Made by a program: the position numbers and the translations under genes. Shown in pieces: positions 1-64,000 of a DNA stretch of 64,000 nucleotides. How positions within the stretch are numbered: the stretch's first letter is position 1; each line of letters begins with the position of its first letter. The stretch covers positions 2,728,001 to 2,792,000 of the forward strand of contig CDLV01000005.1 of NCBI GenBank assembly GCA_001244265.2. Reading direction: 5' to 3'. Source of the stretch: Microbotryum violaceum (taxonomy: Eukaryota). Below the pieces are notes generated by a model. The model was not told the origin of the DNA and did not search any database. It worked only from the letters and a program-made list of their open reading frames with translations.

Positions 1-214
1 GTCCCAGCGACGGCTCAGCGGTCGAGGCGGTACGCAGAGGGTGGGAGATGACAAGTGGGTTCGGCTCGGACGGTGGGTCTTTGAATACTGTCACCAATTG
101 GTCGTGCTGGTGTTGTACTGGGTAGTACCGTCGATGCAGGGGATGCGGGTCCGGAGGATGCAAGAGGGCAACTAGCAGCTGATGTGCTCGCTCCACGCTG
201 GACTCGCCTCCGTC

Positions 215-254
215 AGCCTGAGCGAGCCTGAGCGAGCCTGAGCGAGCCCGAGTG
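215..254. repeat. 10-bp tandem repeat (AGCCTGAGCG), 3 perfect units plus 1 degenerate unit
   Basis: Read directly: agcctgagcg agcctgagcg agcctgagcg agcccgagtg. Confidence 0.85.
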
Positions 255-821
255 CCTCTGAGCTCCGTCCACGCCTTTACCAGGCTCGAGTTCGAACTCG
301 GGGGCCAAGTATTTTCGTACCGCGCCTTCTTCGCCAGCAGCTATTCAGAAAACTACATTTGCTAGGGTGAGCGAAAGTGCGGCTCTTTATCATTGCCCAC
401 ATATCCATCGGCCTCGCCGCTATCCTGAGGAGCAAGTGCGGATCTCCGCCAGCAACGGCGCCGCGGATTTCACACGAGCTCCGTGACGCATTGCTACGCA
501 CAACGCGCTCGTCGGGCCGGGTGTATTGATCAGACAACGAAGAACATCATTTTAAAGGTGTCCTGAAATTTTCTTGCGCAACGATGCGCCGGACATCCCA
601 CTTTTCGCTGACCAATAATACGCGCCGCGCCCTTTTCCCAGTTCAAAAGGGCTCGAGCGGCGAGCTGCCTGACGCCCTGACTCGGCTGGAGACGCCGCGC
701 GTTGTCTCTCGCGGTAGGCACGGTTGGACCTCCTCCCGTCCCCCTTCCCGCGTACGACCGACCGGGTAGGAGTGCTGCAGCCTCGTCGGGCCCGATTTGT
801 GAAGGACGGTCGTAGAACGCG

Positions 822-3800
822 ATGTCGAGCTTTTCGCTGAATGGACAACCGCTAACGGCCGAGAGGCTCAAGGGGATCCTCGGTACGTGGTGCACCTGCT
901 TCCCCCCTCCCCATCTCCCGTTCCCGCCTGCCCCTCCCCCTCCCCTCCTCTCCCGCGTCCGATCCCACCACGCTCTCGTGTCAACACACGGGCGACGGAC
1001 GACCTCCGACGCGTTGGCCGCCACCTCGCCGCACCGCCGCCTGCGTGCCTTCCGTCCTCTCCTCCCCATGCATTCGCTGGGCTTGTTGACGTGCGCCATC
1101 TACTAACGCTACCTCGCTCCATTTGGGCTCGTGATAGGCCGCATCCAACAGCTCAAGAACGAGGGCGCAAACGCGCAGAACTCGCCCGAACTGGTCAGCT
1201 TGTCCAACCTGGTCAAGGCACTCTCCCAGGCGCACCAGAAGCAACAGCAGCTCGCTCGCAGCAATGCCGCACCCAACGGACTCGCCCAATCCACGGCTGT
1301 GGCACCACCATCTGCACCCCAACGTAGGTTCCCCCGTGTTTCCCCCGCGTCGAGCACGCCTCGTCGCATCGCGTCTGAGCTGACCTGGCCCCTCGCGCCG
1401 CAGCCAATGGACTTCATACTGCGCCGAACGCCTCTGCGCCACCCTCTGCACTTCCACTCAACTCTGCCATGGCGCCGAATGATGCACTCGATACGTCAAC
1501 GTCCGTGCCCGCCCCTCCCGAGCAGTCGCGTTCACCACCCGTTGTGTCCTTCACCCCTGAGCAGGTCGCCTCGCTCAGATGTCAGGTCTGGGCCTTCAAG
1601 CTCTTGTCACGCAACCTCCCCGTCCCACTTCCCCTACAGCAGGCCATCTTCTCTCCCGCCGAGGCGGCCAAACTTGTCGCTCGTATTCCCGAAGGCGCCG
1701 ACCTCCAACCCGACACCTTCGATGCGAACGGCTTCACCGTCGCCGAAGTCCGAGCCGCGAGAGACAAGGCTTACGCTGATGAAGCACCGCTCGAACAGGT
1801 CGAGAACCCCAACAGCCTCGTCTACCCACACAACGCGTATGTGACGCCGAGAGAAGCGTTCGAGGCGTCGATGACGGGCCCGACAAAGCGCATGAACGTG
1901 CTCATCCCGACTCTGCTGCCCGAAGGCCTTGACCCGCTCGTACTGATGGAAGAGCGCGATCGGTTCATCGATGCTAGGATCCAGTTCCGCATCCGAGAGC
2001 TCGAAAGCTTTCCCTCGGATCTCTCGCAGGAGCCCGTCACTCTGGGTTCCGTCGCACACGATGACACTGATGACTTCGAGCGCAACGATCGATTGGCCAA
2101 GCAAAAGCTCAAGGCTCTGATCGAGCTCAAGTCGCTGACGCTCTTGTCGAAGCAAAAGGCGCTGAGGGAGAACATCATCCGAGGCCTGAACCAGGCGAGC
2201 TCGTTGTCGCTACCGGCCGATCGAGCCGCCTTCCGACGATCCAAGAAGCAGAGCCTGCGCGACGCCAGAGTGACCGAGCACCTCGAGCGCAAACAAAAGA
2301 TCGAACGCGAGAGGCGTGCCAAGCAGAAGCATCTCGACTCGTTGACCGAGATTGCGAACCATGGTCGCGATATGCTCATCGCCCATCGAGGTCATCAGGC
2401 CAAGTTTGGTCGACTGGGCAAAGCCGTGCTCAAGTTCCATGCCGATGCCGAGAAGGAAGAGGCGCGTCGTGTTGAGAGGGTCTCGAAGGAACGTTTGAAG
2501 GCGCTGCGAGCCGACGATGAAGAAGGGTACCTCAAACTCATCGACACGGCCAAGGATACACGTATCACCCATTTGCTGCGCCAGACCGATGCTTTCCTCG
2601 AGTCGCTCGCGGCTGCCGTCGTCGACCAGCAGAACGAGGCGCGTGTCGCAACAGCCGACGGGGCTGTCATCGAAGAAGTTCAGGAAAACACGGAGGCAGT
2701 TGACGAGTCACGCTTTGGTGCGGCACCCGTGTTCGAGGACGAGAAGAAGGACAAGGTCGACTACTACAATGTCGCGCATCGGATCAAAGAAACGATCACG
2801 AAGCAGCCTTCAATCCTCGTCGGTGGTGAACTCAAAGCCTACCAGATCAAAGGTCTCGAATGGATGGTGTCGCTCTACAACAACCACGTCAACGGTATCC
2901 TCGCCGACGAAATGGGTCTCGGCAAAACGATTCAAACGCTCAGTCTCATTACGTTCCTCATCGAGGTCAAAAAACAGAATGGGCCGTACCTCGTCATCGT
3001 GCCACTCTCGACGATGCCGAACTGGATATCCGAGTTTGAAAAATGGGCCCCTTCGGTGCGCATGATCTCGTACAAGGGTACGCCAGCACAACGCAAGAAC
3101 GCGCAGAACGAGATTCGTTCTGGCAATTTCCAAGTCTTGTTGACGACATACGAGTACATCATCAAGGATCGACCGTTGTTGGCCAAGATCAAGTGGTTGC
3201 ACATGATTATCGACGAAGGTCATCGTATGAAGAATGCGCAATCGAGACTCTCGATGACGCTGACGACGTACTACTCGTCGAGGTATCGACTCATTCTGAC
3301 CGGTACTCCGTTGCAGGTCAGTAGCCAAAACGTCTCTTATCCGATCCGTGGCAGCGTTCTGATTTCACCATTTTCTTTTCCGCAGAACAACTTGCCCGAG
3401 CTCTGGGCCTTACTCAACTTCGTCCTGCCCAAGATCTTCGGGTCGGTCAAATCGTTCGACGAATGGTTCAACGCCCCCTTCGCCAACACGGGTGGTCAGG
3501 ACAAGATCGAGATCAACGAAGAAGAATCGCTTCTCGTCATCCGACGTCTGCACAAGGTGTTGCGACCCTTCCTGCTGCGTCGCTTGAAGAAGGACGTCGA
3601 GTCTGATTTGCCCGACAAGGTCGAACGCGTGATCAAGTGCAAGATGAGCTCACTGCAACTCAAGCTGACGAAGCAGATCAAGGAGCACGGTATGATCTTC
3701 ACCGATGGACCGACCGAGGGCAACTCCAAGGCGACGGGTATCCGCGGTCTGCAAAACCAGATCATGCAACTGCGCAAGATTTGCAATCACCCTTTCGTGT

Positions 3801-5646
3801 TCGACGCTGTCGAATCGTCGATCAACCCGACGCAAATCTCGGACGCCACTTTGTACCGTGTGGCGGGCAAGTTTGAAGTCTTGGATCGCATCTTGCCCAA
3901 ACTGTTCGCCTCGGGCCATCGCGTGCTCATGTTCTTCCAAATGACGACGGTCATGACAATTTTCGAGGACTACCTCAACTTCCGCCGTATCGCGCACTTG
4001 CGCCTCGACGGTACGACCAAGCACGAGGATCGTTCGTCGTTGCTCAAGGCGTTCAACGACCCCAACTCGCAGTACCCCATCTTCATCCTCTCGACCCGTG
4101 CCGGTGGTCTCGGTTTGAACTTGCAAACGGCCGATACGGTCATCATCTTTGATTCGGATTGGAACCCTCACCAGGATTTGCAGGCGCAGGATCGTGCGCA
4201 TCGTATCGGACAAAAGAAGGAGGTGCGCATCTTGCGACTCGTGACCGAAAGGTCGATCGAAGAACATGTCATGGCCGGGGCTTCGCGCAAGATCGAGATG
4301 GACAAAAAGGTCATTCAAGCCGGTCGATACGACAACAAGTCGACGGCCGAGGAACGAGACGAGTATCTTCGTGCGTTGCTTGAGGGTGGGGACGAAGAGG
4401 ACGAGGATCAAGAGGACGACGTCGATGAAGCCGAGGCGTTGAACGAGGCGATCGCTCGATCCGAAGAGGAACGCGCCTTGTTCTCGCAGATGGACAAGGA
4501 TCGTCGACGGGCAGAAGAGGCCGCCTGGCACGCTTCGGGTCAAACAGGCAAACTTCCCGAGCGCCTGATTGCGGAATGGGAATTGCCCGCGGTGTACCGT
4601 ATGGAACACAAGCGCGAAATTGTCGAAGACGAGATCGTTGATGGGCAGCGACGCGCTCGTACGAATGTGCAGTACGACGATGGGATGTCGGAAGAACAAT
4701 GGGATCGATCAATGCGCGTCGAGGACGACGACGAAATGCCGCAACCCAAGAGGAGGGGTCGACCGCCGAAGAACAAGAACTTGTTGGCCGGTGGGTTCGA
4801 TAGCGACTCGACGAACAGTGGGAGGAACCGAGGGGCGCGAGGGACGCCCGACCCTTCGACACCGAGAGGACTCAAGAGGGGTCGTCCCGTCCGCGCCGCC
4901 GTGTCGTCGAGCGTCGTCACGTCGGATGATTCGGATTCGGGATCGGATAGCGATTCGGGCAATGCCAAAAGGCGTAAAGTGCATCTCACACCGGAGCAGG
5001 AGGGTCTCAAGGGGATCGCCGATCAGTGCCTCGCCAAGATGGAGGCCCTCGATAATGTACGTTTTCGTCTGAGATTGCTGTGAAGGTGATGGTGCTTATT
5101 CTATCTTGGCGCACTTTCAGCCAACCATGCACCATCAATGCACGGGTCTGTTCAACCAATTGCCGAGTAAACGCGACTACCCCGACTACTACACCATCAT
5201 TCGTGACCCCATCGTGCGTTCTCGGTGGTTCTCATTCCGTGCCTCAGTCGTGTACTCATGTTGGCCTCATCGGCGCCCACAGAGCTTGAAGGAGATTAAG
5301 AAAAAGATCAACACGGGCAGGTACGCGACATTGAGCGCTTTCGAGGCAGACGTGCATCTCATGTTGCGCAACGCCATGACGTACAACGACGACGGGAGTG
5401 TGAGTGTTGGGTGCTCGTGTGTGAGTGGAGAATGACGTTCGGGAAGCTGATAAGACTTCTCGTATTTGACAACTCTACAGGTCGTGTACCACGACGCCCG
5501 GATGCTCAAGGTCAGTCGAGAGAGTCCGCACTCTTGTCCCTGACTTGCACGTTTACTGAACCTCTTCACATTCTTCTCGTTTACAGCAAGTGTTTGACAC
5601 CAAATACCGCGAGATGATCGGAGGCGGGGCAGCTGCTCAGTACTGA
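822..5646 (+). CDS. SNF21: SWI/SNF-RSC family chromatin-remodelling ATPase (Sth1/Snf21/Snf2-like), multi-exon
   Basis: ATG at 822. Introns at 883-1137 (TACTAAC branch), 1324-1403, 3317-3385 (in frame, retained in the ORF track), 5057-5120 and three more in the bromodomain. Motifs: QLQ- and HSA-like regions, ILADEMGLGKT, DEGH, LTGTPLQ, STRAGGLGLN, QAQDRAHRIGQ, AT-hook-like RRGRPPK, bromodomain (YPDYYTII...NAMTYN). Stop TGA at 5644-5646. Confidence 0.93.
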
Positions 5647-6420
5647 TGCGGCTTCTGCGTCAGGTGGAGGGGAAGCGAAGTCCATGAAGCGAGACTTCAG
5701 GATTTGTTTATGTGTATGTTGCCCAGTATTTTGTACGATTGTGAATCAGTTCCTGGTCCTTTGAATGTGCTTTTCGTCCGCGAATTGAAGCGAGGTCTCG
5801 CTTGTGGTCGCTTGAGAAGCTCGCGGCCGGGCGGTGACATCAGAGAGGTCCGTGCGCGTTGCCGAGCTAGACCAAGGGTTCTCAGCCTCGGTGAAACGTT
5901 GCCTTGGCGTGTGGTGATCACCACGACGCTCATCCGAATCATCTGCTCTCAGCGCCAGAGACGGTGGTGAGTCTTCCAGGTCACAGACGCTGCTCATGAA
6001 AAGAATCTTGGCCCGTTGCTGATGTTCGTGTGCTCTAAATCACGCTGTTGTTCAATACCATTGCCCGCCCGCCGCCCGCGGTCTTTAATCGCTGGAATCT
6101 GGCTGCGCTGCTCGTTATCGTCGGCCGGTACTTGATGGCCGTGATCGGCTGGCTCGGCTTGGGACTGACGCTTGCTTCGACGGAATTCCACTGCCTGCCC
6201 CTGCCTGTCTGCTTTGCCTGCGCCTGCGCTCATTCTCCCGCACGCTCCCCTTCTCTCCCCCTCGCTCCCCTCGCTCCCCTGCCGCCGGCCATCCGCTGCA
6301 ACACCCCCTCTCTCTCCTTCGCGCCACGCTGGCTCACCGCAATCAGATCCCCCACCTCGGTCGCCTCGCATCCCCTACTTACCCCCGCATCCACGCTCCC
6401 ACACCCCCATAGATTCAAAA

Positions 6421-7679
6421 ATGCCCGAAGGTAAGCCCCCGTGTGCCGAATGCCGAATGCTGATTGATGCTGATGATACTGTGACTCAACTGACGTCGTA
6501 TCGTCCGCGCCGCTGCCCTGCCTTCCTGTACCTCGCACTCCCCGCACTACCCGCACTACCCGCACTACCACCAACCCACGCACTCCAACCCTGCAGCTCA
6601 AGCCCCTTCGAAAGCCGCGCCCCCACCGGTGCTGTACGAGTTCAAGAACCCGGACGAGCTCTCCAAAGCACTCGCCTCCTTCGTGCTCGCGGCCCAGGAC
6701 GAAGCCCTCAAGAAGCAGAACACCTTCAAGATCGCCATCTCGGGTGGTTCGTTGCCCAAAGTGCTCGGCCAGGACTTGTTTGGTCGCGATGGCGTAAAGT
6801 GGGACAAGTGGTCAGTCAAGTCGGGCACTCTGGTCGGGACCTCGTTATCGCTCGGGGAGAGGGAGGCCGTTCAATGCAGCAGCAGCTACTGACGCCCGTT
6901 CCTCTCTCTACAACTACTTCAATACGATCAGGGAAGTCTTCTTCGCCGACGAGCGACTGGTTCCACTCGACCACGAAGACTCCAACTTCCGCGCCAACGA
7001 CGAGGAGCTCTTCTCCAAAGTGCCTATCCCGCGCGAGAACATCCACGTTATCGACACCAACCACCTCGACGATCCCGAACACGTCGCGGACGAGTACGAG
7101 AAGCAGATGATCAAGACCTTTGTTGAGGGGTCCAACTCAATCGCCTTCCCGCGCTTTGATCTCATCTTGCTCGGAATTGGGTGCGTAGAGGCGCGACGAG
7201 AGAGGAGAGTCAAGCTTATCATGAAAGGACGTAATTGACGATTAAACTTGCATAATCTTCTCGCTCGAACAGCCCTGACGGACACACGTGCTCGCTCTTC
7301 CCGGGACACGAACTGCTCGAGGAAGTCGACGGCTGGGTCGCGTACCTCGTGGACTCGCCCAAGCCTCCGGCCTCGCGCATCACCCTCACCTTCCCCGTCC
7401 TGAATCATGCGCACCGAGTCGCCTTCGTCGCCTCCGGTGCGGGGAAACAGGACATCCTGCACCGTGCGTTGGACAAGCCGGAAGAGGGGCTGCCATGCTC
7501 GAGGGTCAAGGTCAAGAACCCTGGCCAAGTGTACTGGTTCTCGGACGAAGCGGCGTTGAAGTCAGTCTCTTTGTGTTCTTCGCTTCATCTTGTTGGGTTA
7601 TCTCACTGATCACTGGATCATTGAATTGCACAGGGAGGTATCGTACAACCGGACTCCGTTCGAATCCGCCAAATTATGA
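6421..7679 (+). CDS. SOL3: 6-phosphogluconolactonase with C-terminal PTS1-like AKL
   Basis: Spliced exons give [39 protein letters not shown] and [15 protein letters not shown]. Last exon 7634-7679 encodes ...FESAKL*. Confidence 0.92.
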
Positions 7680-8438
7680 TCGCTGTTCATTTCTACTCTA
7701 CTTGATTGTCTACTTATGCCTCTCCTTCCACCTTCCTCCCCGCCCACCTGTCCACCGCTTTGTTTAATAACTCCCTTTACTCACTCTCCTTGCCCATCCC
7801 TTGACCTCGAAGCACCCTCCATCCTCTCCTCCGTATACGCTCACGCTCCCATCTCGCTTGCCCTTTCTTTTCTTTCTCGTGCGTGTGCTTTTGTGTTTTT
7901 GTGCATTCTTTTCTTTCAAAAACGAAAACCAGAGGGAACCATTTCCCGAAATGGCTGTCCCAGAACGGAGTCGTTCCTTTCCGTGAGAATGAAGCCCCCT
8001 CCCCCCTCTCCGAACAGTGAGCATGATGAAAACATCTAGGATTGTAGCTCGATGGAATTGACAAAGAAGAAAAGTGGGGAAAAAGGGGGAAAGGGAAAGA
8101 CGCGAAGAAACACAAAAACGAAGAAAAGGAGAAGAGAGAAAAAGAGAAGAATGAAGAATGAAAATGCAAAGGGAGAAAAAGAGCAAGGCTATGAAGAAGA
8201 AAAAGCAATGAAGCAAACTTGTAGGGTGAAGCTTGATGAGAAATAGAACAGAAGAGTGAGTAGGGTATGATTAGGAAATGGGGTGGTGGGTGGTGATTCC
8301 GGGCCTTGGGCTGGTGGCGACAAGGGTAGAGAGCGATTCTGGAAGGGCCATTAAGATTGGAGCTCGGGGGTCACAGACTTGCGTGAGCACGGTAGTGGCA
8401 GGAGTGTGTACAGGGAACGACCAGGTGTAGGTATGAGA

Positions 8439-11236
<2,798 letters not shown>

Positions 11237-12329
11237 TCAGGCAGGCAGGCGGGCGGGTTAAGGCGAGACAAGTGGCGATCAGCGTCGGTCGTCCGAGCGA
11301 GTGAACGGAGGTCACGGGTGAGGGTGCAATGGGTACGGTCAGCTCGTGCGGTAATGAGTGGCGGGTTCAGATGCACATGCTCGGTGTATGCACGAGAGGA
11401 GAGGTCGAGGCTTTATAGTAGGTACCGTAAGCAAGACGGAGTGGCAGAGGCAGAGCTACGCCCGAACGCCAGCCAGCGTTACGCGCGCCACTCGTGGATA
11501 AGCACGCCCGCTCAGGTTGGCGCCGATTGCCTCGTGCCAGCGGTCATGCAGCTGATGCCGCATTGCCGACGCGCTTGGCGATCGGACAGTCAAGATGGGG
11601 AGCACCGAGAGGAAATGTGCCGTGGAGGAATTAAAATCCTAAACTTCGACAAATGGGGTCGTGCACGGTGGCCGGAGCGTAGACAGAAGGATCGTCGAGT
11701 CGCCAATAATGGAAGGTCCGAGCACCTGCAGCCAGCGGCGTCGGCAAGGCGGGAGGCACCATCGTGGGCCAAACCCTTACTTTCCCCAGAAAGCCGAAGC
11801 TTGAAGATAAACGGCAGGCGCATCTGACGCGGCATTCACGGGCCTCGTCCAATCGAGCGTCGGAACCATTCAATCATCTGCACGGACGGCCAGTGGATGC
11901 GCATACAACCACACCTTGCCATCACCACCATCATGCCCCCGTAGATGACGAACAGAGGGAGCAACTCACTGTGAGGGCATGGCAACACCCAGGTTCTCTG
12001 TACAGCTTCAGGTAGTCGTTTACTTCGAATTCGGTGAGCGGGTGAGCGTCGTCGCCACTGTGCGCTACTGAGCGATCGCTGCACCGTCGGTAAGCTGCGA
12101 CCTCGGATGTCCGCTGCAGCGTCAGTGACCAAATTAAAATCACTGCTGAGGAGTGGATTCAGTCCAGGATTGAAAATCTGATGAAGTGGATCAAACGAAG
12201 GTATCTATCGCGCCTAGAACGGCAATTGGCGGTGGACTGGATGAAGCAATGATTCCGAGGGCAAGCTTCTCCGGGCCAGCACTGGTCTCGATCGTGAAAC
12301 GGGCGGGTCGGCGCCTGAGCACTAAAAAT

Positions 12330-12675
12330 TGTCAGATCACGTCATCGAGGTATATCTATCGTATCACATACAATTCGAGTAAACAGCAACTCGTACAACG
12401 TGTTCCCTCTGAAAGGGTTGCAAACACTGTGGGGATACTTCGCAATCTCACGATTTGTTGGATCGGCGCTGCAACTGCCTGTTCAATGTACGAGTCAACG
12501 GATACCGAAGACTGTGTCGGTGGCGTCTCGCAAATCCTATGAAGCCTCCCAGACTTGATAAAAACTGACCAGGTAAATCGACGGCTACGGTGTGCACCGC
12601 GGCGTTCATCTGGCTTCGGTGTCCGTCTGCCGACGGCGAGTCTCCCGAAACATTTCGAGATCAAAAGGTCTGACA
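12330..12675. mobile_element. candidate solo LTR (or small TIR element), 346 bp
   Basis: Begins TGTCAGA and ends TCTGACA (TG...CA with 7-bp inverted termini). No credible ORF. No matching 4-5 bp target-site duplication. Confidence 0.5.
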
Positions 12676-13679
12676 ATGTTCCGGCGGTACGATGGAGTCG
12701 TCACTGGCGTGCAGTACATCCACTCTCGGCCTTTGCGCCCACAGGCGAGCCCCTAACCTACGATTTTTTTCAGCTAAATTTACGAGTCGACACGTTGCAA
12801 CCACCAGCCTTATGGCAGGGGTATGATTCGGCCCCAGCGGCCCATCATCATTCCACCAGTGCTACCACTAGCGCCGCTGCTTGGTCTTCGACAGGCGCCA
12901 GTCCCATCTGAAACATTGGGTTCACCCTGCCCCTCGCGTCGGGCCCAAATGTGAGACGCGACTTTCTGGGATGGATTCAGGCCGAAAATTGACCCATTAC
13001 AGATGACGACAAACTTTGTTGACCTTCGGCCAGTCCGTACACCACAGAAGGCACAACGTCCAGCAAAACGCTTGACATTGAGGTCAGCAGTCGTAGGTGC
13101 CAAAGTACCAAAGCGGGTTCACGAAATAAGATAGGGCTGGGGTCAAACACCTCGCCGTCGGTGCGGCGGTCGAATGAAAGTGCCCGATCACAATTTTATG
13201 CCATGTGCGCGGGAAGCAGTCGAAGGCGGCTCACCTAGCGGCGCGCTAGACACAGAGCACAGTTCAAACTTCTCGCACGTTTTATTATAGAGGTTTGAAC
13301 GTGCTTGACCGGGGGTAGATTAATGTGAACGAGGGCTCGGGGGCGCGATGCGCCCACCCACCTTCCTGGGGTTTTCAAGGTCGTTGCGAGCTCCGCCCGC
13401 ACCTCCCGACCGTGGGGGAAAATGAAGGATCGGCGCGAGAAATGCTTATTTGATGGAGGTGTTTTGTGGTGCACGATTATAAGTAGATGTTGATTTGATA
13501 GACATATATCTAAGTAGATGTAGTTCTTCAAAGAGGTAGGGATTTGGGGCAACCTCTCGAAAAAGTGTCTCCACTGGTGTTCAACATCAACAGCTATCAG
13601 ATCGGTGGCCGTTGAACTCCTCCCCCACATGAATCACCAAAGACCAGACACCTGCTGCCTAAATTACCCACACCTGATT

Positions 13680-14018
13680 TGTTATGACGAGTACCTAACT
13701 AGCAATAGGGAGCCATCTAGTCACCTACCTAGCTACTAGTGGGTCAGGAAGCCCAGAGCGCCTCCGCCGTGCGCCGCGCCTGCGGCGCGCCCGTTGTGAA
13801 ACCCATTCTAGTCTTCGTAGCTTAGACTTTGACCTTCTCTTGCGTTGAATCTTATCTCATCTCATCTCATCTCATATCCTCCCTTCCGTTGAGAATCGTG
13901 TGCAGTGCCGTCAGAACCTCCTGCTCCACTAGGTAGTCTACTCAGCCATCAGCATCATTATCACCCTGGGTCCCGCATGCCACAGGTTGTCGGTCCGTTG
14001 CAGAAGGCCTCGTCAACA
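13680..14018. mobile_element. candidate solo LTR, 339 bp
   Basis: Begins TGTTATGACGAG and ends CTCGTCAACA (imperfect inverted termini, TG...CA). Internal (ATCTC)n tract near 13854-13875. No TSD seen. Confidence 0.45.
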
Positions 14019-15379
14019 AGGCTTTGCGGTGACTCTGAAAGCTTTGCCATTTAGGGGTGTGTCAACCGAAGGTCAGAAAACACTCTGGGCGCTCAGGTGT
14101 AGACGAAAGTATCAATCAACATGAAACTCCTTAATGCCTGTGCTGATTCTTGACCAAACGGTGCGCTTGGGCCGGTAGTGGCAACCTCGTCGAGTGATCG
14201 GAGTCGAGCGACCAGAGCCCGACATATTCGAGGTGCAACCTGACAGCCACGCTGAACCGTGGACGCCCCTATGGTAGGGAGCCTAATATCGTACTCACTC
14301 GTGTGGGCTCACAAGAGGCTCCACAGCACCAGAGAACTCCGTATCCACCTCCTCGAGCGGCGGGCACGTCGGCTTCGAAGATCTTTCACCCCAAGTCGTT
14401 CGATCCTCAGCACGTGACGGCAGCGTCACTCTCGGGCAACTCCCGTACCCTTGCACTAGAATATGAAACCGACCCGCGTCAGACCTCCCAACCTCAGGAA
14501 ACCCTTGTCTGGTAACTCATCAAATTACCTCAACTGGGTCTACATCATGTCAGACGTGGAGACCGCCCGGGAGCAGGATTTCTTTCGGCGAGCAAGACTT
14601 ACGTGCGCATAAACGTTCGAGGCTTGAGTGGCGGTCCAGTTGAGCGGGTGGGCGGGGTAACAGCTAGAGACGGGACTCGCGCTTCGGAAATTAGGGTTCG
14701 TGCTGTTTGAAGAGCCACTTGAACAGCTTGTAGGCCAATCAACGTTCGTACGACAGAAACAGTGGGCTGCCGCCTGGGTACGTACGTACCCACCGAAACC
14801 TTCCGAGACCAGTGGGTTCCAACGGTGCAGCGTTTAAGCTCGACAACCAAGTGGCCGTGCACTGCGCACGGAGCCCCTTTTCCTTCCACTTGCATTGTGG
14901 CAAATTGTCGCGGAGACAGTACTGTACTGTCGACGGCTACAAGAAAGTCCGAGCTCGTTGAGTGGGCAAAAGCCTTGGCAGGAAGAACTGGCTGCTCGCT
15001 TCTTCAGGTACACACCGTCAGCCGCCTGCCCCCTGACCCGACTACTTACCTGTCGAGTAATCCAGCATACGAAGGACTTCAAACCTCCTAAGTAGGTAGG
15101 TACGCACCTGGGTTACCATCAGATTGTGTTCAACGTCAGACGAGAATGTGCGCAGCGGTCTGGTGCGCGCAACTCACAACTTCGGACCCAAGGCCACGCA
15201 GATGTGAGGCTAGCCATAGCCCTCGGAATGATGGGGTACGCACGCCCTTTACCTCTCTGTCTGTCATGGTCTCTAGCATAGGTAGTGTCTCGTCACCCCC
15301 CCCCCCCCTCCCCCCATTTTATCGTGAAAGCACTCAGGTTGCAATTCCAACCTGTTCAAGGCCCGGCAATGCCGGCTTC

Positions 15380-17554
15380 TCAAATGAACGATTTGAGCGT
15401 ATACAACAGAACCTTGCCCCTCTTGTTCCCGACCGCGAGCCACTCGCTGCCCTTACTGAAATCTATCGCCGTCACATGATGCAACGGAGTCTGTTGCGTA
15501 GGCCAATTCGAAAACACCGTCGCCGAAGCGGTATGGACGAGTTTGAGTTGGTCCTTGTTCGTCGCGGAGGCGAGAGCGAGTATCTGGGCGTCGTGGTTGA
15601 ACTTCATCGATGTGACGGAGGTGACGAGGTTGCCGATCGTTTTGGTCGCCTTCCGTTCCTGACCCGAGGCAGGGAGGCTTGAGGTCGCAGAGTCGTACAA
15701 GTTCACGATCCCCGTTGTCGATCTACAAGTCGCCGTGTGAGGACATGTTTCAGTCAGTAGGTGTGGTCGGTGTATCAATCATCGAGAATGCATGGGCACT
15801 CACGCGACTGCGGTGTACTTGCTCGACGCATCCGCAACCAAGCCACACGCCCCGAATCCACCATCGTCCCTCCATCGCGTGATACATTTCCTCGTCCCAA
15901 CGTCCCAGACATAGACCTCCGAGTCCTCCCCGAGCGTCATCAACTCCTTTCCTTCCTTATGCCACGCAATACCCTTGACCGCGACGTTCATCTTGACCTC
16001 GCCAAACACCTGCCCACCTTTCCCGACGCCTTCTTTGCCCCAATCAACAAGATGGACGTATCCTCTCCTTCCGCCTACAGCCAAGATCTCCCCATCAGGC
16101 GAGAATTCGAATCGCTCCATTCCACCATGTCCTCCCGAGCTCGCTCGATCGGATCCTCCAAGCCCACCGGTCAACAACGTTCGTTTGACCGTCTGACCCG
16201 TTTGGAGATCGTACGAGACAAAGTAAGGTCGTGGGCCGGTCATCAACAACGAGGAGCCCGAAGGGTGATACGCAACGGTTGTGATGGGTAGCTCGGGACG
16301 TGCAGCGTTTGCAGCAAAGGATTCTCGGTGCCGTCGGTTTGGAAAAGCCGTAACCTTCGGTCATCGGTCGCGGAGAACAATACTTGGGCGCGGGGGTGGA
16401 AGCCCAACGCGACGATCTTCTTGCCCGATGTCTCGGCCTGGTTCGCATCCCTGACTCGATCAATGTCAATGTCACCCGAAGCGAGGATGCCCCGTGTCCT
16501 TTTTCGTTTGATCGTGCCCGTTGTGCGGAAGAGGTCGTCGACTTCTTCAGCGGCAGCATCGCTGTCGACCTCAGCATCCTCATCGTCGTCATCATCGGCC
16601 AGGCCACTTGCACCTTGTTGAGCAGCTTTCTCCTTTTGTTTGAGCACTTTTCGCCGTGCCTCGACGGCCCAAGCAGGTGGTGGATGCATCTTTTCGAATC
16701 TATGGGGGATCGGAGAAATGAGGTTGTCAGAACTTGCTAGCGCCCAGAAGCGATAAATAACCCGATAGGCTTACTGTCTCCTCAACCTTGTCTCATACTC
16801 CAACCCACTGACGAAATTCTCATCCTTGGTCTGTCTCAGCTTTCTCAAACGAGCCACACTGGTCAACGAGACCGTGAGGTCGACGTCGGCGGGATCGAAC
16901 CAGACCGCCTGTCGAAGGTTGCGCGATCGGGGCAGCTTGACGATACTCGGCGTGATCGGCTTGCGAGGTGCAACGTCCGAGTCCGAGCCCTCGCCTGATG
17001 ATTTGACGGCGTCTTGTTGATCTTCTGCTTCCCAGTCAATCTCTTCGTCGTCATCGTCATTCTCCTGGTCGGCTTCATCGTTCTCGTCGTCGCTGCCCCG
17101 AGGCTGGGATGCTTTCGAAGTGCTCGCAATGACGGGTGGTGCATCAAAGAAGAAGAGCTGTCGAGGCACAGTCATCAAGTGTCAGCGTTTCCGTATGACT
17201 GCACATCCCAATGCAATGTGCACGTACGCTCTCATCCTGCAGCCTCTCCAAGCCCGTCTCCGTCCCATCCTGATCCTCATCATCCTCCGCACCATCCTCT
17301 CCCCCTCGTCGTCCCCTCCCCTCCCCCTCCTCATCCCTCGCCCTCGTCGATCTTCCAAACACGGCCTCCTCAAGATCGTACTCGTCCTCATCCTTCTCCA
17401 AGACGACCTTGCCCTTCTTTCCCGACCGAGCCGGGTTGTGACGAGTCGTCAAGAATGAGCCCAAGGGAGCGCGCAAAGTGTCCGTTCGTGACTTCTTGTT
17501 GGCGGAGACAGTCTTCTTGTTACTACCGTGGGAGTTGTCCGTTCGTTTCGCCAT
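15380..17554 (-). CDS. UTP18: U3 snoRNA-associated WD40 protein Utp18 (apparent 1-nt frameshift near 16295)
   Basis: Acidic N-terminus; AVWFDPAD...RLRKLR...EYETRLRRQ|FEKMHPPPAWA; DIDRVRDAN; WD repeats; C-terminal KLVH...TVFSNWP...AVGNKRGKV. Confidence 0.88.
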
Positions 17555-17989
17555 GCTGGAGACGGTGGATCGCGTGCCGACGTGTTTGGAGTGGAGAGAG
17601 CTCTAGCCGACGAGGCGATCAACTCCAAGTGCGAAGCCAGATTGCGAAGGCAGCCAGCCAGTTTTTGAGCTCGGACCCCCCCCCCCCCCCTGGACATTCT
17701 GGCCCGGAGCGGCGCCGAGTGATCGATGGCGCGGGGACTCTTTCGGACTGGAGCCTGGAAACTTCGCAATTCCTTTAAAGTCGTAGTAGGGGTGCTGTGT
17801 TCATTCCAGAAACAAGGCACAGTCTGTGCTTGTCTAATACAAGTATAAAAGGCTAAAAAGACATATGATGGCTCTGGCGTTCAGGAGGTCGGACTTCCGA
17901 GTGGGCGCGAGTACGCCGGCGGTAGCATATAGTATTAGCTCGCTGCACGTCGCAGGGCAGGCGATCCAGCGAACATTTTTCGAAGATTC

Positions 17990-18959
17990 TCACAACACAA
18001 AAAGTCCAACGACCACCATCGACAAGATAGAAAATAATTTGCCCCCCTCGGTCATGTAGACCGAATTAGCCGCTGCGGACGAAGTCTTTCCCATTGAGGT
18101 TGACGAGGCAGACTTGGACGAGGTGGGCGTCGAACTCGAACTGGAGCTGGTGTAGGGTGCTACCAAGCCTTTCGTGGTATAGTTGATACTGGTAATAATT
18201 ATGAGGTAGATCGATCAACGTCATCAGATGAGTCGCAAAAAGCTCGCATCGATGTTCTGAGCTGCAGACTTACGCCCTCCCACATCCGGAAGCATAGACA
18301 TTTTGCGCGGTGCCAGTATAGTTCAGTTGAGCGGTGATGTTCCCTTCACGAACCGCAATGCACGAGGTGCATATTGCCCAAGCGTCGTTCTGGGAGGGAA
18401 GCGAAGAGCCGACAGGCGTCAGCAGCTCGTTCGTCTACCGTTCACCTCCGCCGGTCCTCAGAGAAAGTGCTCTCACATCATCAACGTTGCACAAGCAGCT
18501 GTCGATTAAGGTCGAGTTGGTGAGATCACATTTCGTGTCTACATCATCCGCAGAGCCACCGTAGATCAAGATCCTCGTTAGCAACGACTGGACTGACAGC
18601 AGCCGTAAGCCCCTATTCACGAGAGACCACTCACAAACTGTCCAAAGATCCGCGCAATCCAGAGCGCAGACATAAATTCCCGCAACGCTGTTAATCGCGG
18701 ACTTGGCGAAGGTTGAGACGGAACCGTTGGAGGTAGCCGAGGCGGTTCGCACGCGGAGGTCGGCGTGAGAAGAGACTAGGAGCTCGCGAGGGCCCAGGAG
18801 ATAGTCATTTCCGAAGGTGGGCAGAGCAGTGACGAGGTGGGTCAATGAGATAAGGGAGACTGTGAAGTGAGGGAAAAAGTCAGTTCGAGCCTTCGAAAAG
18901 GCTCCTTATAGTGCAGGAACAGTCTCACCCGAGAGAAGATTGGAGGTGCACGCGAGCAT
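17990..18959 (-). CDS. small secreted 8-Cys (CFEM-like) protein with S/T-rich stalk and predicted GPI signal
   Basis: Five exons with canonical splice sites give a signal peptide (MLACTSNLLSVSLISLTHLVTA), C-x3-C-x9-C-x10-CxC-x10-CxxC-x25-C, an S/T-rich linker and a hydrophobic tail KLFSILSMVVVGLFVL*. Confidence 0.75.
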
Positions 18960-19783
18960 GATAATAACAGTGAGGAACACGTGACAAGGTGAGGAAAGTA
19001 TGGAGAAGAAAGTCAAAAGAGAACCCCAGTTCTTCCAGCTCTTATACAACCCATGCCCCTTCATCCCTGCATCACATCACCTCTACATCGACCTGTCGTG
19101 TCATGATCAAATCCCGATCACTTGAGATGGGCGGTGCTGGAGGTTCGTGCCACACGGGCGGCGATCATCCAGTGCGCTCGGGATTCGGTCCCCGACCGGC
19201 AACGGCCTGAAGCAAGTACCCCCTAAGAATTGTTTCCTGATTTGGCCGTAGCCCACCCCTGAATTTTCAGGGCCTGAGCTCACGCTTGTGAGTGGCTTGT
19301 TGCTGATCACGAAGAGGAAACAGTTTGTGCTTGAAGTCTAGCCAGGTGGGACTCCGTGACGGTGTCGCTCGGGACAAGGGCCCGGCGGCGGAAGGGCCGT
19401 GAAGGTCACGGTGGCCCGGCCCCGGGTGCCAGGGCTCACCGTGAGACTCGACACGGATGGGAGCCACTTTACTTCAGGTCATAATTGCTTTACCCCAGCT
19501 TCCTTCGGTGTTTCCAGCCAAAACCTGGAAGCGAGGCCGCTCGCGACCCCCGGCTCTCGGTGCCACTCGGACCGACTCGGTGGAACGACCATGAGTGCCG
19601 TAGGCTGACAAAGCTTGGTCAGCGGACGCGCCTCTGGTTCCGATCACTCGCTCAGAGGAGCCCCACATTCATTTTGAGCGGTGTTCGTTCTGACCACGGA
19701 CAATCGTCTCCTTCCTTCCTCTCTCTCTCACACACACACACTTCCATAACTGGTCCAGCTATCCCGGCCAACCCGAGTCCAAC

Positions 19784-22027
19784 ATGATCGGAGTCCAAGC
19801 AGCGATGGGCCACGGCTCGCAAATCGACCAAGCTGTGTACCACGGGTGGCCTCAAGCCGTGCAGCGCATGCAGAGGCTGGCCGAGATCGAGTTGGACGAA
19901 ATCGCCGGCGATGTCGACTATATTGCGCCTTATCTTCCTGAACAGCATGTGAGCCCTTCGGTGTGCCAGTGCCTACAGAGGTGCGAAGCAGCTGACATCT
20001 CGCTTCTGAATCCTAACAGCGCCTGTTCCACACGAGCAACATCAGCTTCCTCCCTCTGACGACCAAAGCCGTCGACGGAAGGGTATGGACCAGTCTACTC
20101 GCCGGACAAGACGGAGTGCCAGGTTTCATCGCCTCCGATGATCCACGTTGGATCGAGATCAAGGCGCAGACGTGGCCAGGCGAACCGATCGCTCGTACGC
20201 TTGGCTCGGAGCTGGGAACTTCTTCCGCCGTCAAATCCGTCGAAGCGCCTTGGTTGCTGGTGTTGGCATCGAGCTTTGGTCACGAAGGCGCAACAAGCTT
20301 GCTGGGATGGCGAAGAACGTGAGGTGGAATGACAAGGAAGTGATCATTGATATTCGAGTGATGGAAGCCATGGGGTAAGTTCTAACATCGGCCCCGGGCG
20401 GATTGCAGACGTTGAAGCTGCAGAAGTCCTACTGACGAGTTGAATGGTCTCTTCAATAATCAGGAACTGCCCCAAGTACGTCACAGCTCGTAACCTGAGA
20501 TCCTACCCGCACGCCCAACCGTCGGTCCAACTCGAGAATCTTGACATGTCACCGACGGACGTGCTTCCTCAAGCGGTCATCGACTTTATCAAGTCCCGCG
20601 ACCAAGTGTTCCTCGGCACCAATTACATTCCCACGGGCACGACTGATCGAACGCTTCCTCACATGGGATGCAATATCCGAGGTGGTCGACCAGGCTTCAT
20701 CCGTGTTCGGGCCGATCAACGAACGATCGTCCTGCCAGATTTCTCAGGCAACCGACACCTGACTTCGTTGGGCAACCTCTCAACGGATAAACATGCCGGA
20801 ATCGTCTTGCCGTGCTTCGAGGCCGGGGACGTGCTGTACTTGACCACCGAAGGCCGCACGGTCGTGGGCGACGAAGCCAAGACGGTCATGCCCCGCGCGC
20901 GACCGATCGTGTCCTTGTTCAAGGTCACGGGTTACACGCTCGTGCGCGATGCCCTGCCGTTCCGCCAGTCCAGCAGGAGTGTCATGGAACCGAGTCCGTA
21001 CAACCCGCCAATCCGCTACCTCGTGGAAGAACAAGAGTTCTCCGCTGCGAGCGACCTCACGGCCAAGCTCACGGCAATTCAGTTCTACAACAGCAACATT
21101 GACGATGGGGTAGAAGTCGACAATCGGGATGCCAATCTGGCAACATTCACCTTTGAGACTTCGAGTACGCTCAGAGTACAAGCTGGTCAATATGCCGTGT
21201 TGGACAACACCCCTTTAATTGGCACGATCGTGTACAGGCATATGAGCAGAGGAGATGAGGGGGCCCCGAACGAAGATGGAGTCAGGACTTGGTGAGTTCG
21301 CAGTGCAGATCGTCCACAATCGCGATCAGAATACTCACTGTGTGAGATCTTTCCATGCTCTCATAGGACAATCTCTCACCCGCCCACGCCGGAGAACCCG
21401 CGGCGCTTCTCAATCACGATGCGACGAGTGGCGACGGGCCGAGTGTCGTCTCGCTTCTTCTCATTTGGCGCCTACTGGGACAGCAAGATGCGCGATAACA
21501 AGGGTACGATTGTTCCCGGTCGCAAGCTCCCTCTGTTGGGTGTGGGAGGAACGTTCGTTTTGCCTTCGAAGCCGACGTCGTTGCTTCTACTCGCGGGTGG
21601 CGTAGGCGTGACCCCTTTCCTGGCTTTCCTTGGCGAGTTGAGCAGGCGCAAAGATCCAGAATCGTCGACTCCGGTGTGGGATGTCGATTTGGTCGTCTCG
21701 ACTCGTGAACCCAAGATCACGCTGGATCTGATCAGAGAAGCCATGCCAGTTAGCGCATCGACCACCTCGCTTCGACTGCGCGTGCTTCTCTGCACTTCGG
21801 ACTCTGGTGAAACGATTGACGCGGCCTCTGCACACCTCCCCTCAACCGTCGAGCTCAAACAGTATCTAGGGCGACTCGACGGAAAGGTTCTTCAACGAAT
21901 TGAAAAAATGGCCGATCGCAAGGTGTACCTGTGTGGTCCTCCTTCGTTCGAATTGGCGGCTTTGCTCGCGCTGGATCGGAATGGGGTCAAGGAGGTCGAT
22001 GTGACGCGCGAGTCGTTTGCTTTCTAG
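19784..22027 (+). CDS. PNPOx-like FMN-binding plus ferredoxin-reductase-like FAD/NAD(P)-binding oxidoreductase (apparent 1-nt frameshift near 20248)
   Basis: Motifs SRRRNKLAG, GNCPKY, MGCNIRGGRPGF, PDFSGNRHLTSLGN, GVRTWT, LLAGGVGVTPF, VYLCGPPSF, ESFAF*. Confidence 0.8.
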
Positions 22028-22512
22028 GGCTTTTGGCGGGATGTCATATCATGTCGATTCGAGACCTTTCCCTTGGGTAATATCGTCTGCTTGTTGTTTC
22101 GTTTGAAATCAATTTTAGGATCATACCAGATGGTCGGAGAACAAGTAAAGCGCGAAACCCAATCGAAGAGGCTGAGGGCGCGCCTTGGACTGAATCAAAC
22201 TCACACGCGCATTGGCACAGGCGCGTCGCCGTCACTTGCTCGCGCACGCACGCCAAGTGCACGCACCTCGTCGCGACGCGCTGGCCGGCGTTCGGTGCGA
22301 CAAAGGTGGGCTTCGTTGGGCCTTTCCTCTGTCGCACCTACAGCAAATACGTCTCCCGTTGTCTCCGCTTCCATCGTCGACCAAACTCTCCGCGTGCCTC
22401 GTTGTGGTAAAGTCTCCCCAATCGCTGTTCGTCGTACCAGCTGGCAGCTGCCCGCCGTGGTCACCGCTCGCGATAGGGCCGCGTGCGTTCGCGTTTGTGC
22501 GTTGTCATCATC

Positions 22513-25500
22513 ATGCTCGGGCCTCAATCAGCGCGACGGCTGCCCCACGCCCACGCCCAGGCTGCACAGGGGTACTCGCTCACAACCTACTCGAACAACG
22601 ACGATGAGTACGACGAGTACATCCGCCACGACGGCCGATACAACGGGCCCCACGATCCTCAGCGCTCGACATATTCGATGAATGCAACGGCGGCGGCGGC
22701 GAATCCGACTCCGGTTCAACATCCACGCCGAGTGCGCCAAGACACGCGCGAACCGACCGCCGCGAACGCGCGTCATGGGCCATCGTGCTCGCCTACCTCG
22801 CCGCAAGAACACACCCCGAGGACATCATCAAGGCCGGCCTCGCCTTCGTACCGCGATGCGATGCCCTCCGGTAGCCACAATCGAGAGCACTTAGGCGCCA
22901 GCACCTCGTCGGCACCGTCGTCTTCGCAACAGCCGACCGCCTCGATCAGCCTAGCCCCGCAGCCGCGATCACGCGAATCGAGTAAGAACGCCGTCGAGCA
23001 CCACCACCTCTACCCCCACCATAACCTTCAGAGCAACTACTACGGAGTAGGGACAAGCGCATCAGAATTGGACCGACTCGATTCGACGAGGCGACTGATG
23101 GCCCAGCTCGATCCCGACGACGCCGAGTCGATAGCGCCCGATCGCGGCACCTGGGCCAGCGACTGGCGCGAATCCGAGATCGACCGTGACCCGAACCGCA
23201 GCAGTTTTGAAGTTGACGAAGCGGCGCATCGTAGCTTGGGCCAGGTGTACACTACCAGAACTGGTGCTGGGTTCCCGAGGAACAGTTCGACCAGTGTCGT
23301 CACCGTTGACGGAGGCGATCCGTTCCCGTACTCGGTGAGTTTTCGAGACGGACAGGGGGCCCGGAGCAGCATCGCCACTGACACACTTGATATTGGGCTC
23401 GCGACTGCGACTGGCAATCCAGGCCTATGATGGGATGCCGCTCTACGACGACTCGATCGAACCTGAAATACTGGCCTCTTTCCCTATCGCGTCTACAGCA
23501 GACAACCACCGACCATCGCCGCAGAAGCTGATACCACCACGAGACGGCGCCGCCGCTGAGTCGCAGCATGGGGCACACGCTCCTTCTCCGGGTCCATTAC
23601 GGATAGGCGACAACTCCCCATCAACCGAAACGTTCCTTTCCGATTCAAGAGCACTACTTGTCTCGACACCGACACGGGAAACATCTTTCGGGCCGGAGGA
23701 ATCGAGTCGCGCGATCCGACCGGATCTCATCACAGTACCACCGCATGGCGCATCCCCGCCAACCTTGTCAGGCTCCAGCTCTCCAACATGGTCGGTTGCG
23801 GTCTCACAGACTGGCCGGGTGGCCTCGAGAACGAGTGCGCGCAACTTTTCTCGCCCCTTCGTCGCGGTGGCGGAGCCAACTACGCCAAACGAATTAGCCG
23901 TGCCTCCGCTGCCTCCACAATATGGCCGCATCCAGGTCTCGCGATCCGATTCGTCCGACTCGATCGACCAACTGGCTCGACAGAGCTCTCTTGGGCATTC
24001 CTCCAGCATCGGGCACTCGACGAGTGGACACGAGAGTTCCATGGGGCACGGGGCGTCCAGCCAGGGCGGGCATTCATTGTCGAGCTCGTGGGAGGAGAGA
24101 AGGCTGATGGGCCTGAAAGGAGTCGAGCTTGCCAAGCGCGAGATGTTGCTCAAGAGTCACTCGGGAGCGATGGAACGACTTCAGGAGGAGGAGAGGGATC
24201 AATCAACGGAGCGAAGGGGTCGATACTCAGGGTCGAGCAGAGAGTCGTCTCCGGAGAGTAAGCCGCATCTTCCCACCCCCGCTGCCAGTCCCGTCATGGC
24301 GAGACAGCTACCGGCAATTTCGTTCTCAACAACGGAAAATTCTGGAAGTATGTACCCTGAGCGATCCTCCTCGACCCGTCATGACTCACCAATCGACCAA
24401 TCACTGCATTCTCACCAACGCGCGTTCGACCGAGACGCCTCGCCAACCTCCCCATCGCCTCGGACTCTGCCAATTGCTCCGTCGCAAGGCCAGTCTCCAT
24501 CCTCGCCCCATCTGTCTCCCTGTCTCAATCCAACCGGTTCCAGCGCGGAACCTAGAGTTTCGCTTCTTGAGAATCCCCGCGCCTCACCTGCTCCCCCGCT
24601 CCACCTCTTAAACAGCCCCGCGTCGTCTTCGTGTCACAGTGGTCTTGACAGCCAGTCCTCGAGTCCGGTCGAAGCCCAGTCAGCGCAAATGCCGTCCCCT
24701 GCCGCGAGTCCGCCTCGGCAACGCAACGTCCTGCGCAAGCGTCGGCCTTCGGATGCGTCGGCTCGAGCCAAAGATGGTATCACTCCTCCACCGGAGGGGA
24801 CGATGCCGTCTCTTCCACAATCCACGGCTCTGGCGATCGAAGTTGCGCTCCGAGAAGACCCGTTCGCGGCCTCTGAAGGCCAGTCCGGTCGATGGGCTAA
24901 GTTTCGCTCGTCGCGCTCGCATTCGAGTAAATCCAAGATCCGTCCCTCGTACGGGCCCGAAGCGGATACGGCGGCCGAGTACGAGAGGGAAGCCGATTCG
25001 GCCTCGGTGCCCCACATCACCTTTGAGCCTCCGAGTCGACCGACAGGTGACTTGCGAGACTTGGCTCTGCGTGCCAAACAACTGAGCGAACAACGGCATG
25101 CGCTCGAGGCCCTGTCTCTGAAGCCGAGTGTCGCAAAGAGTGCGGCGGCGGGCATCGTGCAGCGGGGTGATGGGAGGGATCTGGCCCCTGGTTGGGTGCA
25201 GAAGGAAGGTGATTGGGATCCTGAGGACGAGATGGAATCGCTTGCGGTCAAGTCCGTCATTCGACCACCGGGGATAAGTCCCAAAGAGCGAAGCGTCTCG
25301 GATCAAGGACCCCAGAGATTGTACAGCGATGCATCGGAGGAGAATGGGCTCTCCGTCTTGGGATCGCACGCTCGACCTGGAACGGCAGCTTCGCTCTACT
25401 CCAACTACTCGTTTTATTCTTTGCCGACCACGATGGGGGCGTCGGTCTTCGGTGGGTCCAAACCCGGTTCGATCCGCTCACCTACCGAGACCGAGCACTC

Positions 25501-26557
25501 GCCTTCTTCGCCGCGCGCGCCGAGTTCTATGTCCATCTCACACCCGACGTTCGAAAAAGCCAAAGCTGGGAGGAAGGTCGAGATGACGACCACGCCGGAA
25601 GGGGAGGTGGTGCCACGCAACGAGCCGCAGACGTGCGAGGATTATCTCAGTGAGCTCGGCTGGTATAACATGGGTGTAGGCCGGAATGGGGTGGAGCTGA
25701 CTTTGGGTTATCGACAGTTCTCGGCATTCATTATCACGAGAACGGCGAGCTGCCTCGGGCGGCGTGGTACTTTGAGCAAAGCGCGAAACAGGATGGCGGA
25801 TGCCCGGCTGGGATGCTCATGCATGCGTAAGCAAAACCATCTTCACTGTTGCATCGAAATGTGGCAGCCTTGCTGATCCCGTCCCGATGATAAATGCTTC
25901 CGTGTAGACTCACACTCCGGCATGGCTGGGTTCGTATTTCAATACATCCTAGCCTGGTATGCAGTTTGAGATACGCGGCATTCACACTTATTTTTCATTT
26001 CACAGGGATGCCAAGTGAATACTCAACTCGGATTCAAGTACCTCCAAGCGGCTGCTGAATTTGTCGTCGAAGACATCGATCACGAGAAAGCAGGCGACCA
26101 TAGCCTGCTCGATACCAAGGCCTCCAAGGTCGGTGCTACCCCTGTGATTGCGAGTCGGCAATAGTGAAAGCGGTGTGCTGAACGAGGATATTTTGGAACG
26201 ACTTTTGCAGAACGAGCTGGTGCTAGCTTTGCACGAGATTGGCGTTTCATTCCGATTTGGATGGGGCGTGCCTAGAGATAAGAAGATGGTCAGTTCGACG
26301 CCGCGTTGCGACCCATTGTCACCTGCCAGAGCTGACACAGCGCAAAGCCTTCTTTGTCCACACAGGCCGTGGCGTACTTCACCCTCGCCGCCGATCTCGG
26401 CGACGTCGATGCGCAGACCGACCTCGCGTTTTGCTATGCCAACGGTAAAGGGTGCAAGAAGGACCTCCGCATGGCGGCTCATTACTATCGATTGGCCGTC
26501 AAGCAAGGCGCGGAAAGCTTTGGCCTGAGCTGGATTTGGAAGGCCAAGTACGACTGA
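22513..26557 (+). CDS. DSF2: DSF2/Nif1-like protein: long disordered N-terminus, C-terminal SEL1 repeats
   Basis: Intron 23335-23422 joins the two long ORFs. C-terminal exons give LGIHYHENGEL, LTLRHGWGC, ALHEIGVSFRFGWGV, ADLGDVDAQ, GKGCKKDL...GLSWIWKAKYD*. Confidence 0.75.
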
Positions 26558-27283
26558 GAGAGGGGGACCTAAGCGGGTTTGTGATCGAGTAAAGGTGACA
26601 CTCGTTTTCTGCCGACTACGTGATTACAGTAATTTTTCGGAGTAACAATGTTGTAATGACAGGGACATTCTTACCTACCAAGCGTATGGTCCATATACGT
26701 GTTCCGAGACCTAGGTCGATAGGTAGCTGCGGCAGCGTAACTGCTGTTTTCTTTTCTTCTCATTCTCAACCGTGTAAAGTCTCTGCTTGGCGTAAATGCG
26801 GTCAAAAACTCGCTGCGCATCGTTCCCTCTGCCGCCTGGTCGAATGCAAAGTAACTACTCGAACTGCTTGACACCGAACTTTCAAACCACCGATTGAAAC
26901 AAATCCTTTCTATCCCTCCTCAGTCCAGCTGCAGCACTAGATCTTTCGCCAATTGCCCCATCCAAACTTCCCCCTCGGGATTCGGTCTCGATATTCTGAC
27001 CAAATGCATCGCTGTTGTTGTGAATGACCAAAGCCAGACGCAGCTCTTGACCAAGTATTGGAGGAACGAGTTCGGTCAAAAAATGGGTATCAAGTCGTTT
27101 TCGCTCGCTTCGAAAGAGCTGGGATCGTTTGACAACTTTAGGAATAACTTTACCGGCGCCCCGAATCGCTTGGTCGAGCATCTCGACGATCCCGAGATGC
27201 GCATAGTCGTTGAACGCTAGTACCTTCATGTTCTTTAGCCCTGGTCCTCCGTTTTGATTCCGTACGATCACTGGAAGCACCGC

Positions 27284-28504
27284 GTGCAGCCGTGCTCCAA
27301 GAACGATAGACAGGATCAAACAGTCGTAGTTCAAGTCTAGAACCTAGAGGCAGTCAGCTCTGTCTTGCGAGCTCTAGTTGACACGGATGCTTCCGCTCCT
27401 TTCATCGCAGATAAGGAGGTGGATAAACTACGGTTGACACAGAGGAAGCTTCAGATACCCACATCTGTTAGTGTTGCAATTCAAAGTCACAGGGTCTCGC
27501 ATCCCGTCACTGAATTCGTGTGTGTGTGCCACTTTGTACCTTGAACGACCGATGGTCTACTCAACACGTCGTTTTGAAGATCGCGCCGTTGACGTCCTTG
27601 AAACTGGTACTGGGGCGACCGTTTTTAAAGCGACACTATATGCTGGTCGACTGTAGAAGGCGTCAAGTGCTGGTCCCGGATCCAACCTTACCCGACGAGC
27701 GTATCGATCTACTGACCGACCGTTCGGCGAGCGCGGTCCAAGCAGGCGTCCGGGCCTGCCTCGCCCGTCTCGAAGAGCAGCAGGCGGAGGAGTCTTACCT
27801 ACGGGCAATGGAGGCGAAGTTTCGCAGGGAGTTTTCGGATCGGTTCCCTGTGGACATCCCGCCGGTCTCGCAGTACGAGTCAAAGGTTCGTCACCGTATC
27901 TCGCTCAAGCCGGGCATAAAGAGACCGCGGCAACCGACCTATGGCACTCCAATGCGCTGGCGTGCAGCGTGGCGACGGTTACTGGATGAACACCTTGCGG
28001 CCGGTCGTCTTCGTCCATCCTCTTCGGAATACTCGTTACCGGCCTTCATAATTTCCAAGAAAGGCATGGAGACCGACCCTTCGATCATGCCGCGTTGGGC
28101 CAATGAATACAAGGTCCTTAATGCGGCCACGGTACCAGATCGCACACCGCTTTCCCTCCCGGACGAAATCTTAGCGGTCTCCGCGAGGGCGCGATTCTGG
28201 TCCAAGATCGACATGACGAACAGTTTTTTCCAGACGAAGATGGCCGAGGAGGACATCCCCAAGACCGCGGTGGCAACTCCCTGGGGACTCTTCGAGTGGG
28301 TGGTCATGCCGATGGGTCTGTCCAACGCGCCAGCAACGCATCAACGCTGGGTCAACGAAGCCTTGTCAAGTCTCATCGGCAAGAGTTGTTTTGCCTACCT
28401 CGACGGCATCACAATTTTCTCGAATACCATTGAGGAACCCGGACTCACGTCAAGGAGGTACTCGAGGCGCTGCGTCGGGCAGATCTGTATTGTTCGCCGA
28501 AGAA
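27284..28504 (+). mobile_element. Ty3/gypsy pol fragment: aspartic protease plus reverse transcriptase, decayed
   Basis: [10 protein letters not shown] (protease DTG mutated), LVLGRPFL, SKIDMTNSFFQ, TPWGLFEWVVMPMGLSNAPAT, YLDG in place of YLDD. Frameshifts; truncated at LYCSPK. Confidence 0.9.
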
Positions 28505-29220
28505 CCCTACGCGACGACGAATACGATAACGGCACGGATGAGGAGAGATGCGAACCCATTTTCCTCCCTGTGAAGCTCACTAACGGATGTAACAGATGTG
28601 GGTACCTGACGGAAGGCAACGGCGGCGGCGTAGACGGTGAGACGGTAGTGCGCAGCGATTTGACAGTGTGTGACGTGTGCGTAGGGCGGACGATTTTTGC
28701 TGAGGCTTGGGCGGTCGCCTTCACGGAAGCGCGAGTGGCACTGATGACTTGCCAGAGTCGCCTGGCTTCTGCGTCGAATGTCTGGAAGTCGAAGTCGGCG
28801 GGACTGGTACTCGGGTCGGTTTTGATAATGGAGGCGTCAAGTTCATCGGGTGACAACCCAGTCCCTTTTATTACATCGGATAGGCGGAGTCGCTGAGAGA
28901 GTTCCTCGTCCATGTGGAGTACTAGTAGGAGCATGCGGACCAGCTGAGTGTCGCTGACAAGACTGACGCCAAGTTCCAGTTGAAAATCACGAGCGGCCGT
29001 TGATAATTCGCGGTAGTCCCCCGTCTGTCGCAGGTTGTCAAGGCGTCGATAGTGTTGCCACACGTAGTCGGACGGCAGCGCGCGAAGTATGTTGGAAGGT
29101 GCTGTACGTCTTTTTTGCATGTGACGCGGCATCGCTGGAATACCACACCTTCAGCTCCGGGTCGAGGAGCAGCTGGCCAATCGTGTCGATCTTGTCCTCA
29201 TCGGTCTCGATGCTCTTCTC
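28505..29220 (-). mobile_element. retrotransposon gag-like fragment, decayed
   Basis: [20 protein letters not shown]...ALPSDYVW...LRQTGDY has a retrotransposon-gag-like W/LRQ pattern. It lies between the RT and integrase pieces. Confidence 0.65.
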
Positions 29221-29846
29221 GTTGATTGCGAACTCGATGTTACCCAGATGTCGGACCCAATCGTTCTGCTGGTGGTTGACCATGGCTCGCCAGGCCTGAA
29301 TGACGGTCTTATTGGTGCGCTCGCTGCGGCCGTCGGTTTCAGGGTGGAACGATGTAGACATGGCGAGCCGAGTGCCCACCAGCTTGTGTTACGCGCGCCA
29401 GAAGTACGATGTAAACAGCTTATCCCGATCGGAGACCATACGTATTGGTGGGCTGAAGAAGCGGTGCCATCCCTCGTGAAAGCGCTCGGCGACGTCCTTT
29501 GCGGTATCCGCGGCCCTGCTTGGTATCAAGCGCGTGTAACCTGACAGACGATCGGCGATGGTGAGGAGCATGTCGAATCCCTGGCTCTTGGGCAAGGGAC
29601 CCACAAAATCGAGGGCCATCTCCTGCATCGGCTCGTTCGGCACCCCCAAAGCATGTGACACGCCCGACGGCACTGTGGTGGCTGCCTTGGTCCGTTGGCA
29701 TAGATCGCACGTTGAAACGTAGGCTTCGCACGAAGAACGCAGGCCCGGCCAGAAGAAAGTCCGCGACATTTGCTGGAAGGTCTTGCGCGGGCCGAAATGT
29801 CTGAGCGCATCGTGGGCATCGTGTAGAACGTCCTCCCGAAGCTGTG
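29221..29846 (-). mobile_element. Ty3/gypsy integrase fragment (HHCC zinc finger plus core), premature stop at 29389
   Basis: [11 protein letters not shown]...FFWPGL...[46 protein letters not shown]. Confidence 0.92.
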
Positions 29847-31172
29847 GCACCGCAAGTACCACCGCCAATGCCCAAACCAAGTTGAGCAATCTCGGTCCAC
29901 CAGGTAGACCGAGTTGTCGAGCGAATATCGAAGGTGGATCGTAGGTGTAGACATAGGCGGATCCGCAGGCCTCGAGGACGGAGAGTGCGTTGACGAGGGT
30001 CGAGATGTAGGTGTTGAGTAAAAGTTCCATTGAGAGTGCTCGCCTCCCTGAGCCAGAAACTGGGACCACGACGTAGTGGTTGATGAGGGTAGGAGGAGGG
30101 ATTGTCGAGCTTCGAAGAATGCCTTCGAGGTTGGAGATCGAGTCCGCCACGGACCACGGATGACCGATCGATCCCCATGTCTCTTCACAGTCGGGCTTGC
30201 CATTTTCAAGAAGGTGGTGGATCGCGTGCCGTCGTATTGTCTGATCGTACAACGCTCGTGCAGCATTGTCTGCCTTTTCATCGCTCGTTAGCACGCTCCA
30301 CTGGTCGAGGTCGAGAGATTGACCGAGGAGAGCTGCCGACTCCGATCCTTGCGGTGAAGCGAAGAATTCGAGCGCAACAGTAGAATCTTCGAAGTCAAGG
30401 TGGATCTGGGTTCTGAAAGGTTGGGTTCAAAATCAGCTTCAGTCCGAGCTCAGTCCCAGAATTTGTGACGGACGAGAGCAAGACCTTTCGAGTCAGTCTT
30501 CCCCGATTTGCCGGCGCAGGCGATTGACTCGACGGCCCCATGGTTTCAAAGTAGGGGACGTCGTGACCTATCCCCTGGGGATCGTATTGATAATCACCAA
30601 ACATCTTGATGGGTAGGATCGCGGTCACAAAGGTATGCAACATGGCTTCCATATTGGTCAGGGCCGTGCCAGGGAGATACTTGGTCGCAATCGCCGAGTC
30701 GCGCTTGTTCCGCATCAGATGGGGGATCAGGGGTGGGGGGACCCAAGGTGAAGCGGCGATGATGGAACCTGCGTGGGAAGAAGACGGTTGGGAGAGGTGA
30801 TAGTCGCGTGGAGTTCCGGCGTAATTGTAGGGCAGGGAAGACGGCTCGAGCTTGGTCGAGTCAACGGCGAAATGAGGGAAGTGGGCGGGGTACAGTGCGG
30901 AGCTTGCTGAGCCTGTCGACGAGTCGCAATGGATGCTCGGCAGTACTGCTCGTGCTCGTCATTGGAACGTGGAGACAGGAGGCGAGCGAGGGTGCATGTG
31001 GGGGCCGAAAGACGACTGACTACTAGGCTGCAGTAGCTTCCGCGGGAAGCCGCGGGAAGGGCCGAGGCGATCGAGCATGTGGGGGTGATCGAGAGTTCTC
31101 CGTCTTGCACGACCCATCCGCAACTCTTCCCCAGCTTCAGCTCTGCTTCTGCCCACATCGCCAACCTTCAAC

Positions 31173-32700
31173 ATGGCCCCTTCACTCCCTCCAAGTTCTG
31201 AATCGATCCTCGACTCGATCCGATCATCCTGTCGAGCGCTCACTGCACGATCAGACATCACGGTAGCGCTCCTTTTCCAAGTTCACTTTCGCGCCTCCGC
31301 ACCCAGCTGATCACACCTCGCATTCCACAGATCGATGACAAGGCCATCGACACTTTCTTGCACGGAATCGGAGCGGAAACATGGAGCCAGCACTTGCAAA
31401 ACAACCATCATGGACTGAGGCTACCACTGCGATTCGACTCGGCTCACGAAGAGCTCAACCTCATCGCGTACGTGGCTCTGTTACAGGATAGTATCACTGC
31501 CTGGACTTCAGCAGCTAAACTACGTGCCATTTCATTGGCCCGAATACAGTGTGCTGTCCCTGCTCAACTTTCTCTCGGGCTACCGCGAACCTTTACACCG
31601 CCTAACTCAACGCGGCGCCTTCTCGAACATTCTCTCCCTCGTGCTCTCGGCCCATCTCTCCGCAGGCGACTCGTCGTCTTCCTCACTCTTATCAGCCAAA
31701 GGAATGCACAACGCCACCTTGACCCAAATAAGTAGCATGGCGCAGATCCAAACCCATCAGGAGAAACCCCATCCAACTCTGGGGCCGGTCGTCAAAGTCG
31801 GCGAGAAAGATGACGACGCGTTCGAGATTCTCGAATTGATCGTGAGGGTGTTGAATCGGACGGGGGAGGTTTTGAAGAAAGAAGGCAAGGAGGATCTAGG
31901 GCATTGGGTCCAACAGGCTCTGTTGGAGGTCGAGGGCGAGAGTGAGCAGATGCTACGCAAGGTGCGCAACGGAAGCGAAGAAGAATTTTGAGGGTTCGAC
32001 CATCGGCTCTATCATGATGGCTCATGCATTCTCACTCAATTTGCTCTATGCAGATTTACGACACATTCCCAGATTTCCAAGATGCTTACACCGTTGGCGG
32101 TGAATGCGAGTGTTGCTTCCTTCTTCATCTCGAATCTTCCGCTGGGGAGACACTGACCCCATTCTGTCCCTGGACACCCGCAGCCGTATGCATTCTCAAG
32201 AAAGCGTTGTACCTCCTCAATGCGATCACAGTACGCTTCTCCGCCTCTGGGAGCCCTGACCATGCCCCGACATTCCCTTTACCGACGAACACGACTCGCT
32301 TCCCCATTTTTGCCGACAACGTCATACCTTGTCAGTCTCAAAAGGTGTCTCCGACGGGGTAATCAGGCTGCTAGAGATGGTGCTTGGACTGATCTCAAGA
32401 GTATTTTGTACAGCCATTTTGATGCACCACCGCATTATTGTGCTCCCCACCTCGAGGACATTGCCAACCCCACCCCTTCTCTCGACCGAAGAAGCAACCC
32501 GACTCCGAGCAGCTTCCATCTCGGCCTGTCATCGAATAGTCGAACGAGCGCAAGTCTTGTCCGGGAACGGGCCCGAGAATGAATGGATGAGGGGTATGTT
32601 GGAGGTGGATCTGGATGGGTATCTATGGGATTCAGGCAAGAGGGACTCCATTGGGAAAAACGTGGTGAGGATCGCTGAGAGGGGTACGACGATGTATTGA
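31173..32700 (+). CDS. QNG1: queuosine salvage family protein (Q_salvage/DUF2419, QNG1-like)
   Basis: Spliced product has LSLLNFLSGYR, ILKKALYL, FPIFADNVIP, LRAASISAC, DLDGYLW. Family assigned from motif recognition. Confidence 0.7.
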
Positions 32701-32918
32701 AGTGGTGCAACGTTGCTTCAGTAAATACTAGATCAATTATTGAGATGATCTAAGATGAAGATGATTTGACGGGCTTGACATTGATAAAGACAAAAAATAA
32801 AGACTGCGACTGGCGGTGGAGGGATGGCCTGAGAAGACTTGAGCGCGGCGAAGCGTCGTACTCAGCTTCACTCGACTCGACTCGGTTTCCCTATCCCACT
32901 CCCCTCAATCGGCCCACC

Positions 32919-33519
32919 ATGGTCAGTCCATATGAACCTCTGCGTTTCAAGCGCCATCACTTACCCATCCTACCATCCCTGCAGCTGATCTTCTCCGTGT
33001 TCAAGACGCTGACGGACCAAGAAGTGACGGTTGAGCTCAAGAACGACCTTTCGATCGTCGGCACGCTCAAGTCCGTCGACCAGTTCCTCAACATCAAGCT
33101 CGACAACATTCGTGTTCTGGACGAGGACAAGCATCCTCATATGGTTCGTCCGACCGCGGGGGCAAGGGCAAGGGCATCTTGTGGATGAGGCATCTTGTCG
33201 AGCTGAGCTGAGCTTGACCGCACGCTCCTCTCGCTCTACAGATGGCAGTGAGGAATTGCTTTATCCGTGGCAGTGTTGTACGATACGTGCAATTGCCCAA
33301 AGAGGCCGTCGATACGCAACTGCTGGAGGACGCCACAAGACGAGGTCAGTCGATAGTTGAATGGCTTAGGTGTGGTGTCTTTGTCGCTGGGTCAGGACAG
33401 AATCCTCAGCGATGGGCTCATGTCGTTTCTCGCCTATCTGTATGATCCAACTAACGATGTTGTGCTCACTTGTCGCGTCCGCTATCGCAGAATCTTCCAA
33501 CGCTCAAAAGGCTCGGTAA
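32919..33519 (+). CDS. LSM2: U6 snRNA-associated Sm-like protein Lsm2; first coding exon is only the ATG
   Basis: M|LIFSVFKTLTDQEVTVELKNDLSIVGTLKSVDQFLNIKL...PHM|MAVRNCFIRGSVVRYV...LLEDATRR|ESSNAQKAR*. Confidence 0.95.
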
Positions 33520-34027
33520 ACGAGATAGAGGTCAGGAGGGCCGGCACGAGACGTATGCAGAAACGTGTAATGTACTATATCAAGATTAAAGTATATCGAA
33601 GAGTGACCCGGTGTCTGGAATGAAGCCATGACGGGCTCATCAGTCTAGTGAGCGCGAGAAGCCTGAGTTGCTCTTCTCGGCGAGAAGGATCGAAGCCAGC
33701 TTTGATGGGCTAGGAATCTCATGGGACTCCACTTTTCACCCAGACCAAGGTGGTCATGGCTCTATTTCATTCTTGGAATTCCCTCGCGGTATAGGTTCCT
33801 GAAAAGCGCAAAGGCTTGGGCCGTGAGATACTTTGGCCAAGCAGGCTGATCTTCACTGAATCTCTGACCGTTTTGGCCCGGGTCCGGTCCGGCGTCGCTC
33901 CCGCGTGGCTCCCTCCCTCTCTCCTGCAACCCGCTTCCAACGCGTGACTCGCCTCTCGTGCGCCGTGCGCCTTCACTGCATTCCGTGCCCTCAGTCCCGC
34001 CTGCGCATAGACATATAGACCCTCAAC

Positions 34028-35908
34028 ATGAGCGGGACCACCAAGAAGCCGTCTCCTTTATCATGGACCAATCTCGCCGTCGGCGCCTCCGTGTCCTTGT
34101 TCGAGGGTAAGTGATGATGCTCATCTTCGTTGATCCGACTTGGGCCCCACACGGTTTACCCGACGAATGGGCCCACGGTCGGGGTGGGGTCGCCGGTCGC
34201 GTGACGAGACCCCAGTGCGATGCTGACCCGATTCGTGAATTCGTTTGGACGTTCTTAGTTACAACTTTCGGTCAAGTACGTACATTGAACTGAATGACAC
34301 GCCCCTGCGGGGTCGATTAGCTTGGGCATGTACACTGCTTCCTGGAGAACGCCCACCTCCGCCACCCAAGAAAGAGGTTTCCCCACAAAATCGTGGCCAT
34401 CCTCGACTACTACGCGCGATTCGGCTCTGCTCGGACTGTGAAGAGGTCTTTGTAAAGTACATCACGTCCGCCACCCTGATTCTTGTTCATTCCTCAACAG
34501 CCTTTAGAAGTTTTGAAGACGCACATGGCAGCCAATCGATCCGATAATGTCAGTGCCTACTCCCACTTGCCCTGCTTCAGCGACCAATGCCCAGCTTAAA
34601 TCCTTCCTAATCATCCGCTACCGCACACTGACTCTCGATTTTTCATCCACCAAAACGATCCAGCTCCGACAAGCGATCGCAAAAACGCACGCCCGAGGAG
34701 GGTTCAAAGGTTTCTACCAAGGTCTGATCCCCTGGGCCTGGATCGAAAGCGGCACGACAGGGGCGATCCTCCTCTTCACCGCGACCGGCGTCGAATCCGT
34801 CGCGACCACTGCGGGCGTCTCCAAGGCTGTGGCGGGTATGTTGGGTGGTATTGCGGGCGGAGCAGCACAAGCTTATTTGGCGATGGGTCAGTCTTGGTGT
34901 CTGACTGTGGTTCGGCCCCCGGTCGGACGAATTTACTGATTCGTCGACCGTCCCGTGCTTTCCCGCTCTTCTTCCAACGCCGCGTCGTATCGCACTCCTG
35001 ACCTTCTCGATGAAAGGCATCTGCACAACGATGAAAACCGCCGAAGTGACGCGAGCGAAAGCCGTCGTCATCCCCTCCACGATCCCGGGCCAGCCTGCCG
35101 CCGTCCTCCCCGCCTCGTCGACGTTCGGTCTCTTCATGCAAATGTACCGCGAGGGTGGTATCAAAGGTATCAACAAGGGTGTCAATGCGGTCGCGATTCG
35201 TCAGATGACCAATTGGGGTAGTCGGATGGGTTTCGCAAGGTGAGTTCTCAGCTCTCGTAAGGTTCCGAGAGGTTCAGGAGAAGTGACTGATCCTGGGAGA
35301 GCTTGTCCGGTAACAGGGCTGCTGAAACTCTGATTCGAGACGCACGAGGATTACCGGAGGGTAAAGCCTTGGATATGCAGGACAAGGTCTTGGCCAGTGC
35401 GATCGGTCAGTCAAAAGCTCTGAGGCGCGATGCGATTCAACTCTTCGGTCTAGTCTTTTGACCGGGGTGCGTATGAACTCTTCGACAGGGGGTGCGCTTG
35501 GGTGCTGGAACCATCCTATCGAAGTCGTCCGCGTGGAGGTATGACTTAAGATGGTATTCACGGTAACCAAATTCTGTTCAGAATACTGATCAATGGGAAG
35601 CCCTTCTTCTAAAGATGCAATCCCTCAAGAAGACGACCTCGGCAGCGGTGGCACGACCGACGACGATGGCTTCAACGTTCAAGACGATTTACCAAGAAGC
35701 TGGCATCTCGGGCTTCTTCAGAGGGGTCACGCCTAGGATTGGGCTGGGGGTATGGAGGGTGAGTTCTCGTTCTAGAACACTTTCGGTGAAATGAGGATCT
35801 GAAGCCCGCACCGAATGATAATCATTCGTGGATGCGGTTCTCTACCATCAGACGGTCTGCCTCGTCTCGCTCGGAGACTTCGTGAAGGAGAGGATTGCCG
35901 AACGCTAA
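34028..35908 (+). CDS. YHM2: mitochondrial citrate/oxoglutarate carrier (Yhm2-like)
   Basis: Motifs NLAVGA...FE|VTTFGQ|PLEVLKTHMAANR, GFYQGLIPWAWIE, GINKGVNAVAIRQMTNWGSRMG, WNHPIEVVRVEMQ, FRGVTPRIGLG. 17-nt microexon at 34259-34275. Confidence 0.9.
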
Positions 35909-36425
35909 AGGGAAAAAGATGTTGTATCGAGCCAAAGGACGGAAGTGTGTAAAATTGGGATGTACGATGTGCTGGAAATGGTGGAGATGTACGTATTGTA
36001 TATGATTTGGTCCCATTGCGGTCGTGCTCGAAAAGAAGGAAAGGGTGACTACTCGTACTCGCACTTCTCGATCGCTCGTGCCGGGTTTCATGCCTGATAC
36101 GGCAACTCGACTTGTCCCCGCTACCTGGTCCGGACGGCGCTTCTACGAAAGAGTCGACGCTCGTAAGAGTTTTCGATTCCTCAACTGTACTTCTGATGCG
36201 ATCGGCGGGTCCGAGTTCGCATCCCAGGCGCGGCCCGAAAAGCGGAGCGCTTAGGAGATGGTCGGTGAGACTGACATAGAATCAGGGGGCCGGGTTTTAG
36301 CTTCGTCCCGCGCGGCCCGTGTCTCGAACAGGTTTATTTCCAGACGTCTGCTAAGCGTTCTTTGACAGGAGCTGGAAAGAGCGGCAACCCACACTGTGGA
36401 ATTTATGACTTTAAACTTTAAACTA

Positions 36426-39400
36426 CCAGTGGGAACCCGTTAAATTAACGGGAGGATGAAAATTAAATAGCAGAATCGTGATCTCAGTTGAAGGTAAAAC
36501 ACACAATACAAAGGACAGCTTCAAAACTATTCCCCATTCATTGCTCTGAGAACAGAGCGGAATACTGGGTTTGGGGTCGCGGTGGCTGAGGCTGCCGCTC
36601 GATCAACGGCTTGTAGGTGGTCGTCATCATCGGCGGGGTCGCGAGAGGGCAGTAGCACCTTGATTCGATCAACACTCATGGCTCGAGACAATGCCACATA
36701 CAGCTGCCCATGAGTGAAGACGGGATGTAGGGAGAGATCGACGCCAACACGATCGAGTGATTGACCTTGGGCTTTGTTGATCGTCAGGGCCAAGGCAACG
36801 CGAAGCGGGAATTGCAGCCGGCGCATAGTGAAACCAAGTTGGCGACTGCCAGTCGCATTTGTCTCAAGTCGCACGCGAGGGATGAAGACCGTGGTGCCCG
36901 CTCGATCTCCGGTCAAGATGATGGCTTGAATGACTCTCGATCTTGCGTGCGACACGATCAGGCGGGTACCGTTGCAGAGGCCCGCGTCTGGGTCCAAATT
37001 GCGAAGAAGAACGACGGGGATCCCTTCCTTGAGACGCAAGTGATGCGCGGGGAAGTTGGATGGGTTGATTGAATGTAGATACTCTGGCGAAATCAGTTCC
37101 GGCGCCATTCCACCCCCAGTTTCGCCTGCCTCAACGACCTCGTCTGCGCTGCGATACTCGATGTAGTCGCCATTGAACTCTTCCAGCAGCTTGGCATTGA
37201 TGCGATCGGCCGTTGCATTATGCGGAGCTAGGATTTCCTGACGTGAGAACAGCTGAATCAGGTCTTCGAGGGACTCTTTGTTCACGGTCCTTAAATCGGG
37301 GTAGACAAAGTTGATCAACCCTTCGGCCGTTCTTTGACCGTCCGGAAGCAGCAGGTAATCAGGCAGCTGCGAAACGGATAGAAGGGGTCTTAGTGTCGGT
37401 TGGTTGGGTAAAAGAGGGGGGCCAAACGTACTGCAATCTTGTCGTATGGGTGCATGTTGGCAGTTCCATCTCCCACGGTGAGTAGCCATTCCGCAAAGTC
37501 GCGCGTTCGAGCCAATTGAGCTTCGTCCATCGCATCAGCGTTCGAGCTGAGACGCATGTTCTCGGTAAGTCGCAAGACACGAACGTCGCACCAGAAGTCT
37601 GCCTTGATGAGGGATGCATCGACGATTTGACCGGGAGTTCCTTTGGGAACGACAGGAAGGCACTGGCGAAAGTCCCCTACAAATTGGAAACCTCGTTAGC
37701 ATGCCGCTGTTCAGAGCGGAGGCGGAAGAGCCCAACTGACCCGCAATAATCATTGTCACCCCGCCGAAGTGCTCCTCGGTCTCTCGGAGATCACGCAGTA
37801 AACGGCCGACAGCTTCCACCGCGAATCGATGCGCCATTGGGGCTTCATCCCAAATGATGAGCTTGGTGGTACGCAGCATCAGCGCGAGATCACTCTCCCT
37901 GTCGACTGGACACGTGGAGGTTGGCAAGGTGTCGAGTGGGATTCGAAAAGTTGAATGCGCCGTGTGTCCTCCCTTGAGAAGCAACGCCGCTACTCCGGAC
38001 GACGCCACCACAATCGCTTGGTCGCCTCGAGCTCGCACAGTATCGAGAAGGGCATTTTCCACAAAAGTCTTGCCAGTACTCCCAGGTGCTAGCAGGAAAA
38101 ACACATGCTGCGGCCTAAGGTTGTTGTCGCGCATCTGATCGACGACATCGAGCTCGACCGCGCAAAGACACTCGTCAAATGCAATTCGTTGGTCGTGGTT
38201 CAGACGGGCATGCGCCGCTTCGGCATCTTGCGCGCATTGCTGGCGATCAAAACGGGGAAGCCGTTCCTCGAGACGATCAAACAGCCGCACTTCGTCCTCG
38301 GTCAGCTCGGGAAGATCAAAGAAGGCCAAAGTTCAATCGTTTGCCGCAAGGAGGAGACGAATCTTGTTGAGGGTCCACAGGCGGATGGTTTGATCGTTGA
38401 CGGGCACGTCTTCATAGCGTTCGATGTGATAACGGGCATCGCCGCTAAGAGAAGCAAAGTGACGATCCAGCAAAGCTGGTGGGTTGGCAACCGTCGCATG
38501 GATGAGCATGAACACGAATAATCGGCGTAGTTGGTCACCGGTTTCAATCTGTGCAGCTTCCCTGAGACAGATGCGATGCTCGCCATCGTCGGCGAGAAGT
38601 CCGCGAGCGGCGCAAGCGGCGCGATAGGAAGGATACACGACGTCTTCGAACATGATCAGGTCCGCAAACGATGTCGGGCCCATGACGACCTCGAGGAGCA
38701 GTCTGAGGTAAAAGCGCTCCCCACTACGCAGTGGGACGGTGTAGATTCGTCCAATGACATTGCGATCATGGACTCGGCGTTTCCAGCGCAACTTCTCCTT
38801 ATTCCAGGAGTAGTAGCGCGGCACATTCGTGTAGAGCAACGTGGTAGTGAGCTCGCCGTCGGGAGCTGCAGCGCACAGGTCGAAGAAGCCGGTCAGTTTG
38901 GAGCGAGTGGGCGGAGTGTCGAGGGGCAGTGGTTCATTGGGATTGATCTGCACAGATTGTTGATTCTCCAGATGGACCGGCAGTCGATTGACGGGTGGCC
39001 ACACTCTACCGACCGAGAATCCGAATAGGCGGTGGACCGCTTCTGGAGCACTGATGTAGCGACCTTCGACGAACTCGTTGATCTCATCTCGAACCGGTTC
39101 GTCCTCGCGAGCCCCTTCACCGTTCGCTGCACGCTCAACACGCGCCACAGCTCGATCCGGACCTTTGTACACATACTTGAAGAGGTACTTGATCGCGCCG
39201 ATCGTTGTCACAGCCTCCACATTGATATGCGCATTGTACTTGGCGCAGAGATAAGGCGAGTACGGCACGCAGTCACCATCGTTGTAGATAACACCCCCTT
39301 GACAACGGCGTGGCGAAAGCGTCGGCGATACAACGGGTAGCCTTCAGGGTGCATGCGGGTGTGGGGTTCTGTTCGCGAGGAAAATGGCGCTTGCACCTCG

Positions 39401-41691
39401 GATTACCGTACTTGTCCTTCTCCATGCAGGGCTGAGTCGAGTTTCCGCCACACTTGCCATGCAGCATGTGCTTTGTGACGGTATCGTGGAGATCAGGATA
39501 GCGCGAAGGATCGGGTATCTCGGCCGAGATCATCTTGTCGATCGCTTCCGTCGACAAAGGATGATCATCCGGCGCGAGGGTGATGAGGATATGGGCATGT
39601 GGCAGGCCCCGCTTCTGATACTCAATCACATGTGTATGCGTCAGAACCACGCCAAAACAGCCTGCACGTTGCTTGTTGCCAAAAACGTCGTCGCAGAGTC
39701 GGTTCAGCTTGGCTTCAAACACTCGTGCAATGAGATCCGGACGGTTGCATGCTTTGTCGTTCGGCCCAGTGCAGCCTTGATTTTCGGTGATTCAGGAACG
39801 CACGTCATCGTGATGAGCAGCGGAGGCTTTCCATGTTTGACAACGCACGCCATCGCATCCTGGTATCGCTGCGTGATGTCGCGATTTGGTTCGGGGTCAA
39901 GCCGTTGATGCCTTGGGTCGTGGTGAGGCGTAGGTTCTCTTGATGTAACCGGATGTGTTGAGTCAATCGGTCTTGACTTGGGAGTATATCCGTAATTCAC
40001 GAACTCCAGGAAGGGACGTTGGGTGCAATGCGGGATTGAGAAGTGCTCGTCGCATTTGGCAAGTAGTGCGCAAAGAATTGTGAACGCGAGACTCGCCACC
40101 TCGACCCCTTTACTTGACCTTCGTCCTAGGTGTTCAAAAGTTCAATGTCAGTCTGTGCTTGCGCCTTCGGCAGAATGGAACATCAGAGAAAGAGCCGAAG
40201 ACGCGTACGTTCGCCATCACCATCCTCTTCGTCCCCTTCCTCGTCGTCTTCATCCTCATTGTCGCGGTCTTCGTCCTCCTGTTCGTCTTCGTCATCCAGA
40301 CCAAGACCGGCAAGTACCTCGCGCAATTGGACACCATTGTCGATCTGCTCTCAGTTTCTGGCGAAGAGTGGCCAACTTGATCGAACCGCAAAGAGGAATA
40401 CTGGGGTGGAAGCCATCTTCCCCCGCGGGGAAGAGTAGTGGGTACCGGAGAGGCATCGCAGACGGATGGAGCGAGCTAACGGTTTGGTACTTGGGCCGAC
40501 GATCGGGACATCGATCACCGTGCACCTGGAGAATAAGGTCTTGCGGTCCACGATCTCCCGTGTTGGTGTCGGAATCGCAGAACCGCATCGCCATTTCTGT
40601 GCTTGACGTAGGAAGGTTGTGGGTGTGTCGGCCTTGGCCTAGTGGTATGCAAAGGCGCAGGATCCACTCTTTGGCCGTATCCCAACCTGCGCGAGCGTTG
40701 ACCAATGCAAAGCCCCTTACAAAGCGATTGTCGGTACGCAAGTTGGACTCGAGCTTGGTCAACGTAGATCTTTGTATGCGACTGTCTGCGCCGTTGGGTC
40801 CCAAGTTGTGTGTTGGTGGCCTCGGCCGGCTCGATGAGCCATGTCTGAGTAAAGGCTGGGCATTGATTCACGGCAGGGATCAGAGCGCCGAGTCGATGGT
40901 AGAGGCGACCAAACACGCGAAACACGGGGGGTCCTAGCGTGCCCACTTGAGTTTGGTCCCAGAGGGCAGCGAGCGAAGTGAACGACAACGCGTTGTTGTA
41001 CGATCGGGCATTCTCGCGGAATGCAACCGCTTCTGTGTGGGTGGGTAGAACAGTTCAGCATGTGGGCCATACTGCAGAGAGATGTTGTTGGACGGAGCAA
41101 CTGACCGCTATCCAAGCCTTGAAGAAGCTGCCGATACTCGAGATTGGGCTGGGGAGGGGGAGGTAGCCGCACCTTGCCCTGCGAAAACGTGGGGCTTGAG
41201 GGTTTGAGTGCGATTCGAGCCCGGCGCACTCGCCTTTGCGGAGGTGGTTGGTGGGGCGAGCCCAGCGTCGAGTTGGCCATCGCGCTGACCACGCTGTCCG
41301 TTCTGCACAGCTGCACGGCGGGCTCGTATACGTGTCGCAATGCCAAGATCGGTTAAATTGTTGTCATGACGCGCGGGGGGCTGATTCTGTTGATCGGAGC
41401 GGGACGAAGAGGAGGGTCGAGCCGCGGGGCGCCCAGCAGCGGGCGCTCGAGCTGGCCCATGGTACGGCGCTATCCTCGCGCCCAAGACTTGGCGAGGTTG
41501 CGATGGCCCTCCCTGGCGACCTTGGGACCGGGGCATAGTAGCGAGGGTTTGTTCTTGAGAGTGGGAAGGAGAAAGGAAAGGTTCGAGGGAGTGGCGCAGG
41601 GTTATTTACGTGGTTTGATTTGTTGTTCAGCCCCTAACGCTGCTGGTCGACTGGGCAATGACACGGCGGGCGCGCCGCATCACGTGACAGA
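36426..41691 (-). mobile_element. Helitron, decayed autonomous copy (5' boundary uncertain)
   Basis: RepHel coding remnants. 3' end has hairpin CCCGTTAA-A-TTAACGGG (36436-36452) followed on the minus strand by ...CTGG|T (CTRR). Candidate A|TC 5' end at 41691. Confidence 0.85.
36527..41536 (-). pseudogene. Helitron Rep/PIF1-helicase, frameshifted and intron-containing
   Basis: QRYQDAMA, IEYQKRGLPHAHIL (HUH), KYLFKYVYKG (Y2), APGSTGKTF (Walker A variant), IIWDEAPM, GLCNGTRL, QFPLRVALALTINKAQGQSL, HGQLYVALSR. Confidence 0.92.
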
Positions 41692-42297
41692 TATTAGCCC
41701 TCGCCCCGCGCGTCAGCCGCCAGGCGCCAGGCGGAGCTGTGCTGTAGAAGCAATGTCATGCAAAGCCACGCGCTTGCCGTCCATTAAATGAAATATAAGT
41801 GTAAGCATTGCTTGACGTTAACTAAAAAAAGAAAGAAAATACTGGGAACGCTGTAGCTTCGTTCGACCGGCACGAAAAATAGGAAAGTCGGCACAGCGCT
41901 GGAACATGACTTCTGATCGGAACATGGACACCACAGGCAGGTGCGGCAGACACAACAGTATGCTGGTACATCCACCACAGGCGGCCCGGAGGGCCGCAAC
42001 CTAGTTAAAAACAGCGATTTTAGGTACATTCCTTAACTCACACTTTTTTTTTACTAGTTAGGGTAATGAGTCCTTTCCCAAGGAAACCCCCCAGTCGGCA
42101 CTTTGCTCGGCGAGTGGTTCGTTCCATTTACGACTCGCCTTGCATTCTCGACTTCTCGCGTTTTCTCTTCTGCTTCGTCAGGCTTCCTTATGCCTTTGTA
42201 GAAAAGGTAATTGATACATTTGGGTTTCTGGATAAGTACAAGGCCAACTTCATTGGAGATAGAAAATATATATAGCCAATTGTTTCGGGTAAGCTTT

Positions 42298-44252
42298 TCA
42301 AAGTTTGCTTTGCGCTTCACCCTCCTTGGCCGCAAGGGTACGCAAATCTTTTCGGAGAATCTTTCCACTCGGAGACTAAGGATTGAAGACAGAAGAAACT
42401 TAGTACCGATGCTCCGGACGAATTTGATGACGTAGGAAGAAAAGTAACTGACTTTGGGGATGACGTCCAACAAGAAGACGCCGCCACGAAGTTTCTTGTG
42501 CGGTGCGACGCGATCAGCGACGAATTTTTGTACCTTCTTTGCCAGGTCCTGATCATCCTTTTGGGCCGCATCGGGAACGATGTAAGCTCGAGGGAATTCG
42601 GTCGCATCCGCTTCGGACCAAACGCCGATCACGGCCGCATCGGCCACGAGGGGGCATTCGAGCAAGAGCCCTTCCAATTCGGCGGGAGGGACTTGGAAGC
42701 CCTTGTACTGTAGACAGTGAAGGAGCAAACCGGTTTAAGCAAAGGCGATCGAGCAGAATTGAGGTTGGTGTGATTGGACCAACCTTGATCAACTCTTTTG
42801 TTCGGTCCACGATCGTGTATACACCATCTTCCGATCGAATGCAAACATCACCCGTCATGAGCCATCGGTCCTTGTTGATCGTCTCGGCAGTGGCCTTTTC
42901 GTTCTTGTGCTGCAGAAAGCAATGGTCCCAGAAATTTTCAGCTCTTTTCAATGCTGTAACGGAACAGCAGAGGAAGAGGGGGATGCACAACTTACGTATC
43001 CCTTCATGATGTTATTGCCTCGCAACCAGAGCTCTCCCGGCTCGCCGGCCTTGGCATCCTTACCCGTTTGAGGGTCGACCAACCTTGCTTCGACCGAAGC
43101 GAGTAAGCGACCTACCGTGCCCGCTTTAACTTCCTGGCTAATATCAGGCAAGAGGCCCACCGAAGTCGTCTCGGACATGCCGTAACCTTGAAGGATCAAG
43201 GTCTTGTGCTTCAACCGACGTTCGAGCACGGTTTGCAAATCTGCCGAAAGAGGTGCCGCACCGGACATGATCCAACGTAACGACGATAGGTCAAATTTGT
43301 CGACTATCGGGTGCTTGGCTAGTGCGAGCGCGATGGGAGGAACTAGGAGTGCGACCGTGGCCTTGTAACGCTGGACGGACTCGAGGAAGAGCGGTAGATC
43401 GAACTTGGTAAGCAGGACGATCGTTCCGCCGTTGAGGAGCGTTTGATGCAAAAGAACGATGAGCCCGTAGATATGATAGAGAGGCAAAACACCTATCACA
43501 CTTTTTTCCAATCATCGAAAAGGTGCGTACATCAGCTATGGCCGTTTTGCGCAGTCTAGGTCGAGAAAATTTGCTCACACTTCGGGACCATCAAACAGTC
43601 CCTTGACCTGTCGCAACTGCAACGAGACACTGGTGATGTTGAAAGTCGACACCGCAACACCTTTGCCTCTACCGGTCGTTCCGGACGAGAAGGGGAGGTA
43701 CGCGGGGGCGTAGATGTCGGGGACCTTGAGCTGCTTGAACCCTTTGCCGGAGCCGATGAGGACCTCGTACGATTCGAGGCCTTGGAGGTTGATTTTGCCG
43801 TCGACACCGGGGAGGACAAAGATCTGCGATTCCTTGAGCCCTGCCTCCTGAACGGCTTTTTTAGCGACGTCGACGAGGTTGGAACCGACGAGCAAGAGGT
43901 CGGCATCCGAGATGTTGATCTGGTGCGCGAGCTCATTCGGGGTGTAGGACGAATTGGCGGTGGTGGCGACCATGGCCGCTGCCTGCGCTCCAAAGAGCAG
44001 ACTCGGGTAGATGATGGAATTCGGAGAGAAGATGAGCATGGTCTGACCTGGCTTGTAGCGCTGCGAGAGACCGTGGCCGAACTTGAGCGAATCGTTGATG
44101 AGCTGCTTGTAAGTGACCTCTGTACCCGTGCCCGCGTCGACGAGCGCAACATTGTTGGGCTGAATCTTGTCGTTATTCTCAAAAATGAAGTCAAACAGGC
44201 CCTGGTCGGACCATTTTTCGACGGCGGGGAAGGGCGAGGTGTAGATCGTCAT
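42298..44252 (-). CDS. 4-coumarate/phenylacetyl-CoA ligase-like AMP-binding enzyme with C-terminal SKL (peroxisomal)
   Basis: Motifs FSSGTTGRGKGV, LPLYHIYG, QGYGMSET, GELWLRG, TGDV, DRTKELIK|YKGFQVPPAELE, SPSGKILRK...EAQSKL*. Confidence 0.9.
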
Positions 44253-45096
44253 GACGGCAGGGGTGCAAGGTAGTGTGCAGTGTGTGGGGAACAAGGTGGG
44301 GGTCGCCGGGTGAAAACAGGTGGGACTTGAAGCAGGAAAAGTGGGTACAGTGGGGTGTCTGATGTAAGCACCGAGATGGAGGGAGCTTATTGAAAAGAGG
44401 AGTTTACTTGGAGGAGCGCTGGATGGGGGTGCAAGGGCCGGAGAACGAGAGCGGTCTTACGGGAACCCACCGCGTCACTCGCCGCGGATGGATCCGGCAT
44501 GCGCGGAAGCCGGCACAAGCCGACCCAGCCGGCGCGTCGCGTCTATTAGTAGATCGCACCCAAGAGTTTGATGGATGGGACCGGCCCCGCTTTTCACATG
44601 CGAACGTTCAGAGTCAAGGCTGGCACAAGATGGCCGCGGCATAGGTCCCTACTACTACAAATTCCGGCCTACAGCACTTAGCCGTTATAGTTACGGCTTA
44701 TGCGTTTGACTTCGGGTGTAAAAGCAGGACCTTGTTGGCCCTGGCTGAGCAGATCTGTCTTGGTGGCAGCGGGATCTTCCTGGCGCCACTCTCCTATAAT
44801 GAGATGCCACGCCGACTCCGCTAAGGCTCGACCGCCCGCCGGCTGCCCTAATCCAGATCCGATGGCAACAAAGCGGGTCTCACGCCGACTTGATAGTAAT
44901 ACCATCGCAAGCTGCAACTTTTCGGACTGGAAGCCCTTCCGCAGCAGCTTCCTCTCGGCAGGGAATAGTATTACACCCATCCGAGCGCTAGCCCTTGAGC
45001 GAATAAAACTGACTTGAAAGTCTCATCAAGTAACGATCTAGGCGTCAATCGATTCATTACTACACCCTTACAAAAGCCACCTATTTTTGTTGTTGA

Positions 45097-46437
45097 TCAC
45101 AATTCCCCCTTAAGCCGATCCAAAGCCTCATGCCCAACCTGACTCAACCGATCCAACAGGTTTGCCCCTCCCGCACCAAAGGTGCCGGTCTTGTATTTCC
45201 CGTAAATGGTCGCGGCACCAATGCAGAATACGACGACACTAATGTCGTTCAAGAGGACGGTGACGAGGGTCATGTAGCGTACGATGGTGGAAATGAGGAG
45301 GCCGATTTGAGGGGAAAATTGAGAGACGAGGGGGAGGATGCTGTTGAGCATCGAGGGGGCGGGGGCTCGATTCTGTCGGAAGGAGAAAGGATTGTTTATT
45401 TTAATGTTCGGGTAGGTTTGAGAATGAACATACCCTCAATAGGAACAAGCGCGAAGTTTGCAGCACCAGTTCGAGGCTGACAAACATCCACAGCAGAGGC
45501 TAATATCCCGAAAGAGTAAACATCAGCGGGGACACCAAACAAAGTGATTGAACTTTGCTCATGTGGACTCACCACGACCGACAATCCAACTCCAGCAAGT
45601 TGATCGACCTGACCTGCGATCGTGCCCTGCACCGGCTTCGTCGCTCCCAGCCGTGCCCAAGCAGCCCAATCGATCTTGGACCCAATGCCCATCCACCCGT
45701 ACTGGCCAAACTTTTTAGCCGGCTCAACGTAGACGATCGCATAGACGGACAGGGCGATCATGGACACGAGGTGAAGGAGGGGGAACACTCGATCGAGCCA
45801 GGTCTTGGGCGTAGGAGGGAAAGCCGACAGGCCCGGTTGAGCTGGTATTCCTCCTCCCGCGGCTCCGGGTTGTGCGTTCATGAGGTTGGCGAACATGTTG
45901 GCTCCTCCGGGACCAAAGGGTGAAGGTGCGGTTGCATTCGGATCGACCCCGATGCCAGGTGCTGCTCCGGCTCCGCCCATCATCTGTGCCATCATTTGGG
46001 CGAACGGATCCGCTCCCGTTGCTGCGCCTGGTCCACCAAACATTTGGTCGAACTGGGCCAGTTGTTGAGGATTGAGTTGGGCGAGTGCATTCGCTCTGGC
46101 GTTGATGCTCGCTGCGGCGAGATCGACCTCGGCGGGATCGTCGTCGTCTCGTGGTGCGAGCGAGCGCGGTGGCGGTGGGGACGAAGAAGGTGCAGTTCGA
46201 GGTGCGATTCCGACGGCGGCTGTGGGGCAGGCAGACAGAGGCAGACAGAGGCAGACAGATTCAACACACACACTCTTGAACAGAGACTGCTCTGTACTGA
46301 CCATCTGAAATGACTCGACCTTCCCCCTTTGCGGCGCCGGTAATCTTGGCCAGTCGCTCGTTGGATTTGGCGAGCAGCTTGGCCTGACGAGCGGCGGCTT
46401 TGGCCCGTCGTTCTTCGGCAGCGGCGTCGTCTGCCAT
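45097..46437 (-). CDS. GET2: GET complex subunit Get2/CAML-like ER membrane protein
   Basis: N-terminal basic helix (ERRAKAAARQAKLLAKSNERLAKIT), disordered middle, and C-terminal hydrophobic segments ending ...LLNDISVVVFCIG. Confidence 0.7.
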
Positions 46438-46713
46438 CTTGTGTACGAGCGTGGACTGGAGTGGAGTGGGATGGGGGGCTGGTGCGAGGTGGGAGGTGGT
46501 ACGGCCGAGAGCTGAGATTGCTGAGAAGGCAAACGTGATCGACGTCACTCCGGTCAGGCGCGCTGGCTGAGGCAGGCTGAGGCTGGCGGGGAAATGGCCG
46601 GTCTGCAGTCTGCCGCGGTCTGCCGTAATATTCCACGCTCAGCGCTCAGCGTGCACCTCCTTTCCCCCTCAGCCTCACCCCATCCCCTCACGCTGGCAGG
46701 ACCTCAGCCCACG

Positions 46714-48373
46714 ATGGCGTCCATGGTCGACGACTTTGCTGCGACGACGACGATTGGAGAACGAGTCGCTGCCCCGACGCAGCACGCCGTTCGTGTAGCC
46801 AATACCGGACCCCGAGCACCGGTCTTTGGCGTGCCTCCCAAGCTCGAAGTAGGTCGTATCATCCCTGCTCAGCGCGTCCAACACCTCGTGTGATGCTCGT
46901 CGACTGCATTGGGGCTATCTCTTCAAACGCCAAGTCTGCGCGTGTCGTGGCCGACCCCCATCTGGGCAGTCAGACCGCGCACACAACCCGTTCAGCCTTT
47001 CCCGGGTCAACGCCACGAGCATTCACTAACTCGAAATCATCCAATTGCAATCCGCAGCCCTTTTGTCTGCTCGCCAAGTCAGCCCGTGGAGCAAGTGCAG
47101 CTGCGCTCGTGGCCCAGGCGACCGCAGCCCCAGGCGTGTACGTCTTTGGCGAGCTGTTGGCCATGCCGAGCATACAAGACGTGAGTTTGTCAATTCGATC
47201 ACGCCACACAAGCGAACCTAGCTGACCTTTTTTGGGATGTTGGCTACTCGGATCCAGCTCGCGACTAGCGAGGGTCACGCTTCCAGTCTCGAATTGCTCA
47301 AGATTTTTGCCTATGGCACTTGGTCCGACTACCACCGTAAGGCTCATCACTGCCTTAGCTCATTCCCAAGCCCCCCCCCCCCCACCCCCCGCTCATCCTC
47401 TCCCATGGAACATTGACAGAGAACCGCTCGAGTCTGCCCGAACTCGGTCCGGTTCAGGAGGTCAAGCTGAGGCACCTCACCATCGTCTCCTTGGCCATGC
47501 AAGCTAGGGTCAGTCCAATCTCGATCCTACATTGGACAAAAAGACTGAACGATACATACCGATTGACAGGTCATCGCCTACTCGACCTTGCTCTCCACAC
47601 TCGAGCTCGACTCGATCCCCAAGCTCGAAGATCTGCTCATCGAAGGCATCTACGCCGGCGTCTTTGACGGTCGACTCGATCAACATCGCGCCAGGATCGA
47701 GATCACCTCTTCGATAGGTCGAGATGTTCGTTCGGACCCAATTACCGAACCCGTCAAAGCCACCAGCGATACTTCACTTTCGCCTTCGGCCCCGACGACC
47801 GAGATGGAAGTTGACCCTTCCGCTACTGCCCCGACCCCTTCTACTCGAATCGACACGACGTCTCTCATTCCCGAATCATCGCATTCGATTGCTTCGATGA
47901 CGACCTCACTCTCGTCCTGGCTCGTAACTATTTCGAGTCTGCTCAGCTCGCTCGATCGTCATTTGGCGCAATTGACCGCCGATGGGATCAACGAGTTACG
48001 CGCGCAACAAGAGCACGACAAGGCCGTGCAAAAGGTTATCGATGAGAATGCTAAGGATTCAATAACGATGAATACCGCTGGAATGGTCGGTAAGGGGAAG
48101 GAGAGGGAGAGGAGAAGCGGTACAGGAGTTGTGGGATCGCAGCTACAGTTCTCGGACCCAAGTGGGGGTGGGGCTTCTTCTGGTGCTGGAACGAGGGGGG
48201 GTGGGGCAGCTTCCTCGGTCAGTGCTGCTGGTCCCGTCGGTGGTGGTGGTGGAGGGGAGGGGGAGTTTGTGGGGGATATGGATATCGATAGTACGGGACC
48301 TGATGCGTCGGGCTCGTTGACGAGGAACGCTAAAACTTTGGCGGGGAGGTTGAGAAAGAGGGGGAGGACTTGA
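46714..48373 (+). CDS. CSN7: COP9 signalosome subunit 7 (PCI domain)
   Basis: LE|PFCLLAKSARGA...APGVYVFGELL, LLKIFAYGT, KLRHLTIVSLA, LEDLLIEGIYAG...GRLDQ, GRDVR. Confidence 0.85.
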
Positions 48374-48612
48374 AATCTTCTGCGAGGCGGGTTGATGTTG
48401 TAGCGCTTTGGGTGTGAGATTTTTCAGCATATGCACTTTTTGCAAGTTTTGTCTTTTGCTCGTTCGTCTGATGGATTGGAGTGTCTTTTGTGAGCAGATC
48501 ATATCTCGGATAAAATGCGCCGCCCCCCTCCCCCCCACCGGAGGACCACTTTGCAGGTCAGTTTGCTTCCGCGCGTTGCGAACTGCATCGACGACCGTAT
48601 ATGTGCGAGTGA

Positions 48613-50736
48613 ATGCGCCCGTACGCAAGCCTACTACATCGTCTGGCCCCCATCCAACCAAAAACCCTTCCCCTCCCCTCCCTCAATCGAACCATGTCCA
48701 CGAACACCACCACCACAGCCGACCGTTCGTACGGCTCTGCGATCTCGCTCTTGAACTCGCTCCAATCCAACGCTTCGGTGATTGACAACATCCGCAAGAC
48801 GGGAGGGAAGAATGGCGAGGCGCAGATGGGCGAGACAGTCGGGTACTTGGAGAGGTTGGGATACAAGGTTCGTTTTTTTGGGAGAGCTTTTCGGTGGTGA
48901 AAGAGGGAAGCATGGACGAGAAAGCTGATCTAATCTTCTATCACGTGGGCTCAATCGGACCTAGCCGTCCGACCTCAACGCGCTCAACGTCCTCCACATC
49001 ACCGGAACTAAAGGCAAAGGATCCACATCCGCCTTTGTCGATTCTCTCCTGCGTCACATCGAACCCTCCGCAAAGACGGGATTGTACACCTCGCCTCATA
49101 TGGTCGCCGTGAGGGAGAGGATTCGGTTGAACGGAACACCCTTGGACGAGGAGACCTTTGCGAGGTATTTCTTTGAAGTTTGGGATAGACTGGAGAACAA
49201 TCCAGAGGTGAGTGGTGTGGTCGTGCGGGAGTGAGAGGGGGGTTATAAGAGAACTGATGTTGGAGTTGTTTGAGAGCAGAGGAAAGATCGCGAAACGACG
49301 CCGGAGAAACCGGCTTACTTCCGCTATCTCACCTTGATGGCCTTTCACGTCTTTTTACGAGAAAAGGTCCGATATCCCACTCCCCATTGTTCCCCCTGCA
49401 CTAGTCGCTAAACACAGATCTTCTTGGCCTTTTCCCCCTCTTCCCCCCAGGTCGACGCGACGATCCTCGAAGTCGGCGTCGGAGGCACCTACGATTCGAC
49501 CAATGTCGTGCCTCAACCTATCGTAACGGGTGTCACATCCTTGGGGATAGATCATGTATTTGTACTCGGAAAGACGATCCCGGAGATCGCGACGCAGAAG
49601 GGCGGGATTTACAAGGTAAAGTTCTGTTTGCGGCGAAACACGTTTCGGAGCAAATTGCGAACCCTCCTCAGGGGAAGAGTGTGACCGCGGACGCTGACCG
49701 AGTTCTTGGATCATTTTTAAAAATTATTGCATTAGCCCGGAGTACCGGCCTTGGCCGTCCAACAACCCGCGGAAGGGCTTGACGTGTTGACTTCGAGAGC
49801 GAAAGAGCTCGGCGCCTCGTCGTTTACGATCGTTCCTGAAATTGAAGAGCTCAAGACAATAAAGCTGGGTGAGTGGCGTCTGGTGAAATACAGACGGACG
49901 TGAGGTACTCAAGCACTACGACTTTTCATCGACCAGGTCTCGCTGGAGCCCATCAACGCATCAACGCCTCGCTCGCCGTCGGGCTCGTTCGCTCATTCCT
50001 CGCTTCCCCTCGACTGCCACCCGCCTACTCCTCGTCCGCTCTGGACGCATCGACCTCCACGTCTCTCGCCAGTTGTTTGATCGCGCCGCAGCCTTTACCG
50101 TCTCGGATTGTCAAGGGTCTGGAAGCCACTCGCTGGCCAGGGCGATGTCAAATCGAACGAGATACGCAATCCTTGTCGGTGGGGTGGTACCTCGACGGTG
50201 CGCATACGGTCGAAAGTTTACAATGTTGTGGCGAATGGTTCGGTCAAGTCGGTCTTGGCTCATCACCGAATCATCAGCGCGTGCTCGTATTCAATTGCAC
50301 TTCCGGTCGATCAGGTCTTTCCCTCCTCGGGACTTTGGTCAGATCGCTGGGAAAATTCAGTCAGGCCGCTCCAGCCTTTCACCAGGTCGTGTTTTGTACC
50401 AATACGACGTTCTCTTCGGGTTCTTCGACGGGGGACTTGACCTCCAACGCGGTCGATCAGAAAGAATTGGAGAAGTTGACCATGCAACACGAGTTGAAGG
50501 ACGCGTGGAAAGAATTGACGCGCTTACCCGAGGGGAAGGAGGTTCAAGCGCAGGTGGCGCAGGTGCAGGTGTTGGGATCGATCGAGGATGCGGTGAGAAT
50601 GATTAGAGGTCTGGCTGGGAAAGGTGAGGGTGAGGGTGAGGGTGAGGGGAAGGTGGATGTGGATGTGGATGTGTTGGTGACGGGGAGTTTGCATTTGGTC
50701 GGTGGGGTGATGGCCGTGGCCGAGTTGCCGCTGTAG
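48613..50736 (+). CDS. MET7: folylpolyglutamate synthase; in-frame starts at 48613 and 48694
   Basis: Motifs LNSLQSN, HITGTKGKGST, GLYTSPH...RERIRLNG, ILEVGVGGTYDSTN, SLGIDH, WPGRCQ, YLDGAHT, LVTGSLHLVGG. Confidence 0.92.
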
Positions 50737-50902
50737 AACTGCATTTCTACTCATTGTGGGCTTCGCTTGAAACTTAGTAATGAGGTTATTCAATTTCCGC
50801 GTCTTTTTGGGGCCAGCCGCGCCCGGAGTCGGGTCCGCGCTCCTCCGCCCTGCTCTCGACCCGCACCCGCTCACCCGCACCGCAGCCCACCGACCGGAAA
50901 CG

Positions 50903-52333
50903 ATGCTCGCCCGTACCGCCGCCCGCTCTGCCCTGCGACCAGCTGTTCGATCAGCTGTTGTGGCTCCTTCATCGTGAGTGGTGGTGACGCTTAGAGGGGG
51001 ATGCAGTGTAGTGTAGTGTGTGTGCTCGTACTGGACGGGTTCCCTTCTTTGCCCGATGGCTTGTACGACCGAGGGAGGATGGAGGGTGGTATCGACGTGG
51101 GGATGGATGAGGGTGGATGTACCCGTGGGGACGCTGTACTGACTGAATGCTTCCGTCTTATCCCCCTGTGCGTGTGTGTACCTGGCTATACGGTTGTTGC
51201 AATTGCGGTCGGGTCTTGCTCGGCTCGGTTTGGCTGGTCTGGCTGGTCTGGCTGGTTTGGCTGGTCTGCGTCTGTCGTCGCCTTCGCCTCCGCCTCGCGC
51301 GTCTAACACACGCCTACCGCCCAACCCGCACCCGCACCCACGCCGACACTCGACCCCTCAACAACAACCATGCTCACCCTCCACCCCATGATACAGTCTC
51401 CGCTTCGCTTCCTCCGCGTCCGAGAAGCCCGCACCCGCCGTCAAGGCCAATGCCCTGATCGACGCCCTGCCCGGTAACTCGCTCGTGTCCAAGACGGGCA
51501 TCATCACCGCCACCACCGCCGTCGCCGCCGCCGGTATCTCTTCCGAGTTGTTTGTCCTCAACGAGGAAGTGGTCGTGAGTGGTGTGACCCCTTGCGCCGC
51601 GGGAGAGATCGAATTCGGAAAGGATCGTGTTGATCTGTTTGTTTGCGCGCGTTCTCTTTTCGTACCACAGATCCTCGGCTCGTTCGTCATCTTTGTCGGT
51701 TACGTCGCCTCCGCCGTGCGAGGTCCTTACACCGAATGGGCCAACGGCCAGATCGACGTAAGTAGTGATCCGATTCGGTGTCGTGTCAGACGACGAACCA
51801 AAAACCAAAGGCTCACCACCTTTCGCTTGTTCGTGGGCGCCAACCCCCGTCGAGTAGAAGATTCGGGGAATCCTCAACTCGGCCCGCGCGACGCACACCC
51901 AAGCCGTGCAAGGCCGCATCGACTCGGTCGGTGAGATGAAGGACGTCGAGGCCTTGACCAAGCAGTTGTTTGAACTCTCAAAGGTGAATCATCACGGATG
52001 GGATTGGTGGCTTGACTAATCAAAAAAACAGACCCCCATGAACTGACCCCCCCCCCCAACACGGTTTCAACTTGGTCCGGATAGCAAACGGCCCAACTTG
52101 AACACGAAACGTTTACGTTGAAGCAACAAATCGCTTTAACTTCGGACATCAAATCCGTCCTCGATTCGTGGGTTCGTCACGAGGCCCAAGTTAGGGAACA
52201 GGAACAACGCGATTTGGTGCGGACCGTGTTGGAGAACGTGCAAAAGTCGTTGAACGATAAGAAGTTGCAGAAGGATATCTTGGTCGCTGCCGTCGCTGAT
52301 GTGGAGGCTTTGGTCAAGAGTAAGGCGATTTGA
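50903..52333 (+). CDS. ATP4: mitochondrial ATP synthase subunit b (subunit 4)
   Basis: Presequence MLARTAARSALRPA; KANALIDALPGNSLVSKTG; ELFVLNEE; KSVLDSWVRHEAQVREQEQ. Confidence 0.93.
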
Positions 52334-52800
52334 ATTTAGGGAGTTGAGGGAGATGGAGATGGAAGAGGGAGGGACATTGGAATGATAAGTGGGAGGAAAA
52401 CCGATTGGGAAAAGGTCGGCGGGAATAGGTGATTTCTGGATTAACTACCCTTCGTTGGCTTTTTGGTACCTGGCCTTGATTAGACGGACGTGGTGAGAAG
52501 TCTACCTTACACTACTGAGCGTAGGGGTAGGGTTGGGAGTCTCTTTTCTGAAATTGTGCTTTTGTGAAAAAAGAAGAGAAGCTTTTTTGATTCTCGAATG
52601 GTTACGCTCTCGGATTAGGAAAGAAGGGTCCGGTCTCGTATTAGGGACAACATGTTACTGCGTTGTTACAACAAAAGCAAGAAGACGACCGAGACAGAAT
52701 TGATAAACGACTGCACCGTCGAGAAAGCTCGAACGGGGGGTGTTCACGCTTGCGTGGTCGGGGATTCGCTCGATGGGTCGGGGGGAGGAACCTGGGCGTT

Positions 52801-53758
52801 TTACTGAGGCGGAGCAAGTAAAGGTGGATCATTCACTACGTCCCTTACGCCGTCGATGCGGTTTTCCAAGGGTGGGATCACGACCAGGTCCGTATCGAAG
52901 AGCTGTGTGAAGGACAGGCGGGAGGGATCAGGGTCCGGGTTGGGGGGTGACTTCTTCGGCCGGTGGAGGGTTCCGGGTTTGAAAGAAAGAGATGGCGGGG
53001 GGGGGGAGGAGTAGGAGATACGAGAGGGCTTACTTCGATGAATTGCTATTTCGAACAAAGAGGCGGAAAACAATACACGGGCAAGGTAATGGTTAGCGGG
53101 TATTTCTAGAGAAGAGAAGATTCTTCGTTGGCCAGCTAGGCAAAGAGACGAACCTCTTCAATGTCGCGAGATTGCGAGCCTGCCAACGAGGCGTACTGTG
53201 ACCACAAAAAAGGGCGGATGAGCGAAAACGCTATTTGGAAGTTGAGGTGTTGCGAAGATCACCTCTGCGAATATGGCGGACAGGGTCCAGCGCTGCAATT
53301 TTCTCAGACAGCCGATCAGGATCCCAACTTCGTGTACGCCCGAGCTGCGAACAGAAGAAGAGAATAATTAGCTAATCTCCACAAAACGAATAAAAGCTCT
53401 ATCGAACCTGCACCACTTGCGGATCGACGACCAAACACGGTGCATTCTCCCTGCTCAACAGGACCTGCAAGCCTTCCTTGACCAACTCCTCTTGAACGGG
53501 TTTCCACGTGCTTGCTTCGCCGACGACGTCCCTCTTTCGGCCGAGATGGACCAGACGGACGTTTTGGAGTTCGCACCATTGTTGCAACGCTTTGGAGGGG
53601 AGTTCGGGGCCTAGGGAGAGGAGGGTCTTCAGGTGCAGAGGGACGAGATAGGGGAGGTGGGAGGAGGTGGGTACGCTGCTACGGTAGAGGAAGGGGGAGA
53701 CGAGGGCGAAGGAGGGTGGGGGGTCGTATAGGGTGGTAGGCGTTGCGATTGTCGTCAT
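52801..53758 (-). CDS. OCA4: Siw14/Oca-family (Oca4-like) tyrosine-phosphatase-fold protein, probably inactive
   Basis: PPPSFALVSPFLYRS, GCLRKLQRW, QFIE|LFD. The CX5R loop is replaced by VVDPSGVHEVG. GC-AG intron at 53345-53420 and 12-nt microexon at 53034-53045. Confidence 0.72.
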
Positions 53759-53936
53759 GGGTGAGGCTGGTGAGGAGCGCGCCAGGTGGTGGTGTGGTGG
53801 ACGGCGAGGCCGCGGGAACGGGAGAAGGCTGAAGGCGGTGAGCTCGACGGAGCGCCTCAGTTGAAAGAGGTCCGTGCGCTTCGGTGCGCAGCTCCGGTCC
53901 CGCTCCCGGACGCGACGTCATCGGGTAAAATCAACC

Positions 53937-54091
53937 AGTGTAAGCTACACGAGAACTGCTCCAGCCTGAGTCTCTCCTAAAGGTGACAAAAACGGTATCA
54001 TTCTCCGAGCGTAGTGCAAGCTACACGAGAACTGCTCCAGCCTGAGTCTCTCCTAAAGGTGAAAAAAAAAACGGTATTATTCTCCGAGCGT
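53937..54091. repeat. tandem duplication of a 76/79-bp unit in the OCA4-like/PCH2 divergent promoter
   Basis: Unit 1 at 53937-54012 and unit 2 at 54013-54091 differ only by a few substitutions and an A-run expansion. Confidence 0.95.
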
Positions 54092-54127
54092 TGCTTGTGG
54101 TTGGATTATAGTCGAAAATCCATCACG

Positions 54128-54162
54128 ACGCGTCTGGCAATTGAAGTCCAGCTTTCACGCGT
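54128..54162. promoter_or_regulatory. two MCB (ACGCGT) boxes upstream of PCH2
   Basis: ACGCGT at 54128-54133 and 54157-54162, about 85-120 bp upstream of the PCH2 ATG. Function inferred from yeast MBF biology. Confidence 0.4.
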
Positions 54163-54245
54163 CTCGCGCTCTGCCCGCTCGCCAGACCCCCAAATCAAAA
54201 TCTCCCCGAAAACAGAATCGACGACGCAGCACTTGACCCGCAAGC

Positions 54246-54717
54246 ATGGGATCCAGCGGCTTTGAACTAGCCATCACGCCCCCACGACCTCGTCAGCAAT
54301 CCAAGAAGCTGTCGAGTGCGGCCTCCACCACCGCAGCAGCCGCAGCAACAGCAGCAGCAACGACGGCGATCTCGCCCCTGCGCAAAGGTTCACTCAACCA
54401 CCCGCCGAAGGTTCTGCCAATTCTGCCAATTCTGCCTCTGCCGCAGCAGCGATCTTTGTCGCCCTTGACGCACCTATCGACGTCGACTCGGTCTCCCAGC
54501 TCGAGTACGAACATACTGCACGAGCACACACTCGCTCACCCCGTGCCAAATCGCACCAACGGCCTCGGTCGCACCACTTTGTTCGGCGAGCCGCCGTCCA
54601 TTTCTAGGAGTACGAGCGCGGGTGACATGTCCATGGTCGACGACGACGACGACGACGAACGTCAGCGCAGTAACCAGTTACAGGATGAGCAACTTGATCT
54701 CGAACACCACGACTGGC

Positions 54718-54754
<37 letters not shown>

Positions 54755-56766
54755 TCAGGATGGCGATCTCAAACCCGAGACGATCCTGGACGCCGCTCAG
54801 GACGATAGCGATGATGATCAGGACCAAGTGTACAAGCCCGTACTACATGGTTCGTCAGAAAGCTCGCCTTTCCGCACCACCAGCCACTGAGCAACCCATG
54901 TTCCTCACCCAGTCGAAGTCCGTCTCAAACCGACCGGCTCCGTTCGGACCGACACCCTGCGCACCATCGTACGACAATATCTACTGGCCGACGAATCATC
55001 GACGATCACGGTAGAACAGAACTGCGAGCTCGATTCGGCTTGGACGAGGATCGCCGTCCTGGATATGTACGTCGAGAGGATATGGATCGCCGAATCGGGT
55101 CAGTCCCTTCTGCCGACCGATTCTTCACGTGGTGATGCTGATCGCAAGTTTTCACAAGCCAGACTACCCGCATATGACCGTCCCCCTCTCCCAAGTCGAA
55201 CTCGAAATCCACCTCTACCAACCCGCCCTTTCTTCCCGCACCTCGGACTGTTTCATCTCCACCGCAGACGACGACTACGAGAACCAAGCCAACGAGGACG
55301 ATGGACCCGCCGCTTCCGTGCTTGAACTACCTTCCCTTTCTTTGGAAGGGATCTGGGATAACCTGATCTACGAGGAACCGGTCAAAGAGAATTTGTTGAA
55401 TTATATTCATTCGTCGATGCAGTTTTCGGACCACGACGTCGATTTCAATATCGTTTCGTGGAACAGGTGCGGGTCATCATTGCCTGAGCGTTCGTGCAGC
55501 AGCTGACGATCAGGTTTCGGTCCTCAGGGTATGCCTTTTGCATGGTCCTCCAGGATCAGGTAAAACGTCCCTCTGTCGTGCCCTAGCGCAAAAACTCGCC
55601 ATTCGTCTCTCCACAACGTGAGTGAGGCCCATCGGGACTACCAACCATCATCAAAACAACCGGATCACTCACTCGGTTTTGAACCCACAGCTATCGCTTC
55701 GGCCGACTGATCGAGATCAACTCACATTCCCTCTTTTCGAAATGGTTCTCCGAATCGGGCAAATTGGTCCAAAAGCTCTTCGCGAGCGTGACGGAGATGG
55801 TCGAGGATGAGGAAGGTTTTGCGGTGGTGCTGATTGGTAGGTGGTCCAAATCGGTTTGCACGCTCAGAGGAGAACGGAACGTACTACTGAGCTCATGTGA
55901 GCCCTACAGATGAAGTGGAGAGTCTTACCGCTGCTCGAGCGGGGGCCATGTCGGGCAAAGAGCCCTCTGACGCTTTACGGGTAAGCTGGCCGAAATCCTA
56001 CTGAAGCGCCGAGGCTTCGGTATCCCTCGCTAAAGAGTCGCTCGTCTTCTTACAGGTCGTCAATGCGTTATTGACCCAATTGGACAAGCTCAAGACGCGC
56101 AAGAATTGCCTCGTCATTACGACGTCCAACTTGTCCGAAGCGATTGGTGAGCTACACCGTCGACATTTACTTTATTTTAAGACGGCCATTCAAAGTACTC
56201 GGACTGAGTTTGCTCATCGACGAAACAGATCCGGCCTTTATCGACCGAGCGGATATCAAGCAATACGTTGGATTGTACGTCAATTTGAACCTCCACTCCA
56301 ATGTGCCCCTACTAACCTACCCCCCCCCCCCCCCCCCCCCTTATTCACCTCGCCCAGACCGCCACCCCCCGCAATCTATTGGATCCTGCGCAGCTCGCTC
56401 CTCGAACTCATGTCCAAACGAATGATACGCCCCCAATCACTACTCACCTACGACCAACTTTCCAAAACACGACTCCCCTCCACCCCTGAAGGAACACGCT
56501 CGACTCCAAGTCATCGCTTATTCGACCTTGCAACTGACTGTCGAGGGATGAGTGGGAGGACGTTGAGGAAGTTGCCCATTTTGGCCCATTCGAAATTTTT
56601 GACTAAGCAGGTTTTGAAGGGCAGGGCTGGCTCGAACGATAGGGGTTTGAAGTTGGAGAGATGGTTGGAGGCGCTGGAAAGGGTCGTGAGGGAGGAGAAG
56701 CGACAAAGGGGGTTAATTGAGGGTGCGGGCAGGAAAGAGGGATTTTTAGAGGGGGAACGAATGTGA
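54246..56766 (+). CDS. PCH2: pachytene checkpoint AAA+ ATPase Pch2/TRIP13
   Basis: [83 protein letters not shown]. The N-terminal extension has (CAGGAG)n and (GAC)n repeats. Confidence 0.95.
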
Positions 56767-56868
56767 ATAAGGATTTGGTGTTGTTGTTGTAGTTGGGCTG
56801 AAGAATGGATCTGGTCGGACATGTAGTACTGCTACTCGACTTCGGGGGCGATCCGACTCGAATTGGGT

Positions 56869-58190
56869 TCAATTCGCGGTCTCGGTTGCCTCCTTCCGCT
56901 GCCGCACCTTCTCAACCAAGTCTTTTCGAAGCCCATAGACCGTTCTTGCGTCCTGTGAAGGCAATGAAGCATTTTAGCATCGGCACCACGACCGTGCCCG
57001 TACCAACATCGCACCCACCTCCAGGATCCCCAAATCGACTTTCACCACCACCAATTCCTCCTTCTCATCCTTCGTCCCTCCAATCTTGCCCTTGAAAGGA
57101 ACCGTCACTCCACTTCTTCCAATCCAACCTTGGGATGCTTCACCACCTGCATTCACGAACACGATCACGCATTCGTTCTCGAACGCGCGAGAGATGATGG
57201 TCGCGTCGAGGAATTTTTCCTCGCAGTGCGGGTCGTGCAGAAGGCCAATGTCATCGCCGTCGGTGCCCTGTTGTTGGCAAAGGTGTCGCCAATTAGTGTG
57301 AGTGTGTTCACGAATGATGGGATATGACACTTACCAGCCAGCATGTAGGGATGATGATGATATCGACGCCTTGAAGGAGGAGCGCTTGGAAAGCCTCAGG
57401 CCAAGCGAGATCCCAGCCTGAGCAGAAGTGGTCTCTCAAAAAGTGGTCAGAGGCAAAAGAACATTCCAGGACCTTGTGCGCATCACTTTGTCCAAGATGG
57501 AACGCGCACTTACAAATCAGCATCCCGACCTTACCCCATTCGGTCCCAAACACCTGATGCTCCTCCTCCCCCCTCGTCAAATACGTCTTCTCGGGATGCC
57601 ACAAATTTCTCTTCACATATCTACCCTTAATCGTTCCTTCCCTAGAGATATAATGAGCGACGTTGTGCAACTGATCAGAATCCGAACCTCGTTCGACGAT
57701 GGTTCCGGGTACGATGTCGATTCTCAATTCGACGGCGAGGAGTCGGAACGTTTCTAGCCAGTGCGTTACTTGTTCGGCCTTCGTGGATGAGGACAAGGTC
57801 ACAGTCGTGTGTTCGTGGTGGGGCACTTGGGAAAGGTGGTGGTGTTGCGGATCGGCAATGATACCCTATCCAGTATGGTATTGGTCCAAAGGCATGGCGG
57901 GTAAGGGGGTGCCCCACATGAGTTAAAAAAGGTGTCGCACATTGAAGTCGGCCGGAGCGGTTACGATAGCACCGAGAGCAATAAATGAGTTCCCGTTAGA
58001 CGGACGAACAAACGATCCTCTTCTCACTCACGGATAAGAAGTACTCGGGAAAGACGATCAATTGAGCCCCCTGTTGAGCCGCCTGACGCACAAAGTCGTG
58101 TGCTCGAGCCAAGTTTAACTCACCGTTGTTGGGCGTCGTAGGAGGGATCGACGCGAATTGGCAGATGGCCACGTTGAGCGATTTGCCCAT
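56869..58190 (-). CDS. carbon-nitrogen hydrolase (nitrilase/amidase superfamily)
   Basis: Catalytic-triad motifs LIVFPEY, YVKRNLWHPE and LIC|WDLAWPE; SRAFENE. Last exon DARTVYGLR...TAN*. Confidence 0.88.
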
Positions 58191-58725
58191 GTCGTTTAGG
58201 ATGTCTTTGGGTAGAGTGGGTTTGAATAGTACCCGTGAGAGCCGAGTTGGAGGCCGATAGATCGAGGGTCCGGGGAAGGAGAGGGAGAGAGGGAGAGAGC
58301 CAGCTAGCTGTCGGAGGCCGAGGGATTGGTCGCTCGGTCGCAGTCTGTCGCAGTTCGGTCGCTCGACGCTCGGTCCTGTTGAAACTGATGATGATCCCGA
58401 AATGATCAAAAAAAGATGAGAACGGCTGGACCAGGAGTCGAAGCTGGGTCGCTTCCATTATTTGGAAAAGCTTTGACCTACTAAGCTATCCGGCCCCTGA
58501 TATCAGTGCAAGGCCTTCAACAGGTCCCACGGTCGGTGCTGACGGGAGCGCGTCGTGATCGATTCCCTGTTGTTCCTGTCAATTATGGCATTATTTCCTT
58601 GATATTAGACTATTCCAAAAGCGACCAGTAGAGTGGCACGTGGACATTTCAGAGTACTATGAAGCACGCGCCTTGTTTTCGGTCGCGGTTACGGAGAAGC
58701 CTATCACGCCCATGGAACGTCTGAA

Positions 58726-60156
58726 TCATGCCTGCCCCTTCAGATACTTCGGATTTCTAGCCATCGGCACAGCCCCAAAACGCCAACAATTCCCTTGTTC
58801 GTCCAATCGCGCTCCTTCCCCTTCGCCAGCTGCACCCACGGCAGTATATATCGCTGCGAGTGATCGGGGCACGGCGCGCGAAGGTTTCTTTCCTGACGAG
58901 GCGTGAATCAGTGAGAGGAGGGAAGTGAATCGTGGATGGTGGGTGTGGTGAGAGAGCGCGTCGTCGAGAAGAGGGAGGTTCTGACAGGTACGAATGAAGC
59001 GTCAGCTTGAATAAACGACACGAGTGCCCGCTCATCGAGGTGAAAAGCACTGACCTTGCCGGCGCCAAGTTTTCCAAGCGCCAAAACGACAACGTCCTGT
59101 TCTTCTTGCCTCGTCTTCAACAGCGCATGCCCAATATCAAAATACTTCTCGCTATCCCATGTCCCCTGATTCAGAACAGGAACGCTGGTTTGAACGACCT
59201 TGACGTTCAACAAGGGGCCGAACATTGTTTCGAGCACGGGGGCGACACTGTCGTGCAGATTCTGTCGACTCGAAACGGCTGGGACGGCGGGGGAGGCGTA
59301 CGCTAGGCTCGTAATCAACGACTGCGCCAGTGAAGGGTTTCCAGATATCTGAGCTTCGACTCCCGAGGATGAGACGTACGTCAACGACTCGAGCGTCGAG
59401 ACCTGCAGGAAAGGCTGGGTTGTTCTACGCGAGTTGAGGGAAGCGAAATGCTTTGCAGATTCAGTGTTCCGAGCCATTGCAAAAGTCGGCTTAAATTTTC
59501 TCAAAGGTTGAACTCACTCGACAGGTACAAGGAGTAGGATGGTGTTCGGTTTGACTTGATGGATGATCTCGTCTCCGATCTTGCCCAGCGTCTGGCTGAG
59601 CGGGGACCGACGATCAAGGCCTCGAATCGGAGGAGCTGTCGATAAGATCGCGTCGCGTGCGAAGCGCACAACAAAGCAAACCATCAATATTCGAAGCAAC
59701 AATGAACAAGCAACAATGAAGGAAGCACGATCGATCAACACTGATATGTGCATGCATGCTTGGACATCATCCAGACTTACCCTGCACAAAGTACGCCGGC
59801 AGCTCCGGATGAATGCGATTCTCCCCACCCGCCATCTCGATCCTCTTCTCCCACTCCCTCTGCAACCTCTTCTCCTCCTTCTTCTTCTGATTCTCACCGT
59901 CCTCACTCAACAACCTTCTCTGTCGTTCGGCCTCGGGCTCCTTGACGTCGAATGGGTCATGGTTCGCGGGATGGGGCAAGAGGTTTTGGAACGTTTGCGC
60001 TTGGTGCCATTTCGAGAGGTGTTGTTCGGGACCTTGGAAGGGGAGGAGGGAGGATACACCTGACGGGAGATAATAGGGTAGTCGAGGGTATAGGGCTGAG
60101 GCGAAGGCGAGGGCGAGGCCCAGCCCGAACAGCCGGACGTTCGACGTAGGAGCCAG
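58726..60156 (-). CDS. divergent LigB/DOPA-dioxygenase-fold protein with N-terminal hydrophobic segment; start codon uncertain (possibly CUG)
   Basis: Spliced frame: ELPAYFVQ|APP..., KPNTILLL, GNPSLAQSL, VKVVQTSVP, YFDIGHAL...VVVLALG, IYTAVGAAGE...WRFG. The layout resembles LigB but the His ligands are absent. Confidence 0.55.
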
Positions 60157-60502
60157 GTTGAACGATGGGTGAAGCTGATGTTCCCAAAGGGGACGGAACG
60201 GACCGAGTGACGCCGATTACTAGTTCGACGTTTTTTTCAATCGGTTGGAGTTTTAGCGCCGCTGAGCGACAGTGATGCGACACAGGCAGGAATGGACGTT
60301 GAATGTGGGGGCGGGTCAAGCATCGGAGTCCGCTCACTCGCGCGATTCGACTCGCGTGAGCGGACTCGGACTCTCGGCGTGAAATGAATAAGCTTCTAGC
60401 ACGCACCCTCCTAAAGATGAGGTCTCGTTAGGATGGTTCGAGTCAAATTAAAAAAGAATCAAAATGAATTATTTCACTGTACATCTCCAACTGAAAACAA
60501 TA

Positions 60503-63500
60503 CTACGGAACCACCTTGCCATCGGCCATGGCCTTCAGCTCATCAAAGTCGCCCGACTTGCGACATAGATCGGCAAAGACCGACGTCTCGTCGTTGATCA
60601 GGTTTGCTGGCGTGTCAAACTCGAGCACCTCGCCCGCTCCGAGGACCAGGATTTTGTCATAGTCGATGATGGTCTATGCAACAAGAAAGAAGAAGTTAGT
60701 TCAACGATTGCATACATCTCTCGGGCAAGGGGGTTTGGGCTCACCTTGAGCCTATGCGCGATACACAAGATGGTCGCATCCGACATCTGCTCCCGGATCG
60801 TCGTCTGGATATGTTCATCCGTCGCTTGGTCGAGTGAGGCCGTCGACTCGTCCAACAAGAGGATGTTGGACGTGCGCAGCTTCAGGATACCTCGGGCCAG
60901 AGCCAGCAGTTGCCGTTGGCCGGCGCTGAAGTTCTTGCCGCCTTCACTGACTTGCATGTCCAGTGACTTGACGATGTTGCGTTCGAGCCCTTCCACCGGT
61001 GTCACGGTCGCAGTCGCATCGTCAGATCCATCTGACTCCCCGGAGCCATCCTCCGTCGGACTCGCCGCTCGACTCGGGCCAGCGGGGGTTGCAGCGGGCG
61101 TCGGCTTCGGGGTCAACGGTGCGGCCATCTGCACGCGGCGCAACGCGTCCCACACGTCACTATCCTCGAACTGCTCAAATGGGTCGAGGTTGAACCGGAT
61201 CGTGCCCGCGAACAGCGCACTCTCCTGCGCGACGATCGTCAGGCGCGATCGAAGATCCGAGAGGTTGAGCTTGGCAATGTCGAGGCCGTCGACGACGATG
61301 CGGCCCGAGGTCGCCTCGATAAAGCGGAAGAAGCACAAGCCCAGTGTTGATTTGCCCGAGCCTACAGTGGAGGCGATAGATTGAGGATCAGTTCAAAGTG
61401 GATGATTGGGATCTCCAGTCAGCGTCAACACTCACCCGTCCGGCCACAGATACCGATCTTCTCCCGGGGCGCGACCGAAAAGCTGACGTTCTTGAGCACT
61501 GGAGGCAAATCAGACGAGTACGTCGCCGTGAGGTTCTCGACCGTGATCGTGCCATCGCGAGATGGCCAGACCGCAGGCGGAGACACGCCATCCAGCTTCT
61601 CTTGATCGACCTCGAGGTACTCCTGTACTCGTTCGATCGAGTTGGCGTTGATCTCGACCATCGACCACAGGCGCACTGCCCACAGGATCCGGTCCATGAA
61701 CGACATCGTGAACGACAAGATGAAGCCCGCCGCACCGGCATCAATGCTAGGCGTGAGCAAGATCAACACCGCAGCCGCGACGGTGATACCAATGCCGGCG
61801 ACGTCGACGCGGAACGAGAGCCACCTGTTGGCCTGCCACATCGCGAGGAAGGGACGGTTGTTGAGGTCGACGAGCTTGAAGATGTTGCGCATGAAGCGCG
61901 TGCCGTCGCCGAACGCGCGGATCGTGCTCACGCCGGTGAGCGACTCGCCAAAGATGGAAAAGATCGGCGACTTGGACACTGAATCGAATCGGTTCAGCTC
62001 ACGCGACGAGCAAATGTAGAGCCATCCCATAAACATGTAAATCTGGTGGCAAATCGAGATTCATTAGTGCGTGTCGTGCAGAGGGACTGTAGTGGATTGC
62101 TTACAATGGAAATAAAGAAGGCCGCGATCAGGAAGACCGGAAGAACAATCGAGATGGTGATGATGATCCCAAACACTCCGAGAATTTCGACGCAAAAGAA
62201 CATCAAGCAATTCGAGGTGTCCTGGTCGATGGTCTCGACGTCTTTACTGAGTCGGTTGAGAATGCGACCTTGCGGCGTCGAGTCGAAGAATCGGATAGGC
62301 GCACGCAGGATTCGAGTCACCAGCATCTCGTAGATGATACGCGACGCGATAATGCCGCGCCACAAGAAGAAGAAAACGCGCCCCCCATACAGAACGAGGT
62401 TGATGGCGACAAGAACGCAGTAGATCTTCATCCAATAGTCGGTCGAGTGCTGCTCTTGTGCGAGCAAGCTGATACTCATCCCAGACGACGATGTCGGTGT
62501 CCAAAGAAGGCTGTGCTTCACCGTCTGAATGAGGGATGCCCATCGATTGGCCGACATCGCAAGCGTCGACATGATGTGCGCCGAAGTCGAAACGTCGCGA
62601 TGGTGGTCGTAGCTCGACGACCACCAACGTAATGCCAGCGACACAGCAATTTCCGATAAGTGCGCAAGGACGAAGAGCGAGAGCGAAACGCACGCGATCC
62701 TGAAACCACCCATCGCGCGGAGGTACATAAGGTACACCTTTGCCGACACTGCGCCATCGCTCTTGGTCTCGTCCTTGATGAGTCGTAGCTTTTCCTGTCG
62801 CCTGCGGCGGTCCTCTTCCCGCTCAGCAAGCACTACCGCGTCGGTCTCGCCTTCGGCAATGGCTTCGATCAGAACCTGGGACTCGTTCTCGTTCGAGGTC
62901 TTGATGTGAGACGAGTCCGGATCGAGCTTGGCGATAAAGTCATCCCCGAGTGAGATCTCGGCCGGCGAACCTACCGAGATGACGGAACCAGCGTCCATCG
63001 ATACGACATACGAGGCCACGGGGAGGCATAAGTCGACGGCATGCGTGACGAGCACGATCGTGCGGTGGCGCATAAGCGGACCCTTGAAACACTTGTTAAC
63101 AAGATGCTGCGCCGTGTGCGAATCGACAGCGCTCAGCACATCGTCACCCAGAATGGTGCGAGCCGGCGAATAGACTGCGCGCGCGAGGGCACTGCGGAGG
63201 TGTGGAGTGAAAGACCTGTCAATCAATCGTGTTCATATTAAGGTCTTCGAAGTGGCAAGACCTACAGTCGAGCCTTTTGTCCACCACTCAGCACGGTGCC
63301 CTTCTCGCCCACCTCGGTGTCCTCGCCGAGCTCGAACTGCTTCAAATCCGGGTTGAGCGCACACGCTTCGAGCACGTCCTTGTATCGCCGCTCGTTCATC
63401 GGCGAGCCAAACAGGATGTTGTCGCGGATCGTCGCACTCATCAGCCACGGCGATTGCGCCGCATACGCCGTCGTATCGGTCAGGATCGCCGGATCCTCCC

Positions 63501-64000
63501 CCGTCGAGCGTCCGACGGGCGAAGGCAGGAACGCGCTACCCGACAGCTGGTTCGTCTCGCCGAGCAGCGACATGAGCAACGTGGTCTTGCCGCTCCCAAC
63601 GGGCCCCAAGATGATGGAGAACTTGCCAACGGGGAAGGAGAGGTTCAGGTCACGGATGCGGAACACGGACAGATCCTCCCTCGCCTCAGCCTCGTCGGCC
63701 CAGGTGAAGCTCGCCGAATCGGTGAAGCCTACGATGGGGTCCGAACCCGTGCGCGGCTCCTTGACAACCGCATACTTGGCCGTCTCTTGTTCGTTGAGGA
63801 AATCATCAATACGCTTGAGCGAAACATGAGCTTGGAGGACGGAGACCACCATGTCCGGAAAACCCTCGAGAGGGCCTCGCAGCACGTTGAACAACGACAA
63901 GGCGGTAAAGGCGTCCGAAGCAGTGAGCTCCCGTTTGAGAACTTTGGTTTGGCATACGAAAGTGGCGAGTGAGACAATGACGGGCGCTCCGTTGAAGATC
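60503..64000 (-). CDS. ABCC/MRP-type ABC transporter (5' part outside the window)
   Basis: NBD1 GPVGSGKT and LSGGQKAR; TMD2 FFDSTPQGRILNR; NBD2 GRTG|SGKST, FSAGQRQL, LLDESTAS, IAHRL. Stop TAG at 60503-60505. Confidence 0.95.

Follow-up and report, generated by a model that had tools for sequence, protein, structure and literature searches.

An insert of retroelement DNA in a gene of the anther-smut fungus Microbotryum violaceum is real, and its edges and composition differ from those given by an earlier sequence-only reading. The window, that is the whole stretch analysed here, comprises 64,000 nt (GCA_001244265.2, contig CDLV01000005.1, 2,728,001 to 2,792,000, forward strand). Within it, retroelement-derived DNA spans positions 27272 to 29862/3, approximately 2591 nt, inside a host gene. 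It consists of at least six pieces of one Ty3/gypsy-type (chromovirus) family in non-native order and orientation, and it has the look of an irregular insertion of the repair type, as already documented by experiments in yeast and mouse. Three pieces without any LTR had been described before; the additional ones include 28507–28589 and 28590–28609, and 27272–27359 is an LTR end. The presence of protease and reverse transcriptase (PR-RT, plus strand), gag and integrase (INT, both minus strand) was borne out by Pfam and, for gag, by alignment to native gag-pol. RNase H, already noted as lacking, is absent from the window, and the C-terminal part of integrase and the chromodomain are also missing from the pieces. 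At precisely the break points proposed before, near 28504 and 29220, other genomic copies cease to match (loose ends). From left to right, the locus is made up as follows.

26885..27271, minus strand: 3' part of the host gene, resuming at VIVRNQ (tblastn of P0122 and P0123; the X19 contig aligns to 27271)
27272..27359, minus strand: last 88 nt of an LTR, inverted relative to PR-RT, its ...TTCCA terminus flush with host at 27272
27277..27283, plus strand: left GCACCGC, inside the LTR piece, not host sequence
27360..28504, plus strand: protease and 5' two-thirds of reverse transcriptase, native residues 357–736 of P0002 (Pfam, blastx)
28505..28506, no strand: CC, two letters assignable to neither side of the RT|pre-PR junction, which is specific to the window allele
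28507..28589, plus strand: pre-protease (pre-PR) piece, 83 nt, 26 residues, P0002 residues 327–352 (blastx 96–100%)
28590..28609, minus strand: 20-nt inverted filler, reverse complement of 27451–27470 (19/20), copied from PR
28610..29222, minus strand: gag piece, native residues ~44–247, frameshift near 29088 (blastx to P0002 86–92%; native gag N-termini)
29223..29862, minus strand: N-terminal part of integrase, H2C2 zinc domain and ~80% of the core (Pfam; alignment to five native integrases)
29847..29853, plus strand: right GCACCGC, integrase codons A-V, not host sequence
29863..30411, minus strand: host exon 2, ending ...LLNLVWALA (tblastn of P0122/P0123; X19 contig)
30413..30473, minus strand: host intron, 61 nt, GT..AG, skipped in the X19 contig
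30474..30962, minus strand: host exon 1, from the start codon (tblastn of P0122)

That a gene is interrupted was rightly recognized before: it is a conserved fungal gene with 256 representative relatives, and empty sites exist in three relatives (P0122, P0123 and the X19 contig). Its own sequence breaks off after codon 348 and continues in frame with 158 integrase codons; the 3' codons of the gene match residues 349–478 of the intact 478-aa orthologue P0122. The insert knocks out this widely conserved gene and creates an in-frame host-integrase fusion ORF. Neither the two host halves nor P0122 nor any of seven distant relatives was assigned a family by Pfam, and the protein Atlas gave only 'hypothetical protein' clusters (scores at most 0.82) and structure matches with TM of at most 0.36.

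The empty sites define what was lost. Intact orthologues P0122 and P0123 read WALA-LLH-VIVRNQ or WALA-LMH-VVVRN at the insert site, and the X19 contig, from a diverged relative, joins 27271 to 29863 with nine other letters between them. Thus, 9 nt (three codons, LLH) kept by the intact orthologues are replaced by the insert. No word is duplicated at 27271|27272 and 29863|29864; the short duplication of 4–6 bp that is the hallmark of canonical integrase insertion is absent, the host being 9 nt short instead. Nor do two LTRs bound the insert, which has the 88-nt LTR end at the left only and the start of the integrase piece at the right. At the left border the element terminus (...TTCCA|host) is flush with host DNA, whereas the right border has no such terminus and falls after native ...EGRM|VVPAVPQ; base 29863 is compatible with both host (GCG) and element (ATG). 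Other copies begin matching at 27272, and the flank contigs of X3, X5 and X18 all end at 27301; this border is bridged by 30 letters, one under the rule of 31. Lack of duplication, small target loss and truncated element ends, all found here, characterize break repair by capture of retroelement (c)DNA.

GCACCGC is indeed present at 27277–27283 and 29847–29853, and these 7-mers had been taken to bracket the insert. The left copy lies in the LTR end, within a 20- to 300-copy repeat starting exactly at 27272. The right copy corresponds to the residues A-V within PAVPQLRED of integrase, which is how all 11 sequences matched by motif search among 44 Microbotryum polyproteins read. Since both copies are inside element sequence, they are not junction features. 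When 20000 random pairs of sites at a distance of 2570 nt were drawn, a direct 7-mer was common to both sites in 1.3% (neighbourhoods of 20 nt) to 7.4% (40 nt) of them, and the two copies are best read as a chance match. Deleting 27284–29853 does join two open frames, as had been observed, but this is a coincidence of phase. The search for an empty allele that had been recommended succeeded, but the orthologues and the X19 contig carry 9 nt at the site, hence the ancestral site held 9 nt since lost and not a single GCACCGC. With a different ancestral site, at least six pieces and one junction that looks like a later deletion, it appears very improbable that three separate cDNA pieces were caught together between 7-bp repeats marking a break, even though the repeats and the joined frames exist. 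As a practical lesson, short repeats near the borders of transposable elements are weak evidence without an empty site.

An assembly artefact, or a mobile non-autonomous mosaic residing at many loci, is the least likely reading of all. It would draw on the high repetition of the family and on the three inner junctions 28504|28507, 28589|28590 and 28609|28610, for which no bridging contig was among those shown, nor for 28504–28610 as a whole; the X18 bin 28610–28763 has zero cover. Against it, the right border is spanned by contigs of three runs from three studies, an X18 contig (29117–29624) crosses the gag|INT junction with 0 differences at single-copy depth, and both junctions recur in gene models of an independent assembly. 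The check for other loci covered annotated proteins and four sequencing runs. Among the 171 fetched proteins, two, P0001 and P0121, cross the INT|gag junction with an identity of 100%, and each belongs to this locus. Four more overlap it at 31–53% identity, as ordinary integrases. P0002 had been considered as a carrier of this junction and was dismissed, its N-terminus being native gag, RNDRYFKREKSI. An identical mosaic at many loci, named before as grounds for giving up the break-repair view, was found neither in these proteins nor in the four runs, and the 64-kb window holds no second copy of the insert. The first 30 nt of the insert had no match in the metagenome contig scan.

The source family is a Ty3/gypsy chromovirus, as its intact copies have the order PR-RT-RNaseH-INT and a C-terminal chromodomain. 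In P0008, for instance, PR occupies residues 347–457, RT 589–755, RNase H 820–952, H2C2 1042–1095, rve 1113–1209, SH3 1329–1396 and Chromo 1422–1468. The pieces in the window come from this family, which besides gag and PR encodes RT, RNase H, an integrase made up of H2C2, core and SH3, and a chromodomain; unlike its ordinary insertions, however, the insert is without two LTRs and without duplication, and its order and orientation are not native. The pieces are 83–96% identical to P0002 and P0003. The family is present in tens to hundreds of genomic copies, and the available text of a published study describes it as abundant in Microbotryum (PMC5381629).

The peptide read from the minus strand of the LTR piece is also found upstream of gag in P0004, P0007, P0026, P0138 and P0145. 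In P0129 it follows the pol chromodomain, the element sequence ending at the identical ...TTCCA and the contexts diverging directly after it. Read depth at 27299 is approximately 20–300 times that of the flank. TGG... at 27272 was also considered as a primer-binding site or as a 5' TG start of an LTR; this was rejected, the piece being minus-oriented and matching the 3' end of the LTR. On the plus strand Pfam found a weak aspartyl protease (E 3.9e-4) and RVT_1 (E 6.8e-14). The RT piece has YLDG in place of YLDD and changes frame near 27520 and 28440; native copies differ in sequence before 27360 and after 28504. The pre-protease piece natively lies 3–6 nt upstream of 27360; joints leading back from 28580/85 to 27360 occur in X18 and X19, and X3 and X5 have loose ends. 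The filler has G where 27455 now reads A, as do other copies at that position, and a match like it arose in 2 of 400 shuffles of the insert. For the middle minus-strand piece there was no Pfam match; it is 92% identical to residues 91–247 of native gag-pol P0002 and is gag by position, as it aligns there. P0002 residues 69–143 themselves match Retrotrans_gag weakly (E 0.01, under cut-off). The integrase piece, with Integrase_H2C2 (E 1.6e-19) and a weak rve match on the minus strand, starts at an 11-residue peptide, ends EFAIN and has a TAA stop at 29388–29390.

A second allele was recovered from M. silenes-dioicae, where it is known as protein from two adjacent gene models at the orthologous locus. 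P0001 begins with the left-flank translation (44/45 residues) and continues with PR-RT-RH-INT|gag-prePR on one strand, and in its neighbour P0121 the N-terminal host half precedes INT|gag, on the opposite strand. Both the right junction and the integrase|gag junction of the window recur in this pair, which has a longer plus-strand arm besides. The two models lack an identical set of 28 residues and have the TFQHTSRAA frameshift in common; the integrase|gag junction, the stop codon region and the frameshift are found in each of the two inverted arms. Therefore, the arms are copies of one source that was already defective and already rearranged. Gene conversion was considered for the near-identity of the sister's two arms and was discarded, since the sister residues represent the native state (e.g. 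MQEV). The junction 28504|28507 is missing from the sister allele, where the RT-RNaseH-INT-gag stretch remains, and the two alleles differ by more than 2 kb. Judged by the longer plus-strand arm, the window allele appears to have arisen later, by deletion from a partly palindromic insert. Since the sister allele is represented by two protein models, which of the two alleles is ancestral is something we infer; the LTR piece and the filler are presumably present in M. silenes-dioicae as well. The two sister species seem to preserve a long, partly palindromic allele and its deletion derivative, which could show how such a scar decays.

The best explanation of the insert, in our view and with a probability of roughly 0.4, is that the host closed a break by end-joining with element (c)DNA that had been rearranged beforehand. 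In the ancestor of the window's Microbotryum and M. silenes-dioicae, a chromosome break inside the conserved gene would have been sealed by end-joining, and extrachromosomal DNA from a single defective chromovirus, most probably in the form of aberrant cDNA, would have been caught in the joint. This DNA may have consisted of a unit-length, circularly permuted block PR-RT-RNaseH-INT|gag-prePR and, after it, INT|gag once more in inverted form, capped at one side by the 88-nt LTR end, the natural terminus of which met the host. The capture would have cost nine host bases and produced no duplication. Later, in the lineage of the window, a deletion that began in mid-RT and reached the end of gag, taking out one palindrome arm, may have left the 2.6-kb remnant. 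We infer that the break came first and that cDNA was the donor, and likewise the order of events. The absence of a target-site duplication and of two bounding LTRs indicates that normal transposition did not leave the insert as it stands, in agreement with the earlier view that this was no transposition event. A repair-type insertion is still the best reading of what had been called a break-repair scar, although not simply one of three cDNA pieces caught at once. No cDNA-only nucleotides, spliced form or RNA evidence were found for the insert pieces. Stop codon and frameshifts in the pieces point to a donor already dead, which a genomic copy would explain too. The exact ...CA terminus at the host border, being what integrase produces, counts against capture.

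This terminus is also the main argument for the foremost, though unlikely, alternative, a one-ended integration. Integrase would have attached an aberrant cDNA, rearranged or incomplete, to the gene by its U5 ...CA end, host repair would have joined the other, non-LTR end with the loss of 9 nt of target, and the later deletion would have followed. The left border is an exact LTR terminus with no letters added or lost, and aberrant proviruses of retroviruses are described as usually keeping one normal end in the accessible part of one report (PMC5041404). However, a duplication is uncheckable for a single end, so that this is inseparable from the capture of a blunt cDNA end. Moreover, the LTR piece measures 88 nt and is joined inverted to PR via a non-homologous junction, and thus the integrated 'end' would be a small fragment.

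Somewhat less probable again is that no reverse transcription was involved and that repair synthesis switched templates several times, copying from dead tandem genomic copies and then from the insert itself. Such copying would account for the inactivating lesions shared among the pieces and for the INT|gag junction in both arms; the 20-nt filler and the inverted arm could be copied from the same locus, the 7-nt word CACTAAC occurs both at the end of the pre-PR piece and beside the template of the filler, and tens to hundreds of family copies were at hand. Apart from CACTAAC, a possible overlap at the filler, junction overlaps are 0–1 nt wherever readable from loose ends and native proteins, and microhomology-driven template switching is expected to leave more than that. 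A donor locus with the INT|gag junction is not among the protein models (2/171, both this locus), and a border exactly on the LTR terminus would be a coincidence. We give even less credit to an ordinary integrase-mediated insertion in which a full element entered in minus orientation and then underwent tandem duplication in place, inversion and deletions, one of which took the other LTR, the duplication and 9 host nt. The perfect LTR end adjoining the host at the left would suit it, and later change at the locus is real, given the difference of more than 2 kb between the alleles of the two species. By reasoning, however, one or two inversions or deletions cannot yield a native element: on the minus strand INT comes before gag, the plus-strand block shows the native order cyclically rotated, and the deletion would have to end 9 nt (14 nt with a 5-nt duplication) into the host. 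A single inversion with its break point between the pre-PR and PR pieces does not restore the native element either, again by reasoning.

A more specific version of capture, which we regard as improbable, is that the plus strand of the ancestral insert is one aberrant reverse-transcription product, the fossil of a failed strand transfer. Its start would be minus-strand strong-stop DNA, the 88 nt TGGAAG... being the exact complement of the U5 end. This DNA would have skipped the first jump and primed on minus-strand cDNA at a purine-rich position within the element, shortly before protease. Synthesis would then have gone once around a tandem or circular, INT|gag-deleted template, snap-back would have copied INT|gag in reverse, and the product would have been caught at a break. 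If true, this would explain the natural cDNA 5' end at the left border, the start of PR 3–6 nt from the end of pre-PR and the alternating polarity along the insert, and a fungal chromovirus would have left a natural record of strand transfer gone wrong.

The original reports on Ty1 cDNA capture are said to be those of Moore and Haber 1996 and of Teng, Kim and Gabriel 1996. According to the accessible text of a report on budding yeast, the 3' LTR region is a hotspot for Ty1 cDNA captured at breaks, targets are commonly trimmed and several donors may contribute to an insert (PMC11372161). The insert found here resembles these cases in the break filled without target duplication, the trimmed target, the truncated fragments and the favoured LTR ends. 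Many captured LTR ends in yeast (40 of 56) carry cDNA-only extra letters (PMC11372161, same portion); in the Microbotryum insert these are absent at 27272. Furthermore, the yeast inserts described there are short, tens to hundreds of nt, and laboratory-induced, whereas the one in Microbotryum is a fixed, multi-kb natural allele in two species, with an inverted duplication and a circularly permuted block unlike Ty1 capture.

One-ended integration of ASLV and HIV-1 is described, in the portion of the report available, with a bad end, integrase inhibitors or weak integrase (PMC5041404). The likeness lies in one normal LTR-host junction, with the other end truncated and fused to viral DNA in either orientation and flanking host DNA deleted. 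These were experimental infections, however, and the 'normal' end in Microbotryum is an 88-nt LTR scrap joined to protease sequence.

In mouse zygotes, Cas9 breaks were filled by truncated LTR elements without LTRs or duplications, sometimes several per break (PMC4516963, as far as its accessible text goes). Like this RT-product-mediated break repair with MuERV-L and MaLR fragments, the insert has truncated internal pieces, several at one break, and an in-frame fusion with the broken gene. The mouse junctions mostly have 1–7 nt of microhomology compared with 0–1 nt here, and the mouse cases in that text include neither an exact LTR terminus at a border nor a palindromic structure. The Microbotryum locus adds a dated natural example, from a plant-pathogenic fungus, of a repair-type retroelement insertion mostly known from induced breaks in yeast and mouse. 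The same part of the mouse report describes two natural MuERV-L cases found by comparing species (PMC4516963).

The insert extends from 27272 to 29862 (2591 nt; base 29863 is ambiguous) and stands in place of 9 host bases, without any duplication. It is composed of the following pieces, four of which (PR-RT, pre-PR, gag and integrase) were mapped on native polyproteins such as P0002, a Microbotryum gag-pol protein:

27272-27359, minus strand, end of an LTR (88 nt)
27362-28502, plus strand, PR-RT, residues 357-736 of P0002
28507-28584, plus strand, pre-PR, residues 327-352 of P0002, natively just before PR
28590-28609, minus strand, 20-nt filler, an inverted match (19/20) to 27451-27470
29241-28611, minus strand, gag, native gag residues about 37/44-247
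29862-29221, minus strand, N-terminal part of the integrase (INT), from the native integrase start up to ...EFAIN

The sequence-only reading had taken two direct copies of GCACCGC as borders of the insert. Both are present, at 27277-27283 and 29847-29853, the left one being LTR and the right one integrase sequence; neither is a border. Among 20000 random pairs of sites 2570 nt apart, 1.3-7.4% had such a 7-mer near both sites by chance. In a Pfam scan of the interval from one copy to the other, the plus strand gave a weak aspartyl-protease match and RVT_1 (E 6.8e-14), and the minus strand gave Integrase_H2C2 (E 1.6e-19) with a weak rve match; the middle minus-strand ORF had no match. The three pieces recognized earlier, PR-RT (+), gag (-) and integrase (-), stand in the Pfam or native mapping, to which the pre-PR, LTR-end and 20-nt inverted pieces have to be added.

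Twenty-four public sequencing runs were considered (20 cover part of the stretch and 18 at least half of it, from 7 studies), and contigs of four of them, X3, X5, X18 and X19, were aligned to the window at 85% likeness. The right border is spanned by contigs of X3 (29767-30900), X5 (29739-30704) and X18 (29626-30337). A contig of X19, with flanks 5-12% different from the window, connects 27271 to 29863 via 9 other letters, read L-L-H on the minus strand. It lacks exactly 30413-30473 (GT..AG on the minus strand, a 61-nt intron) and is therefore a spliced transcript of an intact orthologue, which is thus transcribed in a diverged relative. Three proteins were found in a search for the host gene; at the insertion site the intact orthologues read ...LLNLVWTLALLHVIVRNQ... 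(P0122, M. saponariae, 478 aa) and ...WALALMHVVVRN... (P0123, M. intermedium), and the left junction of the window reads, on the minus strand, ...AVLP directly followed by VIVRNQ. The integrase stretch of the right border comes after ...YFEGRM in 10 native polyproteins, P0004 having a variant stretch; a motif search for it matched 11 of 44 polyproteins, including the sister-species model P0001, and none of the other 33. Loose ends past 29863 translate in frame to ...DGVLYFEGRM. Together, the orthologues, the YFEGRM context and these loose ends place the right GCACCGC within the integrase and the element end at 29862/3.

The insert had also been described as free of LTR sequence, which does not hold for its left 88 nt. 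Peptides related to the minus-strand translation of 27359-27272 are located before gag in P0026 (the closest), P0004, P0007, P0138, P0145 and P0053, and, in P0129, also immediately behind the pol chromodomain; there the element ends with ...RCF(H) and gives way to copia RNase H sequence. All three contexts, that upstream of gag, that of P0129 and that of the window, part ways immediately past ...TTCCA. Since the same sequence is found at both element ends, with a ...CA ending and a very high copy number, 27272-27359 is an LTR end, and so the left GCACCGC is LTR sequence. This end is inverted relative to PR-RT, and its terminus abuts the host directly. The left-flank contigs of X3, X5 and X18 all stop at 27301, 30 letters into the insert and one short of the bridging rule; this stop fits a repeat starting exactly at 27272, provided that the contigs were assembled from 31-letter words.

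The other copies in the contigs of the four runs cease matching at 27272, 27333-27359/27360, 28504, 28511, 28610, 29220 and 29863. These points coincide with those from the native-polyprotein mapping and bear out the earlier call of breaks near 28504 and 29220. In native copies 27360 comes 9-14 letters after 28580/28585 (seen as joints going back in contigs of X18 and X19 and as loose ends in those of X3 and X5); counting window letters up to 28589, the pre-PR end lies there 3-6 nt from the start of the PR piece. The filler is the sole internal repeat of the insert, and an inverted match of such kind arises in only 2 of 400 shuffles of the insert. At 28605 it retains a G, where the PR piece at 27455 now has A (V to I) and the sister species also has I; the copying of the filler therefore predates both that change and the separation of the two species. 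The PR/RT frame change lies at a (GT)n run (27516-27530) that is 2 letters shorter in all aligned X3 contigs and in most of X5 and X19, so the frameshift of the window may come from length variation of a microsatellite or from a slip in the assembly.

The orthologous locus of M. silenes-dioicae is represented by two adjacent protein models. In P0001 (BQ5605_C007g04742), 44 of the first 45 residues agree with the left flank translated on the plus strand (27083-27220); then follow, on one strand, PR-RT, the rest of RT with RNase H, INT (...EGRMVVPAVPQ to EFAIN), gag 44-247, the gag C-part and pre-PR. The rest of RT with RNase H and the gag C-part with its CFKC..H..C knuckle are missing from the window. 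The neighbouring P0121 (04743) consists of the host N-half (99% identical to that of the window), VVLAVPQ...EFAIN and then gag, like the minus strand of the window. Both models omit the same 28 residues around the window stop at 29388, and both read the frameshifted TFQHTSRAA. From these models we infer a sister allele with a long plus-strand arm and an inverted INT/gag arm; the window allele would then be this allele shortened by about 700 codons between 28504 and 28507. At the P of VVPAV the plus arm is native; both species have L there in the inverted arm, which is therefore older than their split.

One X18 contig (29117-29624) crosses the non-native INT/gag junction without a single difference, at a depth of 6.2 versus about 5 in the flank; none of the contigs shown for the four runs spans 28504-28610. 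A search with 116 residues across this junction returned 85 proteins, with both sides matched by P0121 and P0001 only (72% cover, 100% identity). By BLASTP, 150 of 171 proteins gave some match, two bridging at 100% identity; four others (P0046, P0085, P0065, P0089) overlap the junction at 31-53% identity and are ordinary integrases or weak matches. Within the 64-kb window no second copy of any insert part was found. One X3 contig of single-copy depth (4.4) switches strand between 29118 and 29153, with no feature nearby except an inverted word of 7 nt (GAAGGTG at 29095, CACCTTC at 29146). Within the gag piece (28864-29146), the X18 contig of the locus is 21 letters shorter.

The RT piece matches 443 proteins at E <= 0.001, Microbotryum gag-pol models being the best. 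An intact relative, P0008, carries PR, RT, RNase H, H2C2, rve, SH3 and a chromodomain, which makes the family a chromovirus; Gypsy-like elements are described as abundant in the genus (PMC5381629). All mapped pieces are closest to one subfamily, that of P0002 (88-96% identity versus 78-85% to P0003). In the contigs of the four runs the insert is covered several to 90 times as deeply as the flanks, and therefore the family is multi-copy; at 27299 the depths, compared with the flank, are 346 vs 4.4, 11419 vs 262, 95 vs 5 and 33698 vs 107. Changes between the window copy and other family copies (27272-29863; X3, X5, X18, X19) are mostly transitions, for instance 119 of 166 changed places in X3, which fits the RIP-like hypermutation reported for the genus in the same source.

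The last step cannot have been normal integration, because the insert is without two LTRs and without duplication, and 9 nt were lost. Two features need an explanation: the pre-PR piece ends, in native order, next to where PR starts, and the LTR meets the host exactly at its terminus. By our estimate, break points placed independently in an element of roughly 4.5 kb would lie within 6 nt of each other in about 0.3% of cases. Both features agree with extrachromosomal element DNA as donor: host enzymes would have joined a natural cDNA end and one unit length of a circular or tandem INT/gag-deleted form. Such capture is known from yeast and mouse, where the features described include hotspots at LTR ends, trimming of the target and inserts from several donors (PMC11372161, PMC4516963). 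Instead of capture by host enzymes alone, one end may have been made by integrase and the other by the host, a combination described as leaving similar scars in retroviruses (PMC5041404), or the donor may have been a dead genomic copy rather than cDNA. The earlier interpretation as a break-repair scar of retro-cDNA is supported in part, and its observations are confirmed in part. The insertion looks like a natural case of a known class, repair-type retroelement insertions; its structure is unusually informative, and it is recorded in two species. We found no one- or two-step in-place path from a native element; the plus-strand block has the native order in cyclically rotated form, and on the minus strand INT comes before gag.

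The host gene (26885-27271 and 29863-30962) belongs to a widely conserved, apparently fungal family. A search with the intact protein gave 256 representative relatives at E <= 0.001, 126 of them at 1e-30 or better; Pfam assigned no family to it or to the flanking host halves, and an Atlas search gave no useful lead. The insertion interrupts the protein after codon 348 of 478, and the host frame continues for 158 integrase codons to a stop at 29388-29390. With the 61-nt intron out, 29391-30962 (-) is a single open frame of a start codon, two exons and these 158 codons, and the equivalent frame of the sister species is annotated as a predicted 576-aa protein (P0121). The X5 and X18 contigs omit 33 nt of host exon 1 (30705-30737), an in-frame length variant.
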